From the NCBI GenBank assembly GCA_951406725.2, contig OX597840.1, forward strand, positions 35,898,001-35,962,000: DNA of 64,000 nucleotides, given 5' to 3'. Below, one piece after another: positions 1-64,000 of this stretch. The stretch's first letter is position 1. The number at the start of each line of letters is the position of its first letter. The position numbers were made by a program, and so were the translations under genes. The notes under the pieces were generated by a model, which saw only the letters and a list, made by a program, of their open reading frames with translations, did not search any database and had not been told where the DNA came from. Source of the stretch: Octopus vulgaris. Taxonomy: Eukaryota.

Positions 1-149
1 GATATTTCCGCGGTGTTGTTTTGCGCGTTGTAGTGTTTTCTGCTTTGTAGGTATTGACGCTTACATTACAGGACATATTAACTAACGCAAATCTCTTTCG
101 CATATCTGATGACAAACTAGATAAGTACCCGCTTTTCACGAATCAGTTC

Positions 150-445
150 TTAAATTCCTTATCAATAACATACTACGAAAGCTTTTACAATTTCTCCTCT
201 AATAAAGACGTCTTTAAGAAGGCACCTACTTAACACAATAATGATTTCGAAGCAAGCAGATTCGAGGAAAGATTACAGAATTACCATCCTTTGCAAATCA
301 GAAAAGCTACGTTGAAAGATATTACGGTTTATTCATACATCTTGTTTTACAGATTAAGTGTTACGTAATCTAAATTGTTGAACACTTCCCAACTAACCAC
401 AAGTACAAACATATTTTTAATGCAATACCAGTTGCACTAACAACG
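150..445 (+). mobile_element. Degraded Penelope-like element RT thumb/linker fragment
   Basis: Manual translation gives SSNKDVFKKAPT*HNNDFEASRFEERL (from 195) and IVEHFPTNHKYKHIFN (from 374). These match the PLE SSN..F..A and HFP..H...IFN motifs; stops and frameshifts are present. Confidence 0.7.
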
Positions 446-598
446 TGAATAACATTATGTACCAGAAAAATCCTTACATAACTGTGACCGATTAATTGTA
501 CAGGCATATTAAGTACATACCGAATATGTGACTTCTACAATAGCCCTCTGCCAACCATGCCAACCAGAGAATTAATTAGGTGCAATCTGTAGAAGTTG

Positions 599-670
<72 letters not shown>

Positions 671-672
<2 letters not shown>

Positions 673-1011
673 TCAATAATAAATGGGTAAAATTAATTAT
701 TAATTAATTTTACCAAGTAGTGTTCAGTATGTAAAAATACCTTTTACGGTATATTTAAAACATTACGTTATATAATTAGGGTTCAGTAAAATAATTTACT
801 TTACCACACACCGAACTTTTAGAAATAGCAGCCAAAAAACCTTAGCTATTTCTTCTACTGTAAGAAAAGACTCCCAGACAATGTATACTCAAAAATATAT
901 TATTTTTGAGTATACATTGTCGTGGAGACTTTTTTTTTGGCTGCTATTTCTAAACGTTCGGTGTATGGTAAAGTAAATTATTTTACTGAACCCTAATTAT
1001 ATAACGTAATG

Positions 1012-1013
<2 letters not shown>
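671..1013. mobile_element. Fold-back (inverted-repeat) insertion between (TA)n tracts, probably a PLE-type terminal fragment
   Basis: Outer arms 759-839 and 933-1013; perfect 21-bp inner arms 877-897 and 901-921. Homologous sequence recurs at ~62750-62840 and ~63090-63200. Confidence 0.65.
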
Positions 1014-1074
<61 letters not shown>

Positions 1075-1315
1075 TATATATATATATGTATATATGTGTA
1101 TAATAAAAGAATATATATATATACATTTATATTCTTTCATTCTTTTCTTTGTTTCAGTCATTTGACTGCGGCCATGCTGCAGCACCATACAACTATGCTC
1201 TCAGAGCTATTTCTACTTCGGTGAACCAGTATGCTACAATTGACATATCATACGAAAATTGAACTCCAAAGATTCATCCCTTAAATGGTTGTCTAACCTC
1301 TAACACCTATATACT

Positions 1316-2030
<715 letters not shown>

Positions 2031-2255
2031 GAGTGTGTGAATGTGTGTTTATGCATATGTGTGTGTCTTTGCGCTCCCAACCGGATGACAACCGATTTTG
2101 CTTCGTTCACATCACTTAGTTCTTTAAAAATTACACATAGTATAGGTGCCAAGTTTAAGAAACAAGATCTAGGTTCGAATTACGACACTAAAATCTTCAA
2201 CATGGTGCCCCAACTTTGCTGCAGTCCAATGGCGAAAATAAGAAAACGATAAAAG

Positions 2256-2304
<49 letters not shown>

Positions 2305-2379
2305 CATATATTTATATATAAGTGTGTATATATGCATACACACACAAATATAATTCCAGAACATAGCACTGTATATTAG

Positions 2380-2722
<343 letters not shown>

Positions 2723-2879
2723 TGTGTCAGATATAAAGCTTGATTGTCTTTAAACGAAATAAAACTACAATGAAACGTTGTAAAACAAGCTGGCAAGCCA
2801 TCACGGAACAATGAAATTATAGAGAGTTTGGTAGGATTCTTTTATGTCACTAATCTACAAAGCCAAAAATATTGTGTAA

Positions 2880-2898
2880 TCTCTATATAAGTATGTAA

Positions 2899-2937
<39 letters not shown>

Positions 2938-2966
2938 CATACATACATACATACATACATAGATAC

Positions 2967-3016
<50 letters not shown>

Positions 3017-3058
3017 GTCTATGGATGTATATATATATATTGATGCATATATGAATGC

Positions 3059-3089
<31 letters not shown>

Positions 3090-3562
3090 ACTACAAAGAT
3101 ATGTACGCATATATGCATATATATGTACCTGGGCAGATATATAAGCATAGATACAGACATATATGTATGTATATATATACAAATATATCTATGCATATGT
3201 ATATATATATATATATAGATGTATATATATATACATATATATATATGTAAGTGTATGTATATATATATACACATCTATATATGTATATATATACACATAT
3301 ATATATATGTATGTATATATATACACACACATATATGTATGTATTCATAGATATATTTATAAAATTACCTATATGTATGATTGTACATATGTATATATGT
3401 ATGTGTGTGTACACATATATATGTACATAGATAGATACATAAACATATAGATACATAGATGTATGCATACATATATGTGTGTAGATATACATATCTATAT
3501 TGTGTATGTTTTTATATACGCATACATATATTTATATATATATGACTAAATATATAAGACTT

Positions 3563-3606
<44 letters not shown>

Positions 3607-3774
3607 CCCTTATATATATATTTATATACATCATTGTACATAGACACACAGAGAAATGCACACATACACAAACACACACACACACATATATATATATACA
3701 GACACACATACACACGCATATTTAGATATGTCTATATTGTTTCGTATTGACAGGTGGAGGCTGGTGTGTCAGTA

Positions 3775-3828
<54 letters not shown>

Positions 3829-3840
3829 TGTGTGTATCTG
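2880..3840. repeat. Degenerate (TA)n/(CA)n/(TG)n low-complexity block
   Basis: Directly visible. Similar blocks lie at ~6340-8450, 14090-16130, 26040-26870, 28970-29630, 31940-32890, 39690-40230, 47480-49880 and 57950-58500. Confidence 0.9.
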
Positions 3841-4199
3841 TGTGGCTGAGTGTACCAGTGTCAGACAAATGACAATGGAAGACTGTAAATGATGTTGTTG
3901 ATCATATGAACGAATGTTGTTGCTTTTTTTTTACCTATCAAAAAAAAAAAAAAAAAAAAAGGAAAAAGAAATGAAAAAGAAATTTTCAGAAACCGCAATA
4001 TATTTTATATTTACCATTGAGAAACGCAAAAATATGAGAGGAAACAAAGGGGAAAAAAAGTACAAGGCTTTCATATAGGCGATTGTTGATACAGTTAATG
4101 AGGAGTGGAAAGGTTAATTATGAAATTAGACGTCACTTTATATAATTTTAATTTGTCTGCTGAAGGTTTTGTGTCTATTTTGTTATTTTTTTTGCCGAC

Positions 4200-4545
4200 C
4201 TCTCCTTTTCTGAGGATCAAATTACGTGAGATAGTGTATTACTCTCCTATCCTCCTGCAATTCTAGAGTTCAGTTCAGCCTCTGCTTTCCATCACATGCG
4301 AATACGGCCGTCCCGAGATATTCAAACGTCTCCACATGTCTCAGGAATGCTCCGTTAACCTGCAGGATGCACTGCGAAAACGTTTCCGAGGGCACCGATG
4401 TCTCAGTCGTCGCATCGTTTGTTCTTATCCCTGCCTTCAATCATCCGGCAACGAACCGATTCCGAGTATGCAGGAGGTCGCCTTTTGACGAGCCAAGGAG
4501 CACCATCTCGTCTACAAATATCAACCGACCGAAGCCACACCAATC
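4200..4545 (-). mobile_element. Degraded RTE-clade LINE reverse transcriptase fragment
   Basis: Minus strand reads LIFVDEMVLLGSSKGDL...CILQVNGAFLRHVETFEYLG, a decayed FADD and V..F.YLG RT region with an in-frame stop. Confidence 0.75.
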
Positions 4546-4735
4546 GACTGTAATACAACACCTTTCTAATGATTAGTAGGTAAGCTGTAGTTTGTTACGC
4601 AATCATAATATACTACGAAATATATTAAACATTTTTATAAGTCAGCACCACGTTCTACTGTGTTAGCAGTGCTCCTTCACATTGCTTGGTAAGGTAATCT
4701 CTACAGATATTCTATAGCGATTATAGCCAGCACTA

Positions 4736-5378
4736 GGCATAAGAGTGGCTGTGTGGTAAGAAGCTTGCTTACCAACTACATGGTTCCGAGTTCAGTCCCA
4801 CTGCGTGGCAACTTGGGCAACTGTCTTCTACTATAACCATGGGCCGACCAAAGCCTTGTGAGGCGATTTGGTTGACAGAAACTGAAAGAAGCCCGTTGTA
4901 TATATATGTATACATATATATAAAAAATTAGAAAAAACCACCTTTTATCAATTCAAAATGAACAATTAAATTATACCATCTAGAAAATTACTTATAATAG
5001 AAAAGTTGAAATTAAAATAACAATAAAATGTAAAGATTAAGTAAAGATTTAGTATTTCTAAATTGAATTTTTTTCCTTGTAAGTTTGGATTTTATTCCCT
5101 CAAATAATAATAATGTATACATATATATATTTATGTGTGTGTGTGTGTGTATATATATATGTTTGCGTGTCTGTGTTTGTCCCCCCAACATCGCTTGACA
5201 ACCGATGCTGGTGTGTTTACGTCCCAGTAACTTATCGGTTCGGCAAAATAGACCGATAGAATTAGTACCAGGCTTACAAAGAATAAGTCCTGGGGTCGAT
5301 TTGCTCGACTAAAGGCGGTGCTCCAGCATGGCCACAGTCAAATGACTGAAACAAGTAAAAGAGTAAAAGAGTAAAAAG
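4736..5378 (+). mobile_element. SINE family A (tRNA-derived, CORE-like), with a nested insertion in its internal microsatellite
   Basis: A-box TGGCTGTGTGG, B-box GAGTTCAGTCCC, CORE-like CTTGGGCAA, shared 3' tail CAGCATGGCC.CAGTCAAATGACTGAAACAAGTAAAAGA. Many near-identical copies occur in the window. Confidence 0.85.
4921..5115 (-). mobile_element. Internally deleted copy of the PLE-terminus-like element at 49878-50235
   Basis: Reverse complement matches both ends of 49878-50235 but lacks the central hammerhead-containing part. It sits in the (TA)n of a SINE. Confidence 0.7.
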
Positions 5379-5651
5379 ACTGGTTCTGTTACAAGGTCTC
5401 GTATCCCAGACGCCTGATGTAAACAAATAATGAGATCAAAGATGAAAAATGGGTATACATGCTACATTTCAGGGGATTTTTCTCCTTCATCCGCTCCTAT
5501 CCAATCCATTTTTCATCCACAAAAGACGAACGCAGGCGATGGAACAACAAGCACTTGTATTACTTTGACGCTCGAGAAAAATGGAAAAGTGTTTGACGTT
5601 TCAAACCTTCGCTCTCTGACTGAAAAAATTTTTAGGAAAAAAATAGACAGA

Positions 5652-6050
5652 GGCGCAGGAGTGGCTGTGTGGTGAGCAGCTTGCTTACCAACCACATGGT
5701 TCCGGGTTCAATCCCACTGCGTGGCATCTTGGGCAAGTGTCTTCTGCTATAGCCCCGGGCCGACCAATGCTTTGTGAGTGGATTTGGTAGACGGAAACTG
5801 AAAGAAGCCTGTCGTATATGTGTATATATATGTATGTGTGTGTGTATGTTTGTGTGTCTGTGTTTCTCCCCCTAGCATTGCTTGACATCTGATGCTGGCG
5901 TGTTTACGTCCCCGTCACTTAGCGGTTCGGCAAAAGAGACCGATAGAATAAGTACTGGGCTTACAAAGAATAAGTCCCGGAGTCGATTTGCTCGACTAAA
6001 GGCGGTGCTCCGGCATGGCCGCAGTCAAATGACTGAAACAAGTAAAAGGG
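5652..6050 (+). mobile_element. SINE family A, full length
   Basis: Same head, core and tail as 4736-5378. Confidence 0.9.
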
Positions 6051-6506
6051 TAACGGAAAAAAAAGTAACTGAGAGAGGAAAAAATATGTAGGGATCAACG
6101 GTTGAACATGATGAAAAGACCGGAAGTAAGAGGCTGAGCAAAGGGGAGACAATAACGGTGACCCAGCTGGACTAGTGCGCGCGCGTGTACATCAGGATTG
6201 TGTGTACGAATAGGGGCGCGTGCATGCGAATATGTAAATGGACGAGGTTAAAATTATGTGGTGTGTGTGAGCGTATGGGAGTGTGTGTGTGCATAAGCAA
6301 ACCAGGGCGTGTGTTGTGTCGAGTGATGTGTTCTGTGCATTTATGTATGTGTGTGTTTGTGTATAGATATATGTAAGTATATATATATATCCATGTGTGT
6401 GTATATATATGTATGTATGTGTGTGTGTGTATATATATAATATATCAATATATCTATCTATATCTATCTATCTATGTATATGTATGTGTGTATATATATG
6501 TGTATG

Positions 6507-6615
<109 letters not shown>

Positions 6616-6662
6616 ATATATATATATATATATATAATACATACATACATACACACGAGCTT

Positions 6663-6693
<31 letters not shown>

Positions 6694-7152
6694 ACGTAAC
6701 GGCAATGTGCAAATAAGTAAATTAGCTACACACCACACGTATATTCTTCCAGAACAAAATAAAATAAAAGAAAAAAGAAAATGAAGAAAAGACAAAAAAA
6801 AAAAAACAACAATATCCTATTTCAACACCTCATTAGTGAAGGATAAACCTAAATTTCATCATATTCTTTGGCACTGCTAACAATTTCAACACCATCGCAG
6901 ACTCACGCGAACACACACGGGGCCGGACGAAGACGGCGGCGCTCACACCGCCACGTATACTCACATACGCGGACAAGGGGTACGGTTATGGAGCTCTTCT
7001 TCTCTCTCTCTTACACACACACACAAAGACAAATGAATTAGTAATACTCATTAGTAAACTACCTGTCGTAGTTGTATTAGTTTTCGAAAAACTTAAAATG
7101 TAAATAAATTCTCTAGGTAATTGTCCATACATATACATACATTCACTCGTAT

Positions 7153-7225
<73 letters not shown>

Positions 7226-7453
7226 CATATATATACATATATTTACATATATATATATATATATCTTTATATGTATATATGTATATATGTATACATATAT
7301 ATATACATATATGTATATATATATATATGTGTGTGTGTATATACGTACACACATACACACACACGCACACATACATGTGGCTGTTTGTACGTGTGTATGC
7401 TTTTACATTCACATATAAGCAGAAGCATATATACACATATACATACATATACA

Positions 7454-7503
<50 letters not shown>

Positions 7504-7510
7504 TATATAA

Positions 7511-7550
<40 letters not shown>

Positions 7551-8223
7551 TTATATATACATATGTACATATGTATATATACCTACATACACACACACAC
7601 ATATATACATATATATACACATGCATTCATACTTACATGTAATATATATATATGTATATATATATTGACAAGTACGCTCACACACTCACACATACACACA
7701 TAAACGCACACACGTTTCTGTCCCTTCGTGTTTCTATCCTCATCCGCAAAGTGTGTGTCTTCTCTCTTCACACCACTTCCATGTGAAACTCCAGAGAATC
7801 TTCAAGTCATAGAATAAAAAAAAAAAACAAAAACAAAACAAAATTGAATGACGAATGAAAAAAGAAGAAAAATAAAAAATGCAATAAAACACGGCAAAGA
7901 ATTTTGAAGAAGAATATTTCATGACATATATTGGAAAAATAATAGCGTTTCTCATTTGTATTAAGGCCCGTACGAATATACATACATGCATACATACATA
8001 CACACATACATGCATGCATACATACATATACATACATATCTACGTAGATACATATCTACGTACGTACATACATACATACATACATACATACACACACATA
8101 CATACATATATACATACATATCTACGTACGTACATACATACATACATACATACATTACATACATACATATATACATACATACATATATACATACATACAT
8201 GCATACATACATACATACATACA

Positions 8224-8266
<43 letters not shown>

Positions 8267-8278
8267 ACAATATATATT

Positions 8279-8309
<31 letters not shown>

Positions 8310-8354
8310 ATATATGTATATATATACATAATATATATTAATATACATACATAC

Positions 8355-8399
<45 letters not shown>

Positions 8400-8406
8400 T
8401 ACGTAC

Positions 8407-8439
<33 letters not shown>

Positions 8440-8850
8440 CACATACTTAATCATATATGATATCTGCTTCTTCATATCAGTTGATAGCCTTCTTATCCAA
8501 TTTTTAACCAGTCTTGTTAAGTATCGTATGCTGTGAGGTGAATGTAAAGAGCTTTGGATAATTTACAATGTCTAAGCTAAAATTGATGTCTTTCCGTTGG
8601 AATTATCCATTACATATGTGTGATGACTTTTCAGTTAAGATGTCTTCGCAGTTGAGTTTCGGCCATGCGTACTTTACAAGCAGTTCTTTATTTATCTCAC
8701 ATTTATTTCCAAGAACTATAATAGCATAATGTTTTGGACGACTCTTTGCTCCCTCAGTTGGTGTTAATAAAGACAGATTCACGATTTCTCGCACAAACTG
8801 TTGTAGTCAATTGTAAGTGTGCATGTATATGCATGTATCTCTCTCTTTTC

Positions 8851-8933
<83 letters not shown>

Positions 8934-9813
8934 GGTAGGCGAATAAGGAAACTAAGTGAAGGCTATTACGTGTAACAAAATATATTTTTGTCTTAGTGAA
9001 TTGGTGAAAATACATCTGACAGGCAATAATGGGAAATGTATTAGGGTAGAAAGGTTTTAAAAAGCTAGGAAATACATTTCTGCACCTACAAGTCGATTCC
9101 ATCCTGAAGAATCGGCAATTAACAATTAAATGTGGATAAAGATGCACATTTTTGCAGTGTGCATTAGTTAATTGCAGGAGAAACACGAGTAGGCGAAGAA
9201 ATGAAAAGAAGCAAATAACTGCTGAATAAATCTGCATATAAATCTCTGTTCGGAAAAAAGAAACAGATTAAATAAGTATCAAGCTTTAAAAAGAAAAGCA
9301 TAATGTTCGACAAAAACACTTCAACGCGGTGCCCCAGCATGGCCGCAGTCCAATGACTGAAACAAATGAAAGATTGGTGGTAAAAGGCTAAAAGATAAAC
9401 AATCTGAACCCCACAGAAACTAGCGATCGTCTGCGCCTGCGCCTGCACCAATTGTTCAATTGAAGAATTCAAAAGGAGAATTCGATGAATCCAATTGCCA
9501 ATGGCGAATCTTTATAGCAAATGGACTTATCGAACGTTTTTTAATCAAATTATTTTGAGAAAAAATAAATCATGAACACAACGTTTTAAAAAGAATTGAC
9601 AATAAAGAGTTCAGTGAGTAAACGTCCATTTTGTTGAATGACGAAGTTGTTATTTGTTATTGGCTGACAGAAGCGAAGGCTTGGCTGTGTGGCTTTGGGT
9701 TCAGTTTCACAGCGCGGCATCTTGGGCCAGTGTTTCGTTTGCTATGGTTATAACTTCGTGCCGACCAATGACTCGTGAGTAGATTTGTAGATGGACATTG
9801 TGTAGCAGGCCAT

Positions 9814-9865
<52 letters not shown>

Positions 9866-9869
<4 letters not shown>

Positions 9870-10250
9870 GGAATACAAAAAATGGGACAAGAACGCAAAA
9901 TATTCAGACAGTTAGATGATAAAAAAAGGGAAAACAAAACATCGAAACAGATGATACAATAAAGTGAAAACAAGGACGGGTCATTCGGAGTTTTATCTCC
10001 TCAGTCGAGTTCCAGATTATCTTTGCAGTTTCGGCTGGTTATACTCGAGATTGCTCCAATGTGGACAACCACAAGGAAGAACTAAGCTAAGAGTATTAGA
10101 TTCCTTGGAAGAAAGTAGCGAATGTATGCGAAAACAAGGTCGAAAAAAAACCCGGAGAAATGGTACACAAATACAAATGCAAATAACGGGACATTAACAA
10201 CAGGTGTCTTTCGACTAAATACGAATTAGATTAAGCTGGCAAGGGCACAC
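9866..10250 (-). mobile_element. Probable PLE pseudo-LTR-like repeat abutting (TA)n
   Basis: Starts directly at a (TA)n tract; T-rich on the minus strand with a degenerate GCCGAAAC motif. Family assignment is inference. Confidence 0.35.
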
Positions 10251-10524
10251 AAATGTGCCCGCCTGCTAGACATAAGAGTTAAAACCCTTATTAAACCACC
10301 AATAATAGTGCTAATTTAGGCCCGCGATCACTTATTTTATTATTACCGTTATCAATTATTCATAATGCCCTAGATAATAACTAATAATATCTATATAAAT
10401 GTTCACTCCTGAATATTTGCTCTCTCCCCCCTCTCTCTTCCCCTCTCTCTCCCCATATATATGTGTGTGTATGCAGATATAAAGTCCATTCTAGAAGTTT
10501 TGAGACTCTTTCAGGAGACATTTA

Positions 10525-11045
10525 TTACCAGTGCGTAACTGGTACTTAATTTATCGATCGCGAAAGGATGAAAGGATAAAAGGCAAAGTGGACCTCGGCG
10601 GAATTTGAACTTAGAACGTAGCGGCAGACGAAATACCTATTTCTCTACTACCCACAAGAGGCTAAACACAGAGAGGACGAACAAGGAGACAAACGGATTA
10701 AGTCGATTATATCGACCCCAGTGCATAACTGGTACTTATTTAATCGACCCCGAAAGAATGAAAGGCAAAGTCGACCTCGGCGGAATTTGAACTCAGAACG
10801 TAGCGGCAGACGAAATACCTATTTCTTTACTGTCCACAAAAGGCTACACACAGACGGGACAAACAAGGACAGACAAATGGATTAAGTCGATTACATCGAC
10901 CCCAGTGCGTAACTGGTACTTAATTTATCGACCCCGAAAGGATGAAAGGTAAAGTTGACAGGGCGGAATTTGAACTCAGAACATAACGGCAGACGAAATA
11001 AGCATTTCGCCCGGCGTGCTAACATTTCTCCCAGTTCACCGCTTC
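10525..11045 (-). mobile_element. SINE family B (Deu/Nin-domain-like core) with ~3 internal tandem units
   Basis: Reverse complement of CGTTAGCACGCCGGGCGAAATG...GAGTTCAAATTCCGCC...GCCTTTCATCCTTTCGGGGTCGATAAATTAAGTACCAG, with the core repeated in tandem. Confidence 0.85.
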
Positions 11046-11818
11046 CACGCTCGCCGGCTTCCCCGCAGTTTCTGTCAACCAAATTCCCTCACAAGGCATT
11101 GGAGAACCCGGGGCACAAGATTTCTTGCAGTGGTACTGATACCCGATTCCACATGATCGCAAAGCGAGCTTCTCAACCACACAGCCGTTGCCTGCGCTGA
11201 AAGAAGTTTACAAAATGTACGCGTCTAGGAATCGAAACAACACCGAGGAATTCGTCTTTGGCTGGCATTTGCTGCTCGGTCTATTATCAATTAAGAATCA
11301 TGTTGGAAAAAGATACGAAGAAAAAGTTTCTTTGGTGATTAATTGGTAGAGAAAACCATGATATATTGATAAGGAAATTGTGAAAGAGAGCGTAAGATAT
11401 AGAAATGGAGAGATAAAAACAGATACACAAACCTCGTACAAACAGAAGCACAGAGTAACACGTCGCAAGCACACAGATAGGTGCGATATATATACATACG
11501 CAGACACACGTATGCACTTATAGGTGTACATACGTACACATATCTGTACATATACGAATATAAAGAATGCATATATATATATATATATGTTTGTGTGTGT
11601 GCGTGTGTGCATGTATGTGAGCGTGTGTATACATATATTGTATTACTAAATTACAGAAAACATATCAAATATCATGCTTTATATAATATAAATGTACAGT
11701 AATATATACACACACATACACACGTATGTATATATGTACATATCAATATAGACCTATGTGAATATGTATATAAACGTATCTATATGTATACACACACATA
11801 AATGATTATACACACATA

Positions 11819-11870
<52 letters not shown>

Positions 11871-12139
11871 CAGACATAGACATACACATGGATATTTATT
11901 TATTTATGCTCACATCCACATATTCTTCGCTCTTTCACACACAGACACAAATAATGATACATACACAAACGCATACAAACAAAAAACAAACTACAATTAC
12001 ACACACAGACACACGCAAATTGAGACAAACTAACACACAAACACAGAAACACACAGACACAAATATCTATCAAATATATAAAGATACGCATACACAAAAA
12101 ATTCGCAAAATCATATTTTCAAATTCGCAAGTAAAAAAA

Positions 12140-14060
12140 ATTCGCAAACACATATTCTCATATTCATAAGCACAACACATTCGCACACACATATTCTGAT
12201 ATTCGCAAGCACAACACATTCGCACACACATATCTCATATTCGGAAGCTCAACACATTCGCACACACATATTCTGATATTCGCAAGCACTGCACATTCGC
12301 ACACGCATATTCTCATATTCGCAAGCACAACACATTCGCACACACATTCGCATACTCGGAAGCTCAACACATTCGCACACACATATTCTGATATTCGCAA
12401 GCACAACACATTCGTACACACATATTGTCATATTCGCAAGCACAACACATTCGCACACACATATTCTCATATTCGCAAGCACAACACATTCGTACACACA
12501 TATTCTGACATTCGCAAGCACAACACATTCGCACACACATATTCTCATATTCGGAAGCAAAACACATTCGCACACACATATTCTCATATTCAGAACAATA
12601 TATTCGCACAAACATATTATCATATTCGCAAGCACAATACATTCGCACACACATATTCTCATATTCAGAACAATATATTCGCACAAACATATTATCATAT
12701 TCGCAAGCACAACATATTCGCACACACATATCTCATATTCGGAAGCACAACACATTCGCACACACATATTCTCATATTCGCAAGCACAACACATTCGCAC
12801 ACACATATTCTCATATTGTCAAGCACAACACATTCGCACACACATATTCTCATATTCGCAAGCACAACACATTCGCACACACATATTCTCATATTGGCAA
12901 GCACAACACATTCGCACACACATATTCTCATATTCGCAAGCACAACACATTCGCACACATATTCTCATATTCGCAAGCACAACACATTCGCACACACATA
13001 TTCTCATATTGGCAAGCACAACACATTCGCACACACATATCTCATATTCGCAAGCACAACACATTCGCACACATATTCTCATATTCGCAAGCACAACACA
13101 TTCGCACACACATATTCTCATATTCAGAACAACACATTCGCACACACATATTCTCATATTCGCAAGCACAACACATTCGCACACACATATTCTCATATTC
13201 GCAAGCACAACACATTCGCACACACATATTCTCATATTCGCAAGCACAACACATTCGCACACACATATTCTCATATTCGGAAGCACAACACATTCGCACA
13301 CACATATTCTCATATTCGGAAGCACAACACATTCGCACACACAAATTCTCATATTCAGAACAACATATTCGCACACACATATTCTCATATTCGCAAGCAC
13401 AATACATTCGCACACACATATTCTCATATTCGCAAGCACAACACATTCGCACACACATATTCTCATATTGGCAAGCACAACACATTCGCACACACATATC
13501 TCATATTCGCAAGCACAACACATTCGCACACACATATTCTCATATTCGCAAGCACAACACATTCGCACACACATATTCTCATATTGGCAAGCACAACACA
13601 TTCGCACACACATATTCTCATATTCGCAAGCACAACACATTCGCACACACATATTCTCATATTCGGAAGCACAACACATTCGCACACATATTCTCATATT
13701 CGCAAGCACAACACATTCGCACACACATATTCTCATATTGGCAAGCACAACACATTCGCACACACATATCTCATATTCGCAAGCACAATACATTCGCACA
13801 CACATATTCTCATATTCGCAAGCACAACACATTCGCACACACATATTCTCATATTCGCAAGCACAACACATTCGCACACACATATTCTCATATTCGCAAG
13901 CACAACACATTCGCACACACATATCTCATATTCGCAAGCACAACACATTCGCACACATATTCTCATATTCGCAAGCACAACACATTCGCACACACATATT
14001 CTCATATTCGCAAGCACAACACATTCGCACACACATATTCTCATATTCGCAAGCACAACT
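12140..14060. repeat. 39-bp minisatellite (TTCGCACACACATATTCTCATATTCGCAAGCACAACACA)n, roughly 50 units
   Basis: Head-to-tail repeats with 36-37-bp variants; they produce the 13-aa periodic pseudo-ORFs in the track. Confidence 0.95.
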
Positions 14061-14581
14061 TTGTGTGTACTTGTGTGTGTGTTTGTGTATCTGTAAATAT
14101 ATGTTTATATGTACGTGTGTGTGTGTGTATATGTCTGTGTATGGTATTCATGTATATATCATTTTCATATTCGATATATTAAACAAATAGTATTTTTTGC
14201 GTAATTATCGAAGTGTATATAAGTATATAAATATATATACATACGTGCATATACATACATGCATCTATACACACACACGCACAAAGACACACACAAACAT
14301 ACATACCTGTATATGTAGCTGAATATATTCGTGTGATTGATTCTGCGTACGGGTGTAAGTATTTGTATGTGCGCGCGCGTATGAATGGTTGGGTGCTTTC
14401 ATATAGTGATACGTATACTCCTAAACATGAATAAATATGTGTGTATGTGTGTGCATCTGTATATATATGCCTGTCTATATATATATGGTATTCATGTATA
14501 TATTGCAGAGATAGAGAGAGAGAAAGAGAGAGGAAGAGAAAGCATAGATTCATCAAAGCATTAAAGCATAAATTTGTGTGC

Positions 14582-14668
<87 letters not shown>

Positions 14669-14695
14669 GGTATATCTATCTGTCTATCTATCGTA

Positions 14696-14755
<60 letters not shown>

Positions 14756-14805
14756 CGCTTTCGCAAATTTTTTTATATAAATGTATATATATAGAAATAT
14801 GTATA

Positions 14806-14889
<84 letters not shown>

Positions 14890-14916
14890 GGTATATCTAT
14901 CTGTCTATCTATCGTA

Positions 14917-14971
<55 letters not shown>

Positions 14972-15022
14972 GCTTTCGCAATTTTTTTTATATAAATGTA
15001 TATATATAGAAATATGTATATC

Positions 15023-15173
<151 letters not shown>

Positions 15174-15306
15174 ATATATATATGCACATACATATATATA
15201 AACATATATAGATATATACATTTCTATAAAAAATTTTTGCGAAAACGTATATACATATATATACACACACATATATATATATGTATGTATATATAATATT
15301 TATACA

Positions 15307-15390
<84 letters not shown>

Positions 15391-15968
15391 TATATATGTG
15401 TGCCTGTATACACAGGTACCAACATATATGTCTGTACATGTATTTATCTGCGAATTCTTTGACCAGAAATTCTTTGATGGATAATTGACATGGTCTCCTT
15501 GATAAATCTCAGACAGATCGATTCGGCAGATTAAACACACACCAAGGAAACACATACAAGCGCACACACACACACACGTACACATGCACACACATACACA
15601 TAGGCATATATGCACGCAGACGGGAGCCTCCCCCACACGCTCATACGTATACATACACACACCTGTCTGCACAGATACATACCTAGACACATAAATATAT
15701 GTATACATAAACATATATCACAGGCATTTGTCTATATATGTGTATATATATATGTGTGTGTGTATATGTATATATATGTATGTATATGTGTGTATATATG
15801 TATATATGTATATGTATATGTATATATATGTATATATCTATATCTATATGTATGTATGTATGTATCTATCTATCTATCTATCTATATATAATATATAAAT
15901 ATAAATATATTATGTATATATAATATATATATGATATATATATAATGTATTATATATATATAATATAT

Positions 15969-16016
<48 letters not shown>

Positions 16017-16579
16017 TATATATATTATATGTATATACCTGTATGTAAAAATATATTTATATACATACACATCTTCGCAGGAATACATCCACACACACAC
16101 ACATATACACGCACACACACATACACACACCTCCCAGTAATGTAGATGATTAAACGGATTTTAGCTGTTGTTATTCTTATTTTCTTTTCTTGTCATGCCT
16201 TGACAGGCAGCTTTATCCTCGTGGAAACAGCAATGAGACAGCAATCAGAGATGCGAAGAGATAATCCTGGAAATATTCAGAGAAGTGGCGTTGTGCAGAA
16301 AATTATTCCACGTAGCTTGAAGGGAAATTCGGCGACATTTCTAGTTCGCAACGTGAGAGCTTTGTTAACGTAAGAGGTTTGTTGACATCTTTTTTTTTCT
16401 AGCTTGAGGTCTGGTGACAAACATGTCCAAGATTGCAAGGTTGTGTATGAGAGGAAATTGAGATGTCGTGGGAGAGAAGCAACGGGTACAGTTGCACTTT
16501 GTGATTATGATAATGACTTTCTTGCATTTGGTAATTTGGAAAAGAAAGCGGCATCGATGCTAACATGAAAGGCTCTTAC

Positions 16580-16965
16580 GGTAGCGAGCTGGTAGAATCA
16601 TTAACACATCGGACAAAATGAGTAGCCGTATTTCGTCTGCCGTTACGTTCTGATCTCAAATTCCGCCGAGGTCGACTTTGCCTTTCATCCTTTCGGGGTC
16701 GATTAAATAAGTACCAGTTACGCACTGGCATCGATATAATCGACTTAATCCGTTTGTCTGTCCTTGTTTGTCCCCTCTGTGTTTAGCCCCTTGTGGGTAG
16801 TAAAGAAATAGGTATTTCGTCCGTCTTTATGATCCGAGTTCCAATTCTGCGAGGTCGATCCTTTCGGGGTTGATAAAATAAGTACCAGTTGTATTCTGGG
16901 GTCGATGTAATCGACTTACCCTTGCTCCCGAAATTGTTAGCCTAGTGCCAAAATTTGAATCAACT
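16580..16965 (+). mobile_element. SINE family B, two internal units
   Basis: Matches the family B consensus; the second unit starts at GGTATTTCGTC near 16812. Confidence 0.85.
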
Positions 16966-16979
16966 CTGAAACACTTTTT

Positions 16980-17810
16980 TCAATGCGGATAATACATGGA
17001 AGAACGAATGTCTATCCAACTTGGACCCAACAGAGGAACCAGCCATTCCAGAAGACGACCGTATGATCGAGAAAGCAGTTCAAAGTATGAATGTAGGGGA
17101 AGCTCTTGGACCGTCAGGAATTGGTGCTGAAAGGCTTAAAATACCTAACAGAGTAGGATATGGCATAGTTCCCGTACAGAAAGATGTCACACCCGACGAT
17201 CGGCGTTGTAGCATTCTAAGGATCTGTCACTAGGGTAACTTACTTGTATTTGTACTTGTGGCGACATTCACCCTGGGCGGGTTGAGTCGGCTTCTTCCAC
17301 CACCCTCGAGGCATCTCGAACCATGGCAGTGGAAGAAGTTTTGTGGGAATATGAATTTCACAAGCGGTCCCCAACAATCCCGCATGTAAAGACATCCTGT
17401 TTGCCGCAGATTGTCCGCAGACGCAGGGACAGAACGACCGAGGAACCGCCGGTTGCCGAAACAGACACTCCGAGGATTTTCACCTGAGCCCCGTCTGCCG
17501 GGTCATGGCCCTAATACCACTCGGTGTCAGACCAATCCGCCTTGGGTGGCCCTACCAGGAACCGAAGTTCCCGACGGCATAGCTTTGACACTACCCGTTT
17601 TCAATGTCCCAACCACGGCGAGGAGGGATGGACTTTGGGGACGCGTCACTAGGGTAAAGGCAATGTTTACCCTTGTAACACTGCAATTAACTCTCTCAGA
17701 GAGAATAATTTCGGACGTATCAAATTAGTGGAGCAGATCATGAAAGATGCTGAAAAATTAATTTGGAAGAGAATTAACCAAGAAGGGGAGCCGTACGGTT
17801 TTGTGTCAGG
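16980..17810 (+). mobile_element. Degraded RTE LINE RT N-terminal region, interrupted by a nested element
   Basis: IEKAVQSMNVGEALGPSGIGAERLK (the KA.GPSGI.AE.LK motif), then after the insertion GKGN...IKLVEQIMKDAEK...YGFVSG. Confidence 0.75.
17239..17644 (-). mobile_element. Short non-autonomous RTE (BovB-like) derivative with 13-bp TSD
   Basis: TSD GTCACTAGGGTAA at 17226-17238 and 17645-17657. Minus strand has the RTE 5'UTR-like AGCTATGCC...GGTAGGGCCACCCAAG and a (CAAGTA)-type 3' tail. Confidence 0.75.
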
Positions 17811-17811
17811 A

Positions 17812-18065
17812 CATTGTATCACATGGCCACGATGCAACGAACATTATATTGGGGAAACAAAAGCGAAACTAACCAACCGTGTAAATGTGCAAAGACATCA
17901 AATAAAACATCCCGCACTTAGACTCATACCATGTAGAGATCCTATGCACAAGGGGGAGTTACAATTATCTCTCTTCATAAAATAAATGAAGAGAACGACC
18001 TCCTCTGGAAGGCAAAAGAAGAATATTTCATGAGATTTCTGAGTCCGAAACGAAACCGAAATAGT
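17812..18065 (+). mobile_element. Degraded PLE GIY-YIG endonuclease fragment
   Basis: CITWPRCNEHYIGETKAKLTNRVNVQRHQIKHP matches the PLE EN pattern C..C...YIGET...L..R...H..QI. Confidence 0.8.
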
Positions 18066-18135
18066 CAGCAACAATTTTACAGAAAACAACTTTCACTATA
18101 TTGCGCCTCTTATTGTTCCTCTCTGCCTCTCCCCC

Positions 18136-18197
<62 letters not shown>

Positions 18198-18316
18198 TTA
18201 TATATATGAGAGAGACACAGAGGAACAACAAGCCAATTGTGCATTCAAATATAATAATCTGTATAATATATGAATACACTATTGATTTATCTGTCTATCT
18301 ATATACATATATGTAT

Positions 18317-18413
<97 letters not shown>

Positions 18414-18430
18414 AATGGTAGTTTGTATAT

Positions 18431-18471
<41 letters not shown>

Positions 18472-18839
18472 CATATATATATACACACACATTTATTATA
18501 TATATCTGAATGCATGTGAATGCACATGCATGTCTTTCTGTTTATATATCAATATATATATATATATATTTATATATAGATACACATGCGTATATATACA
18601 TATATATGTATAAGTATATATATATTCACATGTCAAACTTCATAGTTACACAGACACACACACACACACACACACACACACATTTATTTATTAGTGTAAA
18701 TTCACACCTAATCCCGCCTACCATGCCCCACTCAACATTTAACCACATGCACATACTTCTACGCGCATTTTGCGACAGAAGAAGATTTTGATGAAGAAAA
18801 AAATGATAGCAGTGGGAGGTAAATGTCGTATATAAATGA

Positions 18840-18872
18840 AGAATGAAGAAAAAAGAGACGGAAAATAAGAGA

Positions 18873-18915
<43 letters not shown>

Positions 18916-19460
18916 GAAGGTTTAGGATGATAATTAGAGGGAAAAAGAAGAGGAGTAGAGGGAAGAAAGAAGAAGAAGATGAAGGAAAAGAAAAAGATGA
19001 TGATGAAGGAGAAGAGCAAGAAGAAGACGAGCAAGAAGAAGAAGAATTATAATAATAATAATAATAAGAAGAAGAAGAACAAGAACAAGGGCAAGAAGAA
19101 GAAGAAGAAAAGGAAGAAGAAGACGAAAGAGAAGAAGAAGACGAGCAAGAAGAAGAAGAGCAAGAAAAAGAAGAATTATAAGATGAAGAAGAAGAAGAGA
19201 AGAAGAACAAGAACAAGAACAAGAGCAAGAAGAAGAAGAAGAAAAGGAAGAAGAAGAAATAGAAGAAAAAGAAAAGGAAGAAGAAGACGAAAGAGAAGAA
19301 GACGNNNNNNNNNNNNNNNNNNNNNNNNNNNNNNNNNNNNNNNNNNNNNNNNNNNNNNNNNNNNNNNNNNNNNNNNNNNNNNNNNNNNNNNNNNNNNNNN
19401 NNNNAGCAAGAAGAAGAAGAAGAGCAAAAAGAAGAAGTAGAAGAAGAGGAGGAGGTAAAT
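18840..19460. repeat. (GAA)n/(GA)n-rich purine block containing a 100-N assembly gap at 19305-19404
   Basis: Directly visible. Confidence 0.9.
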
Positions 19461-19605
19461 GTTTGTAGGTGAGTAAAAGAAATTCTGAAAAGAAGAAAAA
19501 GCAAAACAAAAATACCAAAAAAATAATGAATAAAATGAAAAGACAAAATCATAAATCACAGAAGAAATTGTTTGCTTGAAAATATGAAATATATACAAAA
19601 AAATA

Positions 19606-19667
<62 letters not shown>

Positions 19668-19668
<1 letters not shown>

Positions 19669-20332
19669 TACAAAATTAGAGAATGGAGAAACATACTTAA
19701 ATCAATAAAGCATCAACTATCCGATGATACTCAATCCATACTTTAATACACCATTACATAGGAGTAAAGGCAATATATAAAATGAAATGAGATATACAGT
19801 AATAGTAAAAGTAAAAGTAAAAGTAAAAAGATAAAGAGATATAAGTAAAAAATTACAAATACAATATGCAAATAAATCAAAACTGACAGCTGTTTCGGCA
19901 GTGAGGACAGTCATACCTCATTTAACCTATAAGCCATAAAGGCAGGTATAAATGAGGCATTAACAAAGATGCCCCACGGCCTCTTCAGAGAATTAAATTA
20001 AATTTGTTATAATAGTGAAAAATATTATATAATCATATACATATAAATATAAAAATATAAAAAAGTAAAATATAAAAACTTATACATCATAATGCTACAC
20101 TTGTATAATATAATACATATTTGTACAAAAAGGAAGGTAACCAGAACAAAATAAAACAAAATATATAACAGTGTATATATAATATTAATAAGTACCGATA
20201 TCATACATATTTAGCTAATAGTTTTTTTTATAAAAAAAGGGGCTAACACATATGGAGATGAAAAATAATAATAATTAAATCCGTGGTACAGTTCATAAAA
20301 TTCTAAAGCTATAAAAGTTAATAAAAATTACT

Positions 20333-20372
<40 letters not shown>

Positions 20373-22273
20373 GTAATAATAATAAAAAATAATAAAAATA
20401 GATACAGTTAAGTTATCACCAAGTCCATCCTTCCAAGATCGAAATAACTATGAGTTAAGAAATGCTGACCACTAGGTAAAGAAAATTTAGATTAATTCGA
20501 TTGGCTATTGGTTTGAAATTTAAATCACAAAAGAAAATTATACGGTTGGTTAGTCAGGGAACGCCAATATTCACACACGCATCTACAGATCAATCGCACA
20601 TACACACATAGTTATATGTATATACATACACTTGTACATATACATAATCATAAGCAACAACTAATACTTAGATAAACAAATAGGGAAGCAACCATGCTAA
20701 CACTAAGTCCTTCAAAATTTATAACTGAGCCTCAATAACAAAAAAAGAACCATCCATGCATTCTATAAAATATTTAATTAAGATATAAATGTATTTTTAA
20801 ATATCAGTATGTTACTAATTCAGATAATTATTTCATGGGTAACTTAAAATTTGTAACACCGGTTTGTTGCAGAGTAAACATACGGTTGTTAGATTTATCG
20901 TAAGTTTGTTATGATTTAAAGTACGCTAAATTATAAAATATAAAATATAAAATATATTAATTTAGATATTATAAATAAGTCACTTATTAACTTAATAAAT
21001 ATAGTGCCAAAATATATCAGTTTAGGCAATAAAAAATGGAGGGGGAAGTATTAATGTAAACGCTTATGAGAACATCACAGAAATTTTAAATAAATTTTAT
21101 ATTATAAAGACTTAATATGAAAAGAGATAAAATAAATAAAAAGGAATAAATACGAAGGAATAAATACGGTTATACACATAATTATAAGTACAAACTAGTA
21201 TATATGTATTCATATATTATTAAAATAAATAAAAATAAATGATAGATATGTATGTATAAAACTACACCAGTATAAGTAAATAAGTAAAGAATAAATAGGT
21301 AACAAATTAAATGACTTGATATGTATGTAAACATCCACACTTAAATAGGCAAATAAATAAATAAATAGAAGACTAGATGCAAATATTGATAATATTACAA
21401 TAAAATGGGAAATAAATAAAAATAAATAAAGTGAATATATATATTTTATATTGTTGAAAGTAAATATGTATGGAAGGATAGTTTAAAGTACAGATCCAGA
21501 GGACTATAGATATAAACTAAATATATGAGGCTGGTAACAATTATAAAGCAAAATGCATGTAAATGAGAAAATGAAAAAAATGAAAAAGGTTTATCAGTGA
21601 ATAACATAAGATACAAATTAAGGTGAGTACAAAAAAGACCAAATATATAATAAAAACCTTCCAAATCAGCACATACAAAAAACCCATAATCTCAACCTAA
21701 ACCCACCAAACTCACAAAAGGCTCTCATATATTACATATTATACAATATCATTACATTATCCAGAGCTAGGTATCTAACCAAGATATACATATATACTTT
21801 GCAATATACTATGCAATATTGGAAAACTTCAAAAATCACACATTACAAGGCAAATACCAAAATGAATATGTTATTTTATGTCATATTGCATTTCTCTTAA
21901 AAAAACAAACAAAAACCCACATACAAAAACCAAGAAACCAATAATACTAGACACATCCAATTAGTTATTATACAAATGTAGCTATAAAAATTATAAAATT
22001 ATGAAATTTATAAAATGTATACTTTAGAATTATAGAAGACCACAGGTATATTTAGTTAAAGAAGGGAATTAAAAAATTGATAATAGTGGAAGTGCTAAGT
22101 TCTATTTGAATCTAGAAAAGGTGAACGGTAGCCTATGAATACAAAAGAAGCTTTTCTCATTAATGTTATTAATAATTTGCCGACCCGCTTTAATAATGAA
22201 GAAAATTTCATTAATACATAGAGAGCATTTTTATTTTTTCCATTATACACAGGTGCTGAAGTTAGTATTTTCC
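19668..22273 (-). mobile_element. Penelope-like element 3' portion (endonuclease C-terminus plus ~2.4-kb AT-rich 3' region), truncated by a gap
   Basis: 22102-22273 minus reads KILTSAPVYNGKNK/KCSLCINEIFFIIKAGRQIINNINEKSFFCIHRLPFTFSRFK* with one frameshift in an A-run, a CxLCxxE...N..E....CxH PLE EN terminus. Hammerhead at 19885-19988; the element ends in (TA)n at ~19667. Confidence 0.75.
19880..19992 (-). ncRNA. Type I hammerhead ribozyme motif with extended stem II
   Basis: Minus strand: CTGAAGA-GGCCGTGGGGCA...TGTCCTCACTGCC-GAAAC-AGCT-GTC. Intact core, palindromic stem III (ACAGCTGT), GUC triplet; stem I is only weakly paired. Confidence 0.7.
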
Positions 22274-22373
22274 NNNNNNNNNNNNNNNNNNNNNNNNNNN
22301 NNNNNNNNNNNNNNNNNNNNNNNNNNNNNNNNNNNNNNNNNNNNNNNNNNNNNNNNNNNNNNNNNNNNNNNNN
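22274..22373. other. Assembly gap (100 N)
   Basis: Run of N. Confidence 1.
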
Positions 22374-22434
22374 GCCTTACACTACTAATAGACATGTGCA
22401 AGCCTCTGTCCCACGAATGTCCCATCACATCTAC

Positions 22435-22810
22435 TCTTTTACTTGTTGCAGTCATTTGACTGCGGCCATGCTGGAGCACCGCTTTTAGTCGAGCAAATCG
22501 ACCCCAGGACTTATTCTTTGTAAGCCTAGTACTTATTCTATCGGTCCCTTTTGCTGAACCGCTAAGTTACGGGGACGTAAACACACCAGCATCGGTTATC
22601 AAGCGATGTTGGGGGTACAAACACAGGCATACAAACATATTCACACACACATACATATATATATACATATATACGACGGGCTTCTTTCAGTTTCCGTCTA
22701 CCAAATCCATTCACAAGGCTTTGGTCGGCCCGAGGCTATAGTAGAAGACACTTGCCCAAGTTGCCACGCAGTGGGACTGAACTCGGAACCATGTGGTTGG
22801 TAAGTAAGCT
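22435..22810 (-). mobile_element. SINE family A
   Basis: Reverse complement of the family A consensus. Confidence 0.9.
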
Positions 22811-22895
22811 ACTGCGACGGTCTTGCGTCCCGTCTAGGTTGGGACTAAATGCGCCATGGAAACAGGAAAACCGGTCCTTATGGGTCGGTTTACTA
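22811..22895 (+). mobile_element. Fragment of a third SINE family (Meta-SINE-like 3' part)
   Basis: CTGCGACGGTCTTGCGTCCCGTCTAGG...CCTTATGGGTCGG is similar to the reverse complement of 33875-34015. Confidence 0.45.
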
Positions 22896-23725
22896 GCTTT
22901 TTGCTCATATAGACTTTATCATTCCATTCTCCCTTTATATATTTCATTTTTGTAAACGAATATATACATAAAAGATACATATAATATAGGCGCAAGAGTG
23001 GCTGTGTGGTAAGTAGCTTGCTAACCAGACATGCGCAGTTAGTCGGTTGCTTCCTGTTGAGCTAGAGTGGACGTGAGTAACAAACTCCTTCCAACTAAAG
23101 AAAAAGACCAAAAACGGAAAGTTGTCGAGGTAAGTGATTTTGTTTATTGTGAGTTGGGCATAATTTATTGCGTGCCAATTATTATTTCAGTAGGTTGTGT
23201 CCAACTCTGAGACAATTTCGCCTGCGCTAGGCGGCTGCCGTTTTTGTGTTCATTGGAAAAAAAAAAAAAAGAAAAAACAGTGGAGGGGCGTATCCTCAGA
23301 ATTCAATACAGTTACTGTTAAAATCACCGTTGGCGGTAGCCAGTGCTGTGTTTGGATTTGTTGAATTTATTCCCTTGTCAGAGTACTTCGCAAGAAAAGT
23401 ATAAAAATAAGCCACTATTGGATTACCTTTCGGACCTTTTTGTGGAGGTTGTGTTGCAGTTGCGGTGTTCCAGGTTCAACCCAGGCCGGGAGTACCGCAA
23501 GGCCAGAATATTTTTGCTGTGTTTTTTCTGTTTATTAACTTTCTTTTGAACTTTATTTACCCCCCCCCCTTTTGTTTTTTTCTTTATTGCGACTTTCCGT
23601 TAATTTCTTCCCTTCTGTTGTGCTTTCTCCTTTTTGTTTTTTCAAAAATCTATCAAATTTATTTAGACTTTTGAACTTTTTTCTTCCTGCTTTTGAGTCT
23701 AATTTGAATATATTTTTTAAAAAAC

Positions 23726-24967
23726 ATGGCAATGAAAAATAACAAAGTTTTGGAGTGGGAAATCATACCACCCAAAAAGTGGTTGAAGGACCGTGATGAT
23801 AGGACGGTGGTGTTGAGAACCTACTCCAAGGCACTTGACACCATCGCCCTATTCGAAAAGACGGCAATTGAGGAGGAGTTGGAGGAGTATTTGCCAACAA
23901 TTAAATTCATTTCCAGGGGTGTCAAATATGGAACGGTGTGGTTGCTGTTTGACACCCCTGAAGAGGCTTGCAAATTTGCTAGCGAACCCTTGGAGGGTAA
24001 GGAAATCTTATTCCTGCCCACTTACAAAAAAAAGAAATTGATGAAAGCTTGGATCTGCGGACTGCCACCCGACATAGAACCCGAGTGGATAGAGGAGACT
24101 ATCCGCCGGGGTCTGGGTGACAGCGAAACTAAGCTCCTCAATGTAAAAGTTCTTCCTGCGGCTGCTTGGGTTGGCTCGAAAGCAGTTTTGACCCTGTGGA
24201 CCCAATCAGCCAATCTGGTTTCTCCAGATTTTTTGAAAATGGCCGGGTGCAGGTACCCGGTGATGCTTGAGGGTCGCCCCCTAAGTGTCATCGGTGCTTG
24301 GAGTCCGGCCACATAAAAGAACTGTCCTCGGGAACAAAATAGGATCCCGGAACAGTTAAGTAAAACCCCTCTAGAAGAGGGAACGATAACGGCCGAGAAA
24401 GCAGAGGACTCCTCAAGCAGAGGCCGAAAGAAGAAGGTGAGCAACAATGGGTGCTCACCAAAGGATAATAGGGATGAGGAGAGGAGGGCGAATCTTCCAG
24501 CCACGGAGGAGACGCACCCTCCCTCAGTTGAAAAGGGAAAAAAAAAGAAAAAGAGGAAGAAAAACGGGACGTTGCCGGCTGTCAGTGTGGCACCGGAATG
24601 TCGCGGAACTACGTCGGTTGGGGTTGTGCCACCGACAAGAGAAGGAATACCGTTGGCGGAAACTGTGCCGCCAACGAAAGAACTGAATGTATTGGTCCTC
24701 TTCTATAGAGGAGGAGAAATTGAAAAAGTGATGGAAGAGCACTACAAGGGAGCACCTTTAGCCTTCACACAGGACCCCGAATGGCCTCCGCAGGTAGCTG
24801 TGGAGGCCGTGGCGTTCGACGTGACGCTAGGGCTAAAGGAGCTCAATGAAGACTATAACTTGGTCCCGGGCGACGCGAACTCGGAACTTGACTACGTTCT
24901 GAGGGAGGCGTGGTTGATGGTGGAGGGCGCGGGCACAAGCTATTTCGAGGACGATATGTATTATTAG
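23726..24967 (+). pseudogene. ORF1p/Gag-like nucleic-acid-binding protein (RRM-like region plus CCHC zinc knuckle), ~414 aa when reconstructed
   Basis: Track ORFs 23726-24316 and 24437-24967 are in the same frame. CHRCLESGHI lies in a shifted frame at 24286-24315 and KNCP resumes at 24317. Adding 1 C to the C-run (24277-81) and 2 A to the A-run (24315-18) gives EGRPPKCHRCLESGHIKKNCP, i.e. CX2CX4HX4C. Confidence 0.75.
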
Positions 24968-24968
24968 T

Positions 24969-25094
24969 AATGGACTTAAGTCCAAAAATTGAAAAATTGT
25001 AAGAGGATTAATACCTCGTTTTGTATTAATAATGGACTGCTAAGCCCAAAATTGGAAAAATTGTAAGAGGTTTAATACCTCGTTTTGTGTTAAT
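24969..25094 (+). repeat. Two-unit ~63-bp tandem duplication in the 3' UTR of the ORF1-only element
   Basis: TAATGGACT..AAG.CCAAAATTG.AAAATTGTAAGAGG.TTAATACCTCGTTTTGT.TTAAT occurs twice. Confidence 0.85.
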
Positions 25095-25413
25095 CTTTTT
25101 TTAAAAAGAACAATGTTTTAGAGAAGCAAAAGTCGGCGGGCGCTTTCTGTCTTCTCCCATCCTTATCATCTTTCTTTCATTATCATTCACCTCATTAATG
25201 TCCTCGTCCAGCCCGCAAAGCTAACTTAATCTGTGTACTGCCTTTATGGCAAATGTTTTGAAATAAAGTAGCTTGCTAACCAGCCACATAGTTCCGGGTT
25301 CAGTCCCACTGCGTAGCATCTTGGGCAAGTGTCTTCTGCTATAGCCCCGGGCCGACCAGTGCCTTGTGAGTGGATTTGGTAGACGGAAACTGAAAAAAGC
25401 CTGTCGTATATAT

Positions 25414-25453
<40 letters not shown>

Positions 25454-26159
25454 TTGTGTGTCTGTGTTTGTCCCCCTAGCATTGCTTGACAACCGATGCT
25501 GGTGTGTTTACGTCCCCGTTACTTAGCAGTTCGGCAAAAGAGACCGATAGAATAAGTACTGGGCTTACAAAGAATAAGTGCCGGGGTCGATTTGCTCGAT
25601 TAAAGGCGGTGTTCCAGCATGGCCGCAGTCAAATGACTGAAACAAGTAAAAGAGTAAAAGAGTAAAAGAGAAATTTAACGACTGAAATGCAATATCTTTT
25701 CCTTAATTTTATTCCTCGCCAACAACTGACGTTTCTTAAATATTCCTTCATCAGTGTCCATTTCAGAACGTTGTACTAAATTTCTATTTTACGAGTTTAT
25801 TAAATTCGTAAACTTGTGAACGTTTCTATTATTCATATATGAAAGTCTATGACAAGATTCTTTGTCCTCTGCGGAAAAATTGAAGATATGACGTCGCTAA
25901 AACTCTAATTCCTAACTGCGAGAAGTCGTGTCAGAACATATAGATTATTTATTTGTCATATAAGCTTGCTGATCGATAAATATATAAGCCTTCTATTGAA
26001 GTGTGTTGATGCCAGGATAGAATATAATACCCTATGGCTTATATCACAACTGTTTTCGAAACACACACTAGGATAAACATATATAGATATGCGTGTGTGT
26101 GTGTATGTGTGTGTGTGCGTACATATTTACATGTATATGCATATATAATGTGATGTGTG

Positions 26160-26200
<41 letters not shown>

Positions 26201-26312
26201 ATATAAAGAGAGAAGATAGAGAATGAGAAATACGTATATGCACACATTCATATATATGCGTGTAGAAACATATATACACACACGCATATATGTATACACA
26301 CACACATACACA

Positions 26313-26361
<49 letters not shown>

Positions 26362-26620
26362 TTATACATATACATATACACATATACATGATCTGAATGT
26401 GTCTTCTATATATTTTTATAAATACTTTGATATATATGATACAGAGATATGTGTACGTGTGTGTCTGTGTGTGTGTATATAGGTGTATACATGCATATAT
26501 ATATATATTGACATTCATATATACATTGCTATATATATATATAAATATATATATTTATATATATATGCATATATGTATATATATATAAATAGCAATATAG
26601 ATATATATATATCAATGTCA

Positions 26621-26665
<45 letters not shown>

Positions 26666-26901
26666 TATGTATGTATATATACACTCATTCAATCATACAT
26701 ACACAGAGGATTCAAATCAGGGATGAAACTGATCAATCACCGGGAGGATTGTAACTTTAATTCCTTGAAAAATCCTTCTCCGTGTGTTTGTGTGTGTGTG
26801 TGTTTGTGTACCGGGGTGTGTATATATTTGTATGTATATGTACATATGTATATATGTATGTATGAATGGCATTTCCACAGAGGAAGACATGTTTCTCCAT
26901 T

Positions 26902-27290
26902 AGGTGCAGGTGTGGTTGTGTGGTTAGAGTCTGCTTCCCAACCACATGGTTCCAGGTTCAGTCCCACTGCGTGGCACCTTGGGCAAGTGTCTTCAACTAT
27001 AGCCTCGAGCCGACCAAGACCACGTGAGTTGATGTGATTGGCGGAAACTGAAAGAAGCTCATCATATATGTGTGTGTGCTTGTGTGATGAGAGAGAGAGA
27101 AAGACACTCTGCGCGTGCGCGTGTATCTGTGTTCTACCCCACCCACCCACCACTTGACAACTGCTGTTGGTGCGTTTCCGTCCCCGTAACGTAGCGGTTC
27201 GGCAAACGACCACTGGAATTTGTATCAAGCTTTAAAAAACAAGTACTAAGGCCGAACCGTTCAACTAAAAAGTCTTCAAGGCGAAACCGG
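26902..27290 (+). mobile_element. SINE family A, diverged copy
   Basis: Recognisable head, core and partial tail. Confidence 0.75.
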
Positions 27291-27374
27291 TGTTGATTAG
27301 TCTACATCTCTGTAACTTAGCGCACATTACTGTGAATATTGCAACCGTTGTATTGTCACAATGATGAACCCAGG

Positions 27375-27618
27375 AAGAAAGAAAGAAAGAAAGAAAGAAA
27401 GGAAGGAAGGAAGGAAGGAAGGAAGGAAGGAAGGAAGGAAGGAAGGGAGGGAGGGAGGGAGGGAGGAAGGAAGAAAGAATGAATGAAAGAAAGGAAGAAA
27501 GGAAGAAAGAAAAGAAGGAAGGAAGAAAGAAAGCAAGGAAGGAAGAAATAAAGAAAGAAAGGAAGGAAGGAAGAAAGAAAGAAAGGAAGAGAGAAAGAAA
27601 GAAAGAAAGAAAGTAAAA

Positions 27619-27654
<36 letters not shown>

Positions 27655-28780
27655 AAAAAAGGGAGGGAAGGAAGGAGGAAAGAAAGAAAGAAAGAAAGAA
27701 AAAGAAAGGACGGAAGGAAGAAAGGAAGGAAGAAAGAAAGAACTGGAAGATGGAGGACGTGGAAGTAAGCTGTTAGCAGCAGCAGTTGTCTGTATAAAGA
27801 TCTGTGTTGCTCCAGCTTGGGATTTGAGTGGATTATGGTGTGAGGGGATTTGTATTTGTAGAGTTAAAACATTTTGTATGAGATGAAATGGCGGGGATTG
27901 TGATGGCGATGGTGATGAGGAGGGATGGGAGAAGCGGGAGGAGGAGGAGGAGGGGGGAAAGTGATAACGAAAAAAGAAGACGAACACGCTGACGATAATG
28001 ATGATGATGAGGACGATGATGATGATGATGATGATGATGACAACGACAACGGCAATGATGATGTTGATAATGATGATGATGATGATGATGACGACGAGGA
28101 CGACGACGACGATGATGATGATGACGATGATGATAGCGATGATGATAATGTACATGGCAGTGCTGCTGATGATGATGATCGTGATGATGGTGAGGGGGAG
28201 GAGGAAAAAGGGGAGGGAGAAGAGGAAGAAGAGAAGGAGGAAGAGGCGAAGGATGGCGGAGGATGGCGGTGGTGCTAGTGATCGCGATGGTAATACTGAC
28301 GGCGACGATGATGATAATTACCTACAATGATGATGATGATGATGATGACGATGATGACAACGATGACAAAGATAAAGGTGATGATGATGGAGATGATGAT
28401 GATGACGATGACACCTGTGGTGGCTCTGGTGGTGGTGGTGGTGGAGTTGGTAGTAGTGGAGGTGGTGGTAGTGGTGATGGTGGTAATGGTGGTTGTTGTG
28501 GCGATAGTCGTAACGGTAGTAGTAGCAGTGCTAGTAGCTGTGGTAATGTCGTTGTGCTGCTGCTGCTACTGCTGGTGGTAGTGGTGGTGGTGGTGGTGGT
28601 GGTAGTGGAGGAGGTGGTAGTGGTGATGGTCGTACCGGCAGTAGTAGTGCTAGTAGCTGTCGTAGTGTCGTTGTGCTGCTACTGCTGCTACTGCTGCTAC
28701 TGCTGCTGGTGATGGTGGTAGTGGTGTTGGTGGTGGTGGTGGTGGTGGTGGCGGCGGCGGCGGTGGTGGTGGTGGTGCTT
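27375..28780. repeat. (GAAA)n/(GGAA)n then (GAT)n/(GGT)n/(GCT)n compound microsatellites
   Basis: Directly visible. Confidence 0.9.
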
Positions 28781-29057
28781 GCAGTTTTGTACGAAACTAA
28801 CGTGAATGTCATTAAGCCGAAGTCTCCCAACTCTTACAGCTGACATCAATGGCGACTCATTAGGTAAAAGAAAAGACGCTCTCCTTTGTTGGAAATACAT
28901 TTACATCCTCCGGGGGTCGGCAGCGGACGCCCAATCCTTAATGGATAGCTTTCATGTAATGGATACCTGGCACACACATGCACACATACTGTGTAACGCA
29001 TAATACACCCACACACACACACACACATATATGTGTGTATGTGTGTGTGTATATATG

Positions 29058-29089
<32 letters not shown>

Positions 29090-29169
29090 CATATGTGCGT
29101 ATGTATACATATATATGTTTATATATATATATATATACATGCATACATATACACATGAATACGTGTAAA

Positions 29170-29232
<63 letters not shown>

Positions 29233-29398
29233 TACATACATACATATATATATACATACATATACATATATATATATATACCATTATATACCATATATAT
29301 CATATATATATATGGAATATATATACCATTTACTATATATACATACTTACGTATATGTATATATATACGTATGTACGTATGTATATAGATGTATATAC

Positions 29399-29453
<55 letters not shown>

Positions 29454-29889
29454 TGTATGCGTGTATGTATGTATATAAAAATTTGTGTGAGTGTGTGAAT
29501 ATATATCAAAATACCGAAGAAAGTGCATGTATATATATATATCTACACACAACAATATTTACAGACACAGATGTTTACGCAAGCATGGATGTAAATCTGT
29601 ATCTAGGTATAGACATATATATGTAAAAATTAAATGTATTTATTCGAACAGAATCACGTTTTTCAACGTATGTTGGGTGAAATAGACTTTAAGTATAGTC
29701 TGTTAGTGATAATACATCGTGCCTCAAAGTTTCATGTCCACCGTACCCAGATAGCCATCTGACAATAAAAGCACAACATATTATACAAATATCAGTGGCA
29801 CATAAGAATTGTGTGTGTGAGTGTGTGTGTGTCTGTGTGTGTTTGTTTGTGTGTGTGTGTGTTTATGTGTTTGTATTAAATATTGTTTT

Positions 29890-30050
29890 CTACTCAAGAC
29901 ACAAGCCCCGAACATTTTGTGGGGAGTGGGCCAGTCGATAAGATCGACCAAAGTACGTAGCTGGCACTTAATTTATTGACTCCGAAAGGACGAAAGGCAA
30001 AGTTGACCTCGGCTGAATTTGAGCTCAGAAAGTAAAGACAGACGAAATGT
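29890..30050 (-). mobile_element. SINE family B fragment
   Basis: Diverged reverse complement of the family B core. Confidence 0.65.
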
Positions 30051-30508
30051 TTGTATTAAATATTATATATTATGTAATATATTAAATATAGTTGTATACT
30101 ACGGAGTATTCGGCCTTGTATTATAAATTTTACAATATGGAAAGGGTAAAATTCATTATATCTTTCATGTGTTTCAGATTTGGGATTGTGGCATATGCTG
30201 GGGCACTGCCTTCAAGGGTTTAAGTAAATAAGTCGACATTAGGACCTTTAAATAAGTGGAAGTGATGGCTGCATGTTCTTTTCTATCTCCTTAACTTCTT
30301 GGAGATTTTAGGTAAAATTATACTAATGTGTCCATCTGTTTTAATTTAATTAAATTCTATGTCTTTGTGCAGCTGAGGATTGCTCTGCATTTAAATTGAT
30401 GTAATAATTTCATCGTTCAATTAAATGGATTTGCGTGAAACGATCTTACAGCATTATTTCTGGATAACCTTGTTGCTTATTTTGATTCTAATCACCTTAT
30501 ACATATTC

Positions 30509-30573
<65 letters not shown>

Positions 30574-30616
30574 TATATATGTATGTATATATGTATGTAT
30601 ATATACATATATATAT

Positions 30617-30657
<41 letters not shown>

Positions 30658-30660
30658 ATT

Positions 30661-30837
<177 letters not shown>

Positions 30838-30839
30838 TC

Positions 30840-31112
30840 TTTTATTTCTTTTCCTTGTTTCAGTCATCTGACTGCGGCCATGCTGGAGCATAACCTTTAG
30901 TCGAGCAAACCAACACCAGGACTTATTCTTTGTAAACCTAGTACATTTTGTATGGGTTTCTTTGGCGAAACCACAAATCGACCCCAGGACTCATTCTTTG
31001 TAAACCTAGTACTTATTTTATCGGGCTCTTTTTGCCGAACCGCTAAGTTACGGGAATATAAGCACACCACCATCGGTTGTCAAGCGATGGGGTAACAAAC
31101 ACAGACACACAA

Positions 31113-31143
<31 letters not shown>

Positions 31144-31177
31144 TACACACACACATATATATACACACACACACATT

Positions 31178-31241
<64 letters not shown>

Positions 31242-31400
31242 CATATGTACGACGGGTTTCTTTCAGTTTCCGCTTACCAAATCCACTCACAAGGCTTTGG
31301 ACGGCCCGAGGCTATAGTAGAAGACACTTGACAAATGTGCCACGCAGTGGGATTGAACCCAGAACCATGTGGTTGATGAGGAAGCTACTTACCACATAGA
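30840..31400 (-). mobile_element. SINE family A with partial internal duplication
   Basis: Reverse complement of family A; the CCAGGACT.ATTCTTTGTAAACCTAGTAC segment is present twice. Confidence 0.85.
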
Positions 31401-32032
31401 TTATACATAAATGATATTTTGTGTAATTTCAGTATTATAAGGCTTGCAATAACGTTTTTAGTCTCAGAGACGAAGCAAGAACTAGTTTAGAAATGACTAA
31501 GAGATGACGGACTTGGACAACCTCGAAGAGACAGACCATGGGATGGTGGGAGGTAACGTATAGGAGAAATATATTTGGTTGCAATGATAAAAAGAGTTGT
31601 TGTTTATCAGTCGTTCATCTGTCCCCTGGGATAAGACAGCCAATGATGATTATTCGCCGATATTGAGAACAACGACTTAACACCAGGGAAACATGAAACG
31701 AAATTATTCAGAGGAAAATTTGGTTAAGTAGGTTTGGTTCCAGTATTTATGTATTTCTTATCAGGCCTCTCTCCCTCTCTCACCCTCTCCCTCTATTTCT
31801 CTCACCCTCTCCCTCTATTTCTCTCTCTCTCTCTTTCTCTCTTTTTCTCAGACTCCATCTTTGTATCTGTCTATTTATCTGTCTATCTCTGTCTATATCT
31901 AACACTCCTTTTATCTCTATCTTTACTTTAGCAACCACGTTTTGTAAATTATATGTACATATGTATATATACATTCTGTCATGTGTGTATATTTGTATAT
32001 CTATTTACGTACATATATATATATGACGCATA

Positions 32033-32091
<59 letters not shown>

Positions 32092-32272
32092 GTGTGTGTG
32101 TGTGTGTTTGTGCGTGTGTATATATATATGCATATATGCATATATGTATATACATGTATACATATATACATATATATATATATATACATATATATACATA
32201 TATATATACTCTCTGACGCATACGTATGTATATATTTATATATGTGAATGTATATATGTATATATGCATATT

Positions 32273-32317
<45 letters not shown>

Positions 32318-32515
32318 TTGTGTGTATGTATATGTATGTATGCATATATATATATATATGTATACATATATATATGTATACATATATATATGTATACATA
32401 TGTATATATATATGATTAAATTTGTATTTGTACTTATATATAAACAAGATAACATACATGCGCATAAATATTTATAATTACATATATATATGTGTGTGTA
32501 TATATACATATAGAC

Positions 32516-32568
<53 letters not shown>

Positions 32569-33350
32569 CACACATAGATGTGTGTGCTCGTATACGATAA
32601 TATGTGTATGTATATATGTGTGTGCGTGTGTATGCATTCATAAGTGTATGCACGCATGCGTATATGATGCGTTTGTGTGCATGTGGTATTATATCTACAT
32701 AAAAACATATGTATACGCACAAACAGACACACACACACATATATACTTATATACGCATGTATACATGTATACGTATGTGAAAGTGTGTATGTATAAATGC
32801 GTCTGTGTTCGTGTGTGTGGGTGGGTGGGTGTGTGTGTGTGTGTGTTTGTGGGTGTGTGTGTGTTTGTGCGTAGAAATATAGAAATAATGTGAGGTCATA
32901 TTCTTACACGGTTCAAATGATATATCATTGTATTACCATTTTTAGGCAATTCTTAGAAAAATCTAAATTCTTCAGGAAAATTTTCCTAATTTTTAAAGGA
33001 ATCATGTTCTCCATTATTTATTTATTTATTTATTTATTCATTTCCGTTTCTTTTTTTTATTTTATTTTCATCTTTGTTTTTTTCATTTACTTGTTGCAGT
33101 CATTGGACTGTGGCCATGCTGGGGCACCGTATCGAAAGATGTGCAGTCAAGCAAATCGACACCGGGACTTGTTATCTTTTTGTAAATATGATACTTATTA
33201 TCTCGGTCGCTGTTTGTCCAACCGCCAGGTAACGGCGAACGTAATGCGATAGTGGAGGCCAAACATACACATAAATATGTGTGTCGGTGTATATATATGC
33301 GTGTGTGTGTGTGTGTGTGTGTGCGTGTGTTTGTTTGTGTGTATGTGGGT

Positions 33351-33518
33351 AGGCGCAGAAGAGGCTGTGTGGTAAGTAGTTTGCTTATGAACCATATGAC
33401 TCCGGGGTTCAGACCCACTGCGTGGCATCTTGGGCAAGTGTCTTCTACTACAGCCTCGGGCCAACCAAAGCCTTGTGAGTGGATTTGGTAGACGGGAACT
33501 GAAAGAAGCCCGTCGTAT

Positions 33519-33611
<93 letters not shown>

Positions 33612-33800
33612 TATGTCAGTCTTTTTCCCCAACATCGCTTTGACAACTGATGCTGGTGCGTTTACGTCCCCATAACTTAGCGGTTCTGCAAAAGATAGAA
33701 TAAGTACTAGGTTTACAAATAATAAATTCTGGGTCAATTGGATCGACTAAAGTCGGTGCTCCAGCATGACCGCAGTCAAATGACTGAAGCAAATAGAAAA
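33351..33800 (+). mobile_element. SINE family A (a minus-strand 3' fragment lies at ~33085-33250)
   Basis: Family A head, core and tail. Confidence 0.85.
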
Positions 33801-33874
33801 TATACATACATACATACATGTGTGTGTGCGTGTGTGTGTGTGTGAGTAAATATATATATGTATATATATATGGC

Positions 33875-34015
33875 AAAGTTACCTTTTCATGTCATGCCGA
33901 CTCATAAGGTCCAGTATCCCGGGTTGATAAATTCTCCATCTGGAAGGGACACCGATCCATTGAAGGGTCACTCGTTTTGCAAGCCTAATAGACTGCAGCA
34001 ACGTGAAATGAAGTA
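33875..34015 (-). mobile_element. Meta-SINE-like fragment
   Basis: GGGACACCGATCCATTGAAGGGTCACTC...GACTGCAGCAACGTGAAATGAAGT resembles the Meta-SINE core; related to 22811-22895. Confidence 0.45.
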
Positions 34016-34511
34016 TATATATATATCTTTCTCTCCATCTTTCTCTCTCTCTTCCTCGTTGCTCACACGTGACCAGCTGCTATCGTTCTTTATTTTTCTT
34101 CTTTACTAGAGATAAGGCTCACTTTTGCCTGTCTCCTACCATAACTCCATTCTCCAGCATTCACCACTTCACCTCCTTGTGGCTTAACAGCCCTCACCGT
34201 TTATTTTTACTGTTATGATCTTATTGTCCTGTTTTTGTTACCACTTTAAACCTCCGCAAAAATCCCAAATTTTATTTAAGTTGCTTTTCGATAAGGACTG
34301 TTTTAATGAAGTCGCATCTTGTCCTAGCTTTCGTAACGCGGAGTAGATAAAACGGTGGACAACTGATGGAGGAACTTTCCGTTATGTTGCCTATCTTGTT
34401 TCCCAATTTGTTTCTTTCGTTATTCGAAAAAGTTCGTTTTCTATGTTTTTGTTTCTCTATGTTCTCGTTTTTAATTTTGTTCACGTTTTTTTGACGTCCT
34501 GTACTCATATA

Positions 34512-34579
<68 letters not shown>

Positions 34580-34580
<1 letters not shown>

Positions 34581-34668
34581 GGTGCCCCACCATGGCCACA
34601 GCTCATTAGCTGAAACTGGAAAAATCAAAATTCAAAATCAAAATCAAAAATCAAAATCAAAATCAAAT
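34580..34668 (+). mobile_element. Very short retroposed 3' tail with (AAAATC)n end, inserted in (TA)n; second copy at 38572-38630
   Basis: GGTGCCCCA.CATGGCCACAGCTCAT.AGCTGAAACTGGAAAAATCAAAAT at both loci. Confidence 0.7.
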
Positions 34669-34785
34669 ATATATATATATATATACATAAATATGTAGGT
34701 ATGTACATATATGTATGTATAGATGCATATATATATATTATATAATATTAGATAGAAAGAGATAGTAAGATAGATAGATAGATAC

Positions 34786-34853
<68 letters not shown>

Positions 34854-35399
34854 TTAGATAGATATACGTACTTACACATACATACTCACGCATAGAGGGA
34901 GAAGCTATAGTAGAAGACACTTGCGCAAGATACCACATAGTGGGACTGAACCCGGAACAATGTGGTTGGGGGAAGCAAGTTTCCTACCACGCAGCCACGC
35001 CTGCGCCAACATCTAATTCTCTGTTAAAAGACTCCTCTATATATTTCGAAAATAGTTTCTGCAATAATTCCATAGCAGGCACCACCAGAGCGTAGTTTAA
35101 AGACTGGTTCTGTGACAGACAAGAGCTAATTCTGACGCGAGTTGGCCATAAACCAAGCCAGGAAGCTTCTAAATTATTCGCTCGTTTTTGTTTTCGTTGT
35201 GTGAGGTGAAATTACTAAGTAATTATTCTAGTGAAATTATCGCCATTCCACCCACGACAGCCACCGTCTATTACCCACCAGTGCACACCTTAATACCTTT
35301 AAAATATTGCTTGTTTCCTTTTATTGCTTGGGCTTGTCTCTCGCTTTTGTATTGCAATTCTTCGGGAAACCGTCAAATCATTTGTGAGGTTGTAAGATG

Positions 35400-36217
35400 G
35401 GTTGAGGGGAAAAGGGAGAGGAAAGGAAGGGATGGGAAGAGTGATGGTGGGGAGAGACGGGGGGAAGAATAGGGGAATGCGGAGGTGGAGGTGAAGGAGA
35501 AGGAGAAGAACAACTGCAACAACAAAAAGAACAAGAACAACATCAACAACAGCAAGAAAAAGAACAAGAACAAGAACAAGAAGAGAAACAAGAACAAGAA
35601 CAATAAGAACAACAACAGGAAGAAGGAGGAGGAGGGGAGGTGAAGAAGAAAGAACAACAACAATAAAAAAAGAAGAAGAAGAAGAACAACAACAACAACA
35701 ACAGCAACAATAAAAAAGGAAGAAGAAGAAGAAGAAGAAGAAGAAGAAGAAGAACAACAACAACAACAACAACAACAACAATAAAAAGAACAACAACAAC
35801 AACAACAGCAACAATAAAAAGAAGAAGAAGAAGAAGAAGAAGAAGAAGAACAACAACAACAACAACAACAGCAACAATAAAAACAGGAAGAAGAAGAAGA
35901 AGAAGAACAACAACAACAACAACAGCAACAATAAAAAGAAAGAAGAAGAAGAAGAACAACAACAACAGCAACAACAATAAAAAGAACAACAACAACAACA
36001 GGAGCAACAGCAAGATAAAGGAGGAAACGAAGAAAGGGGAAGAACAAGAGGAGGAGAGGAAGAAGAGAAGGGAAATGGAGGAGAGGAAGAAAGAGAAGTA
36101 GAGAAAGACGGGATAACAATGAGGAAGTGGTATGAGGAGAAGTGAAGGGGAGGATTATGATGATGATGATGATGATGACGACGACGGTGGTGCTGGTGGT
36201 GCTGGTGGTGGTGCTGG

Positions 36218-36248
<31 letters not shown>

Positions 36249-36385
36249 GGTGGTGCTGGTGGTGCTGGTGGTGCTGGTGGTGGTGCTGGTGGTGGTGCTG
36301 GTGGTGGTGCTGGTGGTGGTGGTGGTGGTGGTGCTGGTGGTGGTGCTGGTGGTGGTGCTGGTGGTGGTGGTGGTGCTGGTGGTGG

Positions 36386-36416
<31 letters not shown>

Positions 36417-36738
36417 GGTGGTGGTGGTGGTGGTGATGATGAAGATGATTAGAAAAAGCGGGGAGACAAGAAAACGACGAAGAAAACGAAGGCGAAGGCG
36501 CAGAAGGAGGAGGAAGGGGGAGGGGGAGGAGGAGGAGGAGGAGAAGAGGAAGGAGGAAGATGAAGAGGAATTGGAGGGGGAAGGGATGAAAGAGACGGGG
36601 AGAAGGAAGAGGTGGTGAGGGGAATATAAGAAACTACTTCTACCCCAACATCAAGAATCCATCATCATCATCATCATCATCATTATGAAAATCATTATCA
36701 TCATCAACATCATCATTATCATCATCAACATCACCATC

Positions 36739-36795
<57 letters not shown>

Positions 36796-36796
36796 G
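35400..36796. repeat. (GAA)n/(CAA)n, (GGT/GCT)n and (ATC/ATT)n microsatellite complex
   Basis: Directly visible. Confidence 0.9.
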
Positions 36797-37050
36797 ATGT
36801 AGTTCTTGGCAGTGTGATTACGAATAGGTATCAACGTACCGACTGCTTGGTGGTGGTCATGGATGGGTTGGTGGTGCAATATTTAACATTTGTTATTGGT
36901 TGTATTCCGCCATTAATGAGAAAGCTGAAACCTATAAGTTTTAACGATAGCGAAATGGCTAATTAGCCGGGCCCAAGGTGGGACATTCACTGCTATATGG
37001 CCATTAGCCACGGTTTAGCCAAAACAATAACCATTAAGAGAGCAAACTGC

Positions 37051-37593
37051 GAGATATTTCGACCGTTTTGGCTTCTCACACATTGAACTTTGACCTTTAA
37101 CCTTTGCCATATTCAACTAATTCCTCCTGTAGCGGTGTTTGTGGATAAGAAAGTGCTGCGGTCATTCGTAAGAGTGTTTTGGGGCCCGGGAGCGAGGGCT
37201 AGGCTTTTGCAGAGAGGTTTCGGTGTCGAAGGAGATATTTCAACCGTTTTGGCTTTTCACACATTGAACTTTGACCTTTAACCTTTGCCATATTCAACTA
37301 TTTCCTCCTGTAGCAATGATTGTGGATAAGACAGTGCAGCGGTCATTCGAAAGGGTGTTTGGGGCCCGGGAGCAAGGGCCAGGCGTTTGCAGAGAGGTTT
37401 CGGTGTCGAAGGGGATATTTCGACCGTTTTGGCTTCTCTCACATTGAACTTTGACCTTTAACCTTTGCCATATTCAACTATTTCCTCCTGTAGCGGTGTT
37501 TGTGGATAAGAAAGTGCAGCGGTCATTCGTGTGGGCGTTTGGGGCCCGGGAGCAAGGGCCAGGCTTTTGCAGAGAGGTTTCGGTGTCGAAGGA
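37051..37593. repeat. Three-unit ~180-bp tandem repeat
   Basis: Units start at 37051, 37232 and 37412 (G.GATATTTC.ACCGTTTTGGCTT...GGTTTCGGTGTCGAAG). Confidence 0.95.
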
Positions 37594-37679
37594 GTTGCAA
37601 ACAAATGCAAGACACCGTCTCGGTACTGATGTTCTTCATTCTCCTTCACTGCTCCTCGGAATACTCAGCCACTTATCTC

Positions 37680-38093
37680 CTCTTTCTCTTCTTGACTTTC
37701 TTTCTCCTCTATTCTCCTAGATTCTTCTTCCTCTCCTCCTCTTGTTCCTCCTTTTCTTCTTCTTCTTCTTCTTCTTCTTCTTCTTCTTCTTCTCCTTCTT
37801 CTTCTTCTCTTGTTTCTTTTCTTCCGCCTCTTCTTCTTCTTCTTCTCCTTCTTTTTCTTCCAAATCTTCTTCTTCTTCTTCATCATGTTCTTCTTCTTCT
37901 TCTTCTTCTTCTTCTTCTTCTTCTTCTTCTTCCCCTTCTTCTTCTTCTTCTTCGCCTTCTTCTTCGTCTACTTCTTCTTCTTCTCCTTCTTCTCCTTCTT
38001 CTTCTTCTTCGTCTTCTTCTTCTTCTCCTCCTCTTCTTCTTCTTTCTTCTTCTTCTTCTTCTTCTTCTTTTTCCTCTTCTTTTTCTTCTTCTT

Positions 38094-38154
<61 letters not shown>

Positions 38155-38230
38155 TACAACTACTACATTCCCTCCTTCTCCTTCTCTTCCTCTTCTCTCT
38201 CTTCTTTTTCTTCCGCTTCTTCCTCCTCGC
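37680..38230. repeat. (TTC)n/(ATT)n microsatellite
   Basis: Directly visible. Confidence 0.95.
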
Positions 38231-38280
38231 TGCACACCTAAATAGAAAAGAGCGAAAACTGGGAGTAGTGGAAGACATAC

Positions 38281-38320
<40 letters not shown>

Positions 38321-38334
38321 GTATGTCTTCCACT

Positions 38335-38381
<47 letters not shown>

Positions 38382-38537
38382 TATATGTATGTATCTTTGT
38401 GTGTCTATGTTTGTCTTACCTCACATTTGCTTGACAACCGATAGACTAAGTACTAAGCTTACAAAGGATAAGTCCTCGGTTCGACTAAAGGCGGTGGTAT
38501 AGCATGGTCGCAATCAAATGGCTGAAACAAATAAAAG

Positions 38538-38574
<37 letters not shown>

Positions 38575-38625
38575 GGTGCCCCAGCATGGCCACAGCTCAT
38601 GAGCTGAAACTGGAAAAATCAAAAT

Positions 38626-38659
<34 letters not shown>

Positions 38660-38670
<11 letters not shown>

Positions 38671-39048
38671 CTGAAGTTGTCTGTGTGTGACAGGTTTGGT
38701 AGCCTTCAACTAACACTATCTCCTCCGAGACCCTGTGGCTCAAGTTGACCAAAATTGAGAGTATGATAGAAGAAGGCTTGCTCTTCCTTCCGTAGAAGAA
38801 AAAATTCAAATCAGACCAGGTTAACACTAAAAATTATTTACATCAAAAAGGTGATTTTTTTCTATGAAAATCCCTATTTTTTATGATTTTTTTTGACAGC
38901 TGTGTCGCCATTTTTCGGTGTATTTCAACCAGAAAAATGTTCACTTAAAGAGAATAACAAGCTACATAATGCAAAATTTTTATTTTTCAAAATTTCCAAT
39001 TCTAAAGGGTCGAAACAAACCCGAGCAACGCCGGGCGGTACTGCTAGT
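38660..39048 (+). mobile_element. Non-autonomous Helitron-like element
   Basis: 3' GC-rich hairpin CCCGAGCAACGCCGGG (39020-39035) followed by CTAG|T (39044-39048). The 5' end merges with (TA)n. Confidence 0.65.
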
Positions 39049-39213
39049 GTATATATATATGGATGAGTATTGTTTTTCGTATATTTTCACTTGTTTATTG
39101 CTTGGGTTGGTGTTGAGTTTGATCTGAGAACATAATCTTTTGTGGAGAATGGCGATTTGACGTCTATATCTAGCATGTTGACTATCCACTTTTTCGTGTT
39201 CAGTCCTTAATTG

Positions 39214-39254
<41 letters not shown>

Positions 39255-39255
<1 letters not shown>

Positions 39256-39576
39256 GTTTAAATATTTGTTGTGCAAGATTTTTTATGTGAAGTCGTGTGT
39301 TGAAACAGATATTGTTATATTTCGGAATGGTCATATTGCCAGTTTAGCCAATAAAAACACACGCACTATATATTTGGTGTTATTTTGCTTCAGTGATATT
39401 TATTTTTTACATTAATCTTAATCTTATTTCGGCCAAAGTTCTTTCGTCACACTCCTGTGACCGCATCAGTGGTCCTTTGTTTTCTTCTCACTTACTTGTG
39501 TCTCTCCTTACTAACCGTCAGCCATTTTGTATTTCTATTGTATTACAATAGAAATACAAAATGGCTGACGGTTAGT
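39255..39576 (-). mobile_element. PLE-terminus-like fragment with a degenerate hammerhead and a perfect terminal palindrome
   Basis: Minus strand CTGATGC-GGTCAC-AGGAGT-GTGAC-GAAA (39442-39469). 33-bp perfect inverted repeat at 39510-39542 and 39544-39576. Abuts (TA)n. Confidence 0.55.
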
Positions 39577-39811
39577 CATGTCCTCATTCTGTCAATTCCC
39601 TACATTATTAGCATTATCATCATTATTATTATAATTATTACTATTCTTGTTTTTGTTGCTGTTGTTATGCAACTCATGCATACGCATGTTTATATTCGTT
39701 ATTGTATTTACATATATACATATATATATATGAATATATATATACATATATATATACACATATTAGAGGGAAATTTATTAATATATATATATTTATATAT
39801 ATTTATATATA

Positions 39812-39870
<59 letters not shown>

Positions 39871-40019
39871 TATCTGTTTACATACATATACATATATATA
39901 GAAATATATGTGTATACATATACGTGCGTATATATAAATACATATATCTATATATATATGTATTTATATATATGTATATATATGTGTATATATATATATA
40001 TGTATTTATATATACGTAC

Positions 40020-40090
<71 letters not shown>

Positions 40091-40463
40091 CATATATATT
40101 TGTGTATATATATATAAATAAATATATAAACGTACGTTTATGAATGTATACCTGTGTGTGTGTGTGTATGTGTATGTATATACGTGTGTGTATGTGTACG
40201 TGTGTGTGTGTGCGTTTGTGTAAATGCAGGCCGAACGCCACTGTAACTATTCGTGTGATTAAGGATTGCAGGAAAGAACTAAAGAACTGGATATATATCT
40301 TCGCTATTTAGAGAAGTGCATCGCATTCATTAAGCCTCCTGCTTTTGTTCGCGAGGGGGCTGTAGGCTCGCTTTACTAATTTCTGATTCGCTAATCAAAA
40401 ACATTTGTGATAAGACAAAAATTAGCGCTTACAGGCCTACAGCCATTAAAAGAGAATGCTGAA

Positions 40464-40498
<35 letters not shown>

Positions 40499-40717
40499 AA
40501 AAATCTGCGTGTGTATTATATACAAAGATATATATACGCATGCATCAGCGTTTGTAGAAGCGTGTGTATGTATAATATACATGGATATATGTATTTATAT
40601 AGGCATACGTACGCATGATATAAATATGTTTTATTATGATGACTTGCAAGTAACATTATTATTGTATAGACCCTAGGTGTATATATATATATATATGTAT
40701 ATACATATATATATATG

Positions 40718-40801
<84 letters not shown>

Positions 40802-40877
40802 TACATATATATATATATATTATATCACTTATTATATAGATTGTATTAATTTATGTTTTATAAGATATATATATGTA

Positions 40878-41065
40878 GAGAATTCACAAAAAAAAACAGA
40901 AGACGAAGACAGGTGGTGTAGACAACAAACAGATGTATTACTATAACGCTCGAGAAGTGAAAAAGTCTTTAACGTTTCGAGCCTACGTTCATCTACGGAA
41001 AGGAACACAGAAAGAAACAAGGAGAGAAAATATAGTATGTGTAGTGGCTAGCGATCTATCATGCC
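40878..41065 (-). mobile_element. Short hammerhead-bearing PLE-type repeat (family C); other copies at 46105-46290 (+) and 63440-63635 (-)
   Basis: Three homologous ~190-bp copies, each flanked by microsatellite. Composite motif CTGAYGA-AGAGC-N4-GCTC-GAAAC-GTH; each copy carries some core mismatch. Confidence 0.7.
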
Positions 41066-41084
41066 GAATGTATATATATGTGTG

Positions 41085-41148
<64 letters not shown>

Positions 41149-41194
41149 TGCGTGTGTGTGTGCGTGTTTGTGTGTGTGTGTGCGTGTGTACATA

Positions 41195-41380
41195 TCGTGG
41201 CACTCCGTCGGTTCCAGTTGATCCGATCAACAGAACAGCTTGCTCGTGAAATTAACGTGCAAGTGGCTGAGCACTCCAAAGACACGTGTACCCTCAACGT
41301 AGTTCTCGGGCAGATTCAGCGTGAAACAGAGTGTGACAAGGCTGGCCCTTTGAAATGTAGGTACAACAGAAACAGGAAGA
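41195..41380 (+). mobile_element. Probable SINE 3' fragment of another family
   Basis: GC-richer island after (TG)n with the GTGCAAGTGGCTGAGCACTCC motif recalled from octopus repeats; not confirmed within the window. Confidence 0.35.
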
Positions 41381-42208
41381 AAATCATAGTCTGAGAATTA
41401 AGTGAAGCCAAGACACTTTTGCAATGATCACGGAGTTCAGTTACCTGAACAACTGGACACACACGTTGAAAACTAATGGAGGATCCACCCTTATCTTCTT
41501 CACCGTATCCGAAATTTTCGCTGAAACAAATTTCTCCGAACTGACAACAATAATGCGTATTATAACAGCATTTTAAAATTTTTTAACGAAACAGCTATAA
41601 CCCCCCAAAAAAATTAATGATAAAATGTTTTTGAAAAGCATTGAAGAAGCAATTCTTTATTCAACGTCAAGCATTTCTAAATGGAATATGATGAGGTCAT
41701 TTCAAATGGAATTTCTAACAGTGAATTTTCCTCCGGCAAAAATGTTTACGGTGAAATTTCCAATAACCTATCTTGTTGATCTTTTATATGTAAAAAGACT
41801 GAATGATCACAGTTGGATTGCTTTTAATTATGGATCAGGTGAATCGGGAATGTCCTCCGGCGAAACAACAGAAAGAACGACAACAGTTAAAGGCAATGTA
41901 AAGCATTTCTTCGGTCGAGTTTCCCTTTTCTTTCCTTCTTTTCTTTCTATTTCAGACGCTGCTATGATGAAAATATGAAGATATAGTCGCAGCAATGAGA
42001 TTGTGCTTAGAGGAAATTTATTTTGCAACTACGAGAATTCCGGTTCAGTCCCATTGCATGGCAAACTTGGGCAAGGGACTTCTACGATAGCCACGGTCCG
42101 ACCACTGCTTGGTGAAGAATTATGGTAGACGGAAACTTCGAGAACGCCTGTTGCACGTACACACACACACACACACACACATAATGACTGAAACAAATAA
42201 AACATAAA

Positions 42209-42257
<49 letters not shown>

Positions 42258-42304
42258 CGTGTGTATTAGCAAAGTAGCATCTTAAGAAAATCTCTATTAA
42301 TGAT

Positions 42305-42510
42305 ATTTTCTACTCTAGGCACAAGGCACGAAATTTGGGGTGGGGGCAGTCGATTAGATTGACTCCCAGTACGCAACTGGTACGGAATTCATCGACCCCG
42401 AAAGGATAAAAGGCAAAGTCGACCTCGGTGGAATTTGAACGCAGAACGTAAAGACAGACGAAATACTGCGAAGCATTCAGCCCGGCTTGTTAACATTTCT
42501 GCTACCTCGT
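42305..42510 (-). mobile_element. SINE family B
   Basis: Reverse complement of the family B consensus. Confidence 0.8.
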
Positions 42511-43299
42511 ATATATAATTATGTATCTATCTATCTATATATAGAGAGAGATATATAGATATATATACACATACATATATATATGTATATATATATATAT
42601 ACGTAACTGTATATATATGTAAATATATATATATATATATGTATATATGCATGTATATATATATAATTACGTATGTATATATATATATATAGAGAGAGAG
42701 AGATATGTATATGCACATGTGTATGTTAACATGTATATATAAGTATATACCTGTAAGTTCATAGCTACATGCCCATACATATGTATGTGTAAATATATAT
42801 GTGTGTGTGTGTGCGTGTGTGTGCGCGTGTATGTATGTATGTAGGCATAAGTATTTGTGCGTGAATATATATAAATAAATGAATGTGTATATATTATATG
42901 CATATACATGCAAATGCGTAAAGGTATGCATATATATATATAGACTTACATATATATGTGTGTGTGTGTGTGTGTGCGTATTTACGTGTGTGTGTATGAG
43001 TTTTCGAAGTAAACCTGTAAGATGGAAGGCTGCTAATGTCGCTCCTTTTATCTTTAATATAATTCTATTCTTGCTAAAATTAATTTAGTTTCCATAATTT
43101 ATCTAACTTTGAGAAGAAAGTAAGTTTTGCACGCAAATATCGTACAACACATATGATATGTACGCAACGTTTCTATGGCTTGGCGGTTGGGTCAATAGCG
43201 AAACGTCTCTAAGTCACTCAGTTCTGTATTTCACCGTTCTCTTGAGCCCTACATCGCACAGGGTCCAAGTGAACCTATGATCAAACAGCACTGGTCGTG

Positions 43300-43535
43300 G
43301 CTTAATAGCTGGCAGAAACGTTAGCACGCCGGGCGAAATGCGTATCCGTATTTCGTCTGCCGTTACGTTCTGATTTCAAATTCCGCCGAGGTCGACTTTG
43401 CCTCCTCATCCTTTCGGGGTCGATTAAATAAGTCCCAGTTACGCACTGGGGTCGATATAATCGACTTAATCCCTTTGTCTGTCCTTGTTTGTCCTCTCTG
43501 TGTTTAGCCCCTTGTGGGTAGTAAAGAAATAGGTT
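43300..43535 (+). mobile_element. SINE family B
   Basis: Near-consensus copy. Confidence 0.9.
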
Positions 43536-43782
43536 TTCTTTTTGCCTACCGATATGTATAATATTTCTTTCCTCTTTGCTTTGACCTTTCAGCTGTTTCT
43601 GTCGTTGGACTGCGGCCATGGATTTCGCTGAAAAAATCGCCCCCAGTAACTTTCCAAAACTTGGTATTTATTTTATCGGTCGCTTTTGCTGAACCACCTA
43701 GTTACGGGGACATTAAACAAACCAACACTGGTTGTCAAACGCTGATGAGGGAGAAACACAATCTCAAAGCCATGCAAACATG

Positions 43783-43825
<43 letters not shown>

Positions 43826-44594
43826 GCATATGTAGTAAGGTTAGTCAAGTGATCGTGGTAAAACGATTAGTCTTTAGCGTAAAGAATTCTTTTATAGAAA
43901 ATACAAATTACCCGATAATTGATGATTGATCAATAAATCAATGTACCGGATACGCTTCGCCCCGTATTGAGATTAGACAGACTTGACAGTCATGTAAAAA
44001 CTCCGACATGATGGCAAATGATATACAATTCATATTCGATAATATCAAATGCTGGTTATAATGCGAAAGTCACATCTGTAAATAACAAGCAGGAAAGTAG
44101 AGGAGCATTACATCGGTTTCAAACGATGCACCGGATGCCTATTACGTAATATTGGTTCCAAACTTTGGCAAAAGGCCATCAAGTTTGAGGAAGGGTTAAG
44201 TCGATTACATATCAACCCAGTATTCCACTGGTACTTTTTTATCGACTCCGAAAGCATGAAAAGCAAAGCCAACTTTGGCAGAATTTGAACAAAGAACGTG
44301 AAGACTGACAAAATGCGACTATGCATTTTTCCCGGCGTGATAAACTATTCAGCCGTGTCGCCGCTTTCTTATTACGTAATATTACGAATTTTTCTGGTGT
44401 GTTTTGTCATCAGTTACAAGCGGTCATTCAATCAAAAATTATTTGTCCTAATGAATAATGCAAAAAAAAACAACGAATGGCTGAATGTACCTGATGTAGA
44501 AGGACATCGGTTAATGTTATGCAACAGGCACTCAGTGCTTTTTGAAACAGCTGTAGTGCTCGTCAACTTCCATTCCTTCTTATAGATTTGATCA

Positions 44595-44688
44595 GATAGA
44601 TAGATTGAGAGAGAGAGAGGTAAGTAGGTTGGTAGGTAGGTAGGTAGGTAGGTAGGTAGGTAGGTAGGTAGGTTGTTAGGTAGGTAGG

Positions 44689-44759
<71 letters not shown>

Positions 44760-44877
44760 GCAGGTAGGTAGGTAGGTAGGTAGGTAGGTAGGTAGGTAGG
44801 TAGGTAGGTAGGTAGGTAGGTAGGTAGGTCGATCGATAGATACATACATACATATAGAAAGATAGATAGATACATAC

Positions 44878-44938
<61 letters not shown>
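44595..44938. repeat. (TAGA)n/(TAGG)n microsatellite
   Basis: Directly visible. Confidence 0.95.
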
Positions 44939-44941
<3 letters not shown>

Positions 44942-45355
44942 TCTACAATATTATACGCTAGCTTCAGATTAAGATGTAGCTTTCCCAAGGTTTATTCGCC
45001 ATTTCTTCGAGTAATTCCTAAAACCGCAATAATAATTGGCAGGATCTTAACCCCGTTAACTAAGTTACTCCAGCATTTAAGAATTTTATACTCCAAATCG
45101 CTAGAATAATGTTTTGTTTTTTACCTTCCACTGACGTTGATATTGAATAAGCCTGTCATGTCAATTACAAGACGTTTTTCTTTATATCCGCAGCCATAAC
45201 ATCCTACCTTTTTTGGCTCTGTCCGCTTTTCTCTTTTCATTACAACGTTCTGTATCAACTTCGTTTCAACCTATATCAATAGGTTTTAATTCTATTCCTA
45301 TAAAATATTCACAACTCTTTTCTGGTCATATAAAGCTGAACGTTCTTGGAAAACA

Positions 45356-46014
<659 letters not shown>

Positions 46015-46289
46015 GCTGCTATTTTATCATTTCCAATTTCGCGCCCATTTTCAGCTAACTGAATGAGCATCCTGATATATATATATATACACACACACAC
46101 ATTCGCCATGATAGATCGAGAGCCTCTGAACCTTTTTCTATTTCCTCTCCCTGTTTATTTCTGTGTTCCTTTCTGTCGAAGAGCGTAGGCTCGAAACGTA
46201 AAAGACTTTCTTACTTCCCGATCGTTAAACTAAGATATCTGCTTGTTGTTTATACACCCGTCTTCCTCTTTTGCATTTGTAAATCCTCA

Positions 46290-46401
<112 letters not shown>

Positions 46402-46416
46402 ATGTATATATATATA

Positions 46417-46806
46417 GGTGCAGGAGTGGTTGTGTGTTAAGTAGCTTGCTAACCAGCCACATGGTTGCGTGGCATCTTGGGCAAGTGTCTTCTGCTATAG
46501 CCCCGGACCGACCAATGCCTTGTGAGTGGATTTGGTAGACGGAAACTGAAAGAAGCCTGTCGTATATATGTATGTATATATATGTATGTGTGTGTGTTTG
46601 TGTGTCTGTGTTTGTCCCCCGAGCATTGCTTGACAACCGATGCTGGTGTGTTTACGTCCCCGTCACTTAGCGGCTCGGCAAAAGAGACCGATAGAAAAAG
46701 TACTGGGCTTTCAACGAGTAAGTCCCGGGGTCGATTTGCTCGACTAAAGGCGGTGCTCTAGCATGGCCGCAGTCAAATGACTGAAACAAGTAAAAGAGAA
46801 AAGAGA
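46417..46806 (+). mobile_element. SINE family A with the B-box deleted
   Basis: Family A sequence lacking CCGGGTTCAGTCCCACT. Confidence 0.85.
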
Positions 46807-46811
46807 ATATG

Positions 46812-46853
<42 letters not shown>

Positions 46854-46913
46854 TATTATGTATATATATATATATATATATATATAAATATATATATACA
46901 TATAAGTATTATG

Positions 46914-46946
<33 letters not shown>

Positions 46947-47525
46947 TATGTATGTATGTATGTATGTATGTATGTATGTATGTGTGTATGTATGTATGCC
47001 TAGTTTGGGAAGAAGAGTGAAGCGAAAGTAACCGAATTTACCATTCACATTTTTATTCTATTTGCCGAAGCAAACGTCGCCAATTATTAATATACAGATC
47101 GCCTGCACGAACGCTCCAATCTACAAAACGATGTCTTTACATAAAAGTGCTTCTCGCTTTTTTTCGTTTCGCCTTGACTATAGTTGTTTGTTTTTTTTAC
47201 ATTTAACCTTACCTAGCGATAAATATATGCAAATAGTATCACTGTCAGAACACCAAACTTAACTGCCATTATGCAGTCGTATGAAAAAGTAGACGCGTGC
47301 GTTTCGTTTCGTTTGGTTTCGTTTGACTTGATTTGCTTGTGTTTGCTTTGAGTTCGTATTTGCTTTCTTGTTTCGTGTTTCGTTATTTGTATATTTGTGG
47401 CTTTGTTGGTTCTTTGTTTTACACGAAATTACCGCTAACAAGGAGTCGAGTCTATTACGTCGAACTTCCTAGAGTTTGCGTGTCGTGTGTGTGAGAGAGA
47501 GTTCGAATGTAGATGTATGCATATA

Positions 47526-47598
<73 letters not shown>

Positions 47599-47647
47599 GT
47601 ATATATATATATATATATATATAAAGGTGTGTGTGTGAATGTGTGTT

Positions 47648-47693
<46 letters not shown>

Positions 47694-48053
47694 TAGGTAC
47701 ATAAATACATACATACATACATACATATATACATACTTGGATACAAATACGTACACGCAAGGGTATATATTTGAGCTTGTAAATATTATAAGGTATATAT
47801 ATACATTCATACACACACACACATATATACATATAAACATATATATATATATATAAATATATATATACATAATAGTCGAATATGTAATGAGATACGTTAC
47901 TAAGCAGCATAATATATATATGTATATATATAAGTCTGTATGGGTTTAGATATGTACGCGTGTGTAAATATTCTGACAATGTATAGATGAAGAGCCAAAT
48001 ATGCGCCAGTGCACAATGATTAAATTCTGTGAAACGTTGCATTATACTTAGCT

Positions 48054-48090
<37 letters not shown>

Positions 48091-48513
48091 AATGGGAGAG
48101 AGAGAGGGGAGAGGGAGAGGGAAAGAGGAAGAAGAGAGAGAGGAAGCGGGTATGTGTAATGTAGTGGTTGTATATAATATGATTTTGTCTTTGTAGATAT
48201 AATTTTTAAATATCAAGATGTTATCGTACCTATATTTCACGACGACGGAGAACATTCATTAAAACATATATTTATGTTGGAGAGAAATGAATATATAATG
48301 AAAACGTGTATGTGTGTGTGTGTGAGGGAGAGGAAGAGGATGTGAGAAAGGGGAGAGAGTGAAGGAGAGATGGAGGGAGCGAAGAGGAAGCATAAAGAGG
48401 TCAGAGAGATATTTCTGATATCACACGAGCGTTGCATCGATGATACCGTTAGATACATAAAGCGGGAGCATTGCGTCTTAATCGTATACAAAAGAATAGA
48501 TAGATAGATAGAT

Positions 48514-48582
<69 letters not shown>

Positions 48583-48968
48583 TATACATGTTTATATATA
48601 TAATGCATTTATACATATAAGTCATAAATATGTAAATATATTTATGTACATATATATAAGCATATTTGTGTGTATATATAAACATATATATATATACATA
48701 TATAAACATATATATATATATACATATACATACATGTATATATATATACATATATATATACACATATGTGCATACATCTACATACGTCAGTACATATACA
48801 TATGTACGTTTGTATACACATACCTCACATACATATGCATCATTTGTATGAATACAGATATATGTATATAAATACACACAGATATACACTCACAGATTTA
48901 TAAATATATAATGCATCTCTGTACATATGTAGGTATATATGCATGTATGTGTGTACTTATACATATTA

Positions 48969-49016
<48 letters not shown>

Positions 49017-49037
49017 CATGACTATATATCAATATGC

Positions 49038-49082
<45 letters not shown>

Positions 49083-49474
49083 TATAGATATAGTATATAA
49101 CATATTAATATACGTACATGAATTTTCCCATATGCATGTATGTATATGAATATATTTTGTTTCATCTACATATTTATAAAGCATTATTGAATATTCCGAG
49201 TCCGTATAGTGATGCAATCAGCAATATCGAGATAAGAGGGCAGGAATTATAATGCTGCGCGAGGAAGATAGATGCTTAGCTCGAGATGCGAAGATAGAGG
49301 GTTCATAAACAAAGATGGCGGACTGAGATTCGCGAACATCATACGCGCAGCATTGCTAACAGGAAACCTTTGGACATATATATACATATTCGGGTAAGCA
49401 TACACGGAAATATTCATAGCGTAATTGCAATTCGGTCCAACATGTATAAATATATACACCTGTATATATATATA

Positions 49475-49548
<74 letters not shown>

Positions 49549-49816
49549 ATATATATATATATGTTGATACGCTGTATGATATACTAAGATGAAGCCCATG
49601 AAACTGACACTTGTGTAATTATATGTGCATACATATTTATATCAACGTTTTGCGTATGTTGCATATAAATATATATACATATGCATATGCGTGTGTGTAT
49701 ATGTGTGTAATATATATATATATATGCAAGTTAATATCTGCATACACGTACATTAGTATATGTATATATTTTTTTCTAGTTTCAGCTCAGAGCTGCGGCC
49801 ATGCTAATGCACCGCC

Positions 49817-49877
<61 letters not shown>

Positions 49878-49885
<8 letters not shown>

Positions 49886-50233
49886 TGATGGAATAAAATC
49901 CAAACTTACAAGGAAAAAGAATTCAATTTAGAAATACTAAATGAAATTCCACACAGTATAATATATATATAAAATATTTAAAAATATTTTTAACCTGATG
50001 AGCGACTATATTTATATGGAAGTGATTTCTCTACTACTATCATCATTTCTTAAATATAGCAGCGAAACACGTGTTGTTTTTCTACCTATTATATACATTA
50101 TATTATTTTTGTAATTTACTTAATCTTTACTTTTTAATTGTTATTTTGATTTTAACTTTTCTATTATATGTAATTTTCTAGTGTAATTTAATTATTCATT
50201 TTGAATCGATAAAAGGTGATTTTTTTCTAATTT

Positions 50234-50235
<2 letters not shown>
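49878..50235 (+). mobile_element. PLE-terminus-like element in (TA)n with a long-stem-II hammerhead
   Basis: CTGATGA (49995-50001)-GCGACTATATTTA...TAAATATAGCAGC-GAAAC-ACGT-GTT (to 50075). Palindromic AACACGTGTT; (TA)n on both sides. Confidence 0.65.
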
Positions 50236-50283
<48 letters not shown>

Positions 50284-50399
50284 TGTGTGTGTGTGTGTGT
50301 GTGTATGTATTCTTTTATTCTTTTACTTGTTTCAGTCACTTGACTGCGGCCATGCTGCAGCATTGCCTTTAGTCGAATGAATCGACCCTTTGTAAGCCT

Positions 50400-50836
50400 A
50401 CCTCTCATTATTAGATCTTCTATTTCATTTTCTGGGGCTCTCTCAACCTTTCTGTTCTAATTAGAAATTGTTCTAAAAATTACTGGTTTTTCTTTCCTCG
50501 TTATTTTTCTCTTCTTCTGACATCACTAGTTTTATGTTCGTTCCTTTTAGTTTCGCCATTTTGCTGTACTTCCTCAACGTGTCCATATCACATTCCATAT
50601 TCACTTGCTCAATCTTGCCTGTGTTCTCAGCTTCCCGCGCTTTGGCGATCTCTGCATATGTCTTCATTTCTTCAGCTTCCCTTGCACCGCCCAACATGAC
50701 GGTCTCAGTTCTCAAAAATAAACTCATAAAGGATATGACAATCACCGGTCTTCGATGCGAAGGGGTCCCAATTCAAATACATATATCCTTTTACCAGTGA
50801 CGAAAAGTCACTGATCTCGAAAAAGTGTAAACAAGC
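50400..50836 (-). mobile_element. 5' fragment of a LINE ORF1 possibly related to the 23726 ORF
   Basis: MKTYAEIAK...EERK then, after a frameshift, VIFRTISN*NRKVERAPENEIEDLI. This resembles DDRTVVLRTYSKALDTIALFEKTAIEEEL of the 23726 ORF. Confidence 0.45.
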
Positions 50837-51171
50837 AATAATAACTCTCTGAATGAGGTATAAACAGTAGCTGCACGACAATGTGAAGTATATTTGTCAC
50901 TTAAATGTGGCTAACCTCTAAGGGTGGATGCTACTGTAGCTTGTAGTCCCAGGAGCGTGCGTATCACGTGAGGTCGACGATGGGGAGGATGGCTTCCCTT
51001 TGCAAATACTGATAGGGCACAGAAGATGTGTCAATAGCCATCTGGAGAAGATGTTCTCCTGGGGCTACAAGCTACAGTAGCATCCACCCTTACTGGTTAG
51101 CCACATTTAGGTACCAAGTATATTTCATATTGTCTTGCAGCTACTGTTTGTACCTCGTTCAGAGATTTATT

Positions 51172-51176
<5 letters not shown>
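50837..51176. repeat. ~120-bp inverted repeat with a 100-bp spacer (fold-back insertion)
   Basis: Arms 50837-50955 and 51056-51176. Confidence 0.9.
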
Positions 51177-51203
<27 letters not shown>

Positions 51204-51209
51204 TATATA

Positions 51210-51600
51210 TAAATTTTGTTTTCGAAAAAAAAATTTATCAATGGCCAGCATATTAAAAAATACCTCTAAAGGTTAAATTTATAAACAACTTATAAATAAG
51301 GGCAAACGAAAAAATTTCTAATGCCAAATATGCCGAAATTAGACACCTTGTTCATAACCATATAATTTTTCACAATACGCACGCTACTCAAAAGAGGTCG
51401 ACATAAATTTCTTAAAAATTCCATTATTACCATATCGGACCGATTTCAGCGTTGGTTCATAAGAACCCTCCCTTCGTCAGTGATAAATGTGGCAAAGAAA
51501 TAAATGCGATACTTACTCATACCCATAGAAGAAGCAAACACTAAGTCATGAGCACAATTAAGTACCCCAAATACATCCCAAATAGAAATTCTCCAGCCCA
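51210..51600 (-). mobile_element. PLE-terminus-like fragment between (TA)n tracts with a degenerate hammerhead
   Basis: Minus strand CTGACGA-AGGGAGGGTTC-TTAT-GAACCAACGCT-GAAA-TCG-GTC (51438-51480). Confidence 0.55.
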
Positions 51601-51655
51601 TATATATATATATATATATATATTTACTATGAAGCATTGTGCAGAATATATTGCA

Positions 51656-52918
<1,263 letters not shown>

Positions 52919-53289
52919 ATATGCTAAAGTATTTTAGCAACATTACACACAGTACTTAGTATACAATAGGAAAACACAAAATACTGCACCGCCCTGAATC
53001 ATACAGAGCTGCACTCAATTGTGCAGTGAATGCACACCATACATATATGACTACAGGAATAAAAATAGTTTTCAAAGAATTATTTTGGAGTGTAGTTGTA
53101 ATTAGTGAATAGATAAAAATATTTCTCTCACCGAAAGTCATTAAGAGTTGAGTGAAAAATATAATTTTATTCCATATCACAGTTGGTTATTAAAATACAT
53201 TTGCTAATTGCTTCATTTCTATCCACAAAGAATACAAGAAACAATCTCACCATCTTTGGAATATGCCTGGCAGTATTTTTCTTCTAAAA

Positions 53290-53522
53290 GGCGGCGAGCT
53301 GGCAGTAACGTTAGCACGCCGGGCGAGATGCTCAGCGGTATTTCGTCTGCCGTTACGTTCTGAGTTCAAATTCCGCCGAGGTCGACTTTGCCTTTCATTC
53401 TTTCGGGGTCAATCAAATAAGTACCAGTTACGCACTGGGGTCGATATAATCGACTTAATTCGTTTGTCTCTCCTTGTTTGTCCCCTCTGTGTTTAGCCCC
53501 TTGTGGGTAGTAAAGAAATAAG
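53290..53522 (+). mobile_element. SINE family B
   Basis: Near-consensus copy. Confidence 0.9.
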
Positions 53523-53899
53523 TTGTTTTTTTTTCTAACTCAATCCTTTTGGGGGCCAACCTGCCTGAGACCACCCTTCGTTCCTATATCAAACTGACTT
53601 AAATTAAAACCGTCCAACAAGATTTCCTGTTTTGTCTTTTAGTCTTTTACTTGTTTCAAGCATTAGAGCACGGTCATGCTGGAGCATCGCCTTGAGGGAA
53701 TTCAGTCGAATGACTAAAATTAGTTTTCCTTAAGTCTGGAACTTTCTCTGCTAGTCACAGCAGAGAGAGTTTCTGCATCTGCTATTCAGGATAGTCCTGG
53801 ATTTATGGAATCCTTTTGTTGACCGCTAGGTGGCACTCCGTAACTGAGATGTTTCATTTCCTACTCATTATTTTCCAGTCCTCATTATCATTCTTGTTA

Positions 53900-54374
<475 letters not shown>

Positions 54375-54671
54375 CATTATATGTTTGAATGTTGCTTTGT
54401 GTTTGTACAAGTTAGCTCCAAGTCTCACCCAGAGACCTCAAGAGACAAAAAAGTTGGAAGTTCATGTTGGTGTTATGCCTAGGGTGCCATATATTTGGTT
54501 TTGCATTTAGTGTTGTACTAGTGAATGCCTAAAGAACCATACGAAAATTATGTTTGTTTTAAAACTTGAGATTACATAGAAAGTATTTCGCGTAGGATAT
54601 GAGCAGTTCCTATGAACACAATCTTTTGAATTTCTGCCATTCTTGGGTTTCCTGGTTTCTGAGGTAGGTAG

Positions 54672-54672
<1 letters not shown>
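54375..54672 (-). mobile_element. R4/Dong-type LINE 3' end inserted in (TAA)n
   Basis: Minus strand PGNPRMAEIQKIVFIGTAHILREILSM* plus 3' UTR; (ATT)n on both sides. Confidence 0.75.
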
Positions 54673-54726
<54 letters not shown>

Positions 54727-54729
54727 CAA

Positions 54730-54772
<43 letters not shown>

Positions 54773-55449
54773 GTTGTTGTTGTTGTTGTTATTATTACTA
54801 ATTCCACAAATGATTCTTTGTGAAGTGCCACCATTTTCATAATTTGTCCAGGTAATGTCTCTTCCTTGTCCGACGTCTCTCTCCCTCCCTCTCTCTCCCC
54901 CTTTCTCTCTCTTCCTCTTTCATTTTCTCTTTGGAAAATAATAAAAGAAATCATAATTATTTCTCTTGTTTTTGTTCCTCTAACGTTTCCTGGTCGTAGT
55001 CATAGTGACTTCCACAATCAGCTTCCATTAGTTGCGACTAATTAACTGGCGCTGATGAAGTTTCTCTCATTTTCTCATCTAAATTTTCTCTTATCTTTTC
55101 TTTTTCCTTTTTATTAATGTAGTTTCCTATCTAAAGACAATAAATTAATTGCTATCCTACAAGCCTCTGGCGAGTTCAATACATTGGCGACACGTCATTG
55201 GCCTGGTTCTAGGATACATGTATTGCCCTTCACCTACTCAAAGAAGCTCGTCTTTTAGATGCCCTAAAGATCCCTCATTAAACGCCGTTACGCCTTGTTG
55301 GTTAACATCCGGAGGTTCCAACGGAGAAGAGGTCTTCTGCCGGGTCCTCACTGTCACAGAATTACAACTATTACACGTGACAACGAGATAATATTTATGT
55401 CGAGATTATGCAGCTATTCTGATGAAGCGGATGCAAATACATAACAAAA

Positions 55450-55635
55450 ACACCAGGACTTACAAACACATATAACATACAGAAAATTGCACTACTGGGC
55501 ACTGCACACATCCTACGCAGAATACTTTCAATACAGTAACCATCAGAGCATCACAACAAATATCCAAGGCACACATCAAAGGCACACAAAGCTGCGCTCG
55601 GTGGTGAAGTGAAAGCACGTTATAAAAATAAAACA
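55450..55635 (+). mobile_element. R4/Dong-type LINE 3' end
   Basis: TPGLTNTYNIQKIALLGTAHILRRILSIQ* followed by 3' UTR and (GAA)n. Confidence 0.75.
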
Positions 55636-56089
55636 GAAGAAGAAGAAGGAGAAGAAGAAGAAGAAGAAGAAGAAGAAGAAGAAGAAGAAGAAGAAGAAAA
55701 AGAAGAAGAAGAAGAAGAAGAAGAAGAAGAAGAAGAAGAAGAAGAAGAAGAAGAAGAAGAAGAAGAAGAAGAAATGCCCTGATGCAGTACCAGGCAGTGG
55801 CTCTCATGGCTTCTGATCTTAACTGATTGGAAGTGTTATCATGTACATTGTTTTGTCTTGGTATAAAAGATGGCCTACAGCAAATATTCTGTTCAATACC
55901 ACAGATTTGCTTGTCAGTTGTTTGACCTTAACCAGTTGAGCATGTCCCTTAGTGGCTGACGATACGTGCATCTCTGATCCCGAACAGAAGTATCTGAGGA
56001 GCACCACAGCCATGTGTCTTTGGGGTTTGAATAATTGACCTTTGGAAACATTGGTGATTCGTTCAACATCCTTAAACAACCCTTATTCA

Positions 56090-56763
56090 GAAAGTGATAA
56101 ATACAGAATTTGTGGACAAAATGGTGAAACCGTATAGCATATATCCAGCCGATGTATGCCACTAGCCCAGAAAGAATATAAGAGACGTCATGACAATATA
56201 TCAAGGATTGACCATCGGACAGTTTGTAACAAGTATGGACTTGACAGGGCAAAAAAATTATACGACCATAAACCCGAAGGCATCATCGAAAATGATAATG
56301 CAAAGATTCTATGGGATTTTATAATTCAGTGTCACCATGAGATAGGGAATAGGAAGCCAGACATAGTCTTAATTGAGAAAGAAAGCAAACGATGCTGGAT
56401 CATAGATATAGCATGCCCAGCTGACAACAAGGTATGCGATAAGGAAAAAAGAAAAGTTGATAGATGACAGGTTAGCTTGGGAGGTTAAGCAGTTGTGGTC
56501 GATGAAAAAGATAGTAGTAATACCACTAATTGTCGGAGCCCTGGGAACAGTGAACAAAAATCTTGAGAAGTACGTGTAACAAATAGGGCCTGCAATAAGG
56601 GTGGAGCGCTTGCAGAAAACAGCATTGCTTGGAACCGGTCGAATACTCCAGAAGGTGCTCGAAAAATAAGAGGTGTTACCTTAGTTCACTGGTAGTTAAC
56701 AGCTGACACCGTAGCACGTGTGCAAAGACAATAAATAATAATAATAATAATAATAATAATAAT
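56090..56763 (+). mobile_element. R4/Dong-type LINE: decayed CCHC plus restriction-like endonuclease domain, (AAT)n tail
   Basis: RICGQNGETV*HISSRC..LAQKEYKRRHD...KILWDF...RKPDIVLI...IIDIACP...VIPLIVGALG...LQKTALLGT.RIL.KVL (PD..D motif), with stops and a frameshift. Confidence 0.9.
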
Positions 56764-56764
56764 T

Positions 56765-56965
56765 CTCTCTGTTATAGGTACAAGGCCAGATATTTGTGGG
56801 GATAGAATAATCGATTACATCGACCCTACTACTCAATTGATATTTATTTTATTGATCTGCGAAAGGAATTCGACCTCGGCGGAATTTGAACTCAGAACGT
56901 AATGATGAACGAAACATCACTAAATATTTTGTCCGGCGTGCCAATCGGTTCTGCCAACTCGCAGC
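56765..56965 (-). mobile_element. SINE family B, diverged
   Basis: Reverse complement of the family B core. Confidence 0.65.
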
Positions 56966-58123
56966 AGCCTTAATATTGCTGAATAATGAAATAATATTTT
57001 AGTCACCTTTTGTACCGATTCGTTTCTCGTTTCACCTTTTCTTTTTGATCTAGAGTAAAGAACTGTACCCATGGCCCAGGCAATCAGCCAGAACGGTCGA
57101 TAGCTTGTCATTTGGCAATGTTCCCTTTATATACTGATCTAATGACACAAAGCAAAACTTCTGGATGTTAACCTCCGAAGCGTAACTGCATTTAATGAGA
57201 GACCTTTAGAAACATCTAACAGATGAATCCAACGACACAGCATTCGATAGCGCTATCAAAGCTAATAACAATTTCGGTTAGGAACTAATTTTCTTGTCAT
57301 CAATACCAGTATTTAAATACTTTCAATACAAATAAGATAAAATAAGGATGAATTCACAAATTACATTTCTTTGTAATCCAGCGTGGTCTCTGTGTTTCTG
57401 GCCCTACGACCACTGAATTTAAAATAATATTCTAATTGCAAACCTCGAAGCAGTAAAGGTTATGGATCTGAATTAAGAATTCTACCAAATCACAAGATGT
57501 ACTCAGTAATTGTACATGCTTATAATTCAATATTTCCTTCGAAACTCTCAAAGAGTCTTCGCAGAATAAATTACCAAATGGTAACACACTTAAAATTGAC
57601 TCAATTCACAAAGGCCTATTTAAATCTCTAATTGAAAATTTAATTCAAAACCACTTAAATCTCTCAACGTTTGACACTGCATTATGTAACTTCTGAGTAA
57701 GGTGAAATTCCGAAATTTGTCGAATGGACACCATTATGAATTAGAAATGCTAATTTACTGCAGACCTGTGAGAAATGGATTGGCGATTAATTAACTCCGT
57801 TCACATTGCAACATTCTAAATGGGAAAAAGAATGGACGCTTGTGAATATCAAACTAATCAATACACTATTCACTGACTCAAAGAATTCTTCACCATTCTT
57901 GCAACAGACAGGCTTTTATGGTTATCAGCGTCACCACCACCTCTTTCCATATATATATATACATATACATATATATATACACATACATATGCATACATAT
58001 ACGCACACACATAATTACATATATATATATATGAATATATATATATATGTATGTATACGAATTAAAATCAGCTTTGATAATGTAAACATTATCGGTGTCT
58101 ATCTCTCTATCTATCTCTCTTTC

Positions 58124-58154
<31 letters not shown>

Positions 58155-58262
58155 TTATATATATATATGAATATTTTTGTATATATATATATATATGTAT
58201 GTATATATACATATATACACACATACATATATATGTACATATATATATATATATGCATACAT

Positions 58263-58307
<45 letters not shown>

Positions 58308-58564
58308 TACATATATATGAACATATATGTATATATATATATATATATATATAAATATATATATACACATACATATGCATATATATATATATGTAATGCA
58401 CATATATATATATATGAGTATATATTCGTTCATACATATATACATACATGTATATATGTGTGTGTATGTGCGTTTGTGCATGTGTGTGTATGTGTGTATG
58501 TCTGTGGGTACTGCACTATTAATATTGTAGCAACTAAAAATATTATAAACTCTATTAGAGCCAA

Positions 58565-60460
58565 AATACCACCCTTTTGTTGCCGTATTTCTGTTGAAAT
58601 ACGCTGCCTTTGTTAAAGATGATTTTGAAAATAATACAAAATTCGCTGAAGTAACTTTTTCATTATTAAAATGGTATTTGGAACAGCGTGAAATTTAGAT
58701 GGCAAGTTTTAATTTGAAATATTTTAGCCCTTTTTTTTTACCATATTTCCGTTTAAATACACCGTTTCAATTAATATTGAGTATAACGAAGAAGCAACAC
58801 AACACTGACTTTATTAGGCTGATGTTTAATATGGAACGCTGAAGGGGCTTCAATTTAGATAACTTTAACCCTTTTGTTACCAAATTTCTGAAACATAAAC
58901 TAACATAGTGTCGATGGAAGAATATTCTTTAGATAATTTTCACTATTTTGTTAGCATATTCCTGCCGAAATACGCTGGATTTTGTTTCAATTAATTTTGA
59001 TAATAATGAAGAATTTAGAAAAAATGCAATTGTCTTTACTAAACTAGTGTTTCGAATATAAATTAACATAGAATTTTGGTGAAAAGTTTTAAATTAAATA
59101 ATTTTAATATTTTTGTTACCACACTACGGTTAAAATACATTAAATTTGTTTCAAATAATTTTGAAAATAATGAGATATAGAGTAAAGTAAATTCATTATT
59201 AAGCTGGGATTTGGAACATAAATTAGCCTCGAAATTTGATGGAAAATTATGATTTAAATAACTTGAATTCTTTTGCTACAATATTTCTGCTGAAGTACAT
59301 TGCTTTTGTTCCAATCACATTTATAATGGTCATTATTAAAATGGTGTTTGCAACATGAATTAACATAGTTTTGATGGCAGGTTTTAATCTGGAAACTTTA
59401 AACCTTTTATTACCATATTCCTGCTGAAAAGCACTTTTCTTATATATTAGCTGATTTTGGAAATAAGGAATTTGATAAAATACCTTTTGTCATTATTAAT
59501 CTGGTGTTTAAGTTGTCGAGCTGGTAGAAACGTTAGCACGCCGGGCGAGATGCTTAGCGGTATTTCGTCTGCCGTTACGTTCTGATTTCAAATTCCGCCG
59601 AGGACGGCTTTGCCTTTCATCCTTTCGGGGTCGATTAAATAAGTACCAGTTACGCACTGGGGTCGATAATTCGACTTAATCCGTTTGTTTGTCCTTGTTT
59701 GTCCCCTCTGCGTTTAGCCCCTTGTGGGTAGTAAAGAAATAGGTATTTCGTCTGCTGCTACGTTCTGAGTTCAAATTCCGCCGAGGTCAACTTTGCCTTT
59801 CATCCTATCGGGGTCGATAAATTAAGTACCAGTTACGCACTGGGGTTGATATAATCGACTTAATCCATTTGTCTGTCCTTGTTTGTCCTCTCTGTGTTTA
59901 TCCCCTTGTGGGTAATAAAGAAATAGGTACATCGCCCGTCTTTACGTTCTGAGTTCAAATTCCACCGAGGTCGACTTTGTTTATCATTCTTTCGGGATCG
60001 ATGGAACAAGTACCAGTAGAATGCTGGGGGTCTATGTAATCGACTACCCCCTCCCCCAAAATGTCAAGCCTTGTGCCTTTAGTACAAAGGATTGTTAACC
60101 TGGTGTTTAAGGCGGTAAGCTGGCAGAATCGTTAGCACGCCGGGGAAAATGCTTAGCAGCATTTCATCGTGTTTACGTCCTGAGTTCAAATTCCGCCGAG
60201 GTCGACTTTGCCTTTCATCCTTTCTGTGTCTATAAATTAAGAACCACTGAAACACTGGGGTCGATGTGATCGACTTGACCACTCACCTCAAATTTCAGGC
60301 CTTATGCCTATATTGGAAAGAGTTATTAATCTAGTGTTTAGAACGTAAATTAACTTGAAATTTTGATGAAAAATGTTAATTTAGATCGCATTAAAACAGG
60401 AAGCTTGTATGATAGCACAAGGAATTGTCTGAGACGGATTGGAACTAAAAACGTTGATGT
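58565..60460. repeat. Degenerate ~140-165-bp tandem array interrupted by SINEs
   Basis: Recurrent TTAACCCTTTTGTTACCATATTTC.G.TGAAATAC...CATTATTAA..TGGTGTTTGGAACATAAATTAAC units from ~58570 to 59510, resuming at 60323. Confidence 0.7.
59511..60322 (+). mobile_element. Two adjacent SINE family B copies (the first with three ~184-bp internal units)
   Basis: Units start at 59559, 59742 and 59926; the second SINE starts at ~60111. Confidence 0.9.
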
Positions 60461-60464
60461 TGTT

Positions 60465-61340
60465 ACACGTGATGGTCACTTCCTATTTCATAACGAAGCG
60501 AGGTGGTTGACTAAAAGGTCAGTTCCTGTTGCATTTAAACAAATATTACCAAATACCAAATATCTTTTTGTTTCTAAATAACAGAAAACACAGATTTTTA
60601 ACCTTTCTTGAAAACAAGAAATGGCTTCGAAATTAAGCACTTTTAACGGACATTTCAACAAAACTAAATGAACTGAATGATGTATTAACAGGCAAATATA
60701 AAAAAAAATATCAAAGATACTGTCTTTCATATAATTCTTTTAAAATTAAATAAAATAAAGTGCGGTTAACTCATTGTCATAAAAGTTATCTCACCCACTT
60801 TTCAAATAATAAAGATGTGATTGATAAATGTATTTAACTCCAAACGCAGACTTACGAAAAAGCTTCCAATTTTCTTTCCTTCTCCATTTCTTTTTTTCTT
60901 TCTTCTTCTTTCATTTTGTTAGTTAAAAATATGTTGAGTCAATTTCAAAAGAGATTTAATGATTTTCATAAGATTTCTCGTTAAAATACATAGATTTTTT
61001 CCGAATTTTTTTTCAGATGTTTTTTTATATTTATTATTTTTTCTTTTCATCTATTTTATTTTTTTTCGCATTAAGTGTGTTTCAGAAACTAAAGAACTTT
61101 AGAAAGCGGCTTAATTTAAATGTGCTGGCGATTTTCAGATATGCAGGTTGTGGATTTACAATGAGACAGTTTTAAAGTCCATTTCACATGTCCACTTCAC
61201 AGAATTTCTGATATGTAGAGATTATGGAGCTCTTAGAAGTGACCACGATTGAAGAATATTTAATCAGCGATCTAGTCATGTTTATAGAAGTACATGTTTG
61301 AGAAAACCGTCTTGTTACAAGAATAGTTTTCAATTTAAGT
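60465..61340 (+). mobile_element. Degraded hAT (Charlie/SPIN-like) transposase fossil
   Basis: FLFHNEARWLTK (H.EVRWLS motif), KWLRN*ALLTDISTKLNELNDVLTGK, FQKRFNDFHK. Confidence 0.7.
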
Positions 61341-61482
61341 ATCACTAACCTGATCTTTCAGCAACCCCGATGGTTGCAGGTTTGCAGGACGCGGAGCAAA
61401 GTGAGAAATTGAGGGACATAGCAACTGATGAAACGCTTATCTTGGGCAGAAGGCAACCCCTTAGCCTAAGGTAACTATTGGC

Positions 61483-61708
61483 AAGGCGGCGGACTGGCAG
61501 AAACGTTAGTACGCCGGGCGAAATGCTTAGCGGTATTTCGTCTGCCGTTACGTACTGAGTTCGAATTCCGTCGAGATCGACTTTGCCTTTCATCCTTTCG
61601 GGGTCGATAAATTAAATACCAGTTACGCACTGGGGTCGATGTAATCGACTTAATCCGCTTGTTTGTTCTTTCTGTGTTTAGTCCCCTGTGAGTAGTAAAG
61701 AAATAAGA
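61483..61708 (+). mobile_element. SINE family B nested in the PLE, with 10-bp TSD
   Basis: TSD AACTATTGGC at 61473-61482 and 61709-61718. Confidence 0.9.
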
Positions 61709-62338
61709 AACTATTGGCTAGTTCGGCATGAACAGACGGGATAACGCATTCGCAGTGTCCGGGTGTGGTGATGACAGATATTGACCGTGTCGGTGCATGC
61801 ATGCGGGTGGATCCATTGGGACAGGTGATGGAATGTTTTTTGCAGGGGAAGGTGTGGCCTGCAAGGGCGGAGGTTTGGTCTGCTGCGTTGGATGCCCGAA
61901 TTGCGGAGAGTTGTGTATGGGCGAGACGGGGAATGCTTTGTCGGAGCGCTCGCGGGTCCACGGACAACGGGTCCAGAAAGCCGGTATTCACCAAATTCCA
62001 TTGTGCGAACCTGTGGAGACATGTGATCACAGAATGTTTATAATTTTACCTTCCCATGAGCTGCATGACACAGGTTGGGGTGGAGGAGAGATGGAAGAGA
62101 AACGGTTTATTAAAATGTTCAGGCCTGTTCAGAACGGAGGTGGCAGCGGTGACACAACAACCAGTTAATGGTGTGAATTTATGGATACAGACAAGTTGCG
62201 GAGTGTCTGTGCACTTGGGGGTAGTGATGTTTGGGGGTATGCAGGTTGATCAAAGGGGTATTCTAGAAGTTCAGCTGATTAGAGCATTCTGGCAGGTACT
62301 GGAATTGTCAGGATCTCAGCTGTCAGCTGCACGCATTT

Positions 62339-62378
62339 GAAATCTGATGAGTACACTATGTATGAAAGGTCTAATTTC
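62339..62378 (+). ncRNA. Minimal type I hammerhead ribozyme motif
   Basis: GAAAT-CTGATGA-GTACA-CTA-TGTAT-GAAA-GGTC-TA-ATTTC, with a perfect 5-bp stem I. Confidence 0.7.
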
Positions 62379-62434
62379 CTTCAAATACCATAATGAAAAC
62401 CGGGAAAACCATCCTATGTTTTAACTTCATTTAA

Positions 62435-62470
<36 letters not shown>

Positions 62471-62473
<3 letters not shown>

Positions 62474-62650
62474 CCTCTGTCTTCCCTTCAATGGATCTTT
62501 CCTTCTCCTATGTTTCCGACGAAGAGCTCCGCTCGAAACGTTAAACCCTCCTTCTTCCCTTCTTTCCTGAGTGTCTAATAATATTATATTTGTTCCACGT
62601 CCTCGCGTTGTTGTGTTTTCTCTTTGTGTTTTCATGTTTGGATTAACTAT
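62471..62650 (+). mobile_element. Short PLE-type repeat in (TA)n with a hammerhead-like motif
   Basis: CCGACGA-AGAGC-TCC-GCTC-GAAAC-GTT (62516-62542); flanked by (TA)n. Confidence 0.6.
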
Positions 62651-62666
62651 ATATATATATATATAT

Positions 62667-62740
<74 letters not shown>

Positions 62741-62744
62741 TACA

Positions 62745-62985
62745 GATAAAGGGTGAAATATAATTAATTTTAATAAAATTAATAAATTTCACTTAGTAGT
62801 TTTTTCGCTATGGAAAGGACCATATTCGGTAAACATTATATATAATAATAATAAAGGGTTATTTGCAACAAGTTGCTTAAACCACAAACCGAAAATATTA
62901 GAAATATTTAAAATACTTCTAATATTTCTAATATTTTCGGTATGTGGTTTAAGCAACTTGTTGCAAATAACCCTTTATTATAATT
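62745..62985. mobile_element. Fold-back insertion related to 671-1013
   Basis: ~60-bp arms at 62848-62908 and 62921-62981 with one mismatch; the upstream segment is homologous to 675-765. Confidence 0.7.
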
Positions 62986-63031
62986 ATATATATATGTATA
63001 TATATATAGAGAGTGTATATATATAAATATA

Positions 63032-63089
<58 letters not shown>

Positions 63090-63094
<5 letters not shown>

Positions 63095-63432
63095 GGCTTA
63101 GTAAAATAAATTACTTTGCCGCATACTGAACTCATTAGAAATAGCAGCTAAAAAACTTTTTTAAAGCTATTTCTAATACTTAAAGAAAATCTCTCTCATA
63201 TAGTGCTTGCTTAATTCAACTCACAAAAGTTTGGGGGTAAGGACATCAAAAAATCAAATGCTAAGGTTATTTGAGAACGTACGTTTCAAGATTAGTCAAA
63301 ACGACACTTCTATCATCAGCTCAGAAACTCCTTGGTTTGGATTTGGAAACACTGAAAGTAAGAACATACCCTTTCGGCTTCTCATCGCTTTCGAAGATCT
63401 GTTCGTAACTAACAGTGCCAACAAACTCAAAT
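63090..63432. mobile_element. Longer non-inverted copy of the 671-1013 family, between (TA)n tracts
   Basis: AGGGCTTAGTAAAATAAATTACTTTGCCGCATACTGAACT..TTAGAAATAGCAGCTAAAAAAC matches 778-840. Confidence 0.6.
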
Positions 63433-63850
63433 ATATATATAGTAAGAATTTTCAAAAAGACGAAGGACGAAGACTGGTGTGTAAACAATAAACAGATGTA
63501 TTAGTTTAACGCTCGGGAAGAGAGAAAGTCCTTTTACGCTTTGAGCCTAGGCTCTTCATCAGAAAGGAACACAGAAAATAAACAGAGAGAGAATATAGAA
63601 AAAGGTTTAGTGATCAGCGATCTATCATAACGAAGATATATATGTATATATATATATATATGCATACATACGCTCACACAAACACGTACATAGATAAACA
63701 GACCGGTTATAAAGTGGTCGCGGTACAGCTATACACACATACGCACACACAAAAGTATATAGATCTCACCGCCTTCACCCGACGAACACACACACACTCA
63801 AACAAATGCATGTGGTTATATACATATAGACATATGTATATAAACATTTA

Positions 63851-63904
<54 letters not shown>

Positions 63905-64000
63905 TATATACGCAAAGACACACACATATATATACATATATGTGTGTTTGTATATATATATATATTTATATTTATTCATGTATGTGTGGCGGATGACGGA

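Follow-up and report, generated by a model that had tools for sequence, protein, structure and literature searches.

A one-stranded cluster of A-to-G changes in a Penelope-like element of Octopus vulgaris, very probably a record of RNA editing

The element and its family

The window, by which we mean the whole 64,000-nucleotide stretch of Octopus vulgaris DNA analysed here, contains at 61376-62437 a 5'-truncated Penelope-like element that is interrupted by a younger SINE. The parts of the element and its 3' junction are listed below.

61376-61482, + strand: 5' piece of the truncated element, from between reverse transcriptase and endonuclease; three-letter alignment with most sister copies begins at 61376; A>G changed
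61473-61482, + strand: left copy of the 10-bp target duplication of the SINE, bearing two A>G changes (61480 and 61481)
61483-61708, + strand: nested high-copy SINE-like repeat, of very high depth and not A>G changed ("SINE" is the label of an earlier note on this DNA)
61709-61718, + strand: right copy of the target duplication, with the same letters as the left copy and the same two G's
61719-62333, + strand: main hyper-changed body, comprising the end of the open reading frame (stop at 62166-62168) and a 3' untranslated part
61764-61790, + strand: remnant of a CX4CxxC zinc-finger linker, recognised from sister translations and alignment
61875-61922, + strand: GIY-YIG endonuclease core, in which the family's LIYCI...LYIG has become LVCCV...LCMG through A>G-only codon changes
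62334-62437, + strand: unchanged 3' end, with a hammerhead-like motif visible in the letters (about 62338-62378) and a tail
62438-62471, no strand: (TA)n run at the 3' junction; a similar run lies beside several sisters

The copy is without the reverse transcriptase core, ends at the usual 3' boundary of the family and is 5'-truncated as its sisters are. The earlier note, made from the letters alone, had drawn the element as 61345-62440; clear homology runs from 61376 onward, and 61345-61375 aligns only weakly. The decayed GIY-YIG frame that it had read, VACKGGGLVCCVGCPNCGELCMGETG...VHGQRV, is present and spans 61794-62165, and the CX4CxxC linker, whole in the sisters, is disrupted in the window copy by changes other than A>G, including a stop. 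When the nested repeat is removed, the sisters align uninterrupted across its site. The window copy is most likely a functionless fossil. At its 5' junction there is a small fold-back (61347-61382), not significant as a hairpin (z -1.36), the right arm of which extends over the element's first changed bases; further on, at 62837-62992, a 72-bp inverted repeat with arms 97% complementary and 12 bases between them lies within an AT-rich repeat.

The genome comprises 227 contigs with 2.8 billion bases. A search of it with the DNA of 61709-62440 scored 40 of 564 candidates and yielded 54 matches, the long ones being 68-74% identical to the query. The open reading frames of two sisters, L003 (27.2 bits) and L021 (26.5 bits), exceed the PF01541 cut-off of 22.6, and the window copy, which itself gave no Pfam match, is 51% identical to L021 over 122 amino acids. 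Translations of the sisters contain the linker CNDNRCGTC and a CCHH motif (CPNC...H...H), both partly decayed in the window copy. The longer sisters L047 and L048 have a YLDD motif upstream and Atlas clusters with PF26215 at 0.96; their candidate reverse transcriptase region has no match in Pfam or PDB. An inverted piece of the family occurs at 18 of 53 loci within the 1.5-kb flanks that were fetched, and the window copy is a single truncated piece without an inverted or tandem partner piece. Together, the C-terminal GIY-YIG domain, CX4CxxC linker, CCHH motif and upstream YLDD of the sisters would fit the Neptune/Nematis type, an assignment by motif. Elements of that type are described as having a C-terminal GIY-YIG domain with CCHH, a CX2-5CxxC linker, a hammerhead-like motif, 5' truncation, inverted pieces and AT-rich targets (PMC8557442, PMC11167929), and the family studied here has all of these in common with them. 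The available parts of those descriptions mention no edited copies, in which the present case differs.

In the hammerhead-like motif the core letters and stems I and II are visible and the family 6-mer is palindromic, and the motif gave no ribozyme match in Rfam and an unremarkable fold (z -0.16). The earlier note had suggested that AGGTCT in this motif reverts to a palindromic AGATCT by undoing one edit. In the fetched loci the motif has 65 matches, and AGATCT is absent from the list of their 20 most frequent variants; AGCGCT leads with 30 of the 65, and the AGGTCT of the window thus differs from it by two transversions, not by an edit. Nor can the fragment around 17812 (17692-17982) serve as the related, unedited counterpart that the note had taken it for, since it belongs to another family, gives no DNA match and is 48% identical over 40 amino acids. 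The region 17692-18140 is a second, much shorter Penelope-like 3' fragment, of that other family, which keeps YIGET and ends at a (TA)n run.

A>G changes along one strand

To describe the changes we took as reference the majority of 29 sister copies and compared the window copy with it over 799 columns. The two differ at 184 columns, and the differences are dominated by sense-strand A>G: 120 of 328 family A's (36.6%) are G, against 8 of 200 for T>C (Fisher p 3e-20), with 13 G>A and 5 C>T. At the top sister rate of the 29-copy set (6.6%) the A>G count has a binomial p of 3e-56. Sisters left out in turn gave 1.0-6.6% A>G, and 100 other fetched family loci gave 0.9-6.8%, with a median of 3.1%. 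The remaining 64 differences of the window copy (8%) lie inside the sisters' range, as does its sense-strand G>A rate (9.4%, sisters 2.2-13.7%), so that there is no G>A excess of APOBEC type (13 against 120 A>G). The family majority is rich in A (332, against 141 G). At the changed columns the sisters have A in 95% of cases on average, and each of them has at most 7 of the window copy's G's; by these last two observations the change ran from A to G, and in this copy alone. Ordinary mutation is expected to account for about 10 of the 120 G's, and a few of the sites are A in other organisms. No parent locus was singled out among the sisters, any of which shares at most 7 of the differences other than A>G.

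The region first drew attention by its composition. The counts reported for it in the earlier note, 51 G and 20 A in 61801-61920 and a single TA in 61801-61980, are exact on recount; because other 120-base stretches of the window reach 75 G, G-richness alone is unexceptional, and it is the comparison with the sisters that is exceptional. Within the coding part, A>G changes fall at all three codon positions (25/50, 16/41 and 16/39), and 32 of the 42 codons changed by A>G alone are non-synonymous. Both GIY-YIG tyrosines have become cysteine in this way, as had been noticed from the letters. Nine of the ten codon reversions listed in the earlier note involve A>G only; the exception is gcc at 61857, where the family has Asn and not Thr, which needs a second, non-A>G change. 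Judged as sequence, a spread over all codon positions with mostly non-synonymous effects and loss of the tyrosines is not how a living subfamily would evolve.

The changes have a sharp 3' limit. From 61397 to 62333, leaving out the SINE, 119 of 287 family A's are G (15 of these sites lie in 61397-61482), whereas the last 104 bases (62334-62437), which hold the hammerhead-like motif and tail, have 1 of 41 (Fisher p 6e-8 against the body). The edge of the changed tract thus falls just 5' of the hammerhead-like motif, and in the whole tract, some 720 bases long, about 40% of the adenosines on this one strand have become G. A dip within it, with 3 changes at 20 sites, occurs at 61993-62052 and may correspond to a break in a duplex.

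We considered the bases next to the changed sites in a test on 308 sites of this one copy. The A>G rate depends on the 5' neighbour, falling from T (32/60, 53%) through A (58/137, 42%) and C (18/61, 30%) to G (10/50, 20%), with a trend of z 3.96 (one-sided p 4e-5) that is missing from the pooled sisters (z -1.1). Depletion of 5' G, which the earlier note had expected at edited sites, is significant on its own (10/50 against 108/258, p 0.004), and every one of the 4 TAG sites has changed. The order T>A>C>G is the 5' preference U>A>C>G given for human ADAR1 and ADAR2 (PMC3113232). On the 3' side the bias is not significant (G 51, C 40, A 38, T 33%; p 0.29). Its order follows the one given for ADAR1 in the same source, whereas invertebrates have been grouped with a 3' A preference (PMC5625713) and G ranks highest here; with no significant bias and with published preferences differing between groups, we place no weight on the 3' side. 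Decay of newly formed CpG was considered as a cause of the low rate after C and is ruled out by the family CA sites, of which 15 have become CG and 1 TG.

Order of events, inheritance and frequency

The nested SINE provides a relative date. Compared with the majority of 21 copies it has A>G at 2 of 47 sites and 14 differences in 217 columns, which agrees with the earlier observation that it has no G excess, and the 10-bp target duplication that had been reported around it, found at 61473-61482 and 61709-61718, is identical at the two places, each with two A>G changes. Because the SINE is normal and the G's are present in both target duplications, the A>G changes preceded its insertion. In a pairwise screen of the other repeats of the window, 34 skewed alignments were flagged, and five flagged regions compared with their own majority proved to be ordinary or simple repeats.

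The G's are also present in independent DNA. We compared assembled contigs from 8 of 24 listed runs, carrying five organism labels (A to E). Contigs from X2 (organism A, second study), X5 (B) and X6 (C) extend over 104 changed sites in 61687-62363 with 5, 14 and 12 differences, respectively, counting all letters, and other contigs of these three runs join the element to the same 5' flank. Pieces from X9 (organism D) have 3-5 differences. X1 has zero substitutions but may be the source sample of the assembly, and we do not count it as independent. The most informative copy comes from organism E (X13 and X15, from two studies), in which a contig over 61720-62116 has 45 differences, at about 89% identity, and is far nearer to the window copy than any sister is. 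It keeps at least 44 of the 67 G sites in this interval; among 29 listed differences, 22 are off the changed sites and 7 on them. At 14 listed places where the window differs from the family, organism E has the family base and yet it keeps the G's, and the G's therefore predate many of the other changes. From this likeness and the shared G's, in a comparison that covered the element without its flank, we infer that the copy in organism E is orthologous to the one in the window. Since most of the G's occur in DNA contigs of five organism labels, including a copy diverged by 11%, they are old inherited DNA and not an artefact.

Edited copies are rare in the family. A motif in which eight family A's may be either A or G has 71 matches, of which the window copy carries 7 G's and the other 70 none or one; a copy changed at 40% is expected to show at least two G's in this motif about nine times in ten. 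A second motif has 102 matches, and among the 100 listed there are three with two G's besides the window copy, all of them ordinary once fetched. With 16 copies common to both motifs (counted by eye), about 155 copies were covered in all, so that about 1 in 155 is edited, namely the copy from which we started. There was no second edited copy among the 100 fetched family loci, whose highest T>C share is 10%, and the 271 most heavily changed bases, used as a query, matched nothing above 72% apart from the window. A motif requiring a G has 7 other matches, each with that one G. These are L071-L077, seven of the 70 other copies, which share a single G in the first GIY-YIG tyrosine codon, TAC, have no other motif G and are otherwise ordinary; the shared G is either a subfamily variant or a repeatedly changed site.

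Origin of the changes

The reading that best accounts for these results, and that we consider very probably correct, is that ADAR hyper-edited the RNA of the element in a long duplex and that this RNA was then reverse-transcribed into the germline. This is the proposal of the earlier note, that an edited transcript was reverse-transcribed and integrated, and it is supported; the note had named four outcomes that would speak against it (mismatches not dominated by sense-strand A>G, no 5'-G depletion, a G-rich family consensus, and A's in genomic DNA), and none of them arose. We suggest the following course. A family transcript would have paired with antisense RNA, supplied by an inverted arm of the parent locus or by another transcript, and ADAR would have converted about four in ten of its adenosines to inosine. 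The last 100 bases or so would have escaped, through either the partner's not including them or their being shielded by the hammerhead fold or a bound protein. A functional protein, translated from an unedited message or made before editing, would then have reverse-transcribed the RNA from its 3' end, reading inosine as G and stopping early at 61376. The copy would have integrated beside the TA run in a germ cell or early embryo and been inherited, with the SINE inserting later and ordinary decay acting thereafter.

The nature of the duplex can be narrowed to some extent. Neither the window nor the next 40 kb downstream contains another piece of the family, the 5' flank has no inverted arm, and an unedited sister folds on itself no better than shuffled sequences (z -0.7); the duplex would have been at the parent locus or formed in trans, and if it was at the parent locus no partner is expected at the window locus. 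Inverted pieces are described as frequent among Penelope-like elements (PMC8557442). Those listed for the present family include, in many cases, the 3' end, the part that is unchanged here, and the partner was therefore not a typical short inverted end. Sparing of the 3' end implies either a long partner without the last 100 bases or shielding of those bases. By analogy shielding seems plausible: in a lizard Penelope element a protein assists folding of the hammerhead and starts reverse transcription just downstream (PMC11167929). As to the enzyme, four loci of the genome (G000) encode the adenosine-deaminase domain PF02137, at C6:132220394, C5:47612985-47629530, C30:5583407-5586233 and C1:137351422-137357997. 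The locus at C6:132220394 is ADAR2-like and matches human ADAR2 structures (E 3e-79).

Four alternatives were weighed. The one that survives best, and that we nevertheless think improbable, has ADAR acting on a host read-through transcript of a copy already inserted, followed by a retroelement protein acting in trans or by copy-back onto the same locus, with the life cycle of the element uninvolved. Hundreds of dispersed copies with frequent inverted pieces could let host transcripts form duplex, and ADAR-type changes are reported in host mRNAs carried by L1 in cultured cells (PMC11702581). Against it, the window copy has the family's usual 3' boundary and a 5' truncation like that of its sisters, and an inverted partner is absent from the window and from the 40 kb downstream; no unedited reference for the flanks of the copy was found. 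We give still less credence to an adenine deaminase acting on the plus strand of DNA, single-stranded at integration, or to a tRNA-type deaminase. Such deamination would give the same strand and direction of change, and only one of the four deaminase-domain loci has been identified further. TadA-type enzymes prefer a 5' pyrimidine over A, however, whereas the order observed is the T>A>C>G of ADAR; the minus strand has no excess (T>C 8/200), and we know of no natural animal DNA adenine deaminase of this kind.

Less probable again is a single event in which a reverse transcriptase placed C opposite A at a high rate, for instance from a skewed nucleotide pool. Pool-driven hypermutation by reverse transcriptases occurs in vitro, and an event of this type would yield sense-strand A>G in one copy, but here the first hundred or so bases were copied unchanged (1/41) before a jump to about 40%, the neighbour bias matches ADAR, and the other mismatch types remain at the level of the sisters. 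The least credible alternative, a G-rich subfamily, slow gain in place (by transcription-linked asymmetry or GC-biased conversion) or an assembly error, draws on the stretch being GC-rich for the window and on the inability of the assembly alone to exclude error, and is largely refuted by best relatives that are at most 74% identical and share at most 7 G's, by the window copy being the only one with more than one G among the 71 A/G-tolerant motif matches, by mostly non-synonymous changes that struck both catalytic tyrosines, by the unchanged SINE and five other repeats of the window, and by the presence of the G's in runs from several studies.

That edited RNA can be written into DNA is known from avian retroviruses and from pseudogenes in cultured cells, and fixed hypermutated copies are known for APOBEC. 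In cultured human cells, 3 of 235 insertions of L1-made processed pseudogenes carry ADAR-type changes, within inverted Alus (PMC11702581); as here, edited RNA was reverse-transcribed and integrated to leave clustered changes in DNA, but those events are somatic, induced and confined to Alu hairpins in host mRNA, whereas here the element's own sequence is changed over at least 720 bases and is inherited across organism labels. The avian retroviruses RAV-1 and avian leukosis virus are A-to-G hyper-edited (Felder 1994; Hajjar and Linial 1995, cited in PMC8586724) and likewise record ADAR-type changes on retroelement RNA via reverse transcription; they are infectious viruses, whereas here a Penelope-like element has become fixed in the germline of an animal. 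APOBEC "DNA-edited" LTR retrotransposons in vertebrate genomes (PMC4866542, PMC2873906) resemble the present case in that a single hypermutated copy is fixed and is detected by strand-biased clusters against a consensus, and differ in showing G>A from C-to-U on cDNA rather than A>G from RNA; one of these surveys filtered for G-to-A, and "ADAR" is absent from its main text (PMC4866542). Finally, RNA hyper-editing of repeats, including lizard Penelope and at a very high level in octopus, has been described (PMC5625713), which makes Penelope RNA a known ADAR substrate, with 5' G depleted as it is here; those changes are in RNA only, and the ones here are in DNA. Our literature search, with most subscription papers outside its reach, found no report of a germline-fixed, ADAR-hyper-edited copy of Penelope or another retroelement, which does not show that there is none.

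The window copy can be viewed as the ADAR counterpart of APOBEC-edited retrotransposons. Editing of RNA is regarded as something that is not inherited, and here about 110 ADAR-type changes stand in inherited DNA, apparently made in one step, and have outlasted a split with 11% divergence. We infer from this that retroelement RNA would have been a target of ADAR in germ cells or early embryos, and that heavy editing need not prevent a template from being reverse-transcribed and integrated. Edited DNA copies of this kind may be mistaken for RNA editing or missed by repeat annotation; collected genome-wide, they would form a dated archive of editing in the germline and serve as barcodes of the way in which the ends of Penelope elements are built. 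More tentatively, ADAR hyper-editing might be a recurrent germline mutagen in this lineage that leaves edited Penelope RNAs in inherited DNA lasting across species splits, and the tract edge before the hammerhead might mark the part of the RNA kept unpaired or protein-bound to start reverse transcription, a proposal that we think somewhat more apt to fail than to hold. If it is true, such fossils can be used to map the mechanism of Penelope elements, which is still unsolved, and they preserve the specificity that ADAR had in ancient germlines.

An effect of ADAR against retroelements, which the earlier note had raised, is unsupported: the copy is without the reverse transcriptase core in any case, its edited RNA still integrated, and there is no second edited copy. 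The effect on the family is small, and an edited fraction of about 1 in 155 speaks against defence as a general role. Restriction of L1 by ADAR1 in human cells involves no editing of L1 (PMC5224506).

Other copies of the family show arrangements of their own. In L023 (1425-3149), frames that by their motif resemble the start of the open reading frame come after its end, and a partial tandem of this form would supply the 5' end of the family. L033 and L034, which lie 5.6 kb apart, are nearly identical and belong with L040, L055, L057, L058 and L059 to a subfamily in which the alignment of the 3' part breaks up into several short pieces of greater divergence, which suggests a longer 3' region with internal repeats. 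L006 and L030 (G000:C5:4217829-4220194) are two long copies back to back, a locus that could give a long hairpin RNA, and the motif search suggests that L102 consists of back-to-back copies too.
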